This document shows, in pieces, positions 1 through 64,000 of a stretch of DNA of 64,000 bases. Source of the stretch: Felis catus. Taxonomy: Eukaryota. The stretch covers positions 66,342,001-66,406,000 of the forward strand of contig NC_058368.1 in NCBI RefSeq assembly GCF_018350175.1, in the 5' to 3' direction. The translations under genes were made by a program, and so were the position numbers. The notes below the pieces were generated by a model. It worked only from the letters and a program-made list of their open reading frames with translations, was not told the DNA's origin and made no database searches. The stretch's first letter is position 1. Each line of letters begins with the position of its first letter.

Positions 1-258
1 AGAGTATCGTCTGTGAAAGACAATTAATTGTACAGTGCAGAAAATCGAGCACAACGTGCTCTGTAGCTCCTGGACACGCAGGGCAGGGAGTGTCTGTCAT
101 GCACTCCAGCTAATGCATCAGAGCAAAATATACTTTAAATCGTGTGTCTTAGAGGAATATATTTTATAAAAGTAGATTTAAAAGGAAAAAAAAAAAACAG
201 ACGTGGAAGTTAATCCATCAAGTTGGCGATGGTTTAGAAAAATGAACCTCCAGTAAGT
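1..258 (+). other. Candidate exon 3' end with consensus 5' splice donor (CA|GTAAGT) and short ORF start ATG AAC CTC CA (M-N-L-H/Q)
   Basis: GTAAGT at 253-258; ATG at 242 with A at -3; tiny upstream ATG-GTT-TAG at 229-237; surrounding sequence is repeat-free. Gene identity unknown. Confidence 0.3.
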
Positions 259-2350
259 ATTCAACATCGCACTGTGTGTACAGGCCTCTCAGATATTCTT
301 CTGGTCATTCTGTGGGAGTTTGGAGGGGGGGGGGGCGGGGTGGTGGAATACCAGCCTACAAAGTGAAACGTTGTACCTATGCTGTGCTATTATGTATAGA
401 ATAATCTCTCTTTCTTTTTCCTTTAAATTTGTTTTCCTCTTGCTTCCCAGAGGATTGTGTGGAGGACAATGCAACATAGTGTAAGCTTTGGTCTTCTTTT
501 TTCTTACACTCATCCTCATTTGTCTTTGTATGGTCATTCCAGAGAGCTCTTGAGAAATTCCTCCTCCTCTTCCCCTTTCCAAATTGTCTGGAGTGTGTTG
601 AACACTGCACATGACCCGCGGGTTTAGCCGCTTTCCTCTCTGCCTGGTATTTATGGTGAATAACCATTTTGGTATTCTCTCCCAATGGCAAGGTTTTCAA
701 TCTTAGCTTTGTGTTCGACTAACTCGTTTGGTGGCTGATTTAAATTCTATCCCAATGTTCAGACTATGTGTAGTCTGCCTGAAAAACTAGCTCTTCCCTG
801 ATAGAATATATTGGCTTTTTTCTTCTTGTGCTGAGCGAATAATTACCTCGCTGATAATAACAACAAACCAACATCAGCTCTCATGCATAAGGAGCTAATT
901 TTTCCATCGGCGAACACAGAGAACTTAGGGGGTTAAGAAATAGTTTGTGGTGTAGGTTGTTTACTCTTTTTTTTCCTTCCTTCTTGAAGTTACTGATGTC
1001 TCTTAGAGCATCGGAACGCTGGATATTTTTTACTACAAAGTGGTTTTTGTTGGGGCTGAGGACAGCACACCCAGGTTATCTTACCTGACTTTCTATATTA
1101 ACCATAATAATCAGATAGTTAAGTTCTCTAATCTGGTTTTCATACTAGCATCCCATACTGATAATACCTTTTAATAAAGTGCTGAACCCTGTGTAGCATT
1201 GTGGACCCAGGAGTGAAAAGGACCGTCCCCTGATGGGCACATGTTTATCCATGCAGCACGCCTATGACATCGTGGTGCTCCCTGCCTGCCTGGCCTTCAA
1301 TTCAGGCCTGAATTGCTCTGTTAAAATTCATTTCTTTAAAAGGAAATTGTCCCCTGAGTAGTATTCCCATTTGTCATCACAAACTGAGCCCAGGGCAGTT
1401 GGAATGAGAAAAAGAAAGTTAGGAGGTAAATCTGGAACAGGACCACTCTGGAAGAGGAGACCTTAAAGAAGGAACAGTGAAGACAGATGGCTTAAGGCCT
1501 CCTGATGTTAAATGGAGAGTGAGGGGAGAAAACATCATGGGTAGGACAGGTCAGGGTTTTATTAGTTTGGCTCATTTGATAAAATTAGGGTAGCTCCAGC
1601 TCGGATGGTATGTGCCTACCTTTCCCAGCACATTCTCCTCATCGCTCCAGGTTTTCCAACCCATCTGATCTCCTTATCTGATGGTTAGCAGGGGCCTTGT
1701 GGCTTTCCCCCAAAGGGAATGACTTCCTCCAACATATTGGAAGGAAGGTAAATCATACTATCATCCTCCACCCCCACCCAGTCTGCAGGACTTCCCTGCT
1801 GGCATCCCATAATCTCCTGTAACTGAACCAAAAAAAAAAAAAAATCAGATATCCATTATTGTATATGATTCTTTCAAAAATACAGTGCTACTTTTGAAAT
1901 TCACCTGTTTGCTATTGGTGCTAAATATGATTTATTGACATTATTACATATAGATTTAAGAACTTATAAAATATCACGATATGTATGCACTTTATTTTGT
2001 TATTCTGAAACAAAATGGACAAAGCGACTCACTTCCTGGTATCATTCTGCCTGATGGTTAATACCAGTTTCAGAGTCAAATGCTGGTCATAAAAATGCTC
2101 TTCTACACCTCTTCGGGGCCATTTTGGTGTGATTTAGGATGCCTTGGTTGCAGGGATTCGGGGAAACTGTCTGTTGTTCATTTTAAATTGCCATGGCATT
2201 TCATTGTCACCTCAAAGGATTCTGCATCCGGCTAAATCCACTATTTTGCATTTCAAAAGGATGTCAGGCTGTATTTAAGAAACTACTTTATTATCTAGAG
2301 CTTCAGCCACTGTCTTTAGGTGAAACTGATATTTCCCACCTTCCACCCAG

Positions 2351-2387
2351 ACACACACACACACACACGCACACACACACACACACA
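2351..2387. repeat. (CA)n microsatellite
   Basis: Direct reading; one CG interruption. Confidence 0.95.
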
Positions 2388-4869
2388 TCCCTACCTCAGT
2401 CTTTGCTTGGCCTGGGCAGGAAAAAGTAAAACCTCAGTAGCAACAGTAAACCAGATTCTCCACTTTAATTAGTTTTCTAAAGATAAATGGGTCAAGGCCA
2501 GACTGGCTTTCAGCCTCTGTGGCCGCTGAATAAATTATGCCCCGTTCACCCCAGCCAACAAATGGCTGCCGCTCAATCCACTTCAGATTGTGAACTGCCC
2601 AGTCTTGCCTGAACCTGCTTTGTCTTGTTTACTGCAAAACCCCACTGAGACACCCCAGTTTCATTTTCAGTGAACCCTTGGTAATAATAGCAGCAAAATA
2701 CAGTGAACTTTCAAAGCAGGGAGAAAATACAAAACAGTAAAACCAAGCCACCCAACTTATTCGGCCTTTTGGTTTCTGCCCTTCCCTGGGCAACATCAGC
2801 AGCGTGTGGTAGCTGGGAGAGCCGCCTGGCACAGGCTTCTTTCCACTTAGGAGGCTTGTGGTTGATGAGGCCCAAGTAGGGAACAGCGAAAGACAAACAT
2901 GTAGAACGATGGGTTGTCTGCAGGATATTCTGCTTATTCCATGGGCTTGGAGGATGCACAAAATGGAATTCAGTGGTGTGCACCATTGGGACCCTGGATG
3001 GAATGCCATTGTCAGCTCACACCCAGTGGACAGTATACCTTGAGAAGCTATTCTTTCAGGAATGTGGAAGGACAGTGAACTGGGAAAGTGTAGATGGACC
3101 TCGCTTTAAGCTCAGGCAAGGCTATGGTCAGTTGCGTTGGGTTGTATGCCTTGGGGAGAAAGAAAAGGAATCACCCCACTGGCTACGTTATTCCCTGGGA
3201 GAAACCGAAGCCCATTCCGTCCCCACTGCCTTACGACACATTCCGAGAATCATGACTCTCAATGAAATAAAGTCATGCTACAATTTTAAAGGGGGTATTT
3301 TTTGCACCGTTCAGGTGTAAGTAATCTGAAATCATGTTAGGGGAATTCTACCAACAAAACCACTTTCAACTCTAAGTTACACTGTCCTTCGTCCTCAGAA
3401 ACATTTAAGCTAGAGCTTTGCTGACCTCTGACTGTGTCCTAAAAATGAAATGTTATACTTTCAGACAACAAGTATGGCTGTACAGATTTTCTGTCTATTT
3501 GATGGTATGTTGATATGCTTATTTTCCCCTGAGACATAAACATCTCTTTCAGCATTCCTAGATTTCAGCTAACCTCAAATTGATTCATTCTTTATGCATC
3601 GGTCAATCCACAATGTATGTACTGAGGTCTCCACTGCATGGCACTTAGTAACACTAACTCCCATATACAGTCTATATCACAGTGTTTCGTTAGTGGTAGC
3701 ATCATCAAAAAGGCAAGAGTTACTATGTGCAAAAAAGCCCAGCTTATCAAACCTGTTAGACCCATTCTGTCTCCTCCAGGAAATAACATCAAGCACAGAG
3801 TCCATAAAATGTTAGCGTACAGGAAATAGGAGTTTGATTTTGTAATCTAAGATAGATTACACCAGTAAAGAATATGTGGAAGATGTATTAACAAATGAAT
3901 TATCATTGACCCAGTATGCAAACTGAAAACATTGAAACATCGGTAGCATCTTTGGAATAGGTGATCCCCTAGCCCATTCTCTCTTCTGCAGACCGAGCTT
4001 TATGCCCATATCTTGAACACATGGTAAACGGAAACTTTGTTGTCGGTTATGACCCGGTCAGATGACAAAGTCCACCTACACACTCATTCAGAGTATTTGT
4101 CCTTCATCCAGCTATATAATAAGTGTCTTGGTGACTTGAATATCAAAGCCTGCATAGATAAGCCGTACTAAACTACTTAAACCATACCTTTTAAAATATG
4201 TGTTCATGAGAGGCATCAGTTGACATAGATCTTTTATTAACTTACTGAGCAGCTTAAAGAACCTTCTCTTTGTCATGGAAAATCTGCAGTGATTTTTTTC
4301 TCATCGCTGTCTGAGATATTCGCACCGCAACTCCCAAATGTGATGTTCACGCTTATGAGAGATAGAGCTGAAGAAATGGGATATTTCATAAATACTAGTT
4401 TTGATGCATTTGCCGTATAATCAATCAGCTTTTAACTGACTCTGGGGCCTATGGAATACATTTTAAAGCACTGGGAATTTCCCTATTCCCATAACATACT
4501 TGGACACTCTTTACTGCTAGCGATAAACCTCAGGCATAAACATTGTGGAGAAAACCAGATGAAAAGAAACCTGTTTGAGTGAAAATTGACTTTGCTTCAT
4601 AAATGTTAAAGGTAGAAAGATATCTGCAATACACAATAATTTTATTACTTAAGCTCATTCATGGTCATTATAGTCAAAGGCTCCGACTCCATGGGTATTT
4701 TCTAACACCTAAAAGATTGGCCAAGCTATTAAAAAAAAAAAAAAAAAAGTCTGGTTGACAGTAAATGAATGAACCTGCAGCTGCAGCAGCACCATTCTAT
4801 TGCTGGTTAACAAATAATTTTTTGGAAGCTGGGTTTGTGTAATATGTTTAGGAGCTTTTCCAGTACTTT

Positions 4870-5210
4870 ATCGATCTGGATAAGCCAAGCTAGGCAATGC
4901 GGCATCTCCAAACAGATCCCAAAATGGCTCACAAAGAACACAGGTTATTTCTCAGTCATGCCAAGTATCCTTTGTGGGTTTTCTGTGGGTCAGCTGCACA
5001 TGATCATCCCCTTCACTCCGGGACCCAGGGTCCCAGAGCAGCCATCATCCACAGCTTCCCCTGTTAGGTAGTGGGGGTAATAGAGACTGGGGCAAAGACA
5101 GTCATTGACGTCCCCTCCTGGCACAGCACACCATTCACAGCTCATTGGCCAGAGGAGGTCATATGACCAAGTCTGCTGTCAAAAAGGCAGGGACATGTGT
5201 CCCTCTGTGT
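4870..5210 (-). mobile_element. Old MaLR LTR fragment (MLT1K/J-like)
   Basis: Motifs such as ttcactccgggacccagg and cattggccagaggaggtcatatgacc resemble the recalled antisense MLT1K consensus. Confidence 0.6.
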
Positions 5211-5211
5211 C

Positions 5212-5276
5212 TCACACAGTGAAAATGGACATGTGAGTAATGGACATTTCACACAGTGAAAATGGACATGTGAGTA
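5212..5276. repeat. 28-bp direct duplication with 9-bp spacer
   Basis: tcacacagtgaaaatggacatgtgagta at 5212-5239 and 5249-5276. Confidence 0.95.
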
Positions 5277-6862
5277 CACAAACGTGTATGACCAAGGCAA
5301 GTGTTTTAAATTGATAAAAACCTATCTCCTTCCTGTCTCCAACTCTAAGACAGACCGTACATGAAAAAGAAGAGGAAAATCCTTCATTCGTTCAACACAT
5401 ATCTGTTGAACCAATAGGAACGCCAATAGGAACCAAGTACGGGTGGCTAATCAAGGAGCTCACGGCACTTTGGGGGAATGCCAGACAAAAGTAGCTATGA
5501 TTCCACTCAGACCGTATACTGGTGAAGATTGTGCTTAAATGTTTTTAGAGTCCTAAGAGAACTCTAAGTTTTTGTTACAAAGAGAGTGTCTGTATTGTCC
5601 CAGAAAACCAGTATCGCTTCGGAAATCAGCTTGATTTTTAGCGTCGGATGGCTGTTTTGCCTAACTGAACTTTGAATTCAGTCCTAATTTAATCAGGGCA
5701 AAGGAGTCCCACTCCAAATCTTAGGGCAGTATCTGAAAGGAGGAGGTAGAAGCTTTTGCCAGCAAGTAGTAGAAAATGGCAATAGAAAAGCAGAATGAGC
5801 AAAGACTTTTTTATTACCGGCATTTAATTGTCTTTCAGATCCAGACTATGTATATTTTAAGTGAGGCTTCGGTATTACATTTTGCGAATACTGCTCTTGT
5901 CTGACTTGATGTCATGTTTGCTTAGGCAAAGCAATTTTTCTGCTCTTCTCCTTTCTAGGTCAGCCTAGTTGGAGCAAATCAAATTGTTCTGCCTCTCTCT
6001 TTCTTTCATACATCATCATTTAAGATCACCAAGAATTTGAGTTCTGGAACCTGCCCTTGTCTCCTTTTACAATATCTGTTTATTTCTGAACAGCATTCGT
6101 GAAGGAGAACACTTTTCACAGGTTAATCAGAGAAATTGCGTGGGCCGACAGCAACAGCGAACTTATTGATCGCAGTGGAAGTCTCCAGAATGTGTGTTCC
6201 ACTGGCTTCTGTGTGGAATTACTTGCAAAATCGTGGGGCTCTGATTCGGCTGGAAGAAAAATTACAATATAAATTCACAAATTATTTGTGCGTAATGAGG
6301 CAGGAAAACAATGAGTTTGTAAGTTTTATTTTAAGGGATTTTGATGTTAGGAAACTCCCCACAGCAGCTTGCATTCATTTCAGTGAAGGACACTCATCCT
6401 GCACTTGAAAAGGCCTAGCATTTCCTTGGCCCGCTCTTCACAGCTCCTTGAGTGCCAGAGACAAGAGGTAACATGAAACAGCTAGACTAGGTCTGGGAAG
6501 AAAGCACAAAGGCGGCAAACTGCTTTAATTGATCTCCTCACATAAAGTCCAAAAACCCAGAGGCTATCTTGAGTGCAAGACATGTCCTCCCGAAGATATT
6601 TCCAGTTACTCAGGAAAATCAAATCTTCTTTATACAACAGTCTTCAAGGAACAAGAAATATTTCATTAGGATTTTAACATCGAGGGCTGAAGCAAAGAAA
6701 GCCTCCTCTCTTTTGTCAAGATTTCTTGACAAAACAAATAAAAGCCTCCTAACATATTTCCATTAGAAAACAGTTTTGAAGTAAGAAGGAAAATGGACCT
6801 TTAGGAATATTTTTTGAAGGGGACTTTGGAGAACTTTGATGGTGATATAACAAAGGCGGCTT

Positions 6863-6863
<1 letters not shown>

Positions 6864-6901
<38 letters not shown>
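6864..6901. repeat. (GT)n microsatellite
   Basis: Direct reading. Confidence 0.95.
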
Positions 6902-6902
<1 letters not shown>

Positions 6903-7200
6903 TTATTTTTTAATTGCAATACACTTTGTGTGCCAAGCAGCAACTTGAACGACCCAGAGACTGTTATAGTCGCTTATCAAATTATAGTTGAAGCATGATA
7001 CTTTTGCATAAATGTCTGGGATTCATCACTACTTTTTAAAATTCAAAGACACCTAGTTGTGAGTGAAATCTGGCCACCAATTTCTAGGTCTTCCTCATCC
7101 ATCACATCATGGCTTGCCCTAAGCTTTTCCCTTCCACAGAGAAGTTCCACCGCTCTCTGCTAGATTAAGCACGGCTGTTGTTGTTATTAATCACAAACAT

Positions 7201-7415
7201 GGGAGTCTGGGTGGCTCAGTCAGTTAGGTGGCTAACTCATGGCTTCAGCTCAGGTCATGATCTCATAGTTTGTGGGTTGTGCGGATGGCACAGAGCCTGC
7301 TTGGGATTCTCTCTCTTCTCCTTCTCTCTCTGCTCCTCCCCTGCGTGCACACACACACACACACACACACTCTCTCTCTCTCTCTCTCAAAATAAATAAG
7401 TAAACTTTTTAAAAA
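7201..7415 (+). mobile_element. CAN-SINE, older feliform subfamily, internally deleted
   Basis: gggagtctgggtggctcagtcagtt head, gagcctgcttgggattctctctc body, (CA)n(CT)n tract and aaaataaata tail. Confidence 0.9.
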
Positions 7416-7727
7416 GTTTTAAAATATTACAAAAAACAACATATAGTTTCAAAGATTTCAAATATTCATTGTGATTTTGGCTCTGACACAAAGCCTGTAG
7501 GTAGGCTTCTTGGTCTTTACAGAACGTGGCTGGTTCACCTGCAGGCTTCAGCATTCAAGGAGCGCTAAGGCTACAAAAGCTTTTCTGGAAGCCTCTAGGA
7601 CTAGTCTCAGAGGATGGGCAGAGAAGCGCAAGTGAACGCTGGTTTCCACATTGTTGTCAAAGAGCGTGAACACTGGAGCTTCCTGAGCTACAGCCACATA
7701 GAAAGATTACAATAAAAAGTCCCAGGG

Positions 7728-8027
7728 TGAATGCGGGGGGGGGGGGGGGGGAGCTGATAAGAGACTCAAGTTCTATGAAAGTGTTTGGGAAGCATGTAGC
7801 TAAATGACGGATGCAAATAACAAAGGGGAATGACGGAGCACAGAGAGGTGAGGGACGCACCATCTCAGGACATATTTCTGAATGCGGGGGGGGGGGGAGC
7901 TGATAAGAGACTCAAGTTCTATGAAAGTGTTTGGGAAGCATGTAGCTAAATGACGGATGCAAATAACAAAGGGGAATGACGGAGCACAGAGAGGTGAGGG
8001 ACGCACCATCTCAGGACATATTTCTGA
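7728..8027. repeat. Near-perfect tandem duplication (151 bp + 146 bp)
   Basis: Copies 7728-7878 and 7879-8024 are identical except for poly-G length (17 vs 12); TGA at both ends and at the junction. Confidence 0.97.
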
Positions 8028-8203
8028 GCAGCGTGCACACCTTGTGGCCTCGCGTCACCACCGAGGACCAACACAGAAAGGCTATTTTTTTTTCCTCGAA
8101 ACATTGAAACCAGACAAGGTAAAAGTACTGGAGGACATGAAAAGCCCAAATTAAGCAGCTGAATCTGATGTGAAAGTGAACAGCATCCAAAATAGACTTA
8201 AAA

Positions 8204-8423
8204 GGGGCGCCTGGGTGGCTCAGTCGGTTAAGCGTCCGACTTCGGCTCAGGTCATGATCTCGTGGTTTGTTGAGTTCGAGCCCCGCATCGGGCTCTGTGC
8301 TGACAGCTCGGAGCCTGGAGCCTGCTTCAGAGTCTGTGTCTCTCCATCTTAGCCCCTCCCCTGCTCATGCTCTGTGTCTCTCTGTCTCTCAATAATAAAT
8401 AAACGTTAAAAAAAAATTTTTTT
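8204..8423 (+). mobile_element. CAN-SINE (SINEC_Fc family)
   Basis: ggggcgcctgggtggctcagtcggttaagcgtccgac head with A/B boxes; TSD aaatagacttaaaa (8190-8203, 8424-8437). Confidence 0.97.
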
Positions 8424-8607
8424 AAATAGACTTAAAAAAATTCTCTGGAAGGCAAACACAGAGACGAGCCATGGACAGTAATGTACCTGTAAAACTTGTG
8501 CTTGGAGAGTAGATTTGACTGTGGGGAATGACAAGGAGAAGAAGGCTCTTGCAGCCATTTGTGTCTTCCTCCATCTTGGCCTCTCTCCTTTTAAAAATAA
8601 AAAGAGA

Positions 8608-8813
8608 GGGGTGCCTGGGTGGCTCAGTCGGTTAAGCGTCCGACGTCAGCTCAGGTCAGGTCCGTGAGTTCGAGCCCCGCGTCGGGCTCTGTGCTGACAG
8701 CTCACAGCCTGGAGCCTGTTTCCGATTCTGTGTCTCCCTCTCTCTCTGAGCCTCCCCCGTTCATGCTCTGTCTCTCTCTGTCTCAAAAAATAAACGTTAA
8801 AAAAAATTTTTTT
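8608..8813 (+). mobile_element. CAN-SINE (SINEC_Fc family), small internal deletion
   Basis: Typical head, body and tail; TSD aataaaaagaga (8596-8607, 8814-8825). Confidence 0.97.
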
Positions 8814-9300
8814 AATAAAAAGAGAAACAAAGACACAGAGGTTTTAAGATCTGCCCAGTGACGAAGGAGCCAGAACAAGAACCCAGGTTTCTTATTTTGA
8901 TCCAGGATTTATGTCCACCAAATTTTCCCACCTGCCTGTCTTAGAAAATACAGCATCGTTCCAGACTGAAGCAGGATCTGCTTAACAGCCTATCCTGGTT
9001 CAGCGAGTAAGAACGGTCCACACTGTGGAGTGCTTTGGAATAAACAAAGGGTTTCCACGTATTGTACCTGGTTTTTAAAACTTGAAACAACTGGAGGCAG
9101 CTGTTTGATGTTTCCCTTGAAGAGACTGCCAGTGCCAGCTTTCTGTTTCCCAGGGGCCTGATGCTATAATCCTCTTGGTGTCTGTGATGTCTCTACTGCC
9201 ATCAAAGGTCAAACAAGAGGTACACAGGCATTTTAGTGGGTTTACTGCTATTTTGTCTCTTCTTTGTTACTCACAGTACTTTCATAACATCCTCCCTCTG

Positions 9301-9634
9301 AAAAAAAAAAAAGAAGGTAGAGAAAGAAGGAGGGAGGGAGAGAAGGAAGGAAGGGAGGAGAGAAGGAAGGAAGGGAGGAGAGAAGGAAGGAAGGGAGGAG
9401 AGAAGGAAGGAAGGGAGGAGAGAAGGAAGGAAGGGAGGAGAGAAGGAAGGAAGGGAGGAGAGAAGGAAGGAAGGAAAGAAGGAAGGAAGGAAGGAAGGAA
9501 GGAAGGAAGGAAGGAAGGAAGGAAGGAAGGAGAGAAGAAAGGAAAGGAAGGAAGGAAGGAAGGAAGGAAGGAAGGAAGGAAGGAAGGAAGGAAGCAGAGA
9601 ATGTAGGTAGGTAGGAAAAGAAAGAAAGGAAGGG
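9301..9634. repeat. Polypurine tract: 20-bp minisatellite (agaaggaaggaagggaggag)x6 plus (GGAA)n
   Basis: Six exact 20-mers at 9341-9460 followed by GGAA runs. Confidence 0.95.
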
Positions 9635-10811
9635 ATTTTGTTTTCTGATATGGCTATTTGGGATTCCCAAATAGCAACTTTGCAGAATTCCATGATGAAG
9701 CCTGGAGGAGAGCTTTGCTCACTCAAAGGGAGGTGAAGAAAAGATTTGGGAGGAGGGGTGGGTCTGGATGATCACCACCATGAGTGTTTCCAGAATGTTA
9801 AGTCAACTATCCTCCTAAATTTGCTTTCTGTTACGTTGCTGGGATATTCTCAAAGGCTGCTGACCACGGGGGTTTGGGATTCAAGATCCTCACGTTGTAA
9901 GTTTTTCCTATATACAATAGTAGTTTGAGCAAGTAAATTATATTTGATTGAATTGATGATTAGGAGTAAAAGCTATGGCTCTATTGATTTAAAATGATAA
10001 GAAACTTTCAGCACATTATTTAAATGCTTGTGGGAATTGTACAAAGTCCCTCCAGGATTACAGACTTTTTGTTATAAGCCTTATTAGATACTTTTGTCTT
10101 CCGTGCCCAAATCATTGCATTATCTTGAATTGTGGTCATCAATTTTTTAGCCCTTTTGAGTCACCGTGATGCAGGCAGGACTGTGATTTAGCCGGAAACA
10201 CCAAAGTCATGTCTGGCTGTGGGCTGGCTCGTGCCAACTCTAAAAACAAGACTGTGTGTTCAGGTAAGTAAAGCAAGATGCAAATGAAGTCAGAGGTCTG
10301 ATCCTTAAAAGTGCTGGCCAAGGCCTCTTTCCTCACCATGAACTTGGACCACCCTCCTCAAGAGGGTCACATGAGGACCCAATGAGACAGCACTGAGCCA
10401 AAGTGCAGATTAACCATCACTGCGAGGGAAAAACAATTCAAAACATTTGCTCTCAGGGATCCTTAGGGTTGCAGGTACATTGAAGTCCATCTAGTCCAAT
10501 ACTCTCACTTTGCCAACGAGGACCCTGGCATCCAGAGAGATGATGTGGCTGATTTGAAAACCACATCGGTTCAGGCTGAGATATTTTTTGCTTCTCAAAC
10601 TCCATTAATTCAAGTGATACATCCAGTAATGTGTCCTTCAAAATAACGTCATTCTGGTTGTAGTAAGCCCATATAGAGAATACAGATCCATATGTATTCT
10701 AGAATAAAGAAAAGCCACAAAATTACAATCACAAAGAGAAATAAAGTAAAAATGAACGTGTTGAATTCACTGTCACAAAAAAAAAAGGTGGATCTTTTTT
10801 TTTTCCTCTTC

Positions 10812-11632
10812 TCTTTGTAGATGTACTTTTCAGAGAAGTTTTAGGTTCGTAGCAAATTTGAATGGAAAGCACAGAGAGGTCCAATATACCCCCTGCCCTG
10901 ACACACATACAGCCTCCTCCACTGTCAGCATTCCAGAGTGGTGCACCTGGTTTTGTTTTCTTACTGGAGATCTGTCTCCTTGGACCAGTATCTCCCCAAA
11001 TGCACCACCCTCCGACACCCCTTAACCACCATTCTACTGTCTGTTGCTCTAAGTTCAACTTTTTGAAATTCTACTCAAAAGTGCGATCGTACAGTATTTG
11101 TCTTTGTCTGACATATCTCACTGAACATAATGCCCTCAGAGTCCATCCATGTTGCTGTAAATGGCAAGATTTCCTTCTTTCCCATGGCTGAATAATATTC
11201 CCTTGTGTGTGTGTGCCTATGTATGTGTGTGTGTGTGTGTGTGTGCACATAGTACATCTTCTTTATCCTCTCATCTGTGATAGACACTTAGCTTGTGTCC
11301 ATATCTTGGCTGTTGAGAATAGTGCTGCAATAAACTTGGGACTAAAGATATCTTTTTGACATCTTTTCATTTCCTTTGGATAAACACCCAGTAGTGGGGT
11401 TGCTGGATCATATAATAGTTCTATTTTTGATTTTTGGGAGTTCTGCAGACTGTTTTCCGTAGGGGCTAAGCCAATATACATTCACACCAACCATGCACTA
11501 GGATTCTGTCTTCTCCAGATCCTTGCCAACGTTCCCCCTTCTTGATGACAACCATTCTAACAGATGTGAAGTGATCAGAGTGGTACATTTGTCATAATTG
11601 ATGAAACTACATTGAGCATCCTTTTCATCCAG
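10812..11632 (-). mobile_element. L1MC1-like 3' end fragment, split by a younger L1 (host parts 10812-10945 and 11576-11632)
   Basis: gttttaggttcgtagcaaatttgaatggaaag...cagagtggt resumes as cagagtggtacatttgtcataattgatgaaactacattg, as in the recalled L1MC 3'-end consensus. Confidence 0.7.
10948..11575 (-). mobile_element. L1 3' fragment (L1MA9/early carnivore-like): end of ORF2 plus 3'UTR
   Basis: ORF track 11263-11481 (IELLYDPATPLLGVYPKEMK...FIAALFSTAKIW) and 11075-11287 (EYYSAMGKKEILPFTATWMD) match the L1 ORF2 C-terminus. Confidence 0.9.
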
Positions 11633-12124
11633 GCTGATTTCAAATTAGCTGGAAGGAGGAATCCTATCCAAAATGCTCCCATTTTCTAGTGAAAACAGAG
11701 AGAAAGCACTAGAACTTTGGGCAAGTCCCTCCGATTTTCCTCCTTTAGTTAAAATGGCAGGGTGAGGAGAGCAAAGCAGATGGATGCAAGTAACGAGAAA
11801 AGATCGAAGAGCCTTTCCAGCTCACAAACTCCAGCATTCTCTGAGGAATGATGATCGATGAAGACAGAGTAACTCGTCCCCTCCTCTTATGAAACCATCT
11901 AGAAGTGTGTGGGAAAGGAGGGTCCACCTCCAGCTCCCACTGTTATTTCATCAACAATAACTTTCTCGGGGACTTTCACATCGAAATCATGTTTGTACCT
12001 TAGCATCTTCCAGCATCCACAAGAGACAGCGAATGTTCTCAGTATATCTCCAGGACTCACATATGCCAAGGCATAGAGAGGAGAATTGTAATGTCTTTCT
12101 CCACAAGCATGATGCCATGCCCAA

Positions 12125-12344
12125 TTTTTTTTAAAGTTTATTTATTTATTTTGAGAGAAACAGAGAGAGAGAGCTCGTGCGAATCGGGGAGAGGTTGGGG
12201 GTGGGGGAGAGAGAGAATACCAAGCAGGCCACATTGTCTGTGCAGAGCCCAATGGGGGGCTCGATCCCACGATCTGTGAGATCATGACCTGAGCCAAAAT
12301 CAAGAGTCAGGCGCTTAACAGACCGAGCTCCCCAGGGCCCCCCC
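12125..12344 (-). mobile_element. CAN-SINE, older feliform subfamily
   Basis: Antisense tail tttatttattttgagag; antisense head gagatcatgacctgagccaaaatcaagagtcaggcgcttaac. Confidence 0.92.
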
Positions 12345-12353
12345 ATGCACAAC

Positions 12354-12566
12354 TTTTTTTTTTCAACATTTATTTATTTTTGGGACAGAGAGAGACAGGG
12401 CATGAACGGGGGAGGGGCAGAGAGAGAGGGAGACACAGAATCGGAAACAGGCTCCAGGCTCCGAGCCATCAGCCCAGAGCCTGATGCGGGGCTCGAACTC
12501 ACGGACCATGAGATCGTGACCTGGCTGAAGTCGGACGCTCAACCGACTGCGCCACCCAGGCACCCC
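12354..12566 (-). mobile_element. CAN-SINE, young SINEC_Fc
   Basis: Antisense young-type consensus; flanking duplicate cacaacttttt (12348-12358, 12571-12581). Confidence 0.97.
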
Positions 12567-13111
12567 AACACACAACTTTTTAAATAAGGGCCCACTGCCC
12601 CTGCCAGAGCTGGTTGTTTATGGGGCTGTGGTGCCTTTCCCTGTGTCCAAAGAAGTGCTGGGGGCCGGGCCTTTGGAATCTCCTAGACATGATTCGTTAC
12701 TGAGCATCTCACCACAGATGTTCTACTCTTCTGTTTTCTGGGCCTCTTTCACCTCTCCTTCCAGAGAAACCTCTGTCTTGCTGTCCAGCGTCCCCACCCT
12801 GGGGCTTCATCCTCTGCACACACTGTCCCCGTGCGTCCCACAGCTGTGGCTTCGCTCACAATTTTCTAGGCACAACACAAGAGAAAAGGTGTTTTCATAT
12901 CACGGCTAATTTACTGCAGTCAGGACAAACACAAAAGCAAAACATTCTAAAAATGCTAGGACCCTGGGAGGAATGTCTGTTTGCTAGGCTGATGCTTTGC
13001 TGTGACCTCAGATCCCTTTCCAAGATTCTCACTGTTACTGTAACACTAGGTGGCCATATCTTCTGGAAATACAGATGCAAAAGTGCTTGGGTCATTTTCT
13101 TTTGTGAGAGG

Positions 13112-13112
<1 letters not shown>

Positions 13113-13153
<41 letters not shown>
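13113..13153. repeat. (GT)n microsatellite
   Basis: Direct reading. Confidence 0.95.
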
Positions 13154-13155
<2 letters not shown>

Positions 13156-13526
13156 CACCTTATTAAAAGGATGTGTACTACCTAGTAAGCAGTGTGTGAT
13201 CACTACTTATAAAATTGAATCAAAGTGCAAGTTGTTTCACACATTTCTCCCTTCCCTTTAGCTTTGGTGCCTTCTTTTCTTGGAACAAAGGAGGTTAGCG
13301 GAGAGGTTTCCTAAATGTGAGAAGTAGGGCCACGTTGGACTCCAGGGGACTTTAAAACCAACTTCTCCATCCAAACATGCTTCCTCATCCCTCCCCACCC
13401 CCTGACATTTTGGGGAAAGAAATAGCAAAGGGGTACCTCTTGCACTTCTTGGAGATAGACTACAAAGCCAGAAGTTAGAGAAAGATGTGTTGCGGCTATC
13501 TCAAAGGACCTCTCTGCCCACTAGAC

Positions 13527-13708
13527 CAGCATTTCTGAATATGTAGGACCGGGATCACCTACATCAGAAGCTTTTTTTTAAAAAAACAAATTGCTGAGGG
13601 CCAACCAAGAGCCACACCAAATCAGCCATGCCGGGGCTGAGGGACAACGGATCTGTACATTCAACACACTCTCTAGTGATTCTGATGCTAAAGCTCTGGA
13701 GGACCTGC
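13527..13708. mobile_element. hAT-Charlie MITE (MER5A-like), degenerate
   Basis: ctagaccagcatttctgaa start; ctctagtgattctgatgc near the end. Confidence 0.55.
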
Positions 13709-15692
13709 CTTTTTACTCTGCATTTACCACCAAAGAGTCCAATGTATGTTTCCCGGAAGAAGGGTACTCCATTAGATGTGTACGAATGAATTCTTGGCTT
13801 GCATGTGGTAGAACTTACCCTACAGTGAGCTCCCAACAGAGAGAGAAAAATCCTAACTAAGACTTCCTGGCAATTCTAGATTGAAGCTCTGCTTCCTGGC
13901 CATCCCTGCTGCCGGTCTCACTGATGTCACAAAATTCAACCACAGTCTTGTATCACTGCTCCTTTTCCAGAAGCAAATGTAAAGAGAGACACCACACAGC
14001 CAGCTGCTGGAAATCTTTCTAGAAAGAGCTTCTATATAAATCAAACAGCCTAATATTTCATGAATATTTCTGAATTTCTTTGTCACTTAATCCACATCAT
14101 ATGGTATCTTCTCGTTCTGGGAAGTGCAAGTGAACTCATTTCAGCCCCTTGCTCCGTGTTCAGTTGAGAAGTGGGGTGGCCTGGTATGGGAGGGGGCTGC
14201 TTGCTCATCTGGGAGTCAGGGCTCTAGCCCCACTGCTTCCTTGGCATCACCGTGTGGCCTTGCACGGCTGACTTCTACTCGTCTGCAAGATGAGGGATGG
14301 CTGGACTACAGTGGCTCCACCATCCCCTCCTGGGACACAATCGCAAGCTTCCGTAAGTGTAGAACATGTGACCCCATTGAACACTGATCAGCAGGGTCCG
14401 GATCACACTTGGGAGCTCCTGAGAAAGAACTCTGTGGGGCCAAAAGCCCAGCTGAATGAAGGCTGGCAAGATGCTTCCCACAGAAACTAGAGTCCTCAAA
14501 GTTTTATTTATTTTTCAGAACATCTGCCTAATGTCTTTTAGGGCGTGATTCACATTTTTTTGTTGTCCAAAAGGGAGTCCGAGAGGGACAGAGTAAAGAA
14601 ACTAAATGAAATGACTTCAAGAATATCCCAAAAGAATAGAGGTAGGGGAAAAGTCATGCTTGAATTTAAGCCATTGAAAACATTTGGCAAAACGCAGAGT
14701 TCTTCCTGCATGTTCAACGTTGTGAATTTTCACATGAGCTCACATTGTTCCCAGAACCCACCAGACCCTGGCCCCTCACATCCTCTACCTAGAAGGATGA
14801 GGCTCCCAGGAGTGAATCTGCACCTCACGTACCCTCTGCAGCTGCCATCTGCTTAGTCTGGGAGCCGTCCAACTCCTCCCATACTTCCTCTTTGAGATAG
14901 GATGTCCCAAATTACACAGCCAAGGTCTTCAGCCCAGGGGGGGTTATTCTCCACTGGATCTGCAGAGTGAGAAAATGGATCTGATCTTGAACGACTGTGG
15001 TTAAACAATTGCGTAAATGTCATTGAAATTCGTGTGTTTTTCCAGGTGAAAATGGCCTTATATTCACAATGTTGGGTTCCACGCATTTAGAAGACCCCCC
15101 AGAATCCAGAACTGTCACATAATTTCCCCAAAGTTTTTTTTTTTCTTCTCCTTCTTGACTTAGCTTGGTCTTATTCAAGACAGAAATCCCTGGGTCAGAA
15201 ATTTTGCCTAGTCCCATAAATATGACTTTTCCAAGGTCCCAAGAGGCAGAAAGGAAGCCAAATGTGATTACCCAGCCTCTAGGCTTTCATCATGGTGCAA
15301 TTCCTCAAAGGAGCTGAAAGTAGTGCACATTTCTGAACTTAAATATCCCTTCCAAGAGGCTCTTTGCCCTGTTGCTTTGATGAGGAAAGAAAGAGTCATA
15401 AGAGGGATTTTCACACAGGGACAAAGCAATGTGCCGTGCGGCCTGTTTTATCTGTGTTCCCTTGACCAATATGGCTATCACTGTGTGTGAATAAGTTCAA
15501 CTCCTCTTTCCTCCTCTCCTCCCCTCTCCTCCCCTCCTCCTCTCTGCTGTCATCCTGGAAACTACCTTTGCCTGTGCCCTGCCTATTGACAGTTATTAAG
15601 ACCATTTTCAAATATCGGGCAAGCAAAAATGTTACCTCATTTAAAGTCAAGTGCCCTTGGGCAAGCCAGTTAATTTCTCTGAGCCTCTAATT

Positions 15693-15860
15693 CAGCAACT
15701 CTCAATTTTGACTCTACATTAAAGTTACCTGGAGAACTTAAATAAGTACTTACGTCTGGTCCCTATCCCCACAGAATGCTGATCCCTTTGGTTTGGGGCT
15801 GGACAAGGCTTGGTATTTGGCAGGCTCCCCAAGAGTTTCCAGTGTGTAGCCCACTGCTCT
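15693..15860. mobile_element. hAT-Charlie MITE (MER5B-like)
   Basis: cagcaactctcaatttt...cacattaaag-like core, gttacctggagaactt, ends ccactgctcta. Confidence 0.6.
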
Positions 15861-15869
15861 AGGTCCTAA

Positions 15870-16033
15870 ATCTTCAAAGTGAGGTTCTTAGGCCAGCTGT
15901 ATCAGTCTCACCTAGATGCCTGTTAGAAGTGAAGAGCCTCAGGCCCCATCCCCAGACCTGCCATATCAGAATCTACGTTTCAACAAGACCCCCAGGTGAT
16001 TCATAGGTACAGCATAGTGAGAGAATCATGGTT
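15870..16033. mobile_element. hAT-Charlie MITE (MER5A-like)
   Basis: ctcaggccccatccccagacct...atcagaatctacgtttcaacaagacccccaggtgattc. Confidence 0.75.
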
Positions 16034-16509
16034 CCAAGTCCTTAACATGTCAAAGAGGATAATAATGTTCATGGGGTACTGAGCTCTCTGCCACATGTTT
16101 TTTCCCCATGTAATCCCAAAAATCTAAAGAGGAGAGACTGTGCCTGTAGGCTCTTAAGACCTTAGCCTGATTCCCAAAGCCCTGGTACGTGAATATGTAG
16201 GTTTTCTGGGGAGTAGCAATTATTCCCTTAATGTGGTTTTCTTAAGAGGCTGATTGTTAAATGACTGTGCAAAATGGTCCCACAAGTTTAGTATTTCCAT
16301 TTGATCTCAGAAATTGGATTTTCCCAAAAAAAATTTAATAAAATTTGCCTTCTTTTTCCATCACATTTTAGTTTAATTCAGGCATTATAAATCAACTCAA
16401 GCTGGCAGGCTCATTTGAGGAAAAGCGGTTTTAGGATGGGGATTAGTTAAATTGGTGAACCAGAAGCTGAATGAGTTGGGTTCGAGCTGATCAGACAAGT
16501 TTGCTTGAA

Positions 16510-16771
16510 GAGGTCAGCAAACTATGGTCCACAGACCACAACAACATCTACTCCTTGTAAATAAGGCTTTACTGGAACACAGCCCCACTCATCCATTTGG
16601 GTATCATTCATGCTACTTTCACATCACCATATTAGCACTACAATACATGACTCCTACAATGGTAATAGTCACAAGAGAGACCATATGGCCTACAAAGCCC
16701 AAAATAACACGATCTGTGTCCCAAAGCCTATGTTCCACTAGCCTGTCACAGAAAAAATTTGCCTGTTCCTG
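16510..16771 (+). mobile_element. hAT-Charlie MITE (MER58A-like)
   Basis: ggtcagcaaactatgg...tttactggaacacagcc...gagaccatatggcctacaaagcccaaaata...acagaaaaaatttgcc. Confidence 0.8.
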
Positions 16772-18104
16772 GCTTAGAGTGACTACTAAGTGAGGCCAAG
16801 GTTGGGTGCTCACTGGCCATCTGGGCCCACTTGTTTGGCTCTGTGGCCCAGTCTCTGACCCTGTGTAGTCACAGCAAGCCTGGTGGGTTGGGAGGAAGTG
16901 GCCAGAGCACCGAGTACAGATTCGTCTGCATTCTGGGAACAAACGGGAGCAAAGAGAACATCCTCTTTGCATATGATGTCTGTCACGTTGGTAGCAGTAT
17001 TGCTTGAGCTTCTATCTGACATGTCCCCGTTATAAGTAAACGTGTTTCAAAATAACGTTGGAAAAGAGCCTAGCAGGAAAACCCTGAGTTCAACACAGAA
17101 ATACAAGATTTCTAGTCAAGGCAGAAAGCAAGAATCTTTACCTAGGAAAAGTGAAAGGTAAACTAACTTATTTCCAGGCTATTTCAAGCAGGAAATTCCT
17201 TCCTCTGGAGAGGTTTCAAGCGCTTAGAACATAGACATTAACCGAAATTTGGATTATTTCAAAGAGTTCCTAAAACAAAAGTATATACTCTTTTCTATTT
17301 TTTTTTTCTCTTCAGTAGGCTATGGAGAAATCAAAAGTCACTTCAGATTTGATTTCAGCTCTCAGTCTGAGAACCAGTAACTGCTGACTATGTAGCAGTG
17401 ATGCTTTGTGTGCTAAGAATTAAAAGAAAGATGGATAGAGGTAGGCAGAAAGAATCTCCCCAAACGTCGGTCCTTGAAACTGGATGTTCCTTTGGCTATA
17501 TTTCATATTTCTGAATTTGATATTTTTTCTCTGATAATTCCTCTGAGTTTTAGGTCCCTTTTTTCATCCAAGTTGGACTTCTGTGTCTTCCAGTAGGTGC
17601 TTTGAGGCCAAGAAGCTGGCCATCAGGGGACCTAATGAGGCCCATGGATAGCAGCTGGATTGAAGTATAGCAATTAGCTTTTGTCTAATTCCATCCAAAT
17701 GGTGTTTCTAGATCTGCAACGGTTGATATGTAGCAAAAGTTCCAAGTGGGGGGAAAAGAAAAAAAGAGCAAGAGAAAGATACTAACAGTCGTGGGTCTAA
17801 CAGATTGTTCTAATTATATTCTCACGGTTTCATTTTGCAAGTTTTGATCAAAATGAAAGATTTGAAGTCTTTGCATAATCTCTCTGTACATACTTTGTGC
17901 TGCCAGTTTACTCTCTCTGGCACGGGGCTGGCTCAGCTGTTGGTCTCTGGCATAGGGATACCGAAATGTGGCCGATGCCGCCTTCAGAGCAGAACTAGAA
18001 ATGTGTGGTTTAAAGCTATATAATGGCTTGAGAGGAATGATGATGCCCTTTTGTCAAATCATTGTAAGAAGATTATTTTCCCAAAGGATTTTTTAGTACT
18101 CTGG

Positions 18105-18107
<3 letters not shown>

Positions 18108-18157
<50 letters not shown>
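18108..18157. repeat. (TA)n microsatellite
   Basis: Direct reading. Confidence 0.95.
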
Positions 18158-18161
<4 letters not shown>

Positions 18162-18989
18162 GGGAGAGAGAGAGAGAATCCATTTGGTGGTTCTGACTAA
18201 ATTGACCAGTAATGAGTTTTGCTATGAGTAAATTTGATGTCAGGAGTTTGCTAGAGAAGTAACAGATGTGAAGATCTCTGTTTACAGGAAAGACACTTTT
18301 CTTTTGGCCACTGCATGTGAGTTATGGGAGAGGTTAACATTTTCTTTTCTCTGTATGTTTACATCAAGGTTCTGGAAATCATTGAGAGGAGATGACAAGA
18401 GTACAAGACAAGATATTCCCAGGGGCAATAGATGAGGGATTTAGGGATGAAATTGGTCTGTGCCTCAGGAATGGAAAAGATCCCAGGCTCTTCATATGCT
18501 TTATGAATTCATATCTGTATCCACTACCTTCTTCATATAGTGCTGAGCCAGAAAGTCTTTTGAGCCACTGAAGTTAGCTGTAAAGTACTCACGACCTCCC
18601 TTAATGTTTTTTGCTATATCCTTCTTTTACTTTATTTATAAGTTTGAAATTTTAGGTAATCAGTTTCTTGGCTCGCTTTTTGCCCTTTCCCAGATTTTGC
18701 AATACCTGCAGTCCTGGCCATAAATCTCGTTTAAGACCAATACTGTACAGGATCTCGTCAGCATCTGAGCGTGCTGGCTCTGAGACCCAATCCTGAGATT
18801 CTGAGTCAGTCACCAGAACCGCAGCCTGACAAGTTTTGGGGGCTCACCCCTTGTCAAACTAGGATAAACCCAATTTTAGAATCTGGGCAGGCTCTGTCCC
18901 TTCCTGGTGGATCCCAAAAGGAAACCAGTCACGTGGACTGCAATTCACTTCTTGTATTCCCCTGAGAAGTTGTGGCCAATAATAGTAAA

Positions 18990-19217
18990 TGAAATCTGTG
19001 AGTTGTTGTACAGTTTGCAAATGCACTTGGACTAATCTTCCTTAATCTTTGCAGTAACTCAACAAGTGAGGTATTATCTTCTTTATTTTACCAATTCAGG
19101 AAGTTGAAGTCCACAGAAACTAAGTAAGTTTCCCTGCGATTTCACGGTTAAGTAGCAGCGATAGGATTCAGATTCGGATCCTCTGACCCCAAATACCATT
19201 CCTTTCCCACTGCAATA
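18990..19217 (-). mobile_element. MIR SINE
   Basis: tattatcttctttattttacc...aggaagttgaagtccacagaaactaagtaagtttccc...ggattcagattcggatcctctgacccca matches the antisense MIR core. Confidence 0.7.
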
Positions 19218-19560
19218 AACCACCTACGTATTAACCGGCAAATGAAGACAGCCAGTAAAGCAGAAATCTAATGAGTGATTAAGAAGCTCATGTAACTGCA
19301 GAACCAAAGGAAGAGAAGGTGTTCAGATGGTGGGAAAGGAGAATGAGTGTGCAGGAAACAAAGAAGCAGAGAGAAAAGTCATTTTTTAAAAAGATGAAAT
19401 CACAACTATGAGTCAAGTTCCTTATAGAAAAGCCCAGCCTCTCTCCTGTTTTCCAAACATTCCACACATTGCCTTGATCAAGACTTGGAAAGACTTGTTG
19501 AAACTAAAAAAGTATAGAGTATCTTCTATGGTTTCTTCTGTTTTGTTTTTATTACTTATC

Positions 19561-19741
19561 AAGGGCTGGAGAGTCAGTATGTTCTATTTTGCTGGCAAAT
19601 CTGTCACAACTACTTGAGTCTGTCATTCTTGCATGAAAGCAGCCATAGCTAATATGTAAATGAATGGGCATGGCTGTGTGCCAGTGAAGTTTATTTACAG
19701 AAACAGTAGCCAACTGGAAAACCCAGCTTGCTGGCCCTTGC
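19561..19741 (-). mobile_element. hAT-Charlie MITE (MER58A-like)
   Basis: ctgtcacaactact...aaagcagccatagctaatatgtaaatgaatgggcatggctgtgtgccagtgaagtttattt. Confidence 0.8.
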
Positions 19742-19749
19742 CTTAAAAC

Positions 19750-19937
19750 AATAGCTTCCAACCCATGTTGGAACATGACTGCACGTTACAATCCCCTCAG
19801 AAACAGTAAAAAATACTAATGCCCCCACGTCCTTCCCTACAATAGCTGAATCGTTCTGAAGTGAGATCCAGGCATCGATATATATTTCTAAAGCCTCCCC
19901 GGAAATTCTGGTGTCAAAGCAAGATGAGGGCCACTGA
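19750..19937. mobile_element. hAT-Charlie MITE (MER5B-like)
   Basis: gactgcacgttacaatcccc...aaaaatactaatgccc...gatgagggccactgacctaga. Confidence 0.65.
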
Positions 19938-19951
19938 CCTAGATTCTAAGA

Positions 19952-20141
19952 CAGTGGTTCTCAAAGTACAGTCCCCAGGAAGGACAGCAACTTCAGCATC
20001 CCCCGGGAACTTGTTGGGAATCAAATTCTCAAGCCCAACTCCAGACCTTCCAAATCTGAAAGTCAGGGAATGGGGCCTGGAATCTGCATGTTAGAAGCCC
20101 CTCAGGTGGTTCTGAAGTACAATCAAGTTTGAGAACCACAG
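19952..20141 (+). mobile_element. MER5A, full length
   Basis: Terminal inverted repeats cagtggttctcaaa / tttgagaaccacag; ~190 bp; TCTA-containing 8-bp flanks. Confidence 0.88.
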
Positions 20142-23100
20142 GTCTAGGGACTAGAGAGTAAGCATTCAGCCCCAGGGCTCTTCCCTCATGGGTAAATTAG
20201 GTATTAAGTTCTAGAGCCAGCACCAAATTTGCATCAAAAATGCAGCTTCAAGCCCCCCTTCTGACTGTTAGTATACCCCCCTGAGCCTCAGAGTCTCCCT
20301 CTTGGGAAAAGAGTAACGTATCATCTATACCTCTATGGTGTGTATGGTGGTTAAGTGATTAGATGTTTTCAAGGACAACTAAAAAACTATCAAGCACCCC
20401 ATAGGAAACCATTAACTACAGTTGAACTGAGATTGAAGGATATGCTGGTTTCCATGGGCTTGGTCCATGGTTCTTGGTCTAGGAGGCTGCAGTGGCCCAA
20501 AGGGTTACCATGAAGCATAATCTAGAAAGTGGTCTATCCTTCCAGCCTTTTGGTGATTCTGCTTTCTGAACTACAATGAAGCCCCAAAGAGAGGAAAACA
20601 GGACAGGAGTAATGCACCCATGTAGTCAAGGGGATGAAGGAGGCACTATCTCAGGAAAGCCAGGAAGACAGCTAGAATTAAGGCTGGTAGGATGTGCTCA
20701 AGGCACACATACCCTGTATAAAGTAAGCAAAGTGAACAGTGAATCCTCCCAGAGATATTTTTCCAGCATTCTCAGAGCCACACCGCTTGCTACACCTTGA
20801 CATATGTTACCTGTCAAAAAGTAGCACCGACTAGAATCACAAACATATTCAAAAACATCTAGACACCTTTATGAAGAACATACATAATTTGTTCCTAAGA
20901 CAAACTGGGATGCTTTGGAGGTAAATTTATAGTCCTGTAGGTTTGACATCTAAGAGGATAAATATTTGACATAAAGTATCCCTTAGAACCTCTTTTAGAA
21001 TATAATGTCCTAAAAGAGTCGGGATCTAACACAGTGTGGTGATTCTTGAGTTCTTGTGAGACCGAAACCAAGAAATGTCTCAGGACATCTGCTGTTTTAG
21101 GAATGTGTGGATTGAACTGAATAGTCCCAACATAAAGACTCTTCAGAAATCAACCATCTTGTACAGTCTCTAGAGTTACTCTCTGAACTTCAGGGAAAAT
21201 ATCGATGCCAAAATCAACACCACTATTAAAACTCCCCCATCTTGCCTTCCTGTCTAAGTGCAAGACCCAGCTTTCTCAGATATTGTTATTTTATTTTCTT
21301 TCTTTCTTTCTTTCTTTCTTTCTTTTTTTTTTTTTTTGGTTCATCTGCAGCATAAAAGATGAGGAAAGGCAAGGTCAGCGAGAGGTTTATTCTTCTTTAC
21401 TTGGACAAAGGCTTGGGAAGTGTTGTTTAGACATTTTCTTATGTAGATTAGATATTAACTTTTAGTAGTAAAATGCCCTGAGAAGCATTTTGCTGGGAGA
21501 TGCTGGGAAAATTTGAAGTGGGTTAAAATGAGCCATGATACACCAGACCTGCAGGTGTAGCACCTGGAGTCCAATGAGGGGGGATTACCTCCTATGTTTC
21601 CCTTCTAGCCTTGCTAAGATTTCCTAACCCCAGAGGACACATCCAGACTGCTTTTCTCAGGGCAGCGTAACTGCCTAGTACATAGATCAGTTGAAATATG
21701 AACCAAGGAGGGTGTGAACTGGCTCAAAATATGCTGATTTCCAGATGTTCTTAGATTCTCTCAAACCCTGATTGCCCCCAAAGACCATCCTGAGTTGGTG
21801 GATGGCAGTGATTACTCATATTTCTTTTCCATGATCAAGGCAATAATTTTAAAGCCCCGTAGTCTTCTCATGAGCCTATGTCTGGGTCTTGTCTAGGTCA
21901 TATATTACTTCTCAGTATGAAAATTGCAGAGTCTCACTGGATTGGGCTGTAAAATATCTGCACACTGATGCTGGTTTTTTGATTTGTTGCTCTTCCCAGG
22001 ATGGAAAAGTTCTCAGAAATCTGAATGAAGGGCTGGTGTTTTATATAGTGACCTTCCGTGAAAGAAAGGTCATGAAATATCTCCTTTCTCTGCCACCAAA
22101 ACAAGGGGAATCGTTATGAACGTGTTTCAGGGAAATAAAAAAAAAATATCTAAAAGCAGTGAATTTGAGTTTACACAGGAAAAAAAATATTTGCAAAGCA
22201 TGCTTAGAACTGACGTTATTATTGCATTCTAAAATCTCACTGACTTGGGAATTAAAAAAGAAATCCACAGTGTGAAAAAGTTGAGATCACAAATGCTAAA
22301 ACTCTGGGAGGTTCTTTTGAGTGTGTTTATCTGATCGCTGGGTTAAATAAAGGCTCATAAAAACCGTTATGAAGGGCAGTCTTCCACCTGTTTATGGAAT
22401 GAAATAAAAGTCTATCACCAGACAGGTAGCACCATGAGAAGAAAAGAATTTTTACCCTTTCTACTTCCACCCTATTCAGAGACACATTTGTGGCCACCTA
22501 CCTCACCGTCCCATTAGCCTTTGAGCTGACATATTTCCTCCCAGTACCTTATGAGAAGAAATACGACAACTCTCCAGTTGCATGGGAGAAAGGAAAAAGA
22601 ATTTGATCTCTGTTCCTATGAGAGCTCTCACCCGTAAAGGAAGGGATCTTAGTGTCTCAGAGTCTTTGCTTTCCCATTTGTAAGATGAAGTTAATAATAT
22701 CTGATGGGGAGAGGTTAAGTGTTTCGTCTCAGTTCACACCTGGTTAGAAGCAGAGTGGGGACTTGAACCTGGCTTGGGCCATAACAGAGCGCATTTGATC
22801 CATGGTTTTGATATCTGATGAGTAAAGGGGATGGGACACAGAAAACCCTCACAACTGGGCCTTATACACAGTGAGCTCTCTGTACAAAGCTGTTCCCATT
22901 TTCTTTTCTCTTATTCCCTTCTGCCATGTTACCCTCTTATGCCTTCTGCCATGTTACCGCTGTCTCCTGAAGCACTTGATCCATTCTGTGACCTTCAATG
23001 GCACACACTAAGTATGGACATAGGTGATTCATGTGCCTTTAATGCTTTCTGGCCCAATTACTGCTATTGTGTCCTTTTATTTGTTTACCTAGCATCCTTG

Positions 23101-24387
23101 CATTGCAATGGATTTCATTTCATGCCGCCATATAGTGTTGTGCTTGCCGTTCTTCATTAGCAATGATCATTTTAAAAGATAAAAATCATAGATAGATGAT
23201 CAATTTTCACTTACGGATCAGGAGTTTGAAAAATAATCCCAGCACCCTCAGGGGAAGATTTCACGTACAGATTGCTAATCTGTCTCCGGCTACAGCTGAC
23301 ACCAAGGAGTTTGGGGGAAGAGAACAAAATGCAAAGGAGAACTGAGAGCCAGGAGCAGAACGAGCCAATGCCGCTTGCTAGAACTATCTTTCCTGAGCAT
23401 AAATTGACAGCTACTCTGCCCATCTGCTTCCCTTTACCTGAGGTTGGATTTATTGGGCCCACAAGATGCTGTTTTTAGCTACTCTTGGTCCTGGGATTTC
23501 CTGGCCATCCATGTTCCATAGCCTCCGGGTGCCCCATAATGACATCACTGAACCCCACCACAGTGTGCTCAAAGGAAGTCATATGGTGGTAGCCAGCCTC
23601 TACTGAGAACTAACACGTGCCTGTTTTCATTCCTTTAATCCACATAACAACCCAAAATTTTATGGATGAGGAAATGGAATCACAGAGTGGCCGGAAGAAA
23701 TTCCACCAGATTTAGAAGTCTGTAATAAACTCACGTAAAACGCCTTGAGGAGAGCCCAGCCAGGAAGTGATTTCCATATTACACACTTGAGGTTGATTTA
23801 GGGACTGAGTCACAGTGGGAGACAGCTGATGTTTCAGAAATGTTTTGACCCTAATATTTAACTGGTTAACCTTCTGTCTTGCCATTGCCCTTAGCTTAGA
23901 AGAGCGTAAGGCCATGATCTCCATTTTGAAATGAGGCATTGTGCTCTAACCATTGACCCAGCTGGACAAACCCTGCATCATAATTAAATGCTGTTACCAT
24001 GGGCATAGACTTCATAGACTGCAGGGGTATTATTTTAGGAGTTTTCTTTCCTAATCACCCACTTCCTAACACTTGCTGTCATTCACGTATCCTCACAGTG
24101 TAACTTATCTCTGTGACTACTCTCTCGGGGCCTGTGATAGTCAATCATGGCTACAACCTCAAGAAATTTACTGCTCAGGGAAAAATAAGCTAAATGTGAA
24201 TATTTTGCAACTTAGGGTCAGTGTTTTACCATGGGACCATGGGACCATGAGAACAGGAATGCATGAAGAAAGATCCAAAGGGTGGAAGAGTGATGCTCTT
24301 AGCTGGTCAAAGTAGTGAAATAAAAGTGTGCTGGTATGGAGTGAAATCCTAGTGCTTGTACTCTACACTTTCTAAGAAAGACCTGGG

Positions 24388-24618
24388 GGGGCGCCTGGGT
24401 GGCGCAGTCAGTTAAGCGTCCGACTTCAGCCAGGTCACGATCTCGCGGTCCGTGAGTTCGAGCCCCACGTCAGGCTCTGGGCTGATGGCTCAGAGCCTGG
24501 AGCCTGTTTCCGATTCTGTGTCTCCCTCTCTCTCTCTGCCCCTCCCCCGTTCATGCTCTGTCTCTCTCTGTCCCAAAAATAAATAAACGTTGAAAAAAAA
24601 TTTTTTTTTTTAAATAAA
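24388..24618 (+). mobile_element. CAN-SINE, young SINEC_Fc
   Basis: Near-consensus sequence; TSD taagaaagacct(g/a)gg. Confidence 0.97.
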
Positions 24619-25399
24619 TAAGAAAGACCTAGGGAAATTACGATCTGCCTAACTTCTAAGGTTGCAAAGCCAAATGACAGAAATCATAAGAAACTTCTCA
24701 TTTTTCCTTAAGATGATACCAACTCACCTTAAAGGTGTCGAAAGAGCAAAGAACTGGCTAAATGGCACCCAGGGGCAGGGGCAGCAGAGCAAGAGTATGA
24801 ATCAAGCTGGAAGTCATGGTAATAGGAGGATCTGGGCTCTGGAGGAAATCGTTTTAATTGTGAAGTGTTCTCACACGTGCTGCTAGAAACTCATAGGAGA
24901 ATTTTATTATTATTTTACATATTTTATAATACCAAGAAGAAAGCTCGGAAAATTAGACTGTATTGCCGCTTTAATTCAAACTGATCAATGATTGTGCAAG
25001 ATATAGACATCTGTCTTCCTAAATCATGAATTCTTTTCAACTCTTATGTAATGACTGCACCATTCATTCATGGGTTTCTTACAGTCATGTATCAACAGTT
25101 TCAACACTCATGTATGTGCCATGATCTGGCAGGTGATTGTCACATAACAAACAATCGACCCAAGTTTTGCTTTTTATACCAATTTTCAAAACATAATAGA
25201 AAAATCTTTGCTGGTCATCCGAGTAGGCAGAGTTTTAACATAAGTGATGTGTCTGTGTAGATAAAACTCCTACGTTGCACTTAGCATTGCTATATATCTT
25301 CTAACTTCTTTAATTCACAATGTTTTTTAACTTTACTCTTTAAGGGGACTCACTGAAGATTTTTCAGTAGAGTCATGCTCTAGAAAATTCCTCTGGCAT

Positions 25400-25631
25400 G
25401 GGGCGCCTGGGTGGCGCAGTCGGTTGAGCGTCCGACTTCAGCCAGGTCACGATCTCGCGGTCCGTGAGTTCAAGCCCCACGTCGGGCTCTGGGCTGATGG
25501 CTCAGAGCCTGGAGCCTGTTTCCGATTCTGTGTCTCCCTCTCTCTCTGCCCCTTCCCCGTTCATGCTCTGTCTCTCTCTGTCCCAAAAATAAATAAACGT
25601 TGAAAAAAAATATATATATATAAAAAAAAAA
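25400..25631 (+). mobile_element. CAN-SINE, young SINEC_Fc
   Basis: Near-consensus sequence; perfect 17-bp TSD agaaaattcctctggca (25382-25398, 25632-25648). Confidence 0.98.
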
Positions 25632-27565
25632 AGAAAATTCCTCTGGCAGAATGTTGGAAGGGACAAGGACGTGGACTGGGGGGAGGCTCATTCGTTGTAA
25701 AGGTTGTTTGTTTGTGGCTCAAAGAAGAGACTCAGAAGGGCTGCTGGGGCCTAAGACACAATCAGGAGGGTGGAGAGGGATCCAGACAGAGCAAAGAATG
25801 AGATAAGTAAGTATACAAGAGGAGTCAAAGATGAGTGAAGTTTGCTGCTAAGAACGTCACACACTTACAACAAGGGGAGAGACAGCAGAGGGACAGTGCA
25901 TTGATAGGAGGGCCAGGTAGTATCAGCAGTGAGGTTCTGAGGGAAGGAGAGAGGGCAGAGAAGAAATGGTTTTCCCATCAAGAGGGGGAAGAAGATGGGA
26001 ACTGAGTGGAAGGACAGGATTTGATGGCCCGGAGACCTCCAGGCAAGTTAACCAGCCTCGGGTCTTCTTTCATGAACTCTCTGGTCTCAAGCGAGGATTT
26101 TGCCTACTCCCTTGATAGGCTGAGGGTCTGATTCTAAGCCTCAGAATCTCTGGGAGTGAATTTCTCATCCAGTGTTGGCCTGACACCCCACATGTCAACC
26201 TAGGTCAGGATTACTCATTCACTGCTGAGCATGCAGCATGCTTGTTAGCTGTGCCACTGCAGACAACATAGCAACCGAGAAAAAACACATCCCCCAATTT
26301 CCAAAGAATTAGAAAAGAAAATAAAAGTCCAAAGGAAGGTCATAGAGCTGAAGTCAAGATCATTGCCCACCTACAGTTATGTTTCTGCAAATAAAAGACC
26401 GAAATTCTAGAGGTATCACACAACTGTTGGACCTTTGAGAGGTTTTCTTTCTTTAGAAAGCTATAAAATTACATTCATCATGAACACCTCCAAAGGCATG
26501 TATACATTGTGATCTATACATGTGCCTGCATCACATATATGTGCAAACACGTAGATCACTGTGTAGATAGAACCAAAGAATAGTTCTGTGCAAATGGAAG
26601 ACTTTTTGCAGTGCCACTGTACTCACAATGTACCACTGTGTAAGATTTATCTCTTAAGGTTCAATTATAAATATTAACAGTTTGATAGATGGAGAGGAAG
26701 AAAGCCCTGGTTTCTTTTGGTTCACAATGAAAACTGTGAAAAGGATTACCAGGTGTGCAAATATTTGCGATAAAGGATTTTAATGCACGCCCCTTGCTGA
26801 CATAACTAAATACTACTTAAAGAAATGTCTCTGGCCTCATTATTCATGGACATTTTTGGAAAACAATGGGGAAAAGTGCAACACTGATGTATCTTCCTTT
26901 ATGACCTCTTGCTTTTTAGGTATCCTTTGTAAAATAAGGGAGGAAATCCTTTCCAAAGGCACAGGGTACCATTATTTAATGACTAAATAAAATAATAGCT
27001 AATAGCTTATATTTATTGAATGTTTACTGTCTCCCAGACTCTCCTGTACTAACAGGTTCTGTAATTATCCCCTCTGTGCACATGAGAAAACTCATCGGAA
27101 GTGTTGTTCTCAACTCAGGCTAGCGGTAGTTTCCTTTGCCCTCTTCACTTGCTCCCAAATGTTGCTCTTAACGCTGTGTTAAAGGTTGTTACCATGCTAA
27201 AAGGTATCTCATCAAGATGAATCTTAAGCTCTTATTGGATTCGGTCTGCTGTCAAACAAAATGGCAGGAGGCCTTTTGAAAATTCAAGGGAAAATATCTT
27301 TTATAATTTGAGTAGACCTTAGAGCAATTTGAAAGATGAGGAAGGGTTACAATGACATAGGATTCCCCTGAATGAGGTTTCAGTTCATAGACCTACAGTA
27401 AAGAATGGTATTAATAATGCATCAGGACTGACCCTGGAAATGGTTTTATGCACCACATTATAAAACGGAGTTGAAGGTAAATAGCAATTATCTAATGTAG
27501 AAAATATCTGGGAATTAGTAACAAGACACTGATCATTTGGGGGAAGTTAAAGTGGTAATATAAAA

Positions 27566-27725
27566 CAGGGTTTCTCAAAGTAGGGTTCCCAGATCACCTG
27601 CATCCAAATCACTTCAGTTCTGTTAAAATGCAGATCATGGCCCCATCACAGACTTTCTGCATCAAAATACGCCTTTTCCAATAAACACCCAGTGCTCATT
27701 CTCATTTAAATCTGAGAGATACTTC
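27566..27725. mobile_element. MER5A-like MITE, degenerate
   Basis: cagggtttctcaaagtagggttccc...tgttaaaatgcagatcatggcccc. Confidence 0.55.
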
Positions 27726-27813
27726 CCTAAAATATGAACTAGCACCTTGAGAAACTTATTTGTTTCATCCCCGTAGATGAAAATACACTCTTTTTTTGTT
27801 ATTTCATATAAGA

Positions 27814-28273
27814 CATGTGGATTGAATTGTGTCCCCCAGAAAGATAGACTGAGTTCCTAACCCCCACTACCTGTGAATGAGGTCTTACTTGGAACTAAGG
27901 TCTTTAAACCAAGTGAGGATGAAGTCACCATGGAGTAGGGTGGGCCCTAAATCCAGTATAACTAGTGACCTTGTACGACGAGAACTTGAACCGACAAACG
28001 TAGGAGAGCTGCACACAGAGGGGGAGGCCATGCGAAGACAGGCAGAGGTTGGTGCCGTGTCACTGTAAGCCAAGGGGTGCAAATGATTCCTGGCAAGTAC
28101 CAGAAGCTAGGAAAGAGGCACGAAGCAGGGCCTCGCTCTGAACTTCTGGAAGGAGCCAACCCTGTCCATACCTTGATTTTGAGACTTCCGGCCTCCAGAC
28201 TGTGAGAGAATAGGTATCGTGTCGTAAGTCATCCAGTCATGGTACTTGGCCAGCAGCCCTAGGAAACTGTACA
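27814..28273 (+). mobile_element. MaLR solo LTR (MLT1C-like)
   Basis: ggattgaattgtgtccccc start, gggtgggccctaaatcca, ccagaagctaggaaagaggc, cagcagccctaggaaactgtaca end. Confidence 0.88.
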
Positions 28274-30182
28274 GGCCCCAAGCTAGGAACTGGGGGGTGA
28301 GGAATCCCTTCTTCACCTCCACCTTCAAGGCCCCTTGTGCCCTCCCCTCCTGGGTCAGCACCTCAGTCAGGGGCCATTTCTGCTGCCCTTGACTTCCTCC
28401 TGCTTCCTCCTCCCGAATTTCCTTTAAGGCTGTTCTCATTCCGGGACAGTCAACTCCGCCTTGAATACCTGGAAGAGGATGGTCCCTGGGTTTGGAGTCA
28501 GTTTTGCCTGCCACTCTCTGATCAGAGACTTGAGGGATTTCATAACTCACTGGATGGCCAATGTCACCCTGAAGTATGAAGTTTTTAAAAATGAAACTTG
28601 AAAACATGTCTGAGAATCCCATGCTCTGCCAGAACTGATTAAAAGTGGGAAAGGCAGAGAATAAAGTAACACAGAAGTGATCCTTGTCATTTTCGCCAGA
28701 TTACATTTCCTCTGTGGAGCGACTGACACATCTGTCACTCTGGGACCATCCGCTTATAGGGCAGGCCTAGTGAAGGTCATTTTGGTTTTTATTGATTCTA
28801 TGGCTCTGGCAATACTCATAAGGATTTACAGTATTTAACCCACCAGGAGGAGCCGTGAACTATAAATGGCTTCCCGTTTACCCGGAGAGCCTGCCGTGTT
28901 ATAAGTGACACCATCTATGTGGTCCCCTTCACAACTCTCTCTAATGAAAGCCTGCGGCCTCTGCCTCGGCACAAAGGAGCGTGGCCCCGCGCTTCACGGA
29001 GCTGATCCCTGCTCGGGCTCCGGATCCTCACAGGCTTGTTCAGCTTCCTAAGTAGAGTAATCAGACACAGGGAGATATGAAAAACCGAATTAAGAGACCC
29101 TTGCCATTCATTTGATCTGTCAGCATCCCCCATGACCAAAACTGGGAGTAAGAAAATGGAAGTTGAAGACCATGAAATAGGGAAAATAGAACATTAAGAA
29201 TAGGATTTGGTGACTTGCGAAGTGTTCTCACATGTGTTACAAGACGCTCGGGACAGAACAGTGGATCTTTATCTGTGGAAAAGTAAGTGAAGGAATGAAA
29301 TGAATGGAGAGGATTAGTTTTTACATGAAACATGACACCGTTGTTATTTTGACTGAGAACGTTTCATCCTTGGAATGGAATTGAGGAAGGTTGAAATACG
29401 TGGCTAGTGTTCGTTGATGGTGTTCTCACACGCCCACATGAACGCACTACCAAAACCGAGCCTGAGGCCAAAGCAAAGAAATCCACAGCTATCCATCCTG
29501 TCTTCATTTAGAATTTTGATATTTTATTCATCACAGAATATTGTGCTTTCATTTTTAAAATATTGTATTACAATATTTTTTCTTTGCACTACTGAAATTT
29601 TAACTGCACCCCCCTCCCCTTAAATTTTGCACCTGCAGCAAGGGCCTTATTGCTTTGCCCTAGGCCCCAGCTCAGTGAGAACCTGTAGAAGGTTTTAAAA
29701 TGTTTTGTTAAGAGGAGCGTGTGCAGGTCCAGGTGTTCACTCACACTGGCGTTAAAGGAAGAGTCCCGCAGAGCAAGGGGAGCGGTCTTTTGGACGAGCC
29801 TCAGTGAAGCAGGAATCTCTAGGAGGCTGTCTTCGCGTCGCAAGGGGAATGATTTTCAACCCACAGACTTCCCTTGTCCCGGCATCTTTGACTTTAAAGA
29901 GGTTGAGTGCGGTTCTTAATTCTGGTTTGCCAATTGGTCCACACAAAATCATCCAAAGACTTCATGGTTCTCATAGTTACACTCGCCGTGACTATTGATC
30001 ACGGCCCTAAAATCAGTCAGGCTGTGTCTGCAGGGAGTGTCAGAGCGCTAACTAGATGTCTTCCCAGGAATATTGGGGCCCCACTTATACAGAACCATTA
30101 TTTCGTGTTTGGTCACTTACGTTCCCTAGAACCTTACTCAACCCTCTCTTTGTCTATATGTCCTGAACCTTACTTAACCCTT

Positions 30183-30186
<4 letters not shown>

Positions 30187-30231
<45 letters not shown>
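30187..30231. repeat. (TA)n microsatellite
   Basis: Direct reading. Confidence 0.95.
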
Positions 30232-30234
<3 letters not shown>

Positions 30235-30297
30235 CTGATTCTAGGATGCAAACATTCCTTCATAAGGATAGGAATTCTGCTTACGAAAAGCATTCCA

Positions 30298-30463
30298 GGG
30301 GTGCCTGGGTGGCTCAGTTGGTTGAGCTGCCAACTTTGGCTCAGGTCATGATCTCACGGTTTGTGGGTTCAAGCCCCGTGGGATCCTTTGTCCCCCTCTC
30401 TCTCTGTCCCACCCCAGCTCATGTTCTCTCTCTCTCTCTTTCAAAAATAAAAAAAGAAAGGAA
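30298..30463 (+). mobile_element. CAN-SINE, internally deleted
   Basis: ggggtgcctgggtggctcagttggttgagc head; TSD gaaaagcattcca (30285-30297, 30464-30476). Confidence 0.93.
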
Positions 30464-30720
30464 GAAAAGCATTCCATATAGTGGAAGCACATGGTACGTA
30501 TTCAGTATATTCTGAATTTATAAATGAGTTCACTGTACATTCCTCTGCTTTAGTTTTCTCTTTTGTTGAACTAAATTTGTTCTCATTTTGTCCTAAACTC
30601 TCAGAACATTCCAAGGAATTTCCTTTTTTGGAAAAATGTAGGCTCCTAGCAGTCAAGCCGGGCTGGATGTGAAGTTAAAGTATTCTTAAATTAGCACTGG
30701 TATTATTACATTTATAAAGA

Positions 30721-30792
30721 AAATATGTTAACTGGTCTATATTTATAGAATCTCAAAAACATATTAACTGGTCTATACTTACAGAATCTTAA
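30721..30792. repeat. Diverged 36-bp tandem duplication
   Basis: aaatatgttaactggtctatatttatagaatctcaa / aaacatattaactggtctatacttacagaatcttaa. Confidence 0.85.
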
Positions 30793-31421
30793 ATGTTTGA
30801 AGTAGATGATAGAAGTCACTGTATTTCTCAATTTAGAATCTGTTACTGAAAAGCACTTAGTAAAATTATTCAATCTGTCATCCTTTCATGTCTAAGAAAA
30901 CACCCTCAGGTCAATCTTTTTCATCCTTCTTAGGCTGACACCAAGTAATAAGATTCTTTTTTCTAATAGTATCTACTACAGGGCTGTGCTCCCTACTTTA
31001 AGAAAGCTGATATCAAGAAATCTGATTTTTCTGAGGGGAAAAAAGTCATACTTGCTTCGCAAAAGAATTTTATTTAAATAGCAAGCTCCCTCTGAGTACC
31101 TAAAATAGGATTCAGTTTACCAAAACATGACTGGTGCATAGAAAAGAACGTCCTGTTCACCTACTTTTATTTAGGGCTCCTCGGTTTCTGCCCTTTGAGA
31201 GAACATGCCCACTGCAAATTTACTGTCCTTATCTAAAAGGCAGATGATGCCATCTACTTGTTTAATGAGACACACCTGTCTCTCATTATGTTTGCTATGT
31301 GTTTAGACCGATCCAGCCCTGGGGCTCAAGAGGGTCCTCTAAGAAAGGTCTTGAGACCGTCAACCTGTCAAAACTGCACACGACAAGTGGTTGATATTAT
31401 TATTATTTTGCTGGCGGGCTC

Positions 31422-31925
31422 TGCGTCAGTGTCCAAGGGCTGCCAGAACAAACTAGACAAACTGGGTGGCTTCAAACAACATAAGTCTGTGGTCTTACAG
31501 TTCTGGAGGCTAGAAGTCTGAAATGGAGGCATTGGCAGACCCATGCTACCTATGAATGCTCCAGGGGAGAATCTGTTCCCGGTCTTTCTCTTAGCTTCTA
31601 GGGCTGCCTGCAAGCCTTGGCATTCCTTGGTTTATAGGTGCATCACTTCAATCTCTGCCTCCACCATCTTCCTGCGTGTCTGAATGATGCTCGCTTTCTC
31701 CTCCCTGTTTGTCTCTCTTCCCCTCTTTCTTCTGAGGACACCAGTCATACTGGATTAAGAGCCCTCCCTACCACAGTGTAACTCAATCTTACCTAATTAC
31801 ATCTGCAAAGACCCTATTTCCAAACAAGGCCACGTGCCTCAGCATGTCCTGATCCAGGGATTAGGACATCAAGCCTATGGTTTTTGTTGTTGCTGTTTTG
31901 TTTTGTTTTTGTGGGATGGTACATT
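31422..31925 (-). mobile_element. MaLR LTR (MLT1C-like)
   Basis: agggctgccagaacaaactagacaaactgggtggcttcaaacaac...cagttctggaggctagaagtc...acatctgcaaagaccctatttccaaa. Confidence 0.88.
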
Positions 31926-31936
31926 ATGCTTTAAAA

Positions 31937-33072
31937 TTTTTTTTTTTATTGAAGTACAGTTCACACACAGTATTACATTAGTTTCAGATGTACAACATAG
32001 TGATTCCACAAATCTATATGTTATGCTGTGCTCACCACAAGTGTGGCCATCATCTGTCACCACACTACACTATCACAATACCATTGAGTACATTCCCTAT
32101 GCTGTACCTTTCATCCCCATGACTTATTCATTCCGTAACTGGAAGCCTGTACCCCCCACCCGCCTTTACCCAATTTTCCCATTCCCCCCATCCCTTTGTC
32201 CTCTGCCAACCATCAGGTTGTTCTCTATATTTATGACTCTTTTTCTGCTTTGTTGTTTGTTTGTGTCATTGCTCATCTGTTTTAGTTTTTAGGTTCCGCA
32301 TGTAAGTGAAATCATATGGTGTTTGTCTTTCTCTATCTGGCTTATTCCAGGTAGCATAATACCTTCTGTGTCCATTCGTGTTGCTGCAAATGGCAGGATC
32401 TTGTCCTTTTCCGTGGCTGAGTAATATTCCATTATATGTATTTATCCATTCATCTATCAATAGACACTTGGGTTGCTTCTGTATCTTGGCTATTGTAGAT
32501 AACGCTGCAATAAACATAGCCGCCCATATATCTTTTTGAATTAGTGTTTTCATTTTCTTTGGGTAAATACTCAGTAATGGAATTATTGGATCATATGGTA
32601 GTTCTCTTCTTAACTTTTTGAGAATATCCATACCGTTTTCCACAGTGGCTACACCAATTCACATTCCCACCCACAGTGCACGAGGCTTTCTTTTTCTCCA
32701 CATTCTTGCTAACACTTGTTATTTCATGTCTTTTTGACTAACCATTCTGACACGTGTAAGGTAATACCTCACTGTGGTTTTGATTTGCATTTCCATGAAG
32801 ATTGGTAATGGTTTCATGTGTCTATTAGCCCTGTATATGTCTTCTTTGGAAAAATGTCTATTTAGGTCCTCTGCCCATTGCTGAATCAGATTACTTGTTT
32901 TCTGGTGTTGAGTTGTATGAGTTCCTTATATATTTTGGATATTAACCCTTATCAGATATATCATTTGCAAATATCTTCTCCCATTCCACAGGTTGCCTTT
33001 TCATTTTGTTAATGATTTCCTTCACTATGCAAAAGCTTTGTATTTTGGTGTAGTCCCAGTTGTTTATTTTTG
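31937..33072 (-). mobile_element. Carnivore L1 (L1_Carn-like), 5'-truncated: ORF2 C-terminus, 3'UTR and poly-A
   Basis: Poly-T then attgaagtacagttcacacac 3' end; ORF 32266-32643 (LKKLRRELPYDPIIPLLSIYPK...MFIAALSTIAKIQKQPKC) is L1 ORF2. Confidence 0.93.
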
Positions 33073-34766
33073 CTCAACCTATGTTTTTCTTGACCACAAG
33101 TCTGGCCACAGTGGACCCTGTTGTGCCCATTCATGTGAAAGAGTGCTAGGCTTTACTCTTATCACACATTCCGTGTTGCACTGGCTTTGTGCTGTACTAC
33201 TCAACACGGATAGATGTTCTGAAGCGTCGCTTCTAACAAGGGTAATGCAATACAGACATCAACTTTTGGTGTGAGAGGTGGGACACAGGTGGAGAAGGAG
33301 GTATAGATTCGAAGGTGTCAAGGAGGGAGGAGGAGGCTAAGGATGGAAACACACATAAGGTGACCCTGCCTAGTAAGAAGGAAACAGGGAGCATCCACTA
33401 TAAGGGAAAGCCCTGTAAATTTTAAGTGCCCTACACTTGGATCCAGTGTATTTTTTCTCACGTCAGCCTCTTTACCCACAGAGGTGAAGAGAAAGAAGCA
33501 TGATCAGTGCGATCTTCCTTTTTTCCTCTTGAATACCTGGTTTGTTTACATTTCATTTTATTCATTGTAGGTGAGCTGAGAGAACTAGGGGCTGCTGTTG
33601 TATCTGAGCACTTCAGAAGGGCCGTTAGAAGAGTTCCTACACCCTGCCTCTGAGCCTCTGTGTGGATCTCAGCCTCTCCTTCTCGTCCCATACCCATAAT
33701 GGCCTTGTGGGAGTCCTACTGTTTTTTGATTGGGAATAAATTAAGTGATAAAGACCAAAGCCTCTTAAACTGTATGCAGGAGAGATCAAAATGAAACAAC
33801 GGTCCTGAAAGCTCCCCTGGGTTTCAAATATAACTTCTCAGTAGTATGTGCTTTGATGGAGTATGACATTCTTGACAGAGAGATTTGTGGTCAGCATAAT
33901 TTGCTTTCAGAAGTTATCCAGCTAAACATCATGGCTAATAATTCCATACTAAAGTAGGAAATTAAATTTTCCTTTGAGGTAACAACCAATCCACTAATAT
34001 TTTTTTAAATCACCTATAGACACAAATTGACTTGACATAATTTAATAAAAATTTTAAAAGTAGTTTAGGAATATGAATTAGGTGATTGGAAAGTAAGATT
34101 GTGGCCACATTGCCATTGTCTTTACTCCATGATTTATTCAGAAGTTATGAAAAAGCACTTTGGTATCAAACTTCCATGAAGATACTTGGATGGGGGCTGC
34201 ATATCAAACTAAATAAAATAAAGTAAAACGTAAAACTTCATTGGAAATATATATATACTCTACTACTTTTATATTGTAGTCTGATCAAGCTACCTTCTTG
34301 GGTAATAGCTATAATTGAGATGGTTTGGGGAAGATCTAAAGAGGCCCATTAAATCAGTTCAGTTGTTCACCAAGGAGGGAGGGGACCTGGCTTATGAGAG
34401 GCGGACGGTGTTATGAAAAGCATGCACACATCACCCATCGCCCCTTCCCTGCCTCAGATGGTGTAGGGCAGCCATTATCCAGTGTTAGCCGTTGGCGAGT
34501 ACCGTGGAGGCCATTACCCAATCATGAACCACAGTGTCGTGTTAGTTTTCCTAATTTATAACATCCTCTGCCTCACTAGTTGGTTGATGGGTCTTCTGTG
34601 GCCTAGAAGGCCCTCAGGACCTTTCTACACCTCTACCAGTATGATCTTGCCAAAGGAGCGCACACGGTGGCATTGGCCCTTCTCCCAGTCAGCTGTTCCT
34701 ATTAACCTCCCCTGCATAACACACTCCATGACACAAATCCTCCATTATGAATAACGTGATCTAAAC

Positions 34767-34922
34767 CAGTGCTCCTCCAACTTCACAGTTTTTCCAAATC
34801 ATCTAGCGATCTAGGGAGTGTGTTAAAAAGAAGTCCAGGAAGCTGGGGTGGGGCCAAGATTTTGCATTTCTAATGGGCTGCCAGGTGATCCCTATGCTGC
34901 CAGTTCCCTTTAGTAGCAAGGA
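34767..34922. mobile_element. MER5A-like MITE
   Basis: ccagtgctcctccaact...ggggtggggccaagattttgcatttctaa...ccaggtgat...tagtagcaagg. Confidence 0.6.
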
Positions 34923-35417
34923 TCTAGGAAATGTCCCATGTATCCCTGCCCCCCTAGCTTTATTCATATTCTTCTCTCAACCTGAAATTTCCTCCCTTTC
35001 TTTCTTCCTACAATCTATACATCCATCCTTCAAAACTTTGTTTTAGTACCTATTTCTTGACATGATCTAGGATGGGACTTAAAATCACTAACACTTCTGC
35101 CTCAGAACCCCTGTAGCACACAGGGTCTGGACCACCTGTTTGGCACACAGCCTGTGCTAATTTCATCTGTAGCTGCTTTCTCCTATGCATATCCAAAATC
35201 CCTGTTTACATGCTTAACCCCTTAAAAACAGTCTCCACATGTCTACTACTGGCTTTTACACTACAGTTCTATAATTCCATCTGCCTGCTGTGTTATTGGA
35301 ACTCCATATTCAACATGGCAAAAACCAAACTCCCTACCTCCCCCACTCTGAAAACCTGATCAACCAACTGTCTCTCAAAACCTGACCTCAACCGAGAGAT
35401 CAAAACCAATCTCTTCC

Positions 35418-35634
35418 GGGGCGCCTGGGTGGCGCAGTCGGTTAAGCGTCCAACTTCAGCCAGGTCACGATCTCGCGGTCCCTGAGTTCCAGCCCCGCGT
35501 CAGGCTCAGGGCTGATGGCTCAGAGCCTGGAGCCTGTTTCGGATTCCGTGTCTCCCTCTCTCTCTGCCCCTCTCCCGTTCATGCTCTGTCTCTCTCTGTC
35601 CCAAAAATAAATAAACGTTGAAAAAAAAATTTAA
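35418..35634 (+). mobile_element. CAN-SINE, young SINEC_Fc
   Basis: Near-consensus sequence; perfect 16-bp TSD aaaaccaatctcttcc (35402-35417, 35635-35650). Confidence 0.98.
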
Positions 35635-35667
35635 AAAACCAATCTCTTCCTTCTCAGAGAGTTGCGC

Positions 35668-35792
35668 TTATTTATTTAACAGATACTTATTCATTCAACA
35701 AGGATTTGTGCCTACTGTGAGCCAGGCACTAGAAATATGGTGGTAAATGGAGCAGACACAGGTCCTCCTGATGCTTGTCTGAAGCTCCACAG
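35668..35792 (-). mobile_element. L2 3' end fragment
   Basis: attcattcaacaa...gtgcctactgtgagccaggcact, antisense L2 tail. Confidence 0.6.
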
Positions 35793-35836
35793 AACCTTGG
35801 AGAGCCTCAGTTACCCACAATTTAAAAAGGCTGCAT

Positions 35837-36040
35837 TGGGCACCTGGGTGGCTCAGCCAGTTGAGCATCCCACTTCGGCTCAGGTCATGATCTCGCGGTC
35901 CATGAGCTTGAGCCCCACGTCCCCCACATCGGGCTCTCTGCTGTGAGCATAAAGCCCATTTCGGATCCTCTGTTCCCCTCTCTCTGTGCCCCCTCCCCGA
36001 CTCACACTCTCTCTGTCTCTCAAAAATAAATAAACATTGT
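35837..36040 (+). mobile_element. CAN-SINE, older feliform subfamily
   Basis: gggcacctgggtggctcagccagttgagc head, ttcggatcctctg body; TSD aaaaggctgc. Confidence 0.93.
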
Positions 36041-36949
36041 AAAAGGCTGCCTTCCTGGAGACTCAGTCACCCAGGGTAGAAACTACAGAATCATCCTTGT
36101 TTTTGCCTGACTCACCACCCACGTTCATCCAATTTATTATAAGTTTCTCTCTGCTCTACCACTGAAATGTATCTCACATGTGAGTACTCCTCACCCTTCT
36201 GTGATTCTTGCCACTGCCCTAGAAACATTATCCTTTCTGGCCCTGACGATGGCACTTGTCTGCTACCCCTCTCTGACCTTCCTTGGTTCTAGCATCTTCG
36301 TCCCCACTTCACACCAACCCTGGATTTGTCATTGTCCTGAAATATCCATCCTATCGTGGCACTTCTGAACTCATAAAGATAGGTGAATCCACAATGCCTA
36401 TGAAATTAAAGCATTACGTTGACAATGCCTATAATCCAGCCTCCAGTAGCCTTTGCTCAGCCTAGAGGCTGCTTGCTTAATTCTCCTACGGTCAAAATAC
36501 GCTTCTTCAAATTTTTGCTCCAAGGCCACCTTCCAAGAAAACTTCCTCCCTCACAAGTAATCCTTTCTATGGCACTTAGTTTGTACTTGTGTCACACACT
36601 GTTTGTCACACAGTCTTGGATATCTGTCTGTCTTCACCTCCAGTAGATTTAAGACTATCTTTATCTAGCTTACTTAGTGCCTAGTAAAATTCCCTGATAA
36701 CCCCAAGACAAGAAGTCTCTCAACAATTCGAGTTTGTTGACTGGAGTGTTGGAATTGGGACTCTTTTGTGTCCCTGGTGTCAAACACTAAGCCCTACTCT
36801 TGGAAGGTACAGAAGGGGGGAGAAAAGGTTAAAGTATCAGCATCTTTGAAATATGCAGTAAACTTTGCACCTTCTTATCACCTGATGATTGAGTCTCGTT
36901 TGTGTACCTGCCAGTAGAAGTCTTCTCCTTCAGAGCCTGTTGCTGGAGG

Positions 36950-37117
36950 AGTATTTGTCCATCTTGGCCACATACTAGAATCACTTGGTCAGTTTAGGAA
37001 AATCTCCATGCTCAGGCTGCACCCCAGGTAAACTAATTTCATCACAGTCTCTGTGGTCCAGACCCAGACATCAAAAATTTTTAAACTCCCCAGATGATTC
37101 TGATATGAGAACCACTG
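36950..37117. mobile_element. MER5B-like MITE
   Basis: cttggccacatactagaatcacttgg...ctccccagatgattctgatatgagaaccactg. Confidence 0.7.
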
Positions 37118-40100
37118 TGCTAGGGAGGAGCTCAGTTCCAGGCCCAGTGTCAGGGTAGGGAAAAGAGTAGCCCAGGCACATGGGACATTTGGAAGGGGAT
37201 TTATCTGGCCCCAAATGTCTTTCTTGGTAGCCTGTCATGGTTTTCACTGTGAGCCAGCAGAATTTTCCTTTGGATTATAGCATTGTCTCTAGTAGGCATT
37301 GGTAAAATCCATATATAATGTATGTTCCCTGGAAGGAATAATCCACTAATCCTCCAGCTATGTAGAGATTAAAAGCAAATCCTTTTTGTGGAAGATGAGG
37401 TCAGAAGGAAGGAAGGTCAGAGGCACACAGACCGAGCAGGGCATCATCACAGGCAGTTCTGGGAAGTCAGAAGGCACAGTGGGAATATCTGATCTGTCAG
37501 TACTAGGTACTTGGGAAAGGAGAAAGAGGCACAGAAAAGGAAGCTGACAGTGGGGATGGACCTCCAACTTCTCAGGTTGGCCAAGACCTAAGAGTTCGTG
37601 AAGTTGATAAAAATTGGTCTGAAGTTTGATTTTTAAACATTAATTAGCAGGTGGGGGGGGGGGATGAAAAATTGTAAATCAGTGGGATGCCCATGACAGG
37701 AGGGGATAAGTCTCCTAAGCCTCAACTCTCCAGTACTTCCTGAGCCTTGAAAGCAATCCTGAAAGATTCCTAAATGAAAGGTTAGCGGCATCCAGTCAAA
37801 GCCAAAAGAAACGAAGGTAAAGGGAACCCAGTAAAAATAAAAAGTTATGGGAAAGAGTGTATATATGTGGCAACTTTTTCCCAAGCTTTCAAAAAGATAC
37901 CACCTGGGGACAGAGAACCATAGCGATCCCTCTATACTCTCCTGCCTAATGAGAATTTCTGAAAGCAAAATATGCCCAGAGTGAGTCCCCATGAGGTGGT
38001 AATTTATAAAGCCGCCCCTACTCCATGCTGATACTGAAATAGACTGGTTTCCTGGTGCACCCGAGCCTTTTGTGGAAAAAACAAAGCTGTAGGAAAGGAC
38101 TTGAATAATGGAGGGCTCCAGAGAGATAAGACGACACATCTGGGTCTGTGATTGCACCTCAGATTCCCTCAACCACATCCTTCCCCGAGGAACCTACTTC
38201 CCTTTCCCCATAAACGAAGTCGAATAGTAATCATCCTTTGCTTCGAGTGGGGATATCTGCGAAATTGCCAACAGCTCAGCAGGAATGCCAGTCTGTGACT
38301 GTGTCCTGGATCTGCTCTCCCTTCTGCGACCCTAACCCACCACCCTCACTCTTTTGTTTGGGATTTAAACAAATTAACCAGACATGAAACAGAAAGAGGC
38401 TATTACTTAAGGGAATTGGATCCTGGTAGCATATCCTCATGAATTTCCCTTATGGGTTTCAGTCAGCAGTGGATGTCTCAGAAACATTCCAGATGATTTC
38501 AAGGAGGCAAGGGCAGACTGGTAATTAAACCACATGCATCAGCAAGGCTTAGAGACAGAGAACAAAAGGCAAGAAAAGAAAACAAAACAAAGAGGCAGGA
38601 AGCCAGGGTCCTGCCTTAGCAGTTTGAGGCCCTGGACATGCTTTTCTACACATCTTATCCGCCCCCCGGCTGCCTTACAGAAGCTCCCGAAGTGAGGCAT
38701 GCCTTTGCTTCGTGCATAAAGCAATGAGGCACGGAGAAAATGGTGTGAGCCAAGGTCAGCCAGGTCCCAGGACTGCCTGACCCTTGCAGAGCTGGATTTG
38801 GATAGCAGAGGAGGAGGAGGGCAGTGTGGGCATGGAAGTAGCGAGAACGGGGCCAGGCTCTCCTCCAGGTTCCCAGGCCCACCTCCACCTCAAATGCTAC
38901 AACACTGTTGGCTGCGTGTTTTCTCTGTGCCCCTGCGGATCTGCTCTTCCCTCTTCTCCAGGCTGTCTGGCTCTGAAAGAGCCAGATGACACAGACATGG
39001 TTCCTGGGCTCCTTCGTCTTCAGGCTCCAGCGAGGCTTGGCCAGTGAGAGGCAGGCAAAGGAGCTCTCGGGGTGGGGGGGGAGTGACACCCCAATATTCA
39101 CGCTCAGGGCTTCCTCCCTGTGGAGCTGCTCAGACTGGCTGAGCACCTCAGCTCAAGGTGACACTTCCCCTCAGCCTGCCTTCCCCACAGCTCTCTCCCT
39201 CCCTCCACACTTCAGTCCTTTAGGCCTAGGGGTGGAGACTGTGCCTCCTGGTGCTAACCTTGGGTTCTGCGCTATTTCTTATGGTTGCCCAACCCCTTGC
39301 TCTCACCTTTTTATTAAGTCTCTTACTGAATCATCTTCAAATCACCCCGGTTGAGTTGCATTGTCTGCGTCTTTTCAAGACCCAACTGATAACAGCCCTC
39401 AAGCTCGGAGAGACCAATTATGAGTGGTATCTTCAGTGTTTCAATGTAGGGCCATCCTCCAGCTGGCTAAGGTACTGAGGCATCAATTCCATTAACGTGG
39501 AAATGTCTGGAAATGCCAAAGCTGCCAAAAATGGCTACCAGAGAGTCTTAGGCACTGGAAGAATCTTCTTGGTAGCCAGAAGACCATGTGACCCTTAGCT
39601 GAGGGAAATGAAAATTCCTTTCTCTTGGTCTACACTTGGTATACAGCTCATGAGGACTCATAGTCTCTGCAGCACACCCTGAGTGGACTCTGTAGTAATG
39701 TGGGTCACGGACGGATCCCCTTCCTTCCTGACAAGGGGAGAGAAGGAAGTGGATGTAAGTTATCTGGAAAGAAAATGAGGGAGAAGTGAATGTACCCCTG
39801 TGAGCCACCTTCTGTCACGAAATGTGACCCTCTTCCTTCTGAGCCACGCGGCAATGGGAATGTGCCGCGTCTGGTATTAAAGCTCGGAAGCCACCAATAA
39901 GCAAAGACGAGTGTGGCTTTCTTTGCGTTCATGTCCTGGAAACGCTTTTCATCACTTAATCCAAAACCTAATTTTTTTTGGAATTTAATGTTGAACAAAT
40001 CATGAGTGTTTGCTGTGATGTGAGGTTACTTTATCCTCCCTCATCCCCAGACCCTCATGAAAATGAGATGCTGCACCTCATTTGGGGATTTGGGAGAGAA

Positions 40101-41418
40101 AATAAAACAATCTAGATCTAGGTCAGCAGAAAGTCTGTTTGTTCAGTGTAAGTAGGGCTCTCCTCTAATTAACACTTCCCTGAAGAAGAAGGAAAAAAAG
40201 AGTGAAAGGCGTGTGCGAGGAACATATATATCCCTCTTTACATGGCACCATTTCAGATTCAGGAAACTAGCACTTACCCCTTTGAAATGGAATAGTAATC
40301 GCAAATGCTGAAAATTAAAATTCTGGGAAGCTGCAAAGGCTGAAAATTCAGCCAGTCACCTGACGCAACTAATTAAACGTACTGGGCTGTTAATTAGCAT
40401 TTACTAAATTATGGAACTAAAGCTTTAACTTGGCTATGTTTGCTTCCAGAATTAAAATATTGTGGACAGAGAAAGGTAACCAAGATGTCAGCTTGGTTAC
40501 TCTTCCAGCAAGTGGGATTCAGACCTTTATGCAGCTCCTGTAATTGATCCAGTGATCCCAAAGAAAGAATGCCACCTCTAAGAGTAGAAAATATGCTTTC
40601 TTTCCTCCTTAATTACCCAAACACGCTGGTCATATAAGAATGGACATAAAAAGCAAACGGATTTGCGCCCACGGCCATGTGTGCTTTCTAAAGGCAATAT
40701 AATGGTTTTCCACAATATCATAACAATGGATTGTCTCCCCCAGATGCTTGCTTCTGAGGCATCCTGTACAGAATAACATAGTCAAGAACCTGTTTCTTCC
40801 CCCACATAATCATTTGTTCAAATTTTTGCCCTGCATGGAATGAGCAAGTCCTGATGGACTTCATATCAGTCATTATATAAGATCTTTTCTAAAAAATTAT
40901 GAGGCTTTCTCCATTATCCAATAAATAGTCAACCGAAAAAAATATTTAGTGAGTGTCTACCATGTGTTCAACACTCAGCTAACTGCCAAAAGATACCAAA
41001 ATGTTCAAGATATTGTTTCTTACCAGGGGCATAAAGATGTTTTATAGAGGCAGCGCCTCTCCAAATGAAACAATAAACAAGCCAAATGCACGAGATACTG
41101 ATAAAATAAAATGCTCATTTGTGTGATAGGATGATCAAAAGAAATTTCACTCTGAGGTTGTCTTCCAGCTCCAAAACTCTCCAATTCAATGGGCAGCACA
41201 AATAATAGCAAAATAATTTAATTAAAGGTTCTGGAAGGTGTATTTTAACCAAGAGCACGTCCCTAGCATAGTGCCTGGTACTCAGTAAGCTCAGGGCAAG
41301 TGCTGAAACAATAAATAAGTACATGAGCACAAAATGTAAAGACTGTAGAAAGTGATATGATTTGGCATTCTCCAGGAAGGCTTTAGGGCAGGGACTGCTC
41401 TCAAATGAAACCATAAAG

Positions 41419-41700
41419 CAGAGGTTGCCAACTGTCGTCCCTCAAAGTAAATTCAGCTGTACGGATGTGTTCCATTTAGCCAGCACAGTGGTGGTGGGGG
41501 TAGTGATGGTGGTGATGATGATGATGATGGTTGTGATGATGGAGGTGATGGTGGTGATGAAAAGGAAAGAGGTGGAGAGAGAATTTAAGTCAAGAGAATC
41601 CACATTCAAATCCATATATTTCTGGTGTAAAATAAGGTCTGCCTCTCGAGGTCCCTGTGTCCCTATGGTGTGATACCCCCCTTTCTTGGGGTATTGTCTT
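41419..41700. mobile_element. MER102-like hAT MITE containing a (GAT/GGT)n expansion at ~41488-41560
   Basis: cagaggttgccaac...ggatgtgttccatttagccagcacagtg resembles the recalled MER102 start. Confidence 0.45.
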
Positions 41701-41959
41701 CCCACTTTGCCCCATGACCCATCCTCTCTCCCATCTGTCTCCCAAACCCAGGCCAGGTGTCAGCCACCTTTTATTTCCATGCATGTACTATTGCTTTCTT
41801 ATGTAAGAGAAATACTTCCTTATACACATACTATCCAAAGTGGAAAAATGATAGTCCAAGAGAGACTTGTGTTTCAAGGAAAATGTGAGAGGGTATTTCT
41901 TGGAAAAATGAAGGAATTTCTATGCCATCAATATTAATCTGAATGTGCCTATTGAAAGA

Positions 41960-42320
41960 ACAGAAATTACTTCCTTACAATATCAACTACCTCCTCAGTG
42001 TGACCTTCCATTAGCATCCTATCTAAAACCACAACCTGTCTCCTCACCCGCCTCCACGCAGACTCCTAAGCCCCTTCCCCCAATTTATTTTTCTTCTTAG
42101 TGCTTACCCCTGCCTGACATATTATATATGTTACTGATTTAGCTGTTGATTGGTAGAACTCTCTAGTGAAAATGTAGGCTATGAGAGGGGAGGAATTTTT
42201 GTATTGTTTTTGTTGTTGTTCACAACTTCAAATCTTGTACCTAGGACAGAACCAGGAACATGGCAGATGCAGAATGAATGAATGAATGAATGAATGAATG
42301 AATGAATGAATGAATTAATG
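41960..42320 (+). mobile_element. L2a 3' end with expanded (GAAT)n tail
   Basis: cctcctcagtgtgaccttcc...tttttcttcttagtgcttac...cctaggacagaaccaggaacatggcagatgc followed by (GAAT)n. Confidence 0.8.
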
Positions 42321-43737
42321 AATCATAAATGAACAAACTCAACCCACTTCTCTAATTTCTTTCTCTGCATGATCTCTGCTTTAAAGGATTAAGAAGCTGT
42401 GGATAGGCAGAGAGAGAGGTCTCTTCCAGTGGAGGAAAATGACTTCTTGGAAATAACATGGGCAAAGGCTTAAGCTGGAAGGGAGCAAGCACTTAGCGAG
42501 GGAAAAGGGCTCTGTAAGAAGCATAGTCTAATTAAAATAAAAAATGTGTCATAGAGTTGCCACCTAAGAATCCATGACAGGTATGAACAATAAGGCACTG
42601 CCCAATGGCCACTTGTCATCAATCCAGATCGTTGCCCGCTCCAGACTGGCTTTCCCAGCACATAACATATGCATCCTTCTGGATCCCACTTGGACTGTTC
42701 TACCACCCTTCAACAGATGCTCCGGAATAGAGACTAAACTGCTCGCTGTAGGCTATGTAGCATCTGCTGGTATCTGCCCCATTATCTGACCAAAAATCCT
42801 GCTTCTTCAACATACATATTTATCTTCCAATCACACCAAACTACTTTTCAAAGGCTAAGTGGGCTTAATCCACATGAGCCTTCAAATGTGGAGCTGTTCT
42901 GATTAGGAGGACTGGCCTTCCTCATTCTACTATTCTTCAAGAGCCAGCTCAAGTGGCCACATATGAACCCCTCTCTTGGGTTCTCTCCATGGCCCCATTG
43001 GTGCTGGCAGACCCAGGACCTTCTTTCCATACCTCTCCACCTTCTGCTACTTCTTCTTTGGCAATGCTCCCCATCAAAGCAGCATGTATCACCCGTATGG
43101 CATGGTGTGAATACGCCATGTGAAGAGTCCTTTAGTTAAAGGCACGTGTAGCCCTCTCAGACAAGTGTATATACCGAGGCCTTTAGTGTGCCACCCTCGC
43201 TTCTTGGACCTTCCCTGGAAATTCCTTGGTTTTCTGGTTAAGTGGATCCTACCATGTGTCTACTTGCATGGATCATGATTCAACACCCCTCATCCCCTTT
43301 TGCTGGGGTTTAAGTACTTCGACCTTTTTCCAGTTGCTCTCAGTTCAGTCAACTTTGGGTCACTGGTTTTTGCTCTTGAAAAAACCCACCACCAGCCCCT
43401 CTACACTCAAGCTTCTATCCCTGTTCACCCAATTTCTATCAATGTTCACATCACATGGTGTTACTATTTGTTTTGATGTCTATACCTCTCCAAAAGAGAA
43501 AAGTTCCTTGAATGTAGGGACAGTGTCCTTTTCCTCTTTGTAACCCCAGTGCTTCTCAGAGAAGGTCCTTCATACACGCTGGTTGACTAAATGCATGGAC
43601 ACGCACAACGATACAGCCATGCCTTTTGCCCTGTAAGAGGAAGGACCATGAATTAAGTAGTGGCAGTAGTATTGCATATTCAAACAGTTAAGCTAACAAA
43701 AAGGTAAAGAAATACATATATTTTTAATTACTGTAAT

Positions 43738-43812
43738 AAAACTCATTGGACCCTGACTTACCATCTGAGAAGTGAAAACTCTTTGGACCCTGACTTACAT
43801 CTTAGGAGACGT
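43738..43812. repeat. Diverged 37-bp tandem duplication
   Basis: Identical core ttggaccctgacttac at 43746-43761 and 43783-43798. Confidence 0.85.
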
Positions 43813-46149
43813 AAAAAGCTAGATTAAATCTGCAAATTAAAAGGTCTTTCAGAGAAAGAAAACAAAGTTAAAGTCACAGGGCTAAATGTGCCCTGGTGAC
43901 ATCACCTAGTCTACTCCTTAGCACTGTAGGTCTCAGTTTTCTGGTTTCTGAATGAGTGGGTGGCATGTGTTGGGGGTGCAGTGGGGAGAGAACTCCTTAG
44001 AAATGCAGATCGCCAGGCTGTGGCTCTAGTGATTGAGTCTGTACATACAGCACTTTGAGCAAGCACCTGGGTACAGGTGACCCCAGCACCACATCGGCCT
44101 TACCTATTTTTGATTACCCTACTCGTCTCCTTTCAAAGACCACAGGGTATTTCCTTAATTTCCCAGAATACGCATTACGTTTTCCTAACATCCTTTTCGA
44201 AGTCATATTTTGGTAAGCCTGTGTCTTATGACTCTATCTTCAGGAAAGACTGTTAAAAAATAAAAAAACTATCAAACAAAAGTGAAGAGGCTTCTCAGCA
44301 TCTTGTGGAAAAGGTCACTTCTTCCGACCCACATCAAGCTCCTTCGAAGTCTGGGCTTTGCTCTCCACTATATAAATAATGAAGAAGGGAACTTAGTGGC
44401 GCACCTCATTCAGGCGCTCTCATCAATAACACCCCGCTTTCAGCCGTCTTGGGGGAAACACTTGAAAAGCCCTACCTACTCGAACAGGAAGTAAGTTGAA
44501 ATTGGGTTGAGCCTTTTTGAATGTCTGTAAAAAAGACGTTAGCATGTCTGTCAAAGACATTCGCTTTGACGTGAAGAAGAAAGTTGGTTTTCCACACAGA
44601 AAATAATTTGAAGGGAAATGAAAACTGTTTTCAAAAGGCTATTTAATTTTCCCTTTATTGTAGTAAAAAGAATGAAGAGAATGGAACATGTTGGAATTCG
44701 TGATTGATGGATCACAATGGCATGTTATAAAAATTCAGAAATAGCCCCTAATGAGAAAAATACCAAAATCAAATTGGCGAATCTTACTAATTCGGCTGAA
44801 AAACTGGAGAGGTTAAGGTTCCGTCCCTCTTAGCAAAGACTCGGGGTGCTGGAGTGATAGTGCTGTGTGGCTCCCCGGGCTCTGGGAATAAAGCAGAACT
44901 CTGCAAATAAAGGACAGAAAAGTAACCTAAGATTGAGGCTAACTCAACACAATCACCATCATAATTGTTTACATTCAGAGGTCCTTTTGGCTAAGATCTT
45001 TTTTTTGGGGGGGGGGGAGATAAAGGGCTATTCTCTAAGTACCACAGCTTAGCTACCAAATCCATTAACAGATAGCCCCTGGCATTTTATCTTTAAGATT
45101 CCAGTGTGCCTCCCATACTGTTTTTATACTTATCTGCAATAAAAAGGCAATTCCTCTGAGTGCTTGGGATTTGGCTGAATCAGATTTACCGTCTGGCTTT
45201 CCAACCTTATTCCCAAGCACAGTGTAATAGGAAAAGGCAAAGCTCTTGCAAGTCTCCATGGATTCCTGTGGCAGGGTGGTGAAAATTTTGTTTTCTTTAC
45301 TACTTTCCATTTCATGAGAGAAATCATCTCAAGGAGAGGATTTCAAATGCAATGTTGTTAGATACAGACCATTAAATATGTAAGGCTGGATTTCCAACCT
45401 ATATATGTAGCCCTATGGGGAAATTCTCCCTTTGTCATGGAAACCCACGGGACGAGCTGGTCCATGCAGCTCTATGAATAAAAAATCCAGAGCAAGAGCA
45501 CTTTTCCCATTGTAAAGCCAAGAGGAGTTTTTGAGGCTTTTATTTTTTTCACACTTGCGTATTGGAGGAATGGCCTAGATCTTGTGGTGGTGTGCATCTA
45601 AGATGATCTTAGCACCAGCTGAAAATGATTTTTGTCTGCCGATAGTTAAGATAGGTGACAGAGAGGTAGATAGGTATATTCAAGAAAGATATAACCTACT
45701 GTTGTGCAAAACCGGAAGAGTAACCGGCAAACAACATTTTGGTTCTTTCTCTGTCTTTGGACCTCCTAGGGGAGTCTAAAATATTAGCCTGAAAAATGGG
45801 TAGTCTTGCATTTGTTTGGAGGGCTACTGTAATCATGGTTATTATTTTAAAACACCTAGAATATTAGGAAATTACTTCCAGGCTTGCTCTAACCATGGCA
45901 GTGTTAGAAAAGGTTGATAATTAGGAAATTCGTTGGAGGGCAGCTCAAATCATAGTGGTGTGGGAAAGGGTGTAGAAAATTATCATGGGCTAATAATTTG
46001 AGGGAGTACAAGGATTTCCAGAGCGCTGTGCCCCTGCCTCTAATATATGTTCCAACGTTTTTTAAGTGAGTGAGACCTACCAACAGTCCACACAGCTTTT
46101 AGGAAGCATTAAAACACTCCAGCTGGTCAGTTCTGTTGTCATGGCCTGA

Positions 46150-46330
46150 AGCATTAGCACACAGGCTCTGGAGCCCAGCTGTCCAGGTTCAAACCCAGCC
46201 CTTCTCCTTGCTATGTGATTGAAGCCAAGTGATTTAACCTCTCACAGCCTCGGTCTTCACATTGCTGGGTGGGGTCACGAGGACCACACAATGAGGTGTG
46301 AGTGATGGGTTTGATGGGGTGCCTGCCATG
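46150..46330 (+). mobile_element. MIR SINE
   Basis: agcacacaggctctggagccc...ggttcaaacccagc...gccaagtgatttaacctctc. Confidence 0.7.
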
Positions 46331-46554
46331 GAGATCACATCTCAGTCACAACAGAACTGCAGTTCTCAGTCATCCTGCTGTGAAGTGAAGGCACCAATGA
46401 CAACCCTTCTACATTTTTGTGCAAATTGGAGGTAAGAGGGACATTATTGCTGGGTATGTAATAGCCCTTACGAGTGATTGTTATCAGCATCTGTCGCACC
46501 TCCTGGTTGTCTAGATCAGGGAAACCCCACTAGACTACAGCTCCCCCAGGAGCA

Positions 46555-46712
46555 GCAAGGCAGCTCCCGGGTGTTGCACAGGGTCCCACATTTAGAAGGG
46601 CCCTCGCTTGACTTAATGCTCTGCTACTGCCGGGTTGAAATTCTTCTTAGTTTTTTTTAACACGAAGCCCCACATTTTTACTTTGCATCATGCTCTGCAA
46701 ATTATGTAGCTT
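46555..46712 (-). mobile_element. MER53 hAT MITE
   Basis: gcacagggtcccacatttagaagggccc...ttaatgctctgct...ttgaaattctt...ctgcaaattatgtagc matches the antisense MER53 consensus as recalled. Confidence 0.8.
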
Positions 46713-47869
46713 GTTTAGAGGACCCAGACAGCATCCTACTGAGTTTGGTAAGCCTGGTCTACGAGGCACAGGTCTTTATACCTGGTAGGTTTGCGTTAAG
46801 TAGCTGTGAACTGAATTGACATTGCCACCAACGACTAACTGAACATGAATTTATTTATTTGAGGCCTGCTTTCAGAAATCATGGCTCTTCCTGAGTTTAA
46901 GTCTCTTCGTGGACAGGCCTTGGGTCGATCACGAGAGTCCTGCTTATGATATTCATTTAAAGGAAGTTCTGTAAATGTGGAACTAGATTATTTGCAGGAT
47001 CTACGTTCATTACTTGAGACAGGACGATTCATTAAATGTTAGAAATTAATTCGTGGAGCAAGTAAAAAGGTGGAAGAAGTGTTAGGAAAATCACTTGAGA
47101 AAACGTAGTTACTAATGTTTTTAATATTGGCACAGTTAGCAACTGACTTTAAATACTTTCTTGATCAACATAAAAAGGCATTTCAAGGGAAAGGCAATAA
47201 ATTATAATGCCATTAACCACCACACATTATAGAAGTACCTATTATAAAAGAAAATCCTTTCTAAGTGAATTTCACTGTTCTGGATCTAAGGTTTTTTTTT
47301 TCATAGAAATAAAGAATCAAATGCTAAATACTTGATTTCATTTTGGAATATTAATAGGATTAAAATAGCTTTGAATTTTCCTCTGACTCATTAAGCTAGA
47401 AAGTCAAGGTACTAAAAACATATACTTTTGCTTCAAAATAGGCAGAAATGGATAACTGTAGAAAAGTTGTTTTTTTTTTTTAATTTTTGTGAACTATACC
47501 AGAGCAAAAGGACACATTGGGAGAAATTTGAACCAGTTTTCATGCATAATTTGCCTATATATATAAACATATGTCCATATTTGTCATGTAGCTTTACTTG
47601 TCGAAAAATATCTTAAAACTTATACAGTCACAGAAAGTATCAATAACATAAAATTTCACATCCCCCTTTTAGAACCATGGCCTTAACATTTTGTAGGGAA
47701 ATAAAGCTTTGGTTAACCTTGGCTCTGGCAGACCTCATTAAAATAACAGCCTGTCAGTTTCAAGTTTAAAATAACAGGGTTGTCAGTTTTATATGCAGTG
47801 GAACAATCTACAATTTTATTTTCGGGGAAGCCTGTGGGAAGTGCCGGAAGGGGCGGAAAGATTGGACAA

Positions 47870-47888
47870 CACTGCCATCTGGTGGCCA
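47870..47888 (-). promoter_or_regulatory. CTCF binding motif
   Basis: Minus strand reads TGGCCACCAGATGGCAGTG, a close match to the CTCF core CCACCAG(G/A)(G/T)GGC(G/A). Confidence 0.7.
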
Positions 47889-48688
47889 TGATAGAAGACT
47901 GTCTCTAGCCACCTACAGGTATGGCTGGACTTCTCTGAAGGAAAAGGTGGAATGATACTGGGCTGCCTTGAACTTAATTTCTTCTGTATCAACTTTTTGA
48001 CAGGCTTCTGTCTTTAAAATGCATGTACATTCCCAGAGCCAATATGCAATTTATAACTCAAAATTACAGTAAATCAATAAGGTACTCTCTGCTCTTTGGT
48101 AACCTATAGCTTCTGCATTATCAATGGCTTGATGCAATTAATATTCAAGAGAGTAAATCTTGTGAAAAGAAGGGGGGAAAAACCTTTAAGATTTTTTTAT
48201 GGGTACCTTGGAAGAAATTCTTCAAGAAATTTTCATATATGATTTGTATACTTTTCTGGATGATTGTTATACTTCAGTAAAATAAACAAACATAAGCCAA
48301 GAAATCTTTGTGACATTGGCAGATGTCACAAACCTGAACGCAACATGTTCCCATTTATATAAATGGAAACAATTCTGGGGATATGCTGGATCTCAGCCAA
48401 ATTGCAAATATGACCTAACTTCAATTCAGTTCTTTCCCTATGCATTTTGGGCAATTGGTTAAGGGGAGGCAGTGGACAATGGGAGAATGGCATAAAAAAA
48501 GAGAGAGAGAGAGAGGTGCAAATGAACTCTGCTGATCTGATGTGCAACCTACCCCCAAAATTTCAGGATGTGCAGAATGCTCTAATGTTAAGCTAATAGC
48601 GTGTCTTCAACTCATTCAAACAATCCAGCCCTCTTACATCACTGGTCCTCACTTCAGATATGCTAAGGAAGGACCTTAAACCTGCATT

Positions 48689-49107
48689 CTAGCCACCAAC
48701 CACATATGGCTATTGAGCACTTGAAATGTGCTATAGACAGAACTGACGTGCTGTGAATGTAAAAACCATACTCGATTTTGAGACCTATGCCATCCAATAT
48801 GGCAGCCACTAGTCACATGTGGCTACTGAGCACTGCAGATATCTGTAGATTGAATCGAGGTGTGCTCTAAGTGTCCCAATACACACTGAACGTTGAAAGA
48901 CAAGTACCAAAAAATGGTAAAATATCTCATTAAAATTTTTACGTATTTATTAATGTTGAAATGATATTTTGAATATATAGGTTAAACAGAGTATGTTATT
49001 AAAATTAGCTTCAGTCTACTTTTGTTAAATGTGACTGCTAGAAATTTTTAAATTACATAGGTAGTTCACCCATGCAACTTGCATGCGATTTCTATTGGAT
49101 ATTGCTG
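48689..49107. mobile_element. MER33/MER3 hAT MITEs: a partial copy (48689-48786) abutting a near-complete MER33-like copy
   Basis: cacatatggctattgagcacttgaaatgtg and gccactagtcacatgtggctactgagcact...atttctattggatattgctg. Confidence 0.8.
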
Positions 49108-49699
49108 CCTTAAACTTTCATTGCTTTCTGGCCCAGAAAGGCCATTCTGCCATTTCACAAGGTTGTTTCTCTCCCACTAGAGCTACAAAGGGGCATCTCT
49201 GACATCCTTGCTGCTTGTAGGAGACTAAGAGAACCTATTTAGGTTATTGGATGCTTAAGATATAAAGGTGAAAGTCAAGTGCAATTATATCATGGAGTCT
49301 AATCATAACAGGAGTAAATGGCACCCCTCATTGATGCTCCATGGGGTAAATTGGATCTTTAAGGTAACCAGATGGCTCCCAGGAAAAGGTAATTTACCTC
49401 ACAGGGATAAGAACTTGATTTCCAAGAAAGAGTGCACTTTAGTCACCCTATGCCATCTGTCCCCATGGCGATATTTCTGTGCATTAAGAACTCCCAGCTC
49501 CAAGTGCCCTAGCAATATGTAAACTTACTAAACTTTATTAAATCTTTAAGAAGATAGTTGGGAAGGTGGTAGTTTCTCCATTTTGAAACCAATTTGTAGG
49601 GAAATTCTATGACTTTGCCAAAGTTACAGTTAAAGCAAACACATCTCCAAGCACTGGGCACTTCTCTCCCTGACTGAAGAGGCTTCACATTTATGAGCT

Positions 49700-49995
49700 T
49701 TTGCCACTCAGGGTCCCTCTGCCAAAAACAGCTCTTTCCCAGTCTTCTACCTGCAAAATGCTATTCATCCATTAAGTCGCATTTCAACTGTCACCTCTTC
49801 CTTGGAGCTTCCCTTGATCCCTCCGTCTACTCAATAATAAAATGTTGATCATACTCTGCCCTACAGCCCATAAACGAAAGAGTGATTTACTGTGCTTATT
49901 TATATGTAAATCTCCTGTCCCTACTGGGTAGTATGTTCCTTGAAGGCAGGACCATCTTGTATCTATCACTGTGTGCCCGGTATATTGTGGACACT

Positions 49996-49998
<3 letters not shown>
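49700..49998 (+). mobile_element. L2 3' fragment
   Basis: gtcacctcttccttggagcttccc...tccttgaaggcaggaccatcttg. Confidence 0.6.

Positions 49999-50037
<39 letters not shown>
49999..50037. repeat. (GT)n microsatellite
   Basis: Direct reading. Confidence 0.95.
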
Positions 50038-50040
<3 letters not shown>

Positions 50041-50234
50041 TGAATTGACTACCCATAAATAGACCCTGAGCAACCATTTCTCCATGAAATAGGGAAGTTT
50101 ATAAGAAAGACCTTCCTCCCTATGGCAATAAGTTATTTTGCAAGTAAGAGCATCTAGAATTTAAATTTCACTTACAATTTAATTTGAAGTCTCAGAATTT
50201 AAATTTACCCTCTGCCTACTCTACTTCATTTATC

Positions 50235-50510
50235 TACCCATTCATTCATTCCTTTGCTATCTGTTGAGTACTATTATAAACTAGGCTTTGTGCCAGATGG
50301 GACACCCATCTCCTAGGATGTGGTGAAAACAAAGGTCCTACCCCTATGTCACCTGCAGTTCAGGAGGGAAGACCCATTACAATAAATGGGGAAATCTTTA
50401 TGACAGGAAAAACCAGAGGGATCTCTTGGAGCACATACTGGGGAGTGACTATGGATGTCAGAGGAGGAATCCTTTGGGGGACATTAGAGCTGAGACTCAC
50501 AGAAAGAATT
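50235..50510 (-). mobile_element. L2 3' fragment
   Basis: cattcattcattc...tgttgagtacta...tgtgccag...gtcagaggagg. Confidence 0.5.
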
Positions 50511-53500
50511 ATCCACTAAATCATGCTCTTCTCTTCCCAATGTATAGACTCTCTGTTTGAAGTAGAGTTCATAGACATCCTTAGGTCTTAATGATTCGGA
50601 TCTATGTTCTTGGGTGCATTTATTAGTATCTCACTTTGTTGTTCCTCAAAATCCCTTAAGCCAAAATCACTGGCAAGTAAACTTGAAGCAATTCCCAATT
50701 CGATTCATGAAGGAAAAGGCAGAGCATTGTGTTAGATCAAAAATGTAACACAATGGGTGCAAAAATATCATTTATGTTCTACCGCATAGTACAAGTCTAC
50801 ATAATTAAGTATAAATGAAATCACACATGCCTTAAGGAGATTTATATACCTTTTGTTACATACTCCATAAGACATTTAGGGTGACCCATCTCTACCCTAA
50901 AGGACTTTAGAATTTCAATACATCTGATTTCCACCTACCACTTTCTGAATATTTGTCTGTGCTGTATCTGAGTTACCTTTCGAATATGTGAACATCTTTG
51001 CAAGCACACTCACTGGTGGGTGGAATCACATTTGCAGTGACTTTCTTAAGAAGGTCCTGCACAATTACTGCAGTCTCAGGTGAGGAAGGGTAAGCTTCTC
51101 ATTCCCTGGGAAGTTCCAAATATCTACAGTGGCTTCAGAGAAAGAATACACATCTGTTTCTTAGCTGCGGCATGAAAGAATACAGCCTCAATCATTTGGA
51201 ATTAAATAATGAATTCTAAAATATTCAGGAGTGCCCAAACTCAAAATGTAATATTTTGCTACACCTCCTCCCTTTTTTTTAAAGTAGCAGAAATTCTTTT
51301 AATGTCCTGGATTTCATTCCCTGAAGATGAAATTTCCATATTTTAGGAGTAACTTCAGGTGGTTATGTGCTTAACTGAATCATGGCATTATGTCAATCAG
51401 AAGTAGAAGTAGAAATTCTATATGGATTTTCTGAGTATCGTCAAAGACCCTATGAGGAAGTAATAGTTGGCAAAGAATCGGAATTTTTTCACCAAGACTG
51501 GGTGTTCAGAACATCAATCTTTGTTTCACATAGGCAAAATTGGGCTATTAAACATAAGCTTTATCTGACAGTTTTCTGAATCAGTGCTTTTGTCCAGGCC
51601 AATTCTATACAAAGGGATCAGTCCCAGGCCATTGTCATGATCTTACTGACATTAGGAAATGAAGGGGAAGTGGAGGATATCTGTTCTTCAAACCACAAAG
51701 AATTGCTAAAAGTTTTCATTCCATAGCGATAGAAAAGAAGGTGGTGGAAACCGATCAGTGTTACTAAATATCCTGATGGCTTTAACATGCCTTACATAAC
51801 TGCTAGAAATACTGAATTCATTCTCTTCTTTTGAGACTGCATCTGAGATCTTCCTTTCCTGCTTTATGAAGACCACATATCTATTAACCTAGTTTAGAAT
51901 CAGTCCTTGTCACAATACATGCTCTGGATCAGGGAAAGCTCCTTGGGGATGTCTGCGCCCACCCTACCCAGATAATGCCTGAGAAATGAGAGAGAACAAA
52001 GTTAACAATCAAGGAAGGAAAAGCTGACTTCAAAAGCTAAAGGCAAAGAGTGAGAGAGCGAAGACTGGATAGCCCCAAGGTCAGAAATGAAGGAAAAGGA
52101 GAAGTTACCAGGTGATGGTCAGAGAAAAACAGAATCCACTCTCGGTGCTGAAACTAGCTATAAATCACAAAGAACAAAGCAAAGCAAACAAAAAGTTGGG
52201 GGCTCAGTCTCAATGTCAGTCACAAGAGGAAGAACAAGAATATGCTTACGCTTTGTGGTCAAGCCTTGTCTATAAAGATACACAGAACTGCTCAAGAGGG
52301 AAAGTGACTTACTCTGGGTCAGGCAGCAAATCTCAAGTCCTCTTTACACTAGGCACTGATATCTATCTTTGGAAATGTTTAAATATGAGTCTAGGTGAGC
52401 ACCTGTCAAGAATGCCCTAGAAGCTTTGGACAATGGGAGCTCCGCTGAGCCTCCGAATTTCATGATTCAATGATAAAACCACTCCTTGAAATTATTTCTG
52501 TTTTCACACTTGAGAAGTAAGCAGTACCACAATTTCACTATGCACTGTGCAAAATAATACTTTGATTCATATGCATTTCTGCAGACCTAATGTCTCCCTG
52601 TCTTTTCCTTTTCACTATTGAATTCAATGTTAGTTCAGTGTCAGACTTTCATCTCCAAGGTATGTAGAATGCTTACTACCCTACTTGCCTAAAATGTAAT
52701 ACCGCAGGAAATGAGGCACAATCCGAACATGAGGTATAAACATGAGTATTTGAAAATGTATTGTTTTCTTAAAATGGGCTGCAAAAATCTGACCTGAACA
52801 ACATAGGAAGCTATTTCTGGTTTTCCATATTTATTCCACCATGAAGACCAGTGCTTTGCCAGAAAAAAATACCTCATCTGTCTTCTCAGGGTCATGCTCT
52901 TACTACCATGTCATCACGTACTCAAGAAACTCCAATCCTGAAGCCAGAGGGGATGACACAGCCTCTAAATCTCTCGTCCAATTCCCAATCCCCTGAGAAA
53001 CTCAACAAAACTAAGCATTGTCTTTCTGAACTTCAAGGATTCTCTCACTTCCTAATGGTTTTCTCATCTTTCTTAGTTTTTCCTACAAAATACATGTGTG
53101 TTTGTCTCCTTAGGGAGTAATGTAAAAAGTACCACACCACATGGAGAGGTATGTAATATTTTTCAAAAAATATGGTAATATTTTGAAATATTTTGAAAAA
53201 CATGGTAATAGACCAGAACTTATTATTGGATTCCTTGGGAATGTCTGTGAAAACCCAGAACGTAAGGCTGGTTTCAGGTGGTATAGTGACTCAGGCATTC
53301 AGGACAATGCTTCGTGTGTCGTGTGGCCAAAGTCTGCTTTGGGTTCACTGACAAACTGTGTTCCACAGGACCCTAATGTCATCCCCGAAACTTAGTTAAC
53401 AGTTCCCTGAAAGGAAACATGTTGCGAGTGACTTCTCCATGCATTCCAGGACCTCCCTAAACATTACCCTGTAAACAATTTGAGACACGAAAAATAACAC

Positions 53501-55717
53501 TAAAGACTTTCACACACTCAAAAGAAATGGGAAGTTGAAATTCTAGGGAATAGGATGCTGAAAACAATATCAGCAGAAGGGACTTGAATCTAGACTTGCA
53601 CATAAATCAAGTGGCTGGATTGAGCAGATCTTACGTCTTCAGCTTCCTCGTTGAGTCAAGTGGCATTAGTAACCCCTACTTCCTCAAGAATATTGGGGGG
53701 GGGGTTGCGTTTACAGATGTTTGGCCACATCAGAAGAGTTAGTATTCCCTCCGTGACTTCAGAAGTTTAAATATTCTACTCCAGACAGTCTGTATGTGTT
53801 TTCAAGTGAGTGTGAGAAGTTGTGAACAGGTTCATTCACAGACCTCTGTTTGATCACTGAAGGAACATACACGACTTGAATTCTAATGCAGGCTCACACC
53901 GTGAATTGAACTTGGTGCTGTAATAAATGATCATTCTTCTCTGGAGTAAAGCTGGGCGAGGTCACGATCTCTGAAATTGGATTATTAAACTCTCGGTTGC
54001 AAGAATAGTATTATGCACTGTGAATTTCCCTTAACTTGACCAAGTAAAGTGGCCTTGCGCATGAGGTAAAAGGGAGGCTGACTTCGTTTCTTTAAACAGA
54101 TTGTTTTCCCAAGCTAACAAATGACCTTCAGCCTATAAAATATTCACATTGTTTTTCCCCCTCAATATGTATTATTTAGTGTATAGCCCTTTAAATATTA
54201 ACCATCTTTTTTCTAAAGATATGGTATATATTATTTACATCCAGTTACATTATGTTTTCATACTGATGAAATAGGTACATTGGAATCTTTCTGAAATCGT
54301 GAACAAATAGGCATCAGGCCAGGTGCACACAACAGGTACCCAGGGCAGTGAATTTTGGTGTGGGCGTGATTGACGGAGGACGGTAGGTGGCCTTCTCACG
54401 GTTCACTTCTCACACTTCACAGGGAAGATCTAGGAGAAAGAAAAGGTCCAGTATAGATGGACTTTGGGCCTCAGGTAGGCAGACGGACGGCCATGGGAAA
54501 AGTCTCTTGGGGGAGATCAAATGTGCCCCATCAAAGGATCCACACGGGAGACAAAGGTAATAATAGTTCAAACACCCCAAATCAGTATTTAATAGGTCAC
54601 TTGCTTAGAAAACCAAAGGGAAGTTACTGGAAATAGTGTGTCTTTATAAGGATTGTAAAGACTGCTTAAGATGGGATTCATTCCATTTTTACTTAAACTC
54701 TCATAGTGTTTTCCCCAAGCCAACATTGCCTTTGAGATCTCCAAGGCTCTTCTGTCATACCTGTGTAAATTACACCTAGAATGACATTTGAGATGACAAG
54801 AGACTAGAATCCTAATTAGAGGATTGGAGGGGCCATCTGAGACCCCACTCTCACTCAGGGGATAATCAGGTCAAGGGAAAGCACTTCTTTTTGGAAGGCC
54901 AGCAGAATTTGTCCATGTCTTCCTTATTCTCCAAAGGAAAGTCCAGAAGGGAGTAGCTGGCAGATAATCGATCATTTTTGAAATCTTACTTCCCTTAGCA
55001 GATAATCGGCAGCACTGTTCATGTATTTATTCACTCAACAAATATTTCTTAAGTACCCAGCACTGTTTACTGACTCTGCTGCAGAGCAGATATTCCCTGG
55101 GAGTTAGGAAATCACAGATGCTCCATAGCAAAAGGAGGAGCTGAGGACCAGGGCAGTGGCTAAAAGCAATGGCTTCTGCATGGATGAAACCATCCCATTG
55201 TCAGAAGGGAAAACTTGGGGGACCATGATGCATTTTCTGTTTTTAACCCCTCTGCACGGAAATGACTAATTATCCAGCTTCCTCATCATCACCATGGCAA
55301 AATTCAGTGGCCACAAAAGAGCAAATATCAGCAAAGACTTATGTGCTTGGGAGGAAATATAGTTTCCCCCAGAAATTTTCGGGCAAATTGATATGAGTGC
55401 TACCATAGCACTTTGCTTAACCTCATCATATTTGCTTCATGTCTTTCTACCCCTTCCTACACAGGGATGCTAGGAACCTTGCAAGGGTAGTGACTAGGTA
55501 CTGGCCATATTTGTATCCCCAGAGTATAGCATAAAACCTGACTTAGAGAGGGCACATTAGAACTGTTTAATGAATGAATGCGAGCAACAAAAGCCTTTTT
55601 CTTATTTAATCAATGCAATGGAACTTTTTCTGAATCATGATACACTTTCCTACCTCGTTAAACTGATTTCATCGAATGACTCAAAATATATCCTGTCATT
55701 CCCCAGGCTATAGATTG

Positions 55718-56648
55718 GCAAGCTCCAAATTCTTTTGATCTCACATCTCTATCAGCAAAAGTCAGAATCATAGACACCCTTTAATAACTATTTATTCATA
55801 AATTATATATAAGTACTACTGAACTAATATATTTTCTGTAACTTGTAAAAGCTATGCAAAAAGTAGCAAATTTAAAAAAAATTTTTTTTAACGTTTATTT
55901 ATTTTTGAGACAGAGAGACAGAGCATGAACAGGGGAGGGTCAGAGAGAGGGAGACAGAATCTGAAACAGGCTCCAGGCTCTGAGCTGTCAGCACAGAGCC
56001 CGACACGGGGCTTGAACTCACGGACCATGAGATCATGACCTGAGCCGAAGTCAGACGCTTAACCGACTGAGCCACCCATGTGCCCCCAAAAGTAGCAAAT
56101 TTTAAAGGAAGAAGTAAAACAAAGAATCTTTATTAGTTTTACTTGTAATGTTGCAGATGTATCAAGAGTAAGCCTACTATTTTAATATTGTTCACTTGTG
56201 CTGGCACTGTTTGAAATGAAAGAGATACAAAGTTTCTCGCAAAAGTCATTTTAAGTCACTCGTCCATTTAATTAGTTAAAACTACATAATCTAATCCATA
56301 AGTGCATTTAACCAGGACATGTGAACCGTGATAGATTTCAACACCCCAGGAATAAGATAATGGAAGAGAGAGCTACCACTGTGAGCCCCCTTCCACCCTG
56401 AAACTCTTACTCTTTCCACAGGATAATTGAGAAATGGCCATTGCCAGATGGACTGATTAAGAGACCTAGCAATCTGTAGATAGATTGAATATTAGAAAAG
56501 CTTAATTCCTCTTACATTTTTATATTTAAAAAACAGAGATAGCAGTTCTCATGTTTTCATCCTGAATTACATTGAATCATCTTGCACACCCCAGGGATGT
56601 ACATATATCTCCACCACCAACCCAACATCCATGCTCCAGAGACCATGG
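55718..56648. mobile_element. MER113-like hAT-Charlie element interrupted by a SINE
   Basis: ttttgatctcacatctctatcagcaaaa...ataaattatatataagtactactgaactaatata start; atcatcttgcacacccc...agagacca end. Confidence 0.55.
55874..56086 (-). mobile_element. CAN-SINE (SINEC_Fc family)
   Basis: Antisense consensus; TSD aaaagtagcaaattt. Confidence 0.97.
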
Positions 56649-56669
56649 CTATAGGACATGTTCCTCTCG

Positions 56670-56890
56670 AGTGTGGTGGTGAAGAGTAACAATTCTGAAG
56701 CCTACGCTTGAATTTGAGTCTCATGTCCACCGTTTACTACATGTAGGGCAAGTTTCCTCACCTCTCAAAGACCCCGTTTCCCATTTGCAAAAGGGCGTAA
56801 CGATAATATGTCAGCACCGACAGATAATATGTCAGCACCGACAGAATCGAGGATTGCGTGTGAGTGCCTTAGCCCAGTGAAAGCTCACAG
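56670..56890 (+). mobile_element. MIR SINE containing a 21-bp tandem duplication
   Basis: gtggtggtgaagagt...gggcaagtttcctcacctctc...gtttcccatttgcaaaa; gataatatgtcagcaccgaca twice at 56802-56843. Confidence 0.7.
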
Positions 56891-57126
56891 TCATCTCCCA
56901 GCTGCTTTGAGTCAGTCACTGCCCTGTGCTGAATTCAGCAAGTCTCTTAAATATCATGTGCCCTGACAACAACGTCTCACTTCTTTTCCCAACTTTCCAT
57001 TATTTTTAACTTTTTCAAACAATACTGAAATGGCTGAAGACAATAAAATGAACATCCATATGTTTCTCATGTGGACTCAATGATAATTGATTTTTCTCTT
57101 TTTGCTATTTTCAAGTAAGTAAAAAA

Positions 57127-57997
57127 CAAAGTCACAGGATACAAAATCAGCGTACAGACATCGGTTGCATTTCTCTACACCAATGATGAAGCAACAGAAA
57201 GAGAAATCAAGAAATAAATCCCATTTACAATTGTACCAAGAACCATAGAATACATAGGAATAAACCTAACCAAACATGTAAAAGATCTGAATACTGAAAG
57301 CTGTAGAAAACTTATGAAAGAAATTGAAGAAGACACAAAGAAATAGAAAAACATTCCATGCTCAGGTATTGGAAGAACAAATATTGTTAAAGTGTCGATA
57401 CTACCCAAAGCGATCTACACATTCAGTGAAATCCCAATCAAAATTGCACCGGCATTCTTCTCAAAGCTAGAGCAAACAATCCTGAAATTTGTATGGAACC
57501 ACAAAAGATCCCAAATAGCCAAAATGTTGAAAAAGAAAACCAAAGCGGGAGATGTCACCATCCCAGAGTTTAGCCTCTACTACAAAGCTGTAATCATCAA
57601 GACAGTATGGTATTGACACAAAAACAGACACAAAGAACAATGGAATAGAATAGCGAACCCAGAAGTGGACCGACAAATGTATGGCCAATTAATCTGCGAC
57701 AAAGCAGGAAAGAATATCCAATGGAAAACAGACAGTCTCTTTAGCAATTGGTGCTGGGAGGACTGGACAGCAACATGCAGAAGAATGAACCTGGACCACT
57801 TTCTTACACCATACACTAAGCTCAAAATGGATGAAAGACCTCAATGTGAGACAGGAAATTATCAAAACCCTAGAGGAGACAACGGGCAACAATCTCTTTG
57901 ACCTCAGCCACAGTAACTTCTTAAACAACACGTCTCCAAAGGCAAAGAAAATAAAAGCAAAAATGAACTATTGGGACCTCATCATGATAAAACCTTC
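57127..57997 (+). mobile_element. Felid-type L1 ORF2 internal fragment (end of RT domain and downstream region), disrupted
   Basis: Translates to KVTGYKISVQ...[38 protein letters not shown]...[12 protein letters not shown]...MYGQLICDKAGKNIQWKTDSLFSNWCWEDW with stops and frameshifts. Confidence 0.95.
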
Positions 57998-58014
57998 GAC
58001 ATAAATCTTTTTTA

Positions 58015-58237
58015 TTTTTTTTTAATTTTTTTTTCAACGTTTATTTATTTTGGGGGGCAGAGAGAGACAGAGCATGAACGGGGGAGGGTCAGAGAGAGGG
58101 AGACACAGAATCGGAAACAGGCTCCAGGCTCTGAGCCGTCAGCCCAGAGCCTGACGCGGGTCTTGAACTCACGGACCGCTAGATCGTGACCTGAGCCGAA
58201 GTCGGACGCTTAACCGACTGCGCCACCCAGGCGCCCC
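58015..58237 (-). mobile_element. CAN-SINE (SINEC_Fc), left arm of inverted pair
   Basis: TSD gacataaatctttttta (57998-58014, 58238-58254). Confidence 0.98.
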
Positions 58238-58265
58238 GACATAAATCTTTTTTAAAAGCAAAGAT

Positions 58266-58471
58266 GGGGCGCCTGGGTGGCGCAGTCGGTTAAGCAGCCG
58301 ACTTCGGCTCAGGTCACGATCTAGCGGTCCGTGAGTTCAAGACCCGCGTCAGGCTCTGGGCTGACGGCTCAGAGCCTGGAGCCTGTTTCCGATTCTGTGT
58401 CTCCCTCTCTCTGACCCTCCCCCGTTCATGCTCTCTCTCTGTCTCAAAAATAAGTAAACATTAAAAAGAAA
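58266..58471 (+). mobile_element. CAN-SINE (SINEC_Fc), right arm of inverted pair
   Basis: TSD tttaaaagcaaagat (58251-58265, 58472-58486). Confidence 0.98.
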
Positions 58472-60871
58472 TTTAAAAGCAAAGATAGTCTCCTACATAA
58501 ACACAATACCATGATTACACTTAAGAATATTATTGGTAATTCAATAGTATCATCTACTGTCTATTTTGTATTCAGAAGTCACCAACTGTCTCAAAACTCT
58601 TTCTCAAACTGAGTACTTACCTCTTCCAAATCATGGATTCAGTAAAGGTCCACACATAGCATTAGGTTGTTACATTTTTAGTTTCTTTTCATGTAGAACA
58701 GTCTTCTTGGCTTTTTACAATTTTACCTCTTTTGAAGAGTCAAGGCTGGTTGTCTTATATTATATCCCACACACTGACTATGCCTGACCATTTATTTATA
58801 GTGTTACTTACTTTGTCCCTGTATCCCCAGTATTTCCTGTAAACTGGATTCAAGTTAAATATTTGGGACAAAACCATTTTTTGAATGAAATTATCAGACA
58901 CCAGTCCTTAGATCATCCTTTCTGCTCTTTGATTTTGCTAATCCCTTTGTTTTTAGCGATCATTCCATCTTGTCAGTCTCTTCCGTCTTTTGTCTAATCT
59001 GGCAATTCTGTACAGATGGGTATGAAAACAGTACCTCTGTCTTCCTATTCATGGACCTTCTGCCGAGCCTTCAATGAAGAGCCTATGCTTTAACTGGTGC
59101 CAGGAGTTGAAATTGTCAGAAATCAGAATAAACTCCAGACAGATAAGTTCTAGAAGAGGGTCATGTTTTCCCTGTGGTCCCCAACAGAGTATTTGGATGA
59201 GAGTCCTGCAATGTGACAGAAGTTAACTTTCAAAACCTCTCGGTGGCACAGATGCAAAACATTTAATACTCAGGTATTACCAGTATTTACTAACATTACA
59301 GCACTACGAATGTAACACTGGACAAATGGTAAATATAGCTGGCAAGTATGTGCAAAAGTTAATTTGTCCTGGAATGGTTCGTGTGGGAGGCAGAGAAAAG
59401 GCACTGCTGTAAATTCCCTATTTGACCCCAGCCCTTTGTTCCCATCAGATTTATATAACGAATTAGGATTCACTGTTACTTCAGTAACGCATTTTTTACT
59501 AACAGTTCTTGCTAACATAAAGCGTCGCTCACTGTCGTGTGCACTTAAATTTCCAGGAAGAAAATTTAAAAAACGACTCAGATCTGGAGCTACAGCAAAG
59601 TGGTCACATACATTATTCAGAAATAAAAATAAGAGACGACAAGAAAGTATTTCTCAACAGCGTAGGGATCGAAACACTTGCTTGGTACTGAAAAAAAACC
59701 CAACTGCCATCATTCGGATATTCTTTGGAATCAAAGGCATGTGCGTCCCTGGTGGCTAATAGGGTCCCTTTTTTCCAACTTGTCTGCATCGGCATCCTTG
59801 GGCTGGAAGTGAATTGGCTGATGTTTCCGTGCAGAATGTTAAAATAGCATTTACATCTCTCGTTGCTGTTTTGCTGTTATGTCCACCGATCGCACGGTGG
59901 AAACGCCTGGCTCCTGAAATGCCAGAGTGAACACGACCTGATTACAAAATGTCCTGTCACGACTCAGAGAGGGCCCACATGCTCCTCACTTAGCCAGATA
60001 CAGCCCATCTCTGCTCCCGCCTTTCCGACATAAGTGCACACCGTGGGACCACACGATTTTGTGTTAGCTAGACTGTCTGTGGCCTTGTAGCAGATTGGGG
60101 CAATTAAATCTATTTTCCCGATCAGCATTCACTGAGCACCTACCTTGTGCTAAGATGTGTGTGATCAACTCGTCCCGGTTTGCCAGGACCTCCTGGTTTT
60201 AGCGCTGCAAATATGGTGTGTCCTAGAATTCCCCCGTGTCCCAGGCAAACTGGAGTGATTGGTCACCTGGTTCATCTAAGCCCTGAGGATGACAAGGTGG
60301 AGCCCCGTCCTTGCATCAAGAAGCACGTGGTCTTAGGGTCAGAAAAGCAAGCCAATTACAAAAGCTTGGAGTAATCAGTACTTAGAATCATGAACAGGGC
60401 ACTGTGGACACAGAGAGTTGAATCCAGCTAACTGGGAGGCCAGACATTCCTCCTTGAAAGAGACAATGCTTGAGTGGGGTTTACAGAATGAGCAGCACAA
60501 CATACACGGCTACATTTTGAAAACCTCAAAAGAGGAGATACCTGTGGGATGTCATGCCGTCTTAGACTTTCTCTGTCTCAAAATACATATGTTTGGTTCA
60601 GATTCCCACAGTGTAAAGGAGGGATTTTTAGCATTAAGTAAGCAGAGGAGAGAATGGTCATTTCTGGTGTACTTTATTCTGGGACAGATACACCTGACAG
60701 TACTTTAGTACTGAAGCTAGTGATAGTTTTCTGAATTAGTGGTGAATATGTAATACCTGGTGCTTTTTCTGGGATTTGTGTTTGAGAACAGTCAGAATGA
60801 GTGGCTAAGGAGTGTCCCAGGTTGCAAAGGTTAGGGACACCCATGTGGCACCTTGTGGAACAAATCAAGTG

Positions 60872-62240
60872 AGGCATTTATTTTGGACATGTTTTATTTT
60901 GAAAATCATTCAAAGGTACTGAAAAAACGCTGTTTTAAAAAATTATATATTTCCATCTGGATTCATTCACCATTAAAAATTTGCCACATTTTCTATCTTG
61001 CGGTATCTCTATACATCTATGTGATGATGATGATGAAGATGAAGATCATTCCTGAATCATTCTAGAGTAAGTTGTGGGAACCATAACCCTTTTTTTCTAA
61101 ATAGTCCAGCGTGTATCTCCTAAGAACATGACATCCGCCTACATGACCACAATATAAGCTCATATTTGGAAAACTAAACACCAATACAATATTTTGTCAT
61201 ACAAAGTCAATATTCAAATTCTGCCAACTATCTCCGTAATATCCTTTCTGGCAATTATTTTTCCAATCGAGTGCCCTATCCAGAATCAGACACTGCATTT
61301 GGATACCATGTCTGTTATTCTTCTTAATCTAGAAGACGTCTTCAGCCCTCCCTTGTCTTTTATGACTCACATATTTGGAGTATCCAAGCTGGTTGTCTCA
61401 TAGCGTCCATCAGCTTGGACATTGTGTTTGTCTGACGTGTCCTCATGATTGGATCCGGGTTAGGAATTTTAGCTACGTAAGTGATGTGTCCTTCTTGTCA
61501 CCTCACATCCAGAGGCACCTAAAATCACTGTGTCCCACTACTTTGATCACTTGGTTAAGGTGGGGGCCTGCAGAGTTTTTGCACTGTAGAGTGACCAGTT
61601 TTCCTTTTGTAATAATGAGTATTCTGTGGGGAATACTTGGAGATTGTGTAAACATCCTCTTCTCCATCAAACTTTCGCCCAGTGTTTTTTGCATTTGTAC
61701 CAGTTTGTTAGGGCTGCTGTAACAAAGTACCACCAAGTGGGTGGCTTACAACAGACATTTATTGTCTCACAGTTGGGGGTCTAGAAGCCTAAGATCAAGG
61801 TGTTAGAAGGGTTGGTTCCTTCTGGGATCGTGATGGAATCCTTGACTCTCTCCTCGCATTCACTGGCTTTCTTGCAATTGTTGATATTCCGTGGATTGTA
61901 GATGCATCACCCTGATCTATGCCTTTATCTTCACATGGTGTTCTTCCTGTGTATATCTGTGTCTGTGCCTAAATCCCCCCTTTTTATAAGGACAAAGTCG
62001 TATTGGATTAGAGCCCACCCTAATGACTCCACTTTTACCTGATTCTGCAACAACCCCATTTCCAAATAAAGTCACACTCACAGGTACTGTGGTTAGGACT
62101 TTGACATCTTATGGGAAGGACAAAATTCAACCCACAACAGCGTCTATAGATAATACTTGCTGAGATTAATGATAACTCTGATAGTTGCAGAATGGTGATT
62201 TTTCTGTCAGTCTTTCAACATTTATTAGTTGGCTTTTGGG
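60872..62240 (-). mobile_element. Old L1 3' end (L1MC4-like), split by an MLT1 LTR (host parts 60872-61695 and 62140-62240)
   Basis: ttttattttgaaaatcattcaaa...gagtaagttg...ctttgatcacttggttaaggtg...gatagttgcagaatggtgattttt. Confidence 0.75.
61696..62139 (-). mobile_element. MaLR solo LTR (MLT1B/C-like)
   Basis: TG...CA termini (tgtaccagtttgttagggctgctgtaacaaagtacc ... aattcaacccacaaca); decayed 5-bp TSD gcatt/gcgtc. Confidence 0.9.
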
Positions 62241-62919
62241 GGTTGTGTTTTCATATAATCGATAAATAGAATGTACATCCACCTATGGCTGTATAGAAAT
62301 GGCCACATGTCTTTCAAACAAAAAATAAAAAACAAATATCAACGTGCACCCACACTTGTGCCCCAAATGGCAGCAGAAAAGGACAGGCTCTCATGGCAAA
62401 TGTCCTTACCCAGTCAGATTGGCTGGCAGGAGAGCCAGGGGTTAGGGGAACCCATGGACCAAAGTCAGCATGAATGGCAGAAATCAGAGAGTGCAGGTCT
62501 TAGGCCATCCTAAACCATGGCTGTGTGTAAGCTACTTCTTGGAATGTCATTGCTTATGGGTTCTTTTCATGCTCCAGAACAAAAGTAACATGGGGGTATG
62601 TACCGGGTTCTCAGATTCAGTACTCTGGCCATCTTTAGCGCTTTCTGGATAGGCAGACATTTCTCAGTACTGAAGCCTCAGTCATCATCAGAATCACAGA
62701 TAAGCAAGGGCCAAAGACCATATAAATCTGGAACTACTGAGAAACATGACTGGGACAGAGATCTGATATTCCTTTGTGTTCATTCTTAAACCTGACAAAA
62801 GAGCTTTGGAATTTTTTGTAAAACGCTATACTTCATCCATAGTAAACATAGAATAATTTATTTCCAAAGGCTATTGACCTCAAATATATAAATCTCAGTG
62901 GTTGTCCCTTCTACGATGC

Positions 62920-63349
62920 TGTGTGGGTGTATGCTGAAGCTGCTGTATCAACATGACACAGACAAGGTGGCTTAAAGAACAGTAATTTATTGTGTCATGG
63001 CTCTAGAGGTTAGGTGTCCAAAACCAAGATGGCAGAAGGATTGGATTTTCCTGAGGCTGTGAGGGAAGGTTCTTTTCCAGGTCCCTCTCGTTGGTTATAG
63101 GTAGGTTTCTTCTTCCTACTTCTCTATGCATTGTCTTATCTTTAGGCATATCTCTGTGTCCAACATTTCCCTTTTTACAAGAGCATCAGTCATAATGGGT
63201 TAGGGCCATCCTAATAACCTCTTTGTAACTCCCTTGCCTCTGAAAAAAGAAAAAAAAAAAACCTACGTCCCAACAAGGTCACATTCTGAGGAACTGAGGG
63301 TTAGAACGTCGGCATATAATTGGGGGGGCACGTAATTCAACCCTTAACA
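62920..63349 (-). mobile_element. MaLR solo LTR (MLT1B-like)
   Basis: TG...CA termini and perfect 5-bp TSD gatgc (62915-62919, 63350-63354). Confidence 0.9.
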
Positions 63350-64000
63350 GATGCATTTCAACCATCCATAGACTTTCCTAATGTTTACATGGGCAGAATA
63401 GAAAGTCAGGGGTGTGACTGCATGAAACTAGATGTTAATTATGGAACCAAAATGGTACTGAATCCCTGTCTTTACCCTTTCTGCAGGTGAAAAGTCAGTG
63501 CTGAGCCTGAAAACAGGAAAGATGGGGTTACTAAGCTTTTTCCTGCCATCCATCCATAGGGCTGTGGATTTTACACTTACCTGTATTTGGAATGACTCTT
63601 CTCTTCTGGCTGTAGAGATTTTTAAGTGGGTTTGCGTTGCCAGTCACCATCCAAGAGTGCACTATATGGACCTGTCAATTGGTTAAGAGCGGAGGTTACC
63701 AGCAGTCGAATTAGTGACAATATTTATTTCTTACAGAAACAAATAGACCGTTGGGAAAAGCATTTTATCTCTTGGTGCATTGTTTCAGTGCATTTATGTG
63801 ACATCCGAGCAAATGAATTCTAAAGAATATGTTTAGGGAATTTGCAGGGGGGAATACCTATTTCTCCCAGCCAGAGAGGGACCCGGAGCCAGTTGAGATG
63901 CTTCGCAAGTTTTTAATTCAAAGCATGGGAGGACAGAAAAGATGGAAAACAAAAAGCCAATTACCTGAGAACTCTCTGCCAGAAGCCAGAGGAAGATTGA

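Follow-up and report, generated by a model that had tools for sequence, protein, structure and literature searches.

In the 64,000-nt stretch of cat DNA analysed here (hereafter, the window), we identified two felid CanSINEs arranged head to head, the left one on the minus strand (58014-58237) and the right one on the plus strand (58266-58474), the bodies of which are almost perfect reverse complements of each other. The two elements probably arrived by separate insertions and were subsequently made alike by patchy copying between the arms in both directions.

When reverse-complemented, 58069-58237 agrees with 58266-58434 at 167 of the 169 positions; only a single dinucleotide, at arm positions 31-32 (58207-58206 in the left arm and 58296-58297 in the right arm), fails to match. 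The arms are separated by a spacer of 28 nt. Near-exact inverted arms with a spacer of this length had been claimed in a sequence-only reading of the locus and are borne out here. The bodies, which we take to be homogenised, occupy arm positions 1-169 in each element (58069-58237, minus strand, and 58266-58434, plus strand) and are followed by 3' ends that are not homogenised: on the left, 58014-58068 (minus strand), consisting of a young-type tail (58035-58068) and an A-tail (58014-58034), and on the right, 58435-58474 (plus strand), consisting of an older-type tail with changes of its own and a short, interrupted A-tail. Among the 25 longest of the 96 inverted pairs in the window, this pair is the most complementary, and the runner-up in similarity among the SINE pairs tested matches at 166/171 positions. 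The other neighbouring SINE pairs in the window (four direct and one inverted, 2.2 kb apart) are 70-97% alike. Close spacing is also found in a direct pair that is not homogenised, a tandem of a young and an old SINE on the minus strand (12125-12566, ~15 nt apart), in which 114/162 positions are alike.

Both elements were assigned to felid CanSINE subfamily II by their full-length likeness to other copies, the CT-rich region and the AATAAA tail, the match to the tRNA head being weak (left body, 58148-58232, 15.2 bits, E 4.2). A BLAST search of the window with the right element gave 15 matches, both arms included. Nine other copies were aligned, and the counts below use the seven closest (four young and three older), with the two most diverged omitted; over the full length, each element of the pair matches these seven copies at 84.5-95.2%. 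The subfamily names are taken from PMC4084570 rather than from a comparison with Repbase or Dfam consensus sequences. Like the felid CanSINEs IIA and IIB as described there, both elements carry A-tails and target-site duplications (TSDs), and they align over the full length with the other SINEs of the window, but the body of the pair fits neither subtype, combining the box-A base of IIB with the extra T of IIA.

Each element is flanked by its own perfect TSD, as the exact matches confirm and as had been proposed from the sequence alone. The maximal exact matches are 57997-58014/58237-58254 for the left element and 58251-58265/58472-58486 for the right element, with an overlap of 4 nt within the spacer. 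When reduced to endonuclease-consistent cores, the two TSDs, of 16 nt (16/16 matching) and 12 nt (12/12), tile the 28-nt spacer exactly. The outer copy of the left TSD (57998-58013, plus strand; 16 nt, or 17 nt with 58014) is identical to the inner copy (58238-58253, plus strand), which forms the first 16 nt of the spacer and has T6 at its end; no further exact copy of this sequence occurs in the window. The inner copy of the right TSD (58254-58265, plus strand) forms the last 12 nt of the spacer, with A4 at its start, and is identical to the outer copy (58475-58486, plus strand; 12 nt, or 15 nt counting 58472-58474). The junction 58253/58254 is a T-run/A-run site (T6/A4) on both strands and fits the L1 endonuclease consensus, which we took from PMC3215922. 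The perfect TSDs, the T-run/A-run site and the 3' A-tails (58014-58034 on the left, and up to 58474 on the right) identify each element as an L1-mobilised insertion. As far as can be read from the sequence, this anatomy demonstrates two insertions at one site, that is, one palindromic site used twice, once per strand, by the two elements, a feature that the sequence-only reading had overlooked. The other TSDs in the window, found for 5 of the 7 copies, are 12-17 nt long, so that two abutting TSDs total ~30 nt. The separate TSDs and tails rule out a single insertion followed by inverted duplication, and the direct order of the TSDs rules out inversion of the spacer. No empty-site joint was found among the 15 joints listed.

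The identity between the arms ends sharply at arm position 169. Past this point, the left and right tails differ by 6 substitutions and 1 gap (7-8 events) in 34 columns, compared with 2/169 in the bodies (Fisher p 3.2e-4 for substitutions and 5.9e-5 for events, values that are optimistic because the body/tail boundary was picked after the data had been seen). Six young-young pairs used as a control show the opposite pattern, with 0-1/33 differences in the tails and 6-14 events of 170-172 in the bodies; the tails in question are therefore not simply hypermutable. A bounded tract of excess identity between separately derived copies, the mark by which homogenisation is recognised, is present at this locus, with the reverse pattern in all six control pairs. 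As the sequence-only reading had also claimed, the two elements differ in tail type: at tail markers 184 and 203, the left tail has the bases of 4/4 young copies and the right tail those of 3/3 older copies. In 34 columns, the left tail is 3 events away from three young copies, 4 from the fourth and 6-8 from the older copies. The tail of the right element is the more decayed, suggesting that this element was probably the earlier insertion.

The body shared by the two arms is a mosaic, of the young type at arm position 17, of the older type at 41/44, of the young type again at 52-101 except 100, and of the older type at 139/149, which requires at least three switches between the types. This confirms the mixture of young-type and older-type diagnostics that had been noticed in the arms. 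According to PMC4084570, a G in box A is specific to subtype IIB (SINEC_Fc1), and an extra T separates IIA (SINEC_Fc2) from IIB; both arms carry the IIB-specific G (arm position 17) and the extra T (44) at once, the mapping of these positions being our own. The arms are not of subtype IIB, for they carry the box-A G yet also the extra T, where IIB is taken as the subtype without the extra T from the 4/4 window copies that bear the G; nor are they of subtype IIA, since arm position 17 is G, not T, in both.

The arms also share alleles that set them apart. Both have A at arm positions 58 (58323/58180) and 77 (58342/58161), alleles that occur in 0/9 other copies. The A at arm position 74 is a CpG-decay allele present in 2/7 other copies, and the CG at 100-101 combines the C of the older type with the G of the young type. 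Of the shared variants said in the sequence-only reading to be unseen elsewhere in the window, those at positions 58 and 77 thus stand, that at 74 does not, and CG at 100-101, possibly carried by up to 4.6% of the SINE reads described below, does not either. The further remark that many CpGs are kept proved marginally true, with 13-14 in the arms, 11-13 in the four young copies and 6-11 in the three older ones. We dropped the idea that CG100-101 was rebuilt from two decayed forms, because those ≤4.6% of SINE reads may carry CG. Nor do we claim GC-biased repair, for which the bias is not significant: by a hand tally of sites, 8/10 of the young/older differences went to G or C (p 0.11), or 8/13 when the three shared A alleles are included (p 0.58).

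The frequency of these alleles was assessed in one raw, single-cell RNA run (X23), in which SINE reads were aligned at 92% likeness, so that the shares are weighted by expression; they were taken from raw reads rather than contigs, as contig ends undercount differences. Position 58 is C in 12,998/13,564 reads (95.8%), leaving at most 4.2% for A, and position 77 is C in 13,532/13,728 reads (98.6%), leaving at most 1.4% for A. T at 17 makes up 1,331/11,101 (12.0%) and A at 41 makes up 9,571/10,819 (88.5%); because these shares sum to 100.5%, there is little room for the G17+G41 type of the arms, barring doubly counted copies. The shares of T100 and A101 add up to 95.4%, so a minor type with CG at 100-101 may exist, weakening that part of the mosaic. 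In the scanned sequence collections, no felid SINE was found: a conserved SINE motif gave 0 matches in viral contigs and 30 in metagenome contigs, 0/30 of which were SINEs.

Taken together, the separate TSDs, the different tail types, the end of the identity at 169, the mosaic and the rare alleles support the order of events put forward in the sequence-only reading, that is, two separate insertions and later homogenisation of the bodies. Two L1-driven insertions occurred at the single T6/A4 site, one per strand and head to head, with the right element coming from an older-type source (IIA-like tail) and the left element from a young-type source (IIB-like tail). We infer, with good support, that non-reciprocal copying after the insertions then erased the differences at arm positions 1-30 and 33-169. 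This copying, for which the evidence argues strongly, would have proceeded in both directions and in at least four patches, halting before the CT-rich tails and leaving the spacer unflipped; its direction, number and timing are read from seven window copies and one RNA run, at one locus. Because the arms are only 28 nt apart, the likeliest route, by our guess from this geometry, would be intrastrand fold-back, in which a polymerase switches template or mismatches are repaired within a hairpin of single-stranded DNA. Break-induced non-allelic gene conversion is an alternative route that would leave an identical trace.

Homogenisation could instead have been coupled to the second insertion, the new cDNA pairing with the SINE already resident 12-16 nt away, or taking it up as a new template, in a single episode, which we consider unlikely. 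Such coupling agrees with the one cut site common to both elements, with the loss of identity ~34 nt into the tail, the part in which reverse transcription begins, and with the separation of the arms by one dinucleotide only. However, a plain template switch would yield a body of a single type, yet the arms are a mosaic of both types, and the G17+G41 combination is rare in reads. Furthermore, young copies in the window differ by 6-14 events, so that arms made equal at insertion should have drifted further apart if the left element is anything but very recent, whereas the left tail is already 3-4 events away from the young copies.

Both elements could also descend from a common source, a rare element or a small subfamily in which the body was mosaic and the two rare alleles were present from the start, with the tails diverging afterwards, but this is decidedly unlikely. 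It is plausible that a stepwise intermediate existed between the two subtypes; IIA still yields species-specific insertions according to PMC4084570, and up to 4.6% of the reads may have CG100-101 and up to 1.4% A77. But the tails differ at 184 and 203 along the young-versus-older divide and by 7 events in all, compared with 0-1/33 for tails of the same subfamily, and two draws of a ≤1.4% type at one site would be needed; that the body mosaic and the two alleles are rare in reads argues against such a source as well. A genome-wide subfamily with the same variants was the first alternative that the sequence-only reading had named: the X23 reads reveal no sizeable one, with room for a type of up to ~1.4% of reads. 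An intermediate subfamily of a few percent may exist, which would speak against copying between the arms.

Reads of 4 of the 24 runs were aligned to 58182-59021. In X1 and X9, DNA runs from different studies, a 65-nt contig covers 58216-58280 with 0 differences (2/2 runs); it comprises the whole spacer plus 22 nt of one head and 15 nt of the other, which is below our 31-letter bridging rule. The right tail is joined to the unique flank in contigs that start at 58449 in X1 and 58448 in X9, with 2 and 0 differences, respectively, over 573-574 nt. Other animals have both the head-spacer-head junction and the right tail. Among the contigs listed, up to eight per run, none spans the arm interior without differences, SINE interiors being fragmented. 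The loop contig (58216-58280) has a depth of 44.9 in X1, where the flank has 21.5, and of 14.3 in X9, where the flank has 39.7; this unevenness may reflect hairpin drop-out, polymorphism or noise. On the flank, an A-to-G difference at 58742 occurs in X1 and X17 contigs and is absent in X9, which is probably an ordinary polymorphism; the X17 contigs there have a depth of 1.7-7 and may be DNA.

An assembly or polishing artefact, the second alternative named in the sequence-only reading, is excluded at the level of architecture by the junction and right tail matching the window in 2/2 DNA runs. A milder version, in which the pair is real but the reads of the arms were mixed and the bodies made to look identical, is very unlikely. 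Hairpins do disturb sequencing, the depth of the loop contig is uneven in X1 and X9, and the arm interior lacks confirmation among the contigs listed from other runs; yet arms of the young and the older type would be ~10% apart in sequence, and their reads would map apart, whereas foreign SINE reads would bring in alleles that are common, as opposed to the rare ones present in both arms, and the mismatch at 31-32 has been retained.

The inverted arms fold into a hairpin with z-scores of ~-40 (RNA) and ~-41 (DNA) against shuffled sequences, which merely restates the repeat. The apex of the hairpin (58214-58289) scores 51 bits on the Rfam model mir-3473, under the gathering threshold of 71.8, and is not assigned to that family, the consensus of which is a 23-bp stem with a 30-nt AU-rich loop. 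The mir-3473 stem presumably resembles the head of the rodent B2 SINE, and the family may itself be a head-to-head pair of rodent SINEs; among the papers listed in our literature search, none ties mir-3473 to head-to-head B2 SINEs. In X23, the depth over 58490-59021 is 0 in 1,934 million letters (~1% of the run, one tissue, no matched DNA). Among 134 of the 151 open frames of at least 75 aa (the 17 in SINEs or tandem repeats were omitted), the Pfam search gave one sub-cutoff match, which we judged to be due to chance, and none of the 92/92 exon-like frames in the window matched Pfam, results that leave room for short or non-coding exons. Judging from these searches, the locus displays no sign of function. 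That selection kept the stem perfect for a role in a transcript, as an ADAR substrate or a microRNA-like precursor, is scarcely credible: the fold is very stable and the apex reaches 51 bits on mir-3473, but that score is under the threshold and models of this kind give a score to any long hairpin, X23 has no reads on the unique flank, the window has no Pfam-supported exon, and private variants in both arms need a copying process, not selection alone.

Several known systems resemble this locus in part. Cook et al. 2011 (PMC3215922) report that human head-to-head Alu pairs are enriched at spacings of 24-36 bp, mostly 27-30 bp, and their supplement gives 28 bp as the commonest spacing. They take the peak as an effect of insertion and propose either nucleosomes or binding of the endonuclease at the Alu 5' end. 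The cat pair belongs with this class in having full-length adjacent elements, tails that point outward and a 28-nt spacer, within the 24-36 bp range. The class was defined for Alu, of which the felid CanSINEs are an analogue; moreover, the spacer of the cat locus resolves into two abutting TSDs, and the term 'gene conversion' does not occur in the main text of PMC3215922.

Conversion between neighbouring Alus is described in PMC8230782 and PMC3670932, which cite Aleshin and Zhi 2010: as at the cat locus, neighbouring copies have common non-diagnostic variants, an effect that those accounts give as strongest at short distance. The cat case differs in being near-complete over 169 nt, two-way and between subfamilies, in a carnivore and at a single locus. 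For hairpins and template switching at inverted repeats, we draw on PMC2603318 and PMC8604942. In the system described in PMC8604942, template switching homogenises the arms of inverted repeats, and the close inverted geometry is the same, but the repeats are short, lie in yeast genes and can have their spacer inverted, whereas the cat arms are 169 nt long and the spacer is uninverted. Retrotransposon recombination-mediated inversion (Lee et al. 2008, PMC2603318) likewise involves inverted copies that interact and yield chimeric elements; its hallmark as given there, mismatched TSDs, is absent at the cat locus, where the exchange appears non-reciprocal, and this process is ruled out because each TSD still matches its partner and the order is direct. 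Among dog SINEs, inverted pairs that lie close together and are nearly identical are reported to be rare or depleted (bioRxiv 10.1101/2020.10.27.358119), which does not account for the survival of the cat pair.

Next to the pair, we observed a decayed fragment of L1 ORF2 (57120-57997, plus strand, start approximate) with stops and frameshifts, which is probably older than the pair; its segment 57617-57898 resembles residues 891-959 of human ORF2p (E 2.8e-20). The fragment, which has neither a 3' end nor an A-tail beside it, runs right up to the outer boundary of the left TSD and may be the product of an endonuclease-independent insertion or of a deletion. Elsewhere in the window, we found an exact direct duplication of 142 nt (7740-7881/7886-8027, 146 nt from start to start), an exact 21-nt tandem duplication (56802-56843) and a compound tandem repeat array (9271-9642) with spacings of 8, 12 and 20 nt.

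To conclude, we regard the pair as a clean case of a known process, SINE-SINE homogenisation, in a known spacer class of head-to-head elements. Tentatively, head-to-head pairs with spacers of 27-30 bp could be a general mammalian class, in which a palindromic L1 site is reused and the spacer is the sum of the first and second TSDs, and the members of which escape deletion and evolve in concert, possibly from the second insertion on, giving near-perfect mosaic hairpins of 150-300 bp. Our literature searches did not bring up this account of the spacer peak, which Stenger 2001 or Aleshin and Zhi 2010 may contain. If true, such a class of reused sites would explain the 27-30 bp Alu peak, which is left open in PMC3215922 as far as its text was available to us, and a spacer made of two TSDs is a simple and testable account of that peak. 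Furthermore, should conversion make close inverted pairs more alike, their identity would be unusable for their dating or subfamily assignment, and such loci would be candidates for fragility or for the production of long dsRNA.
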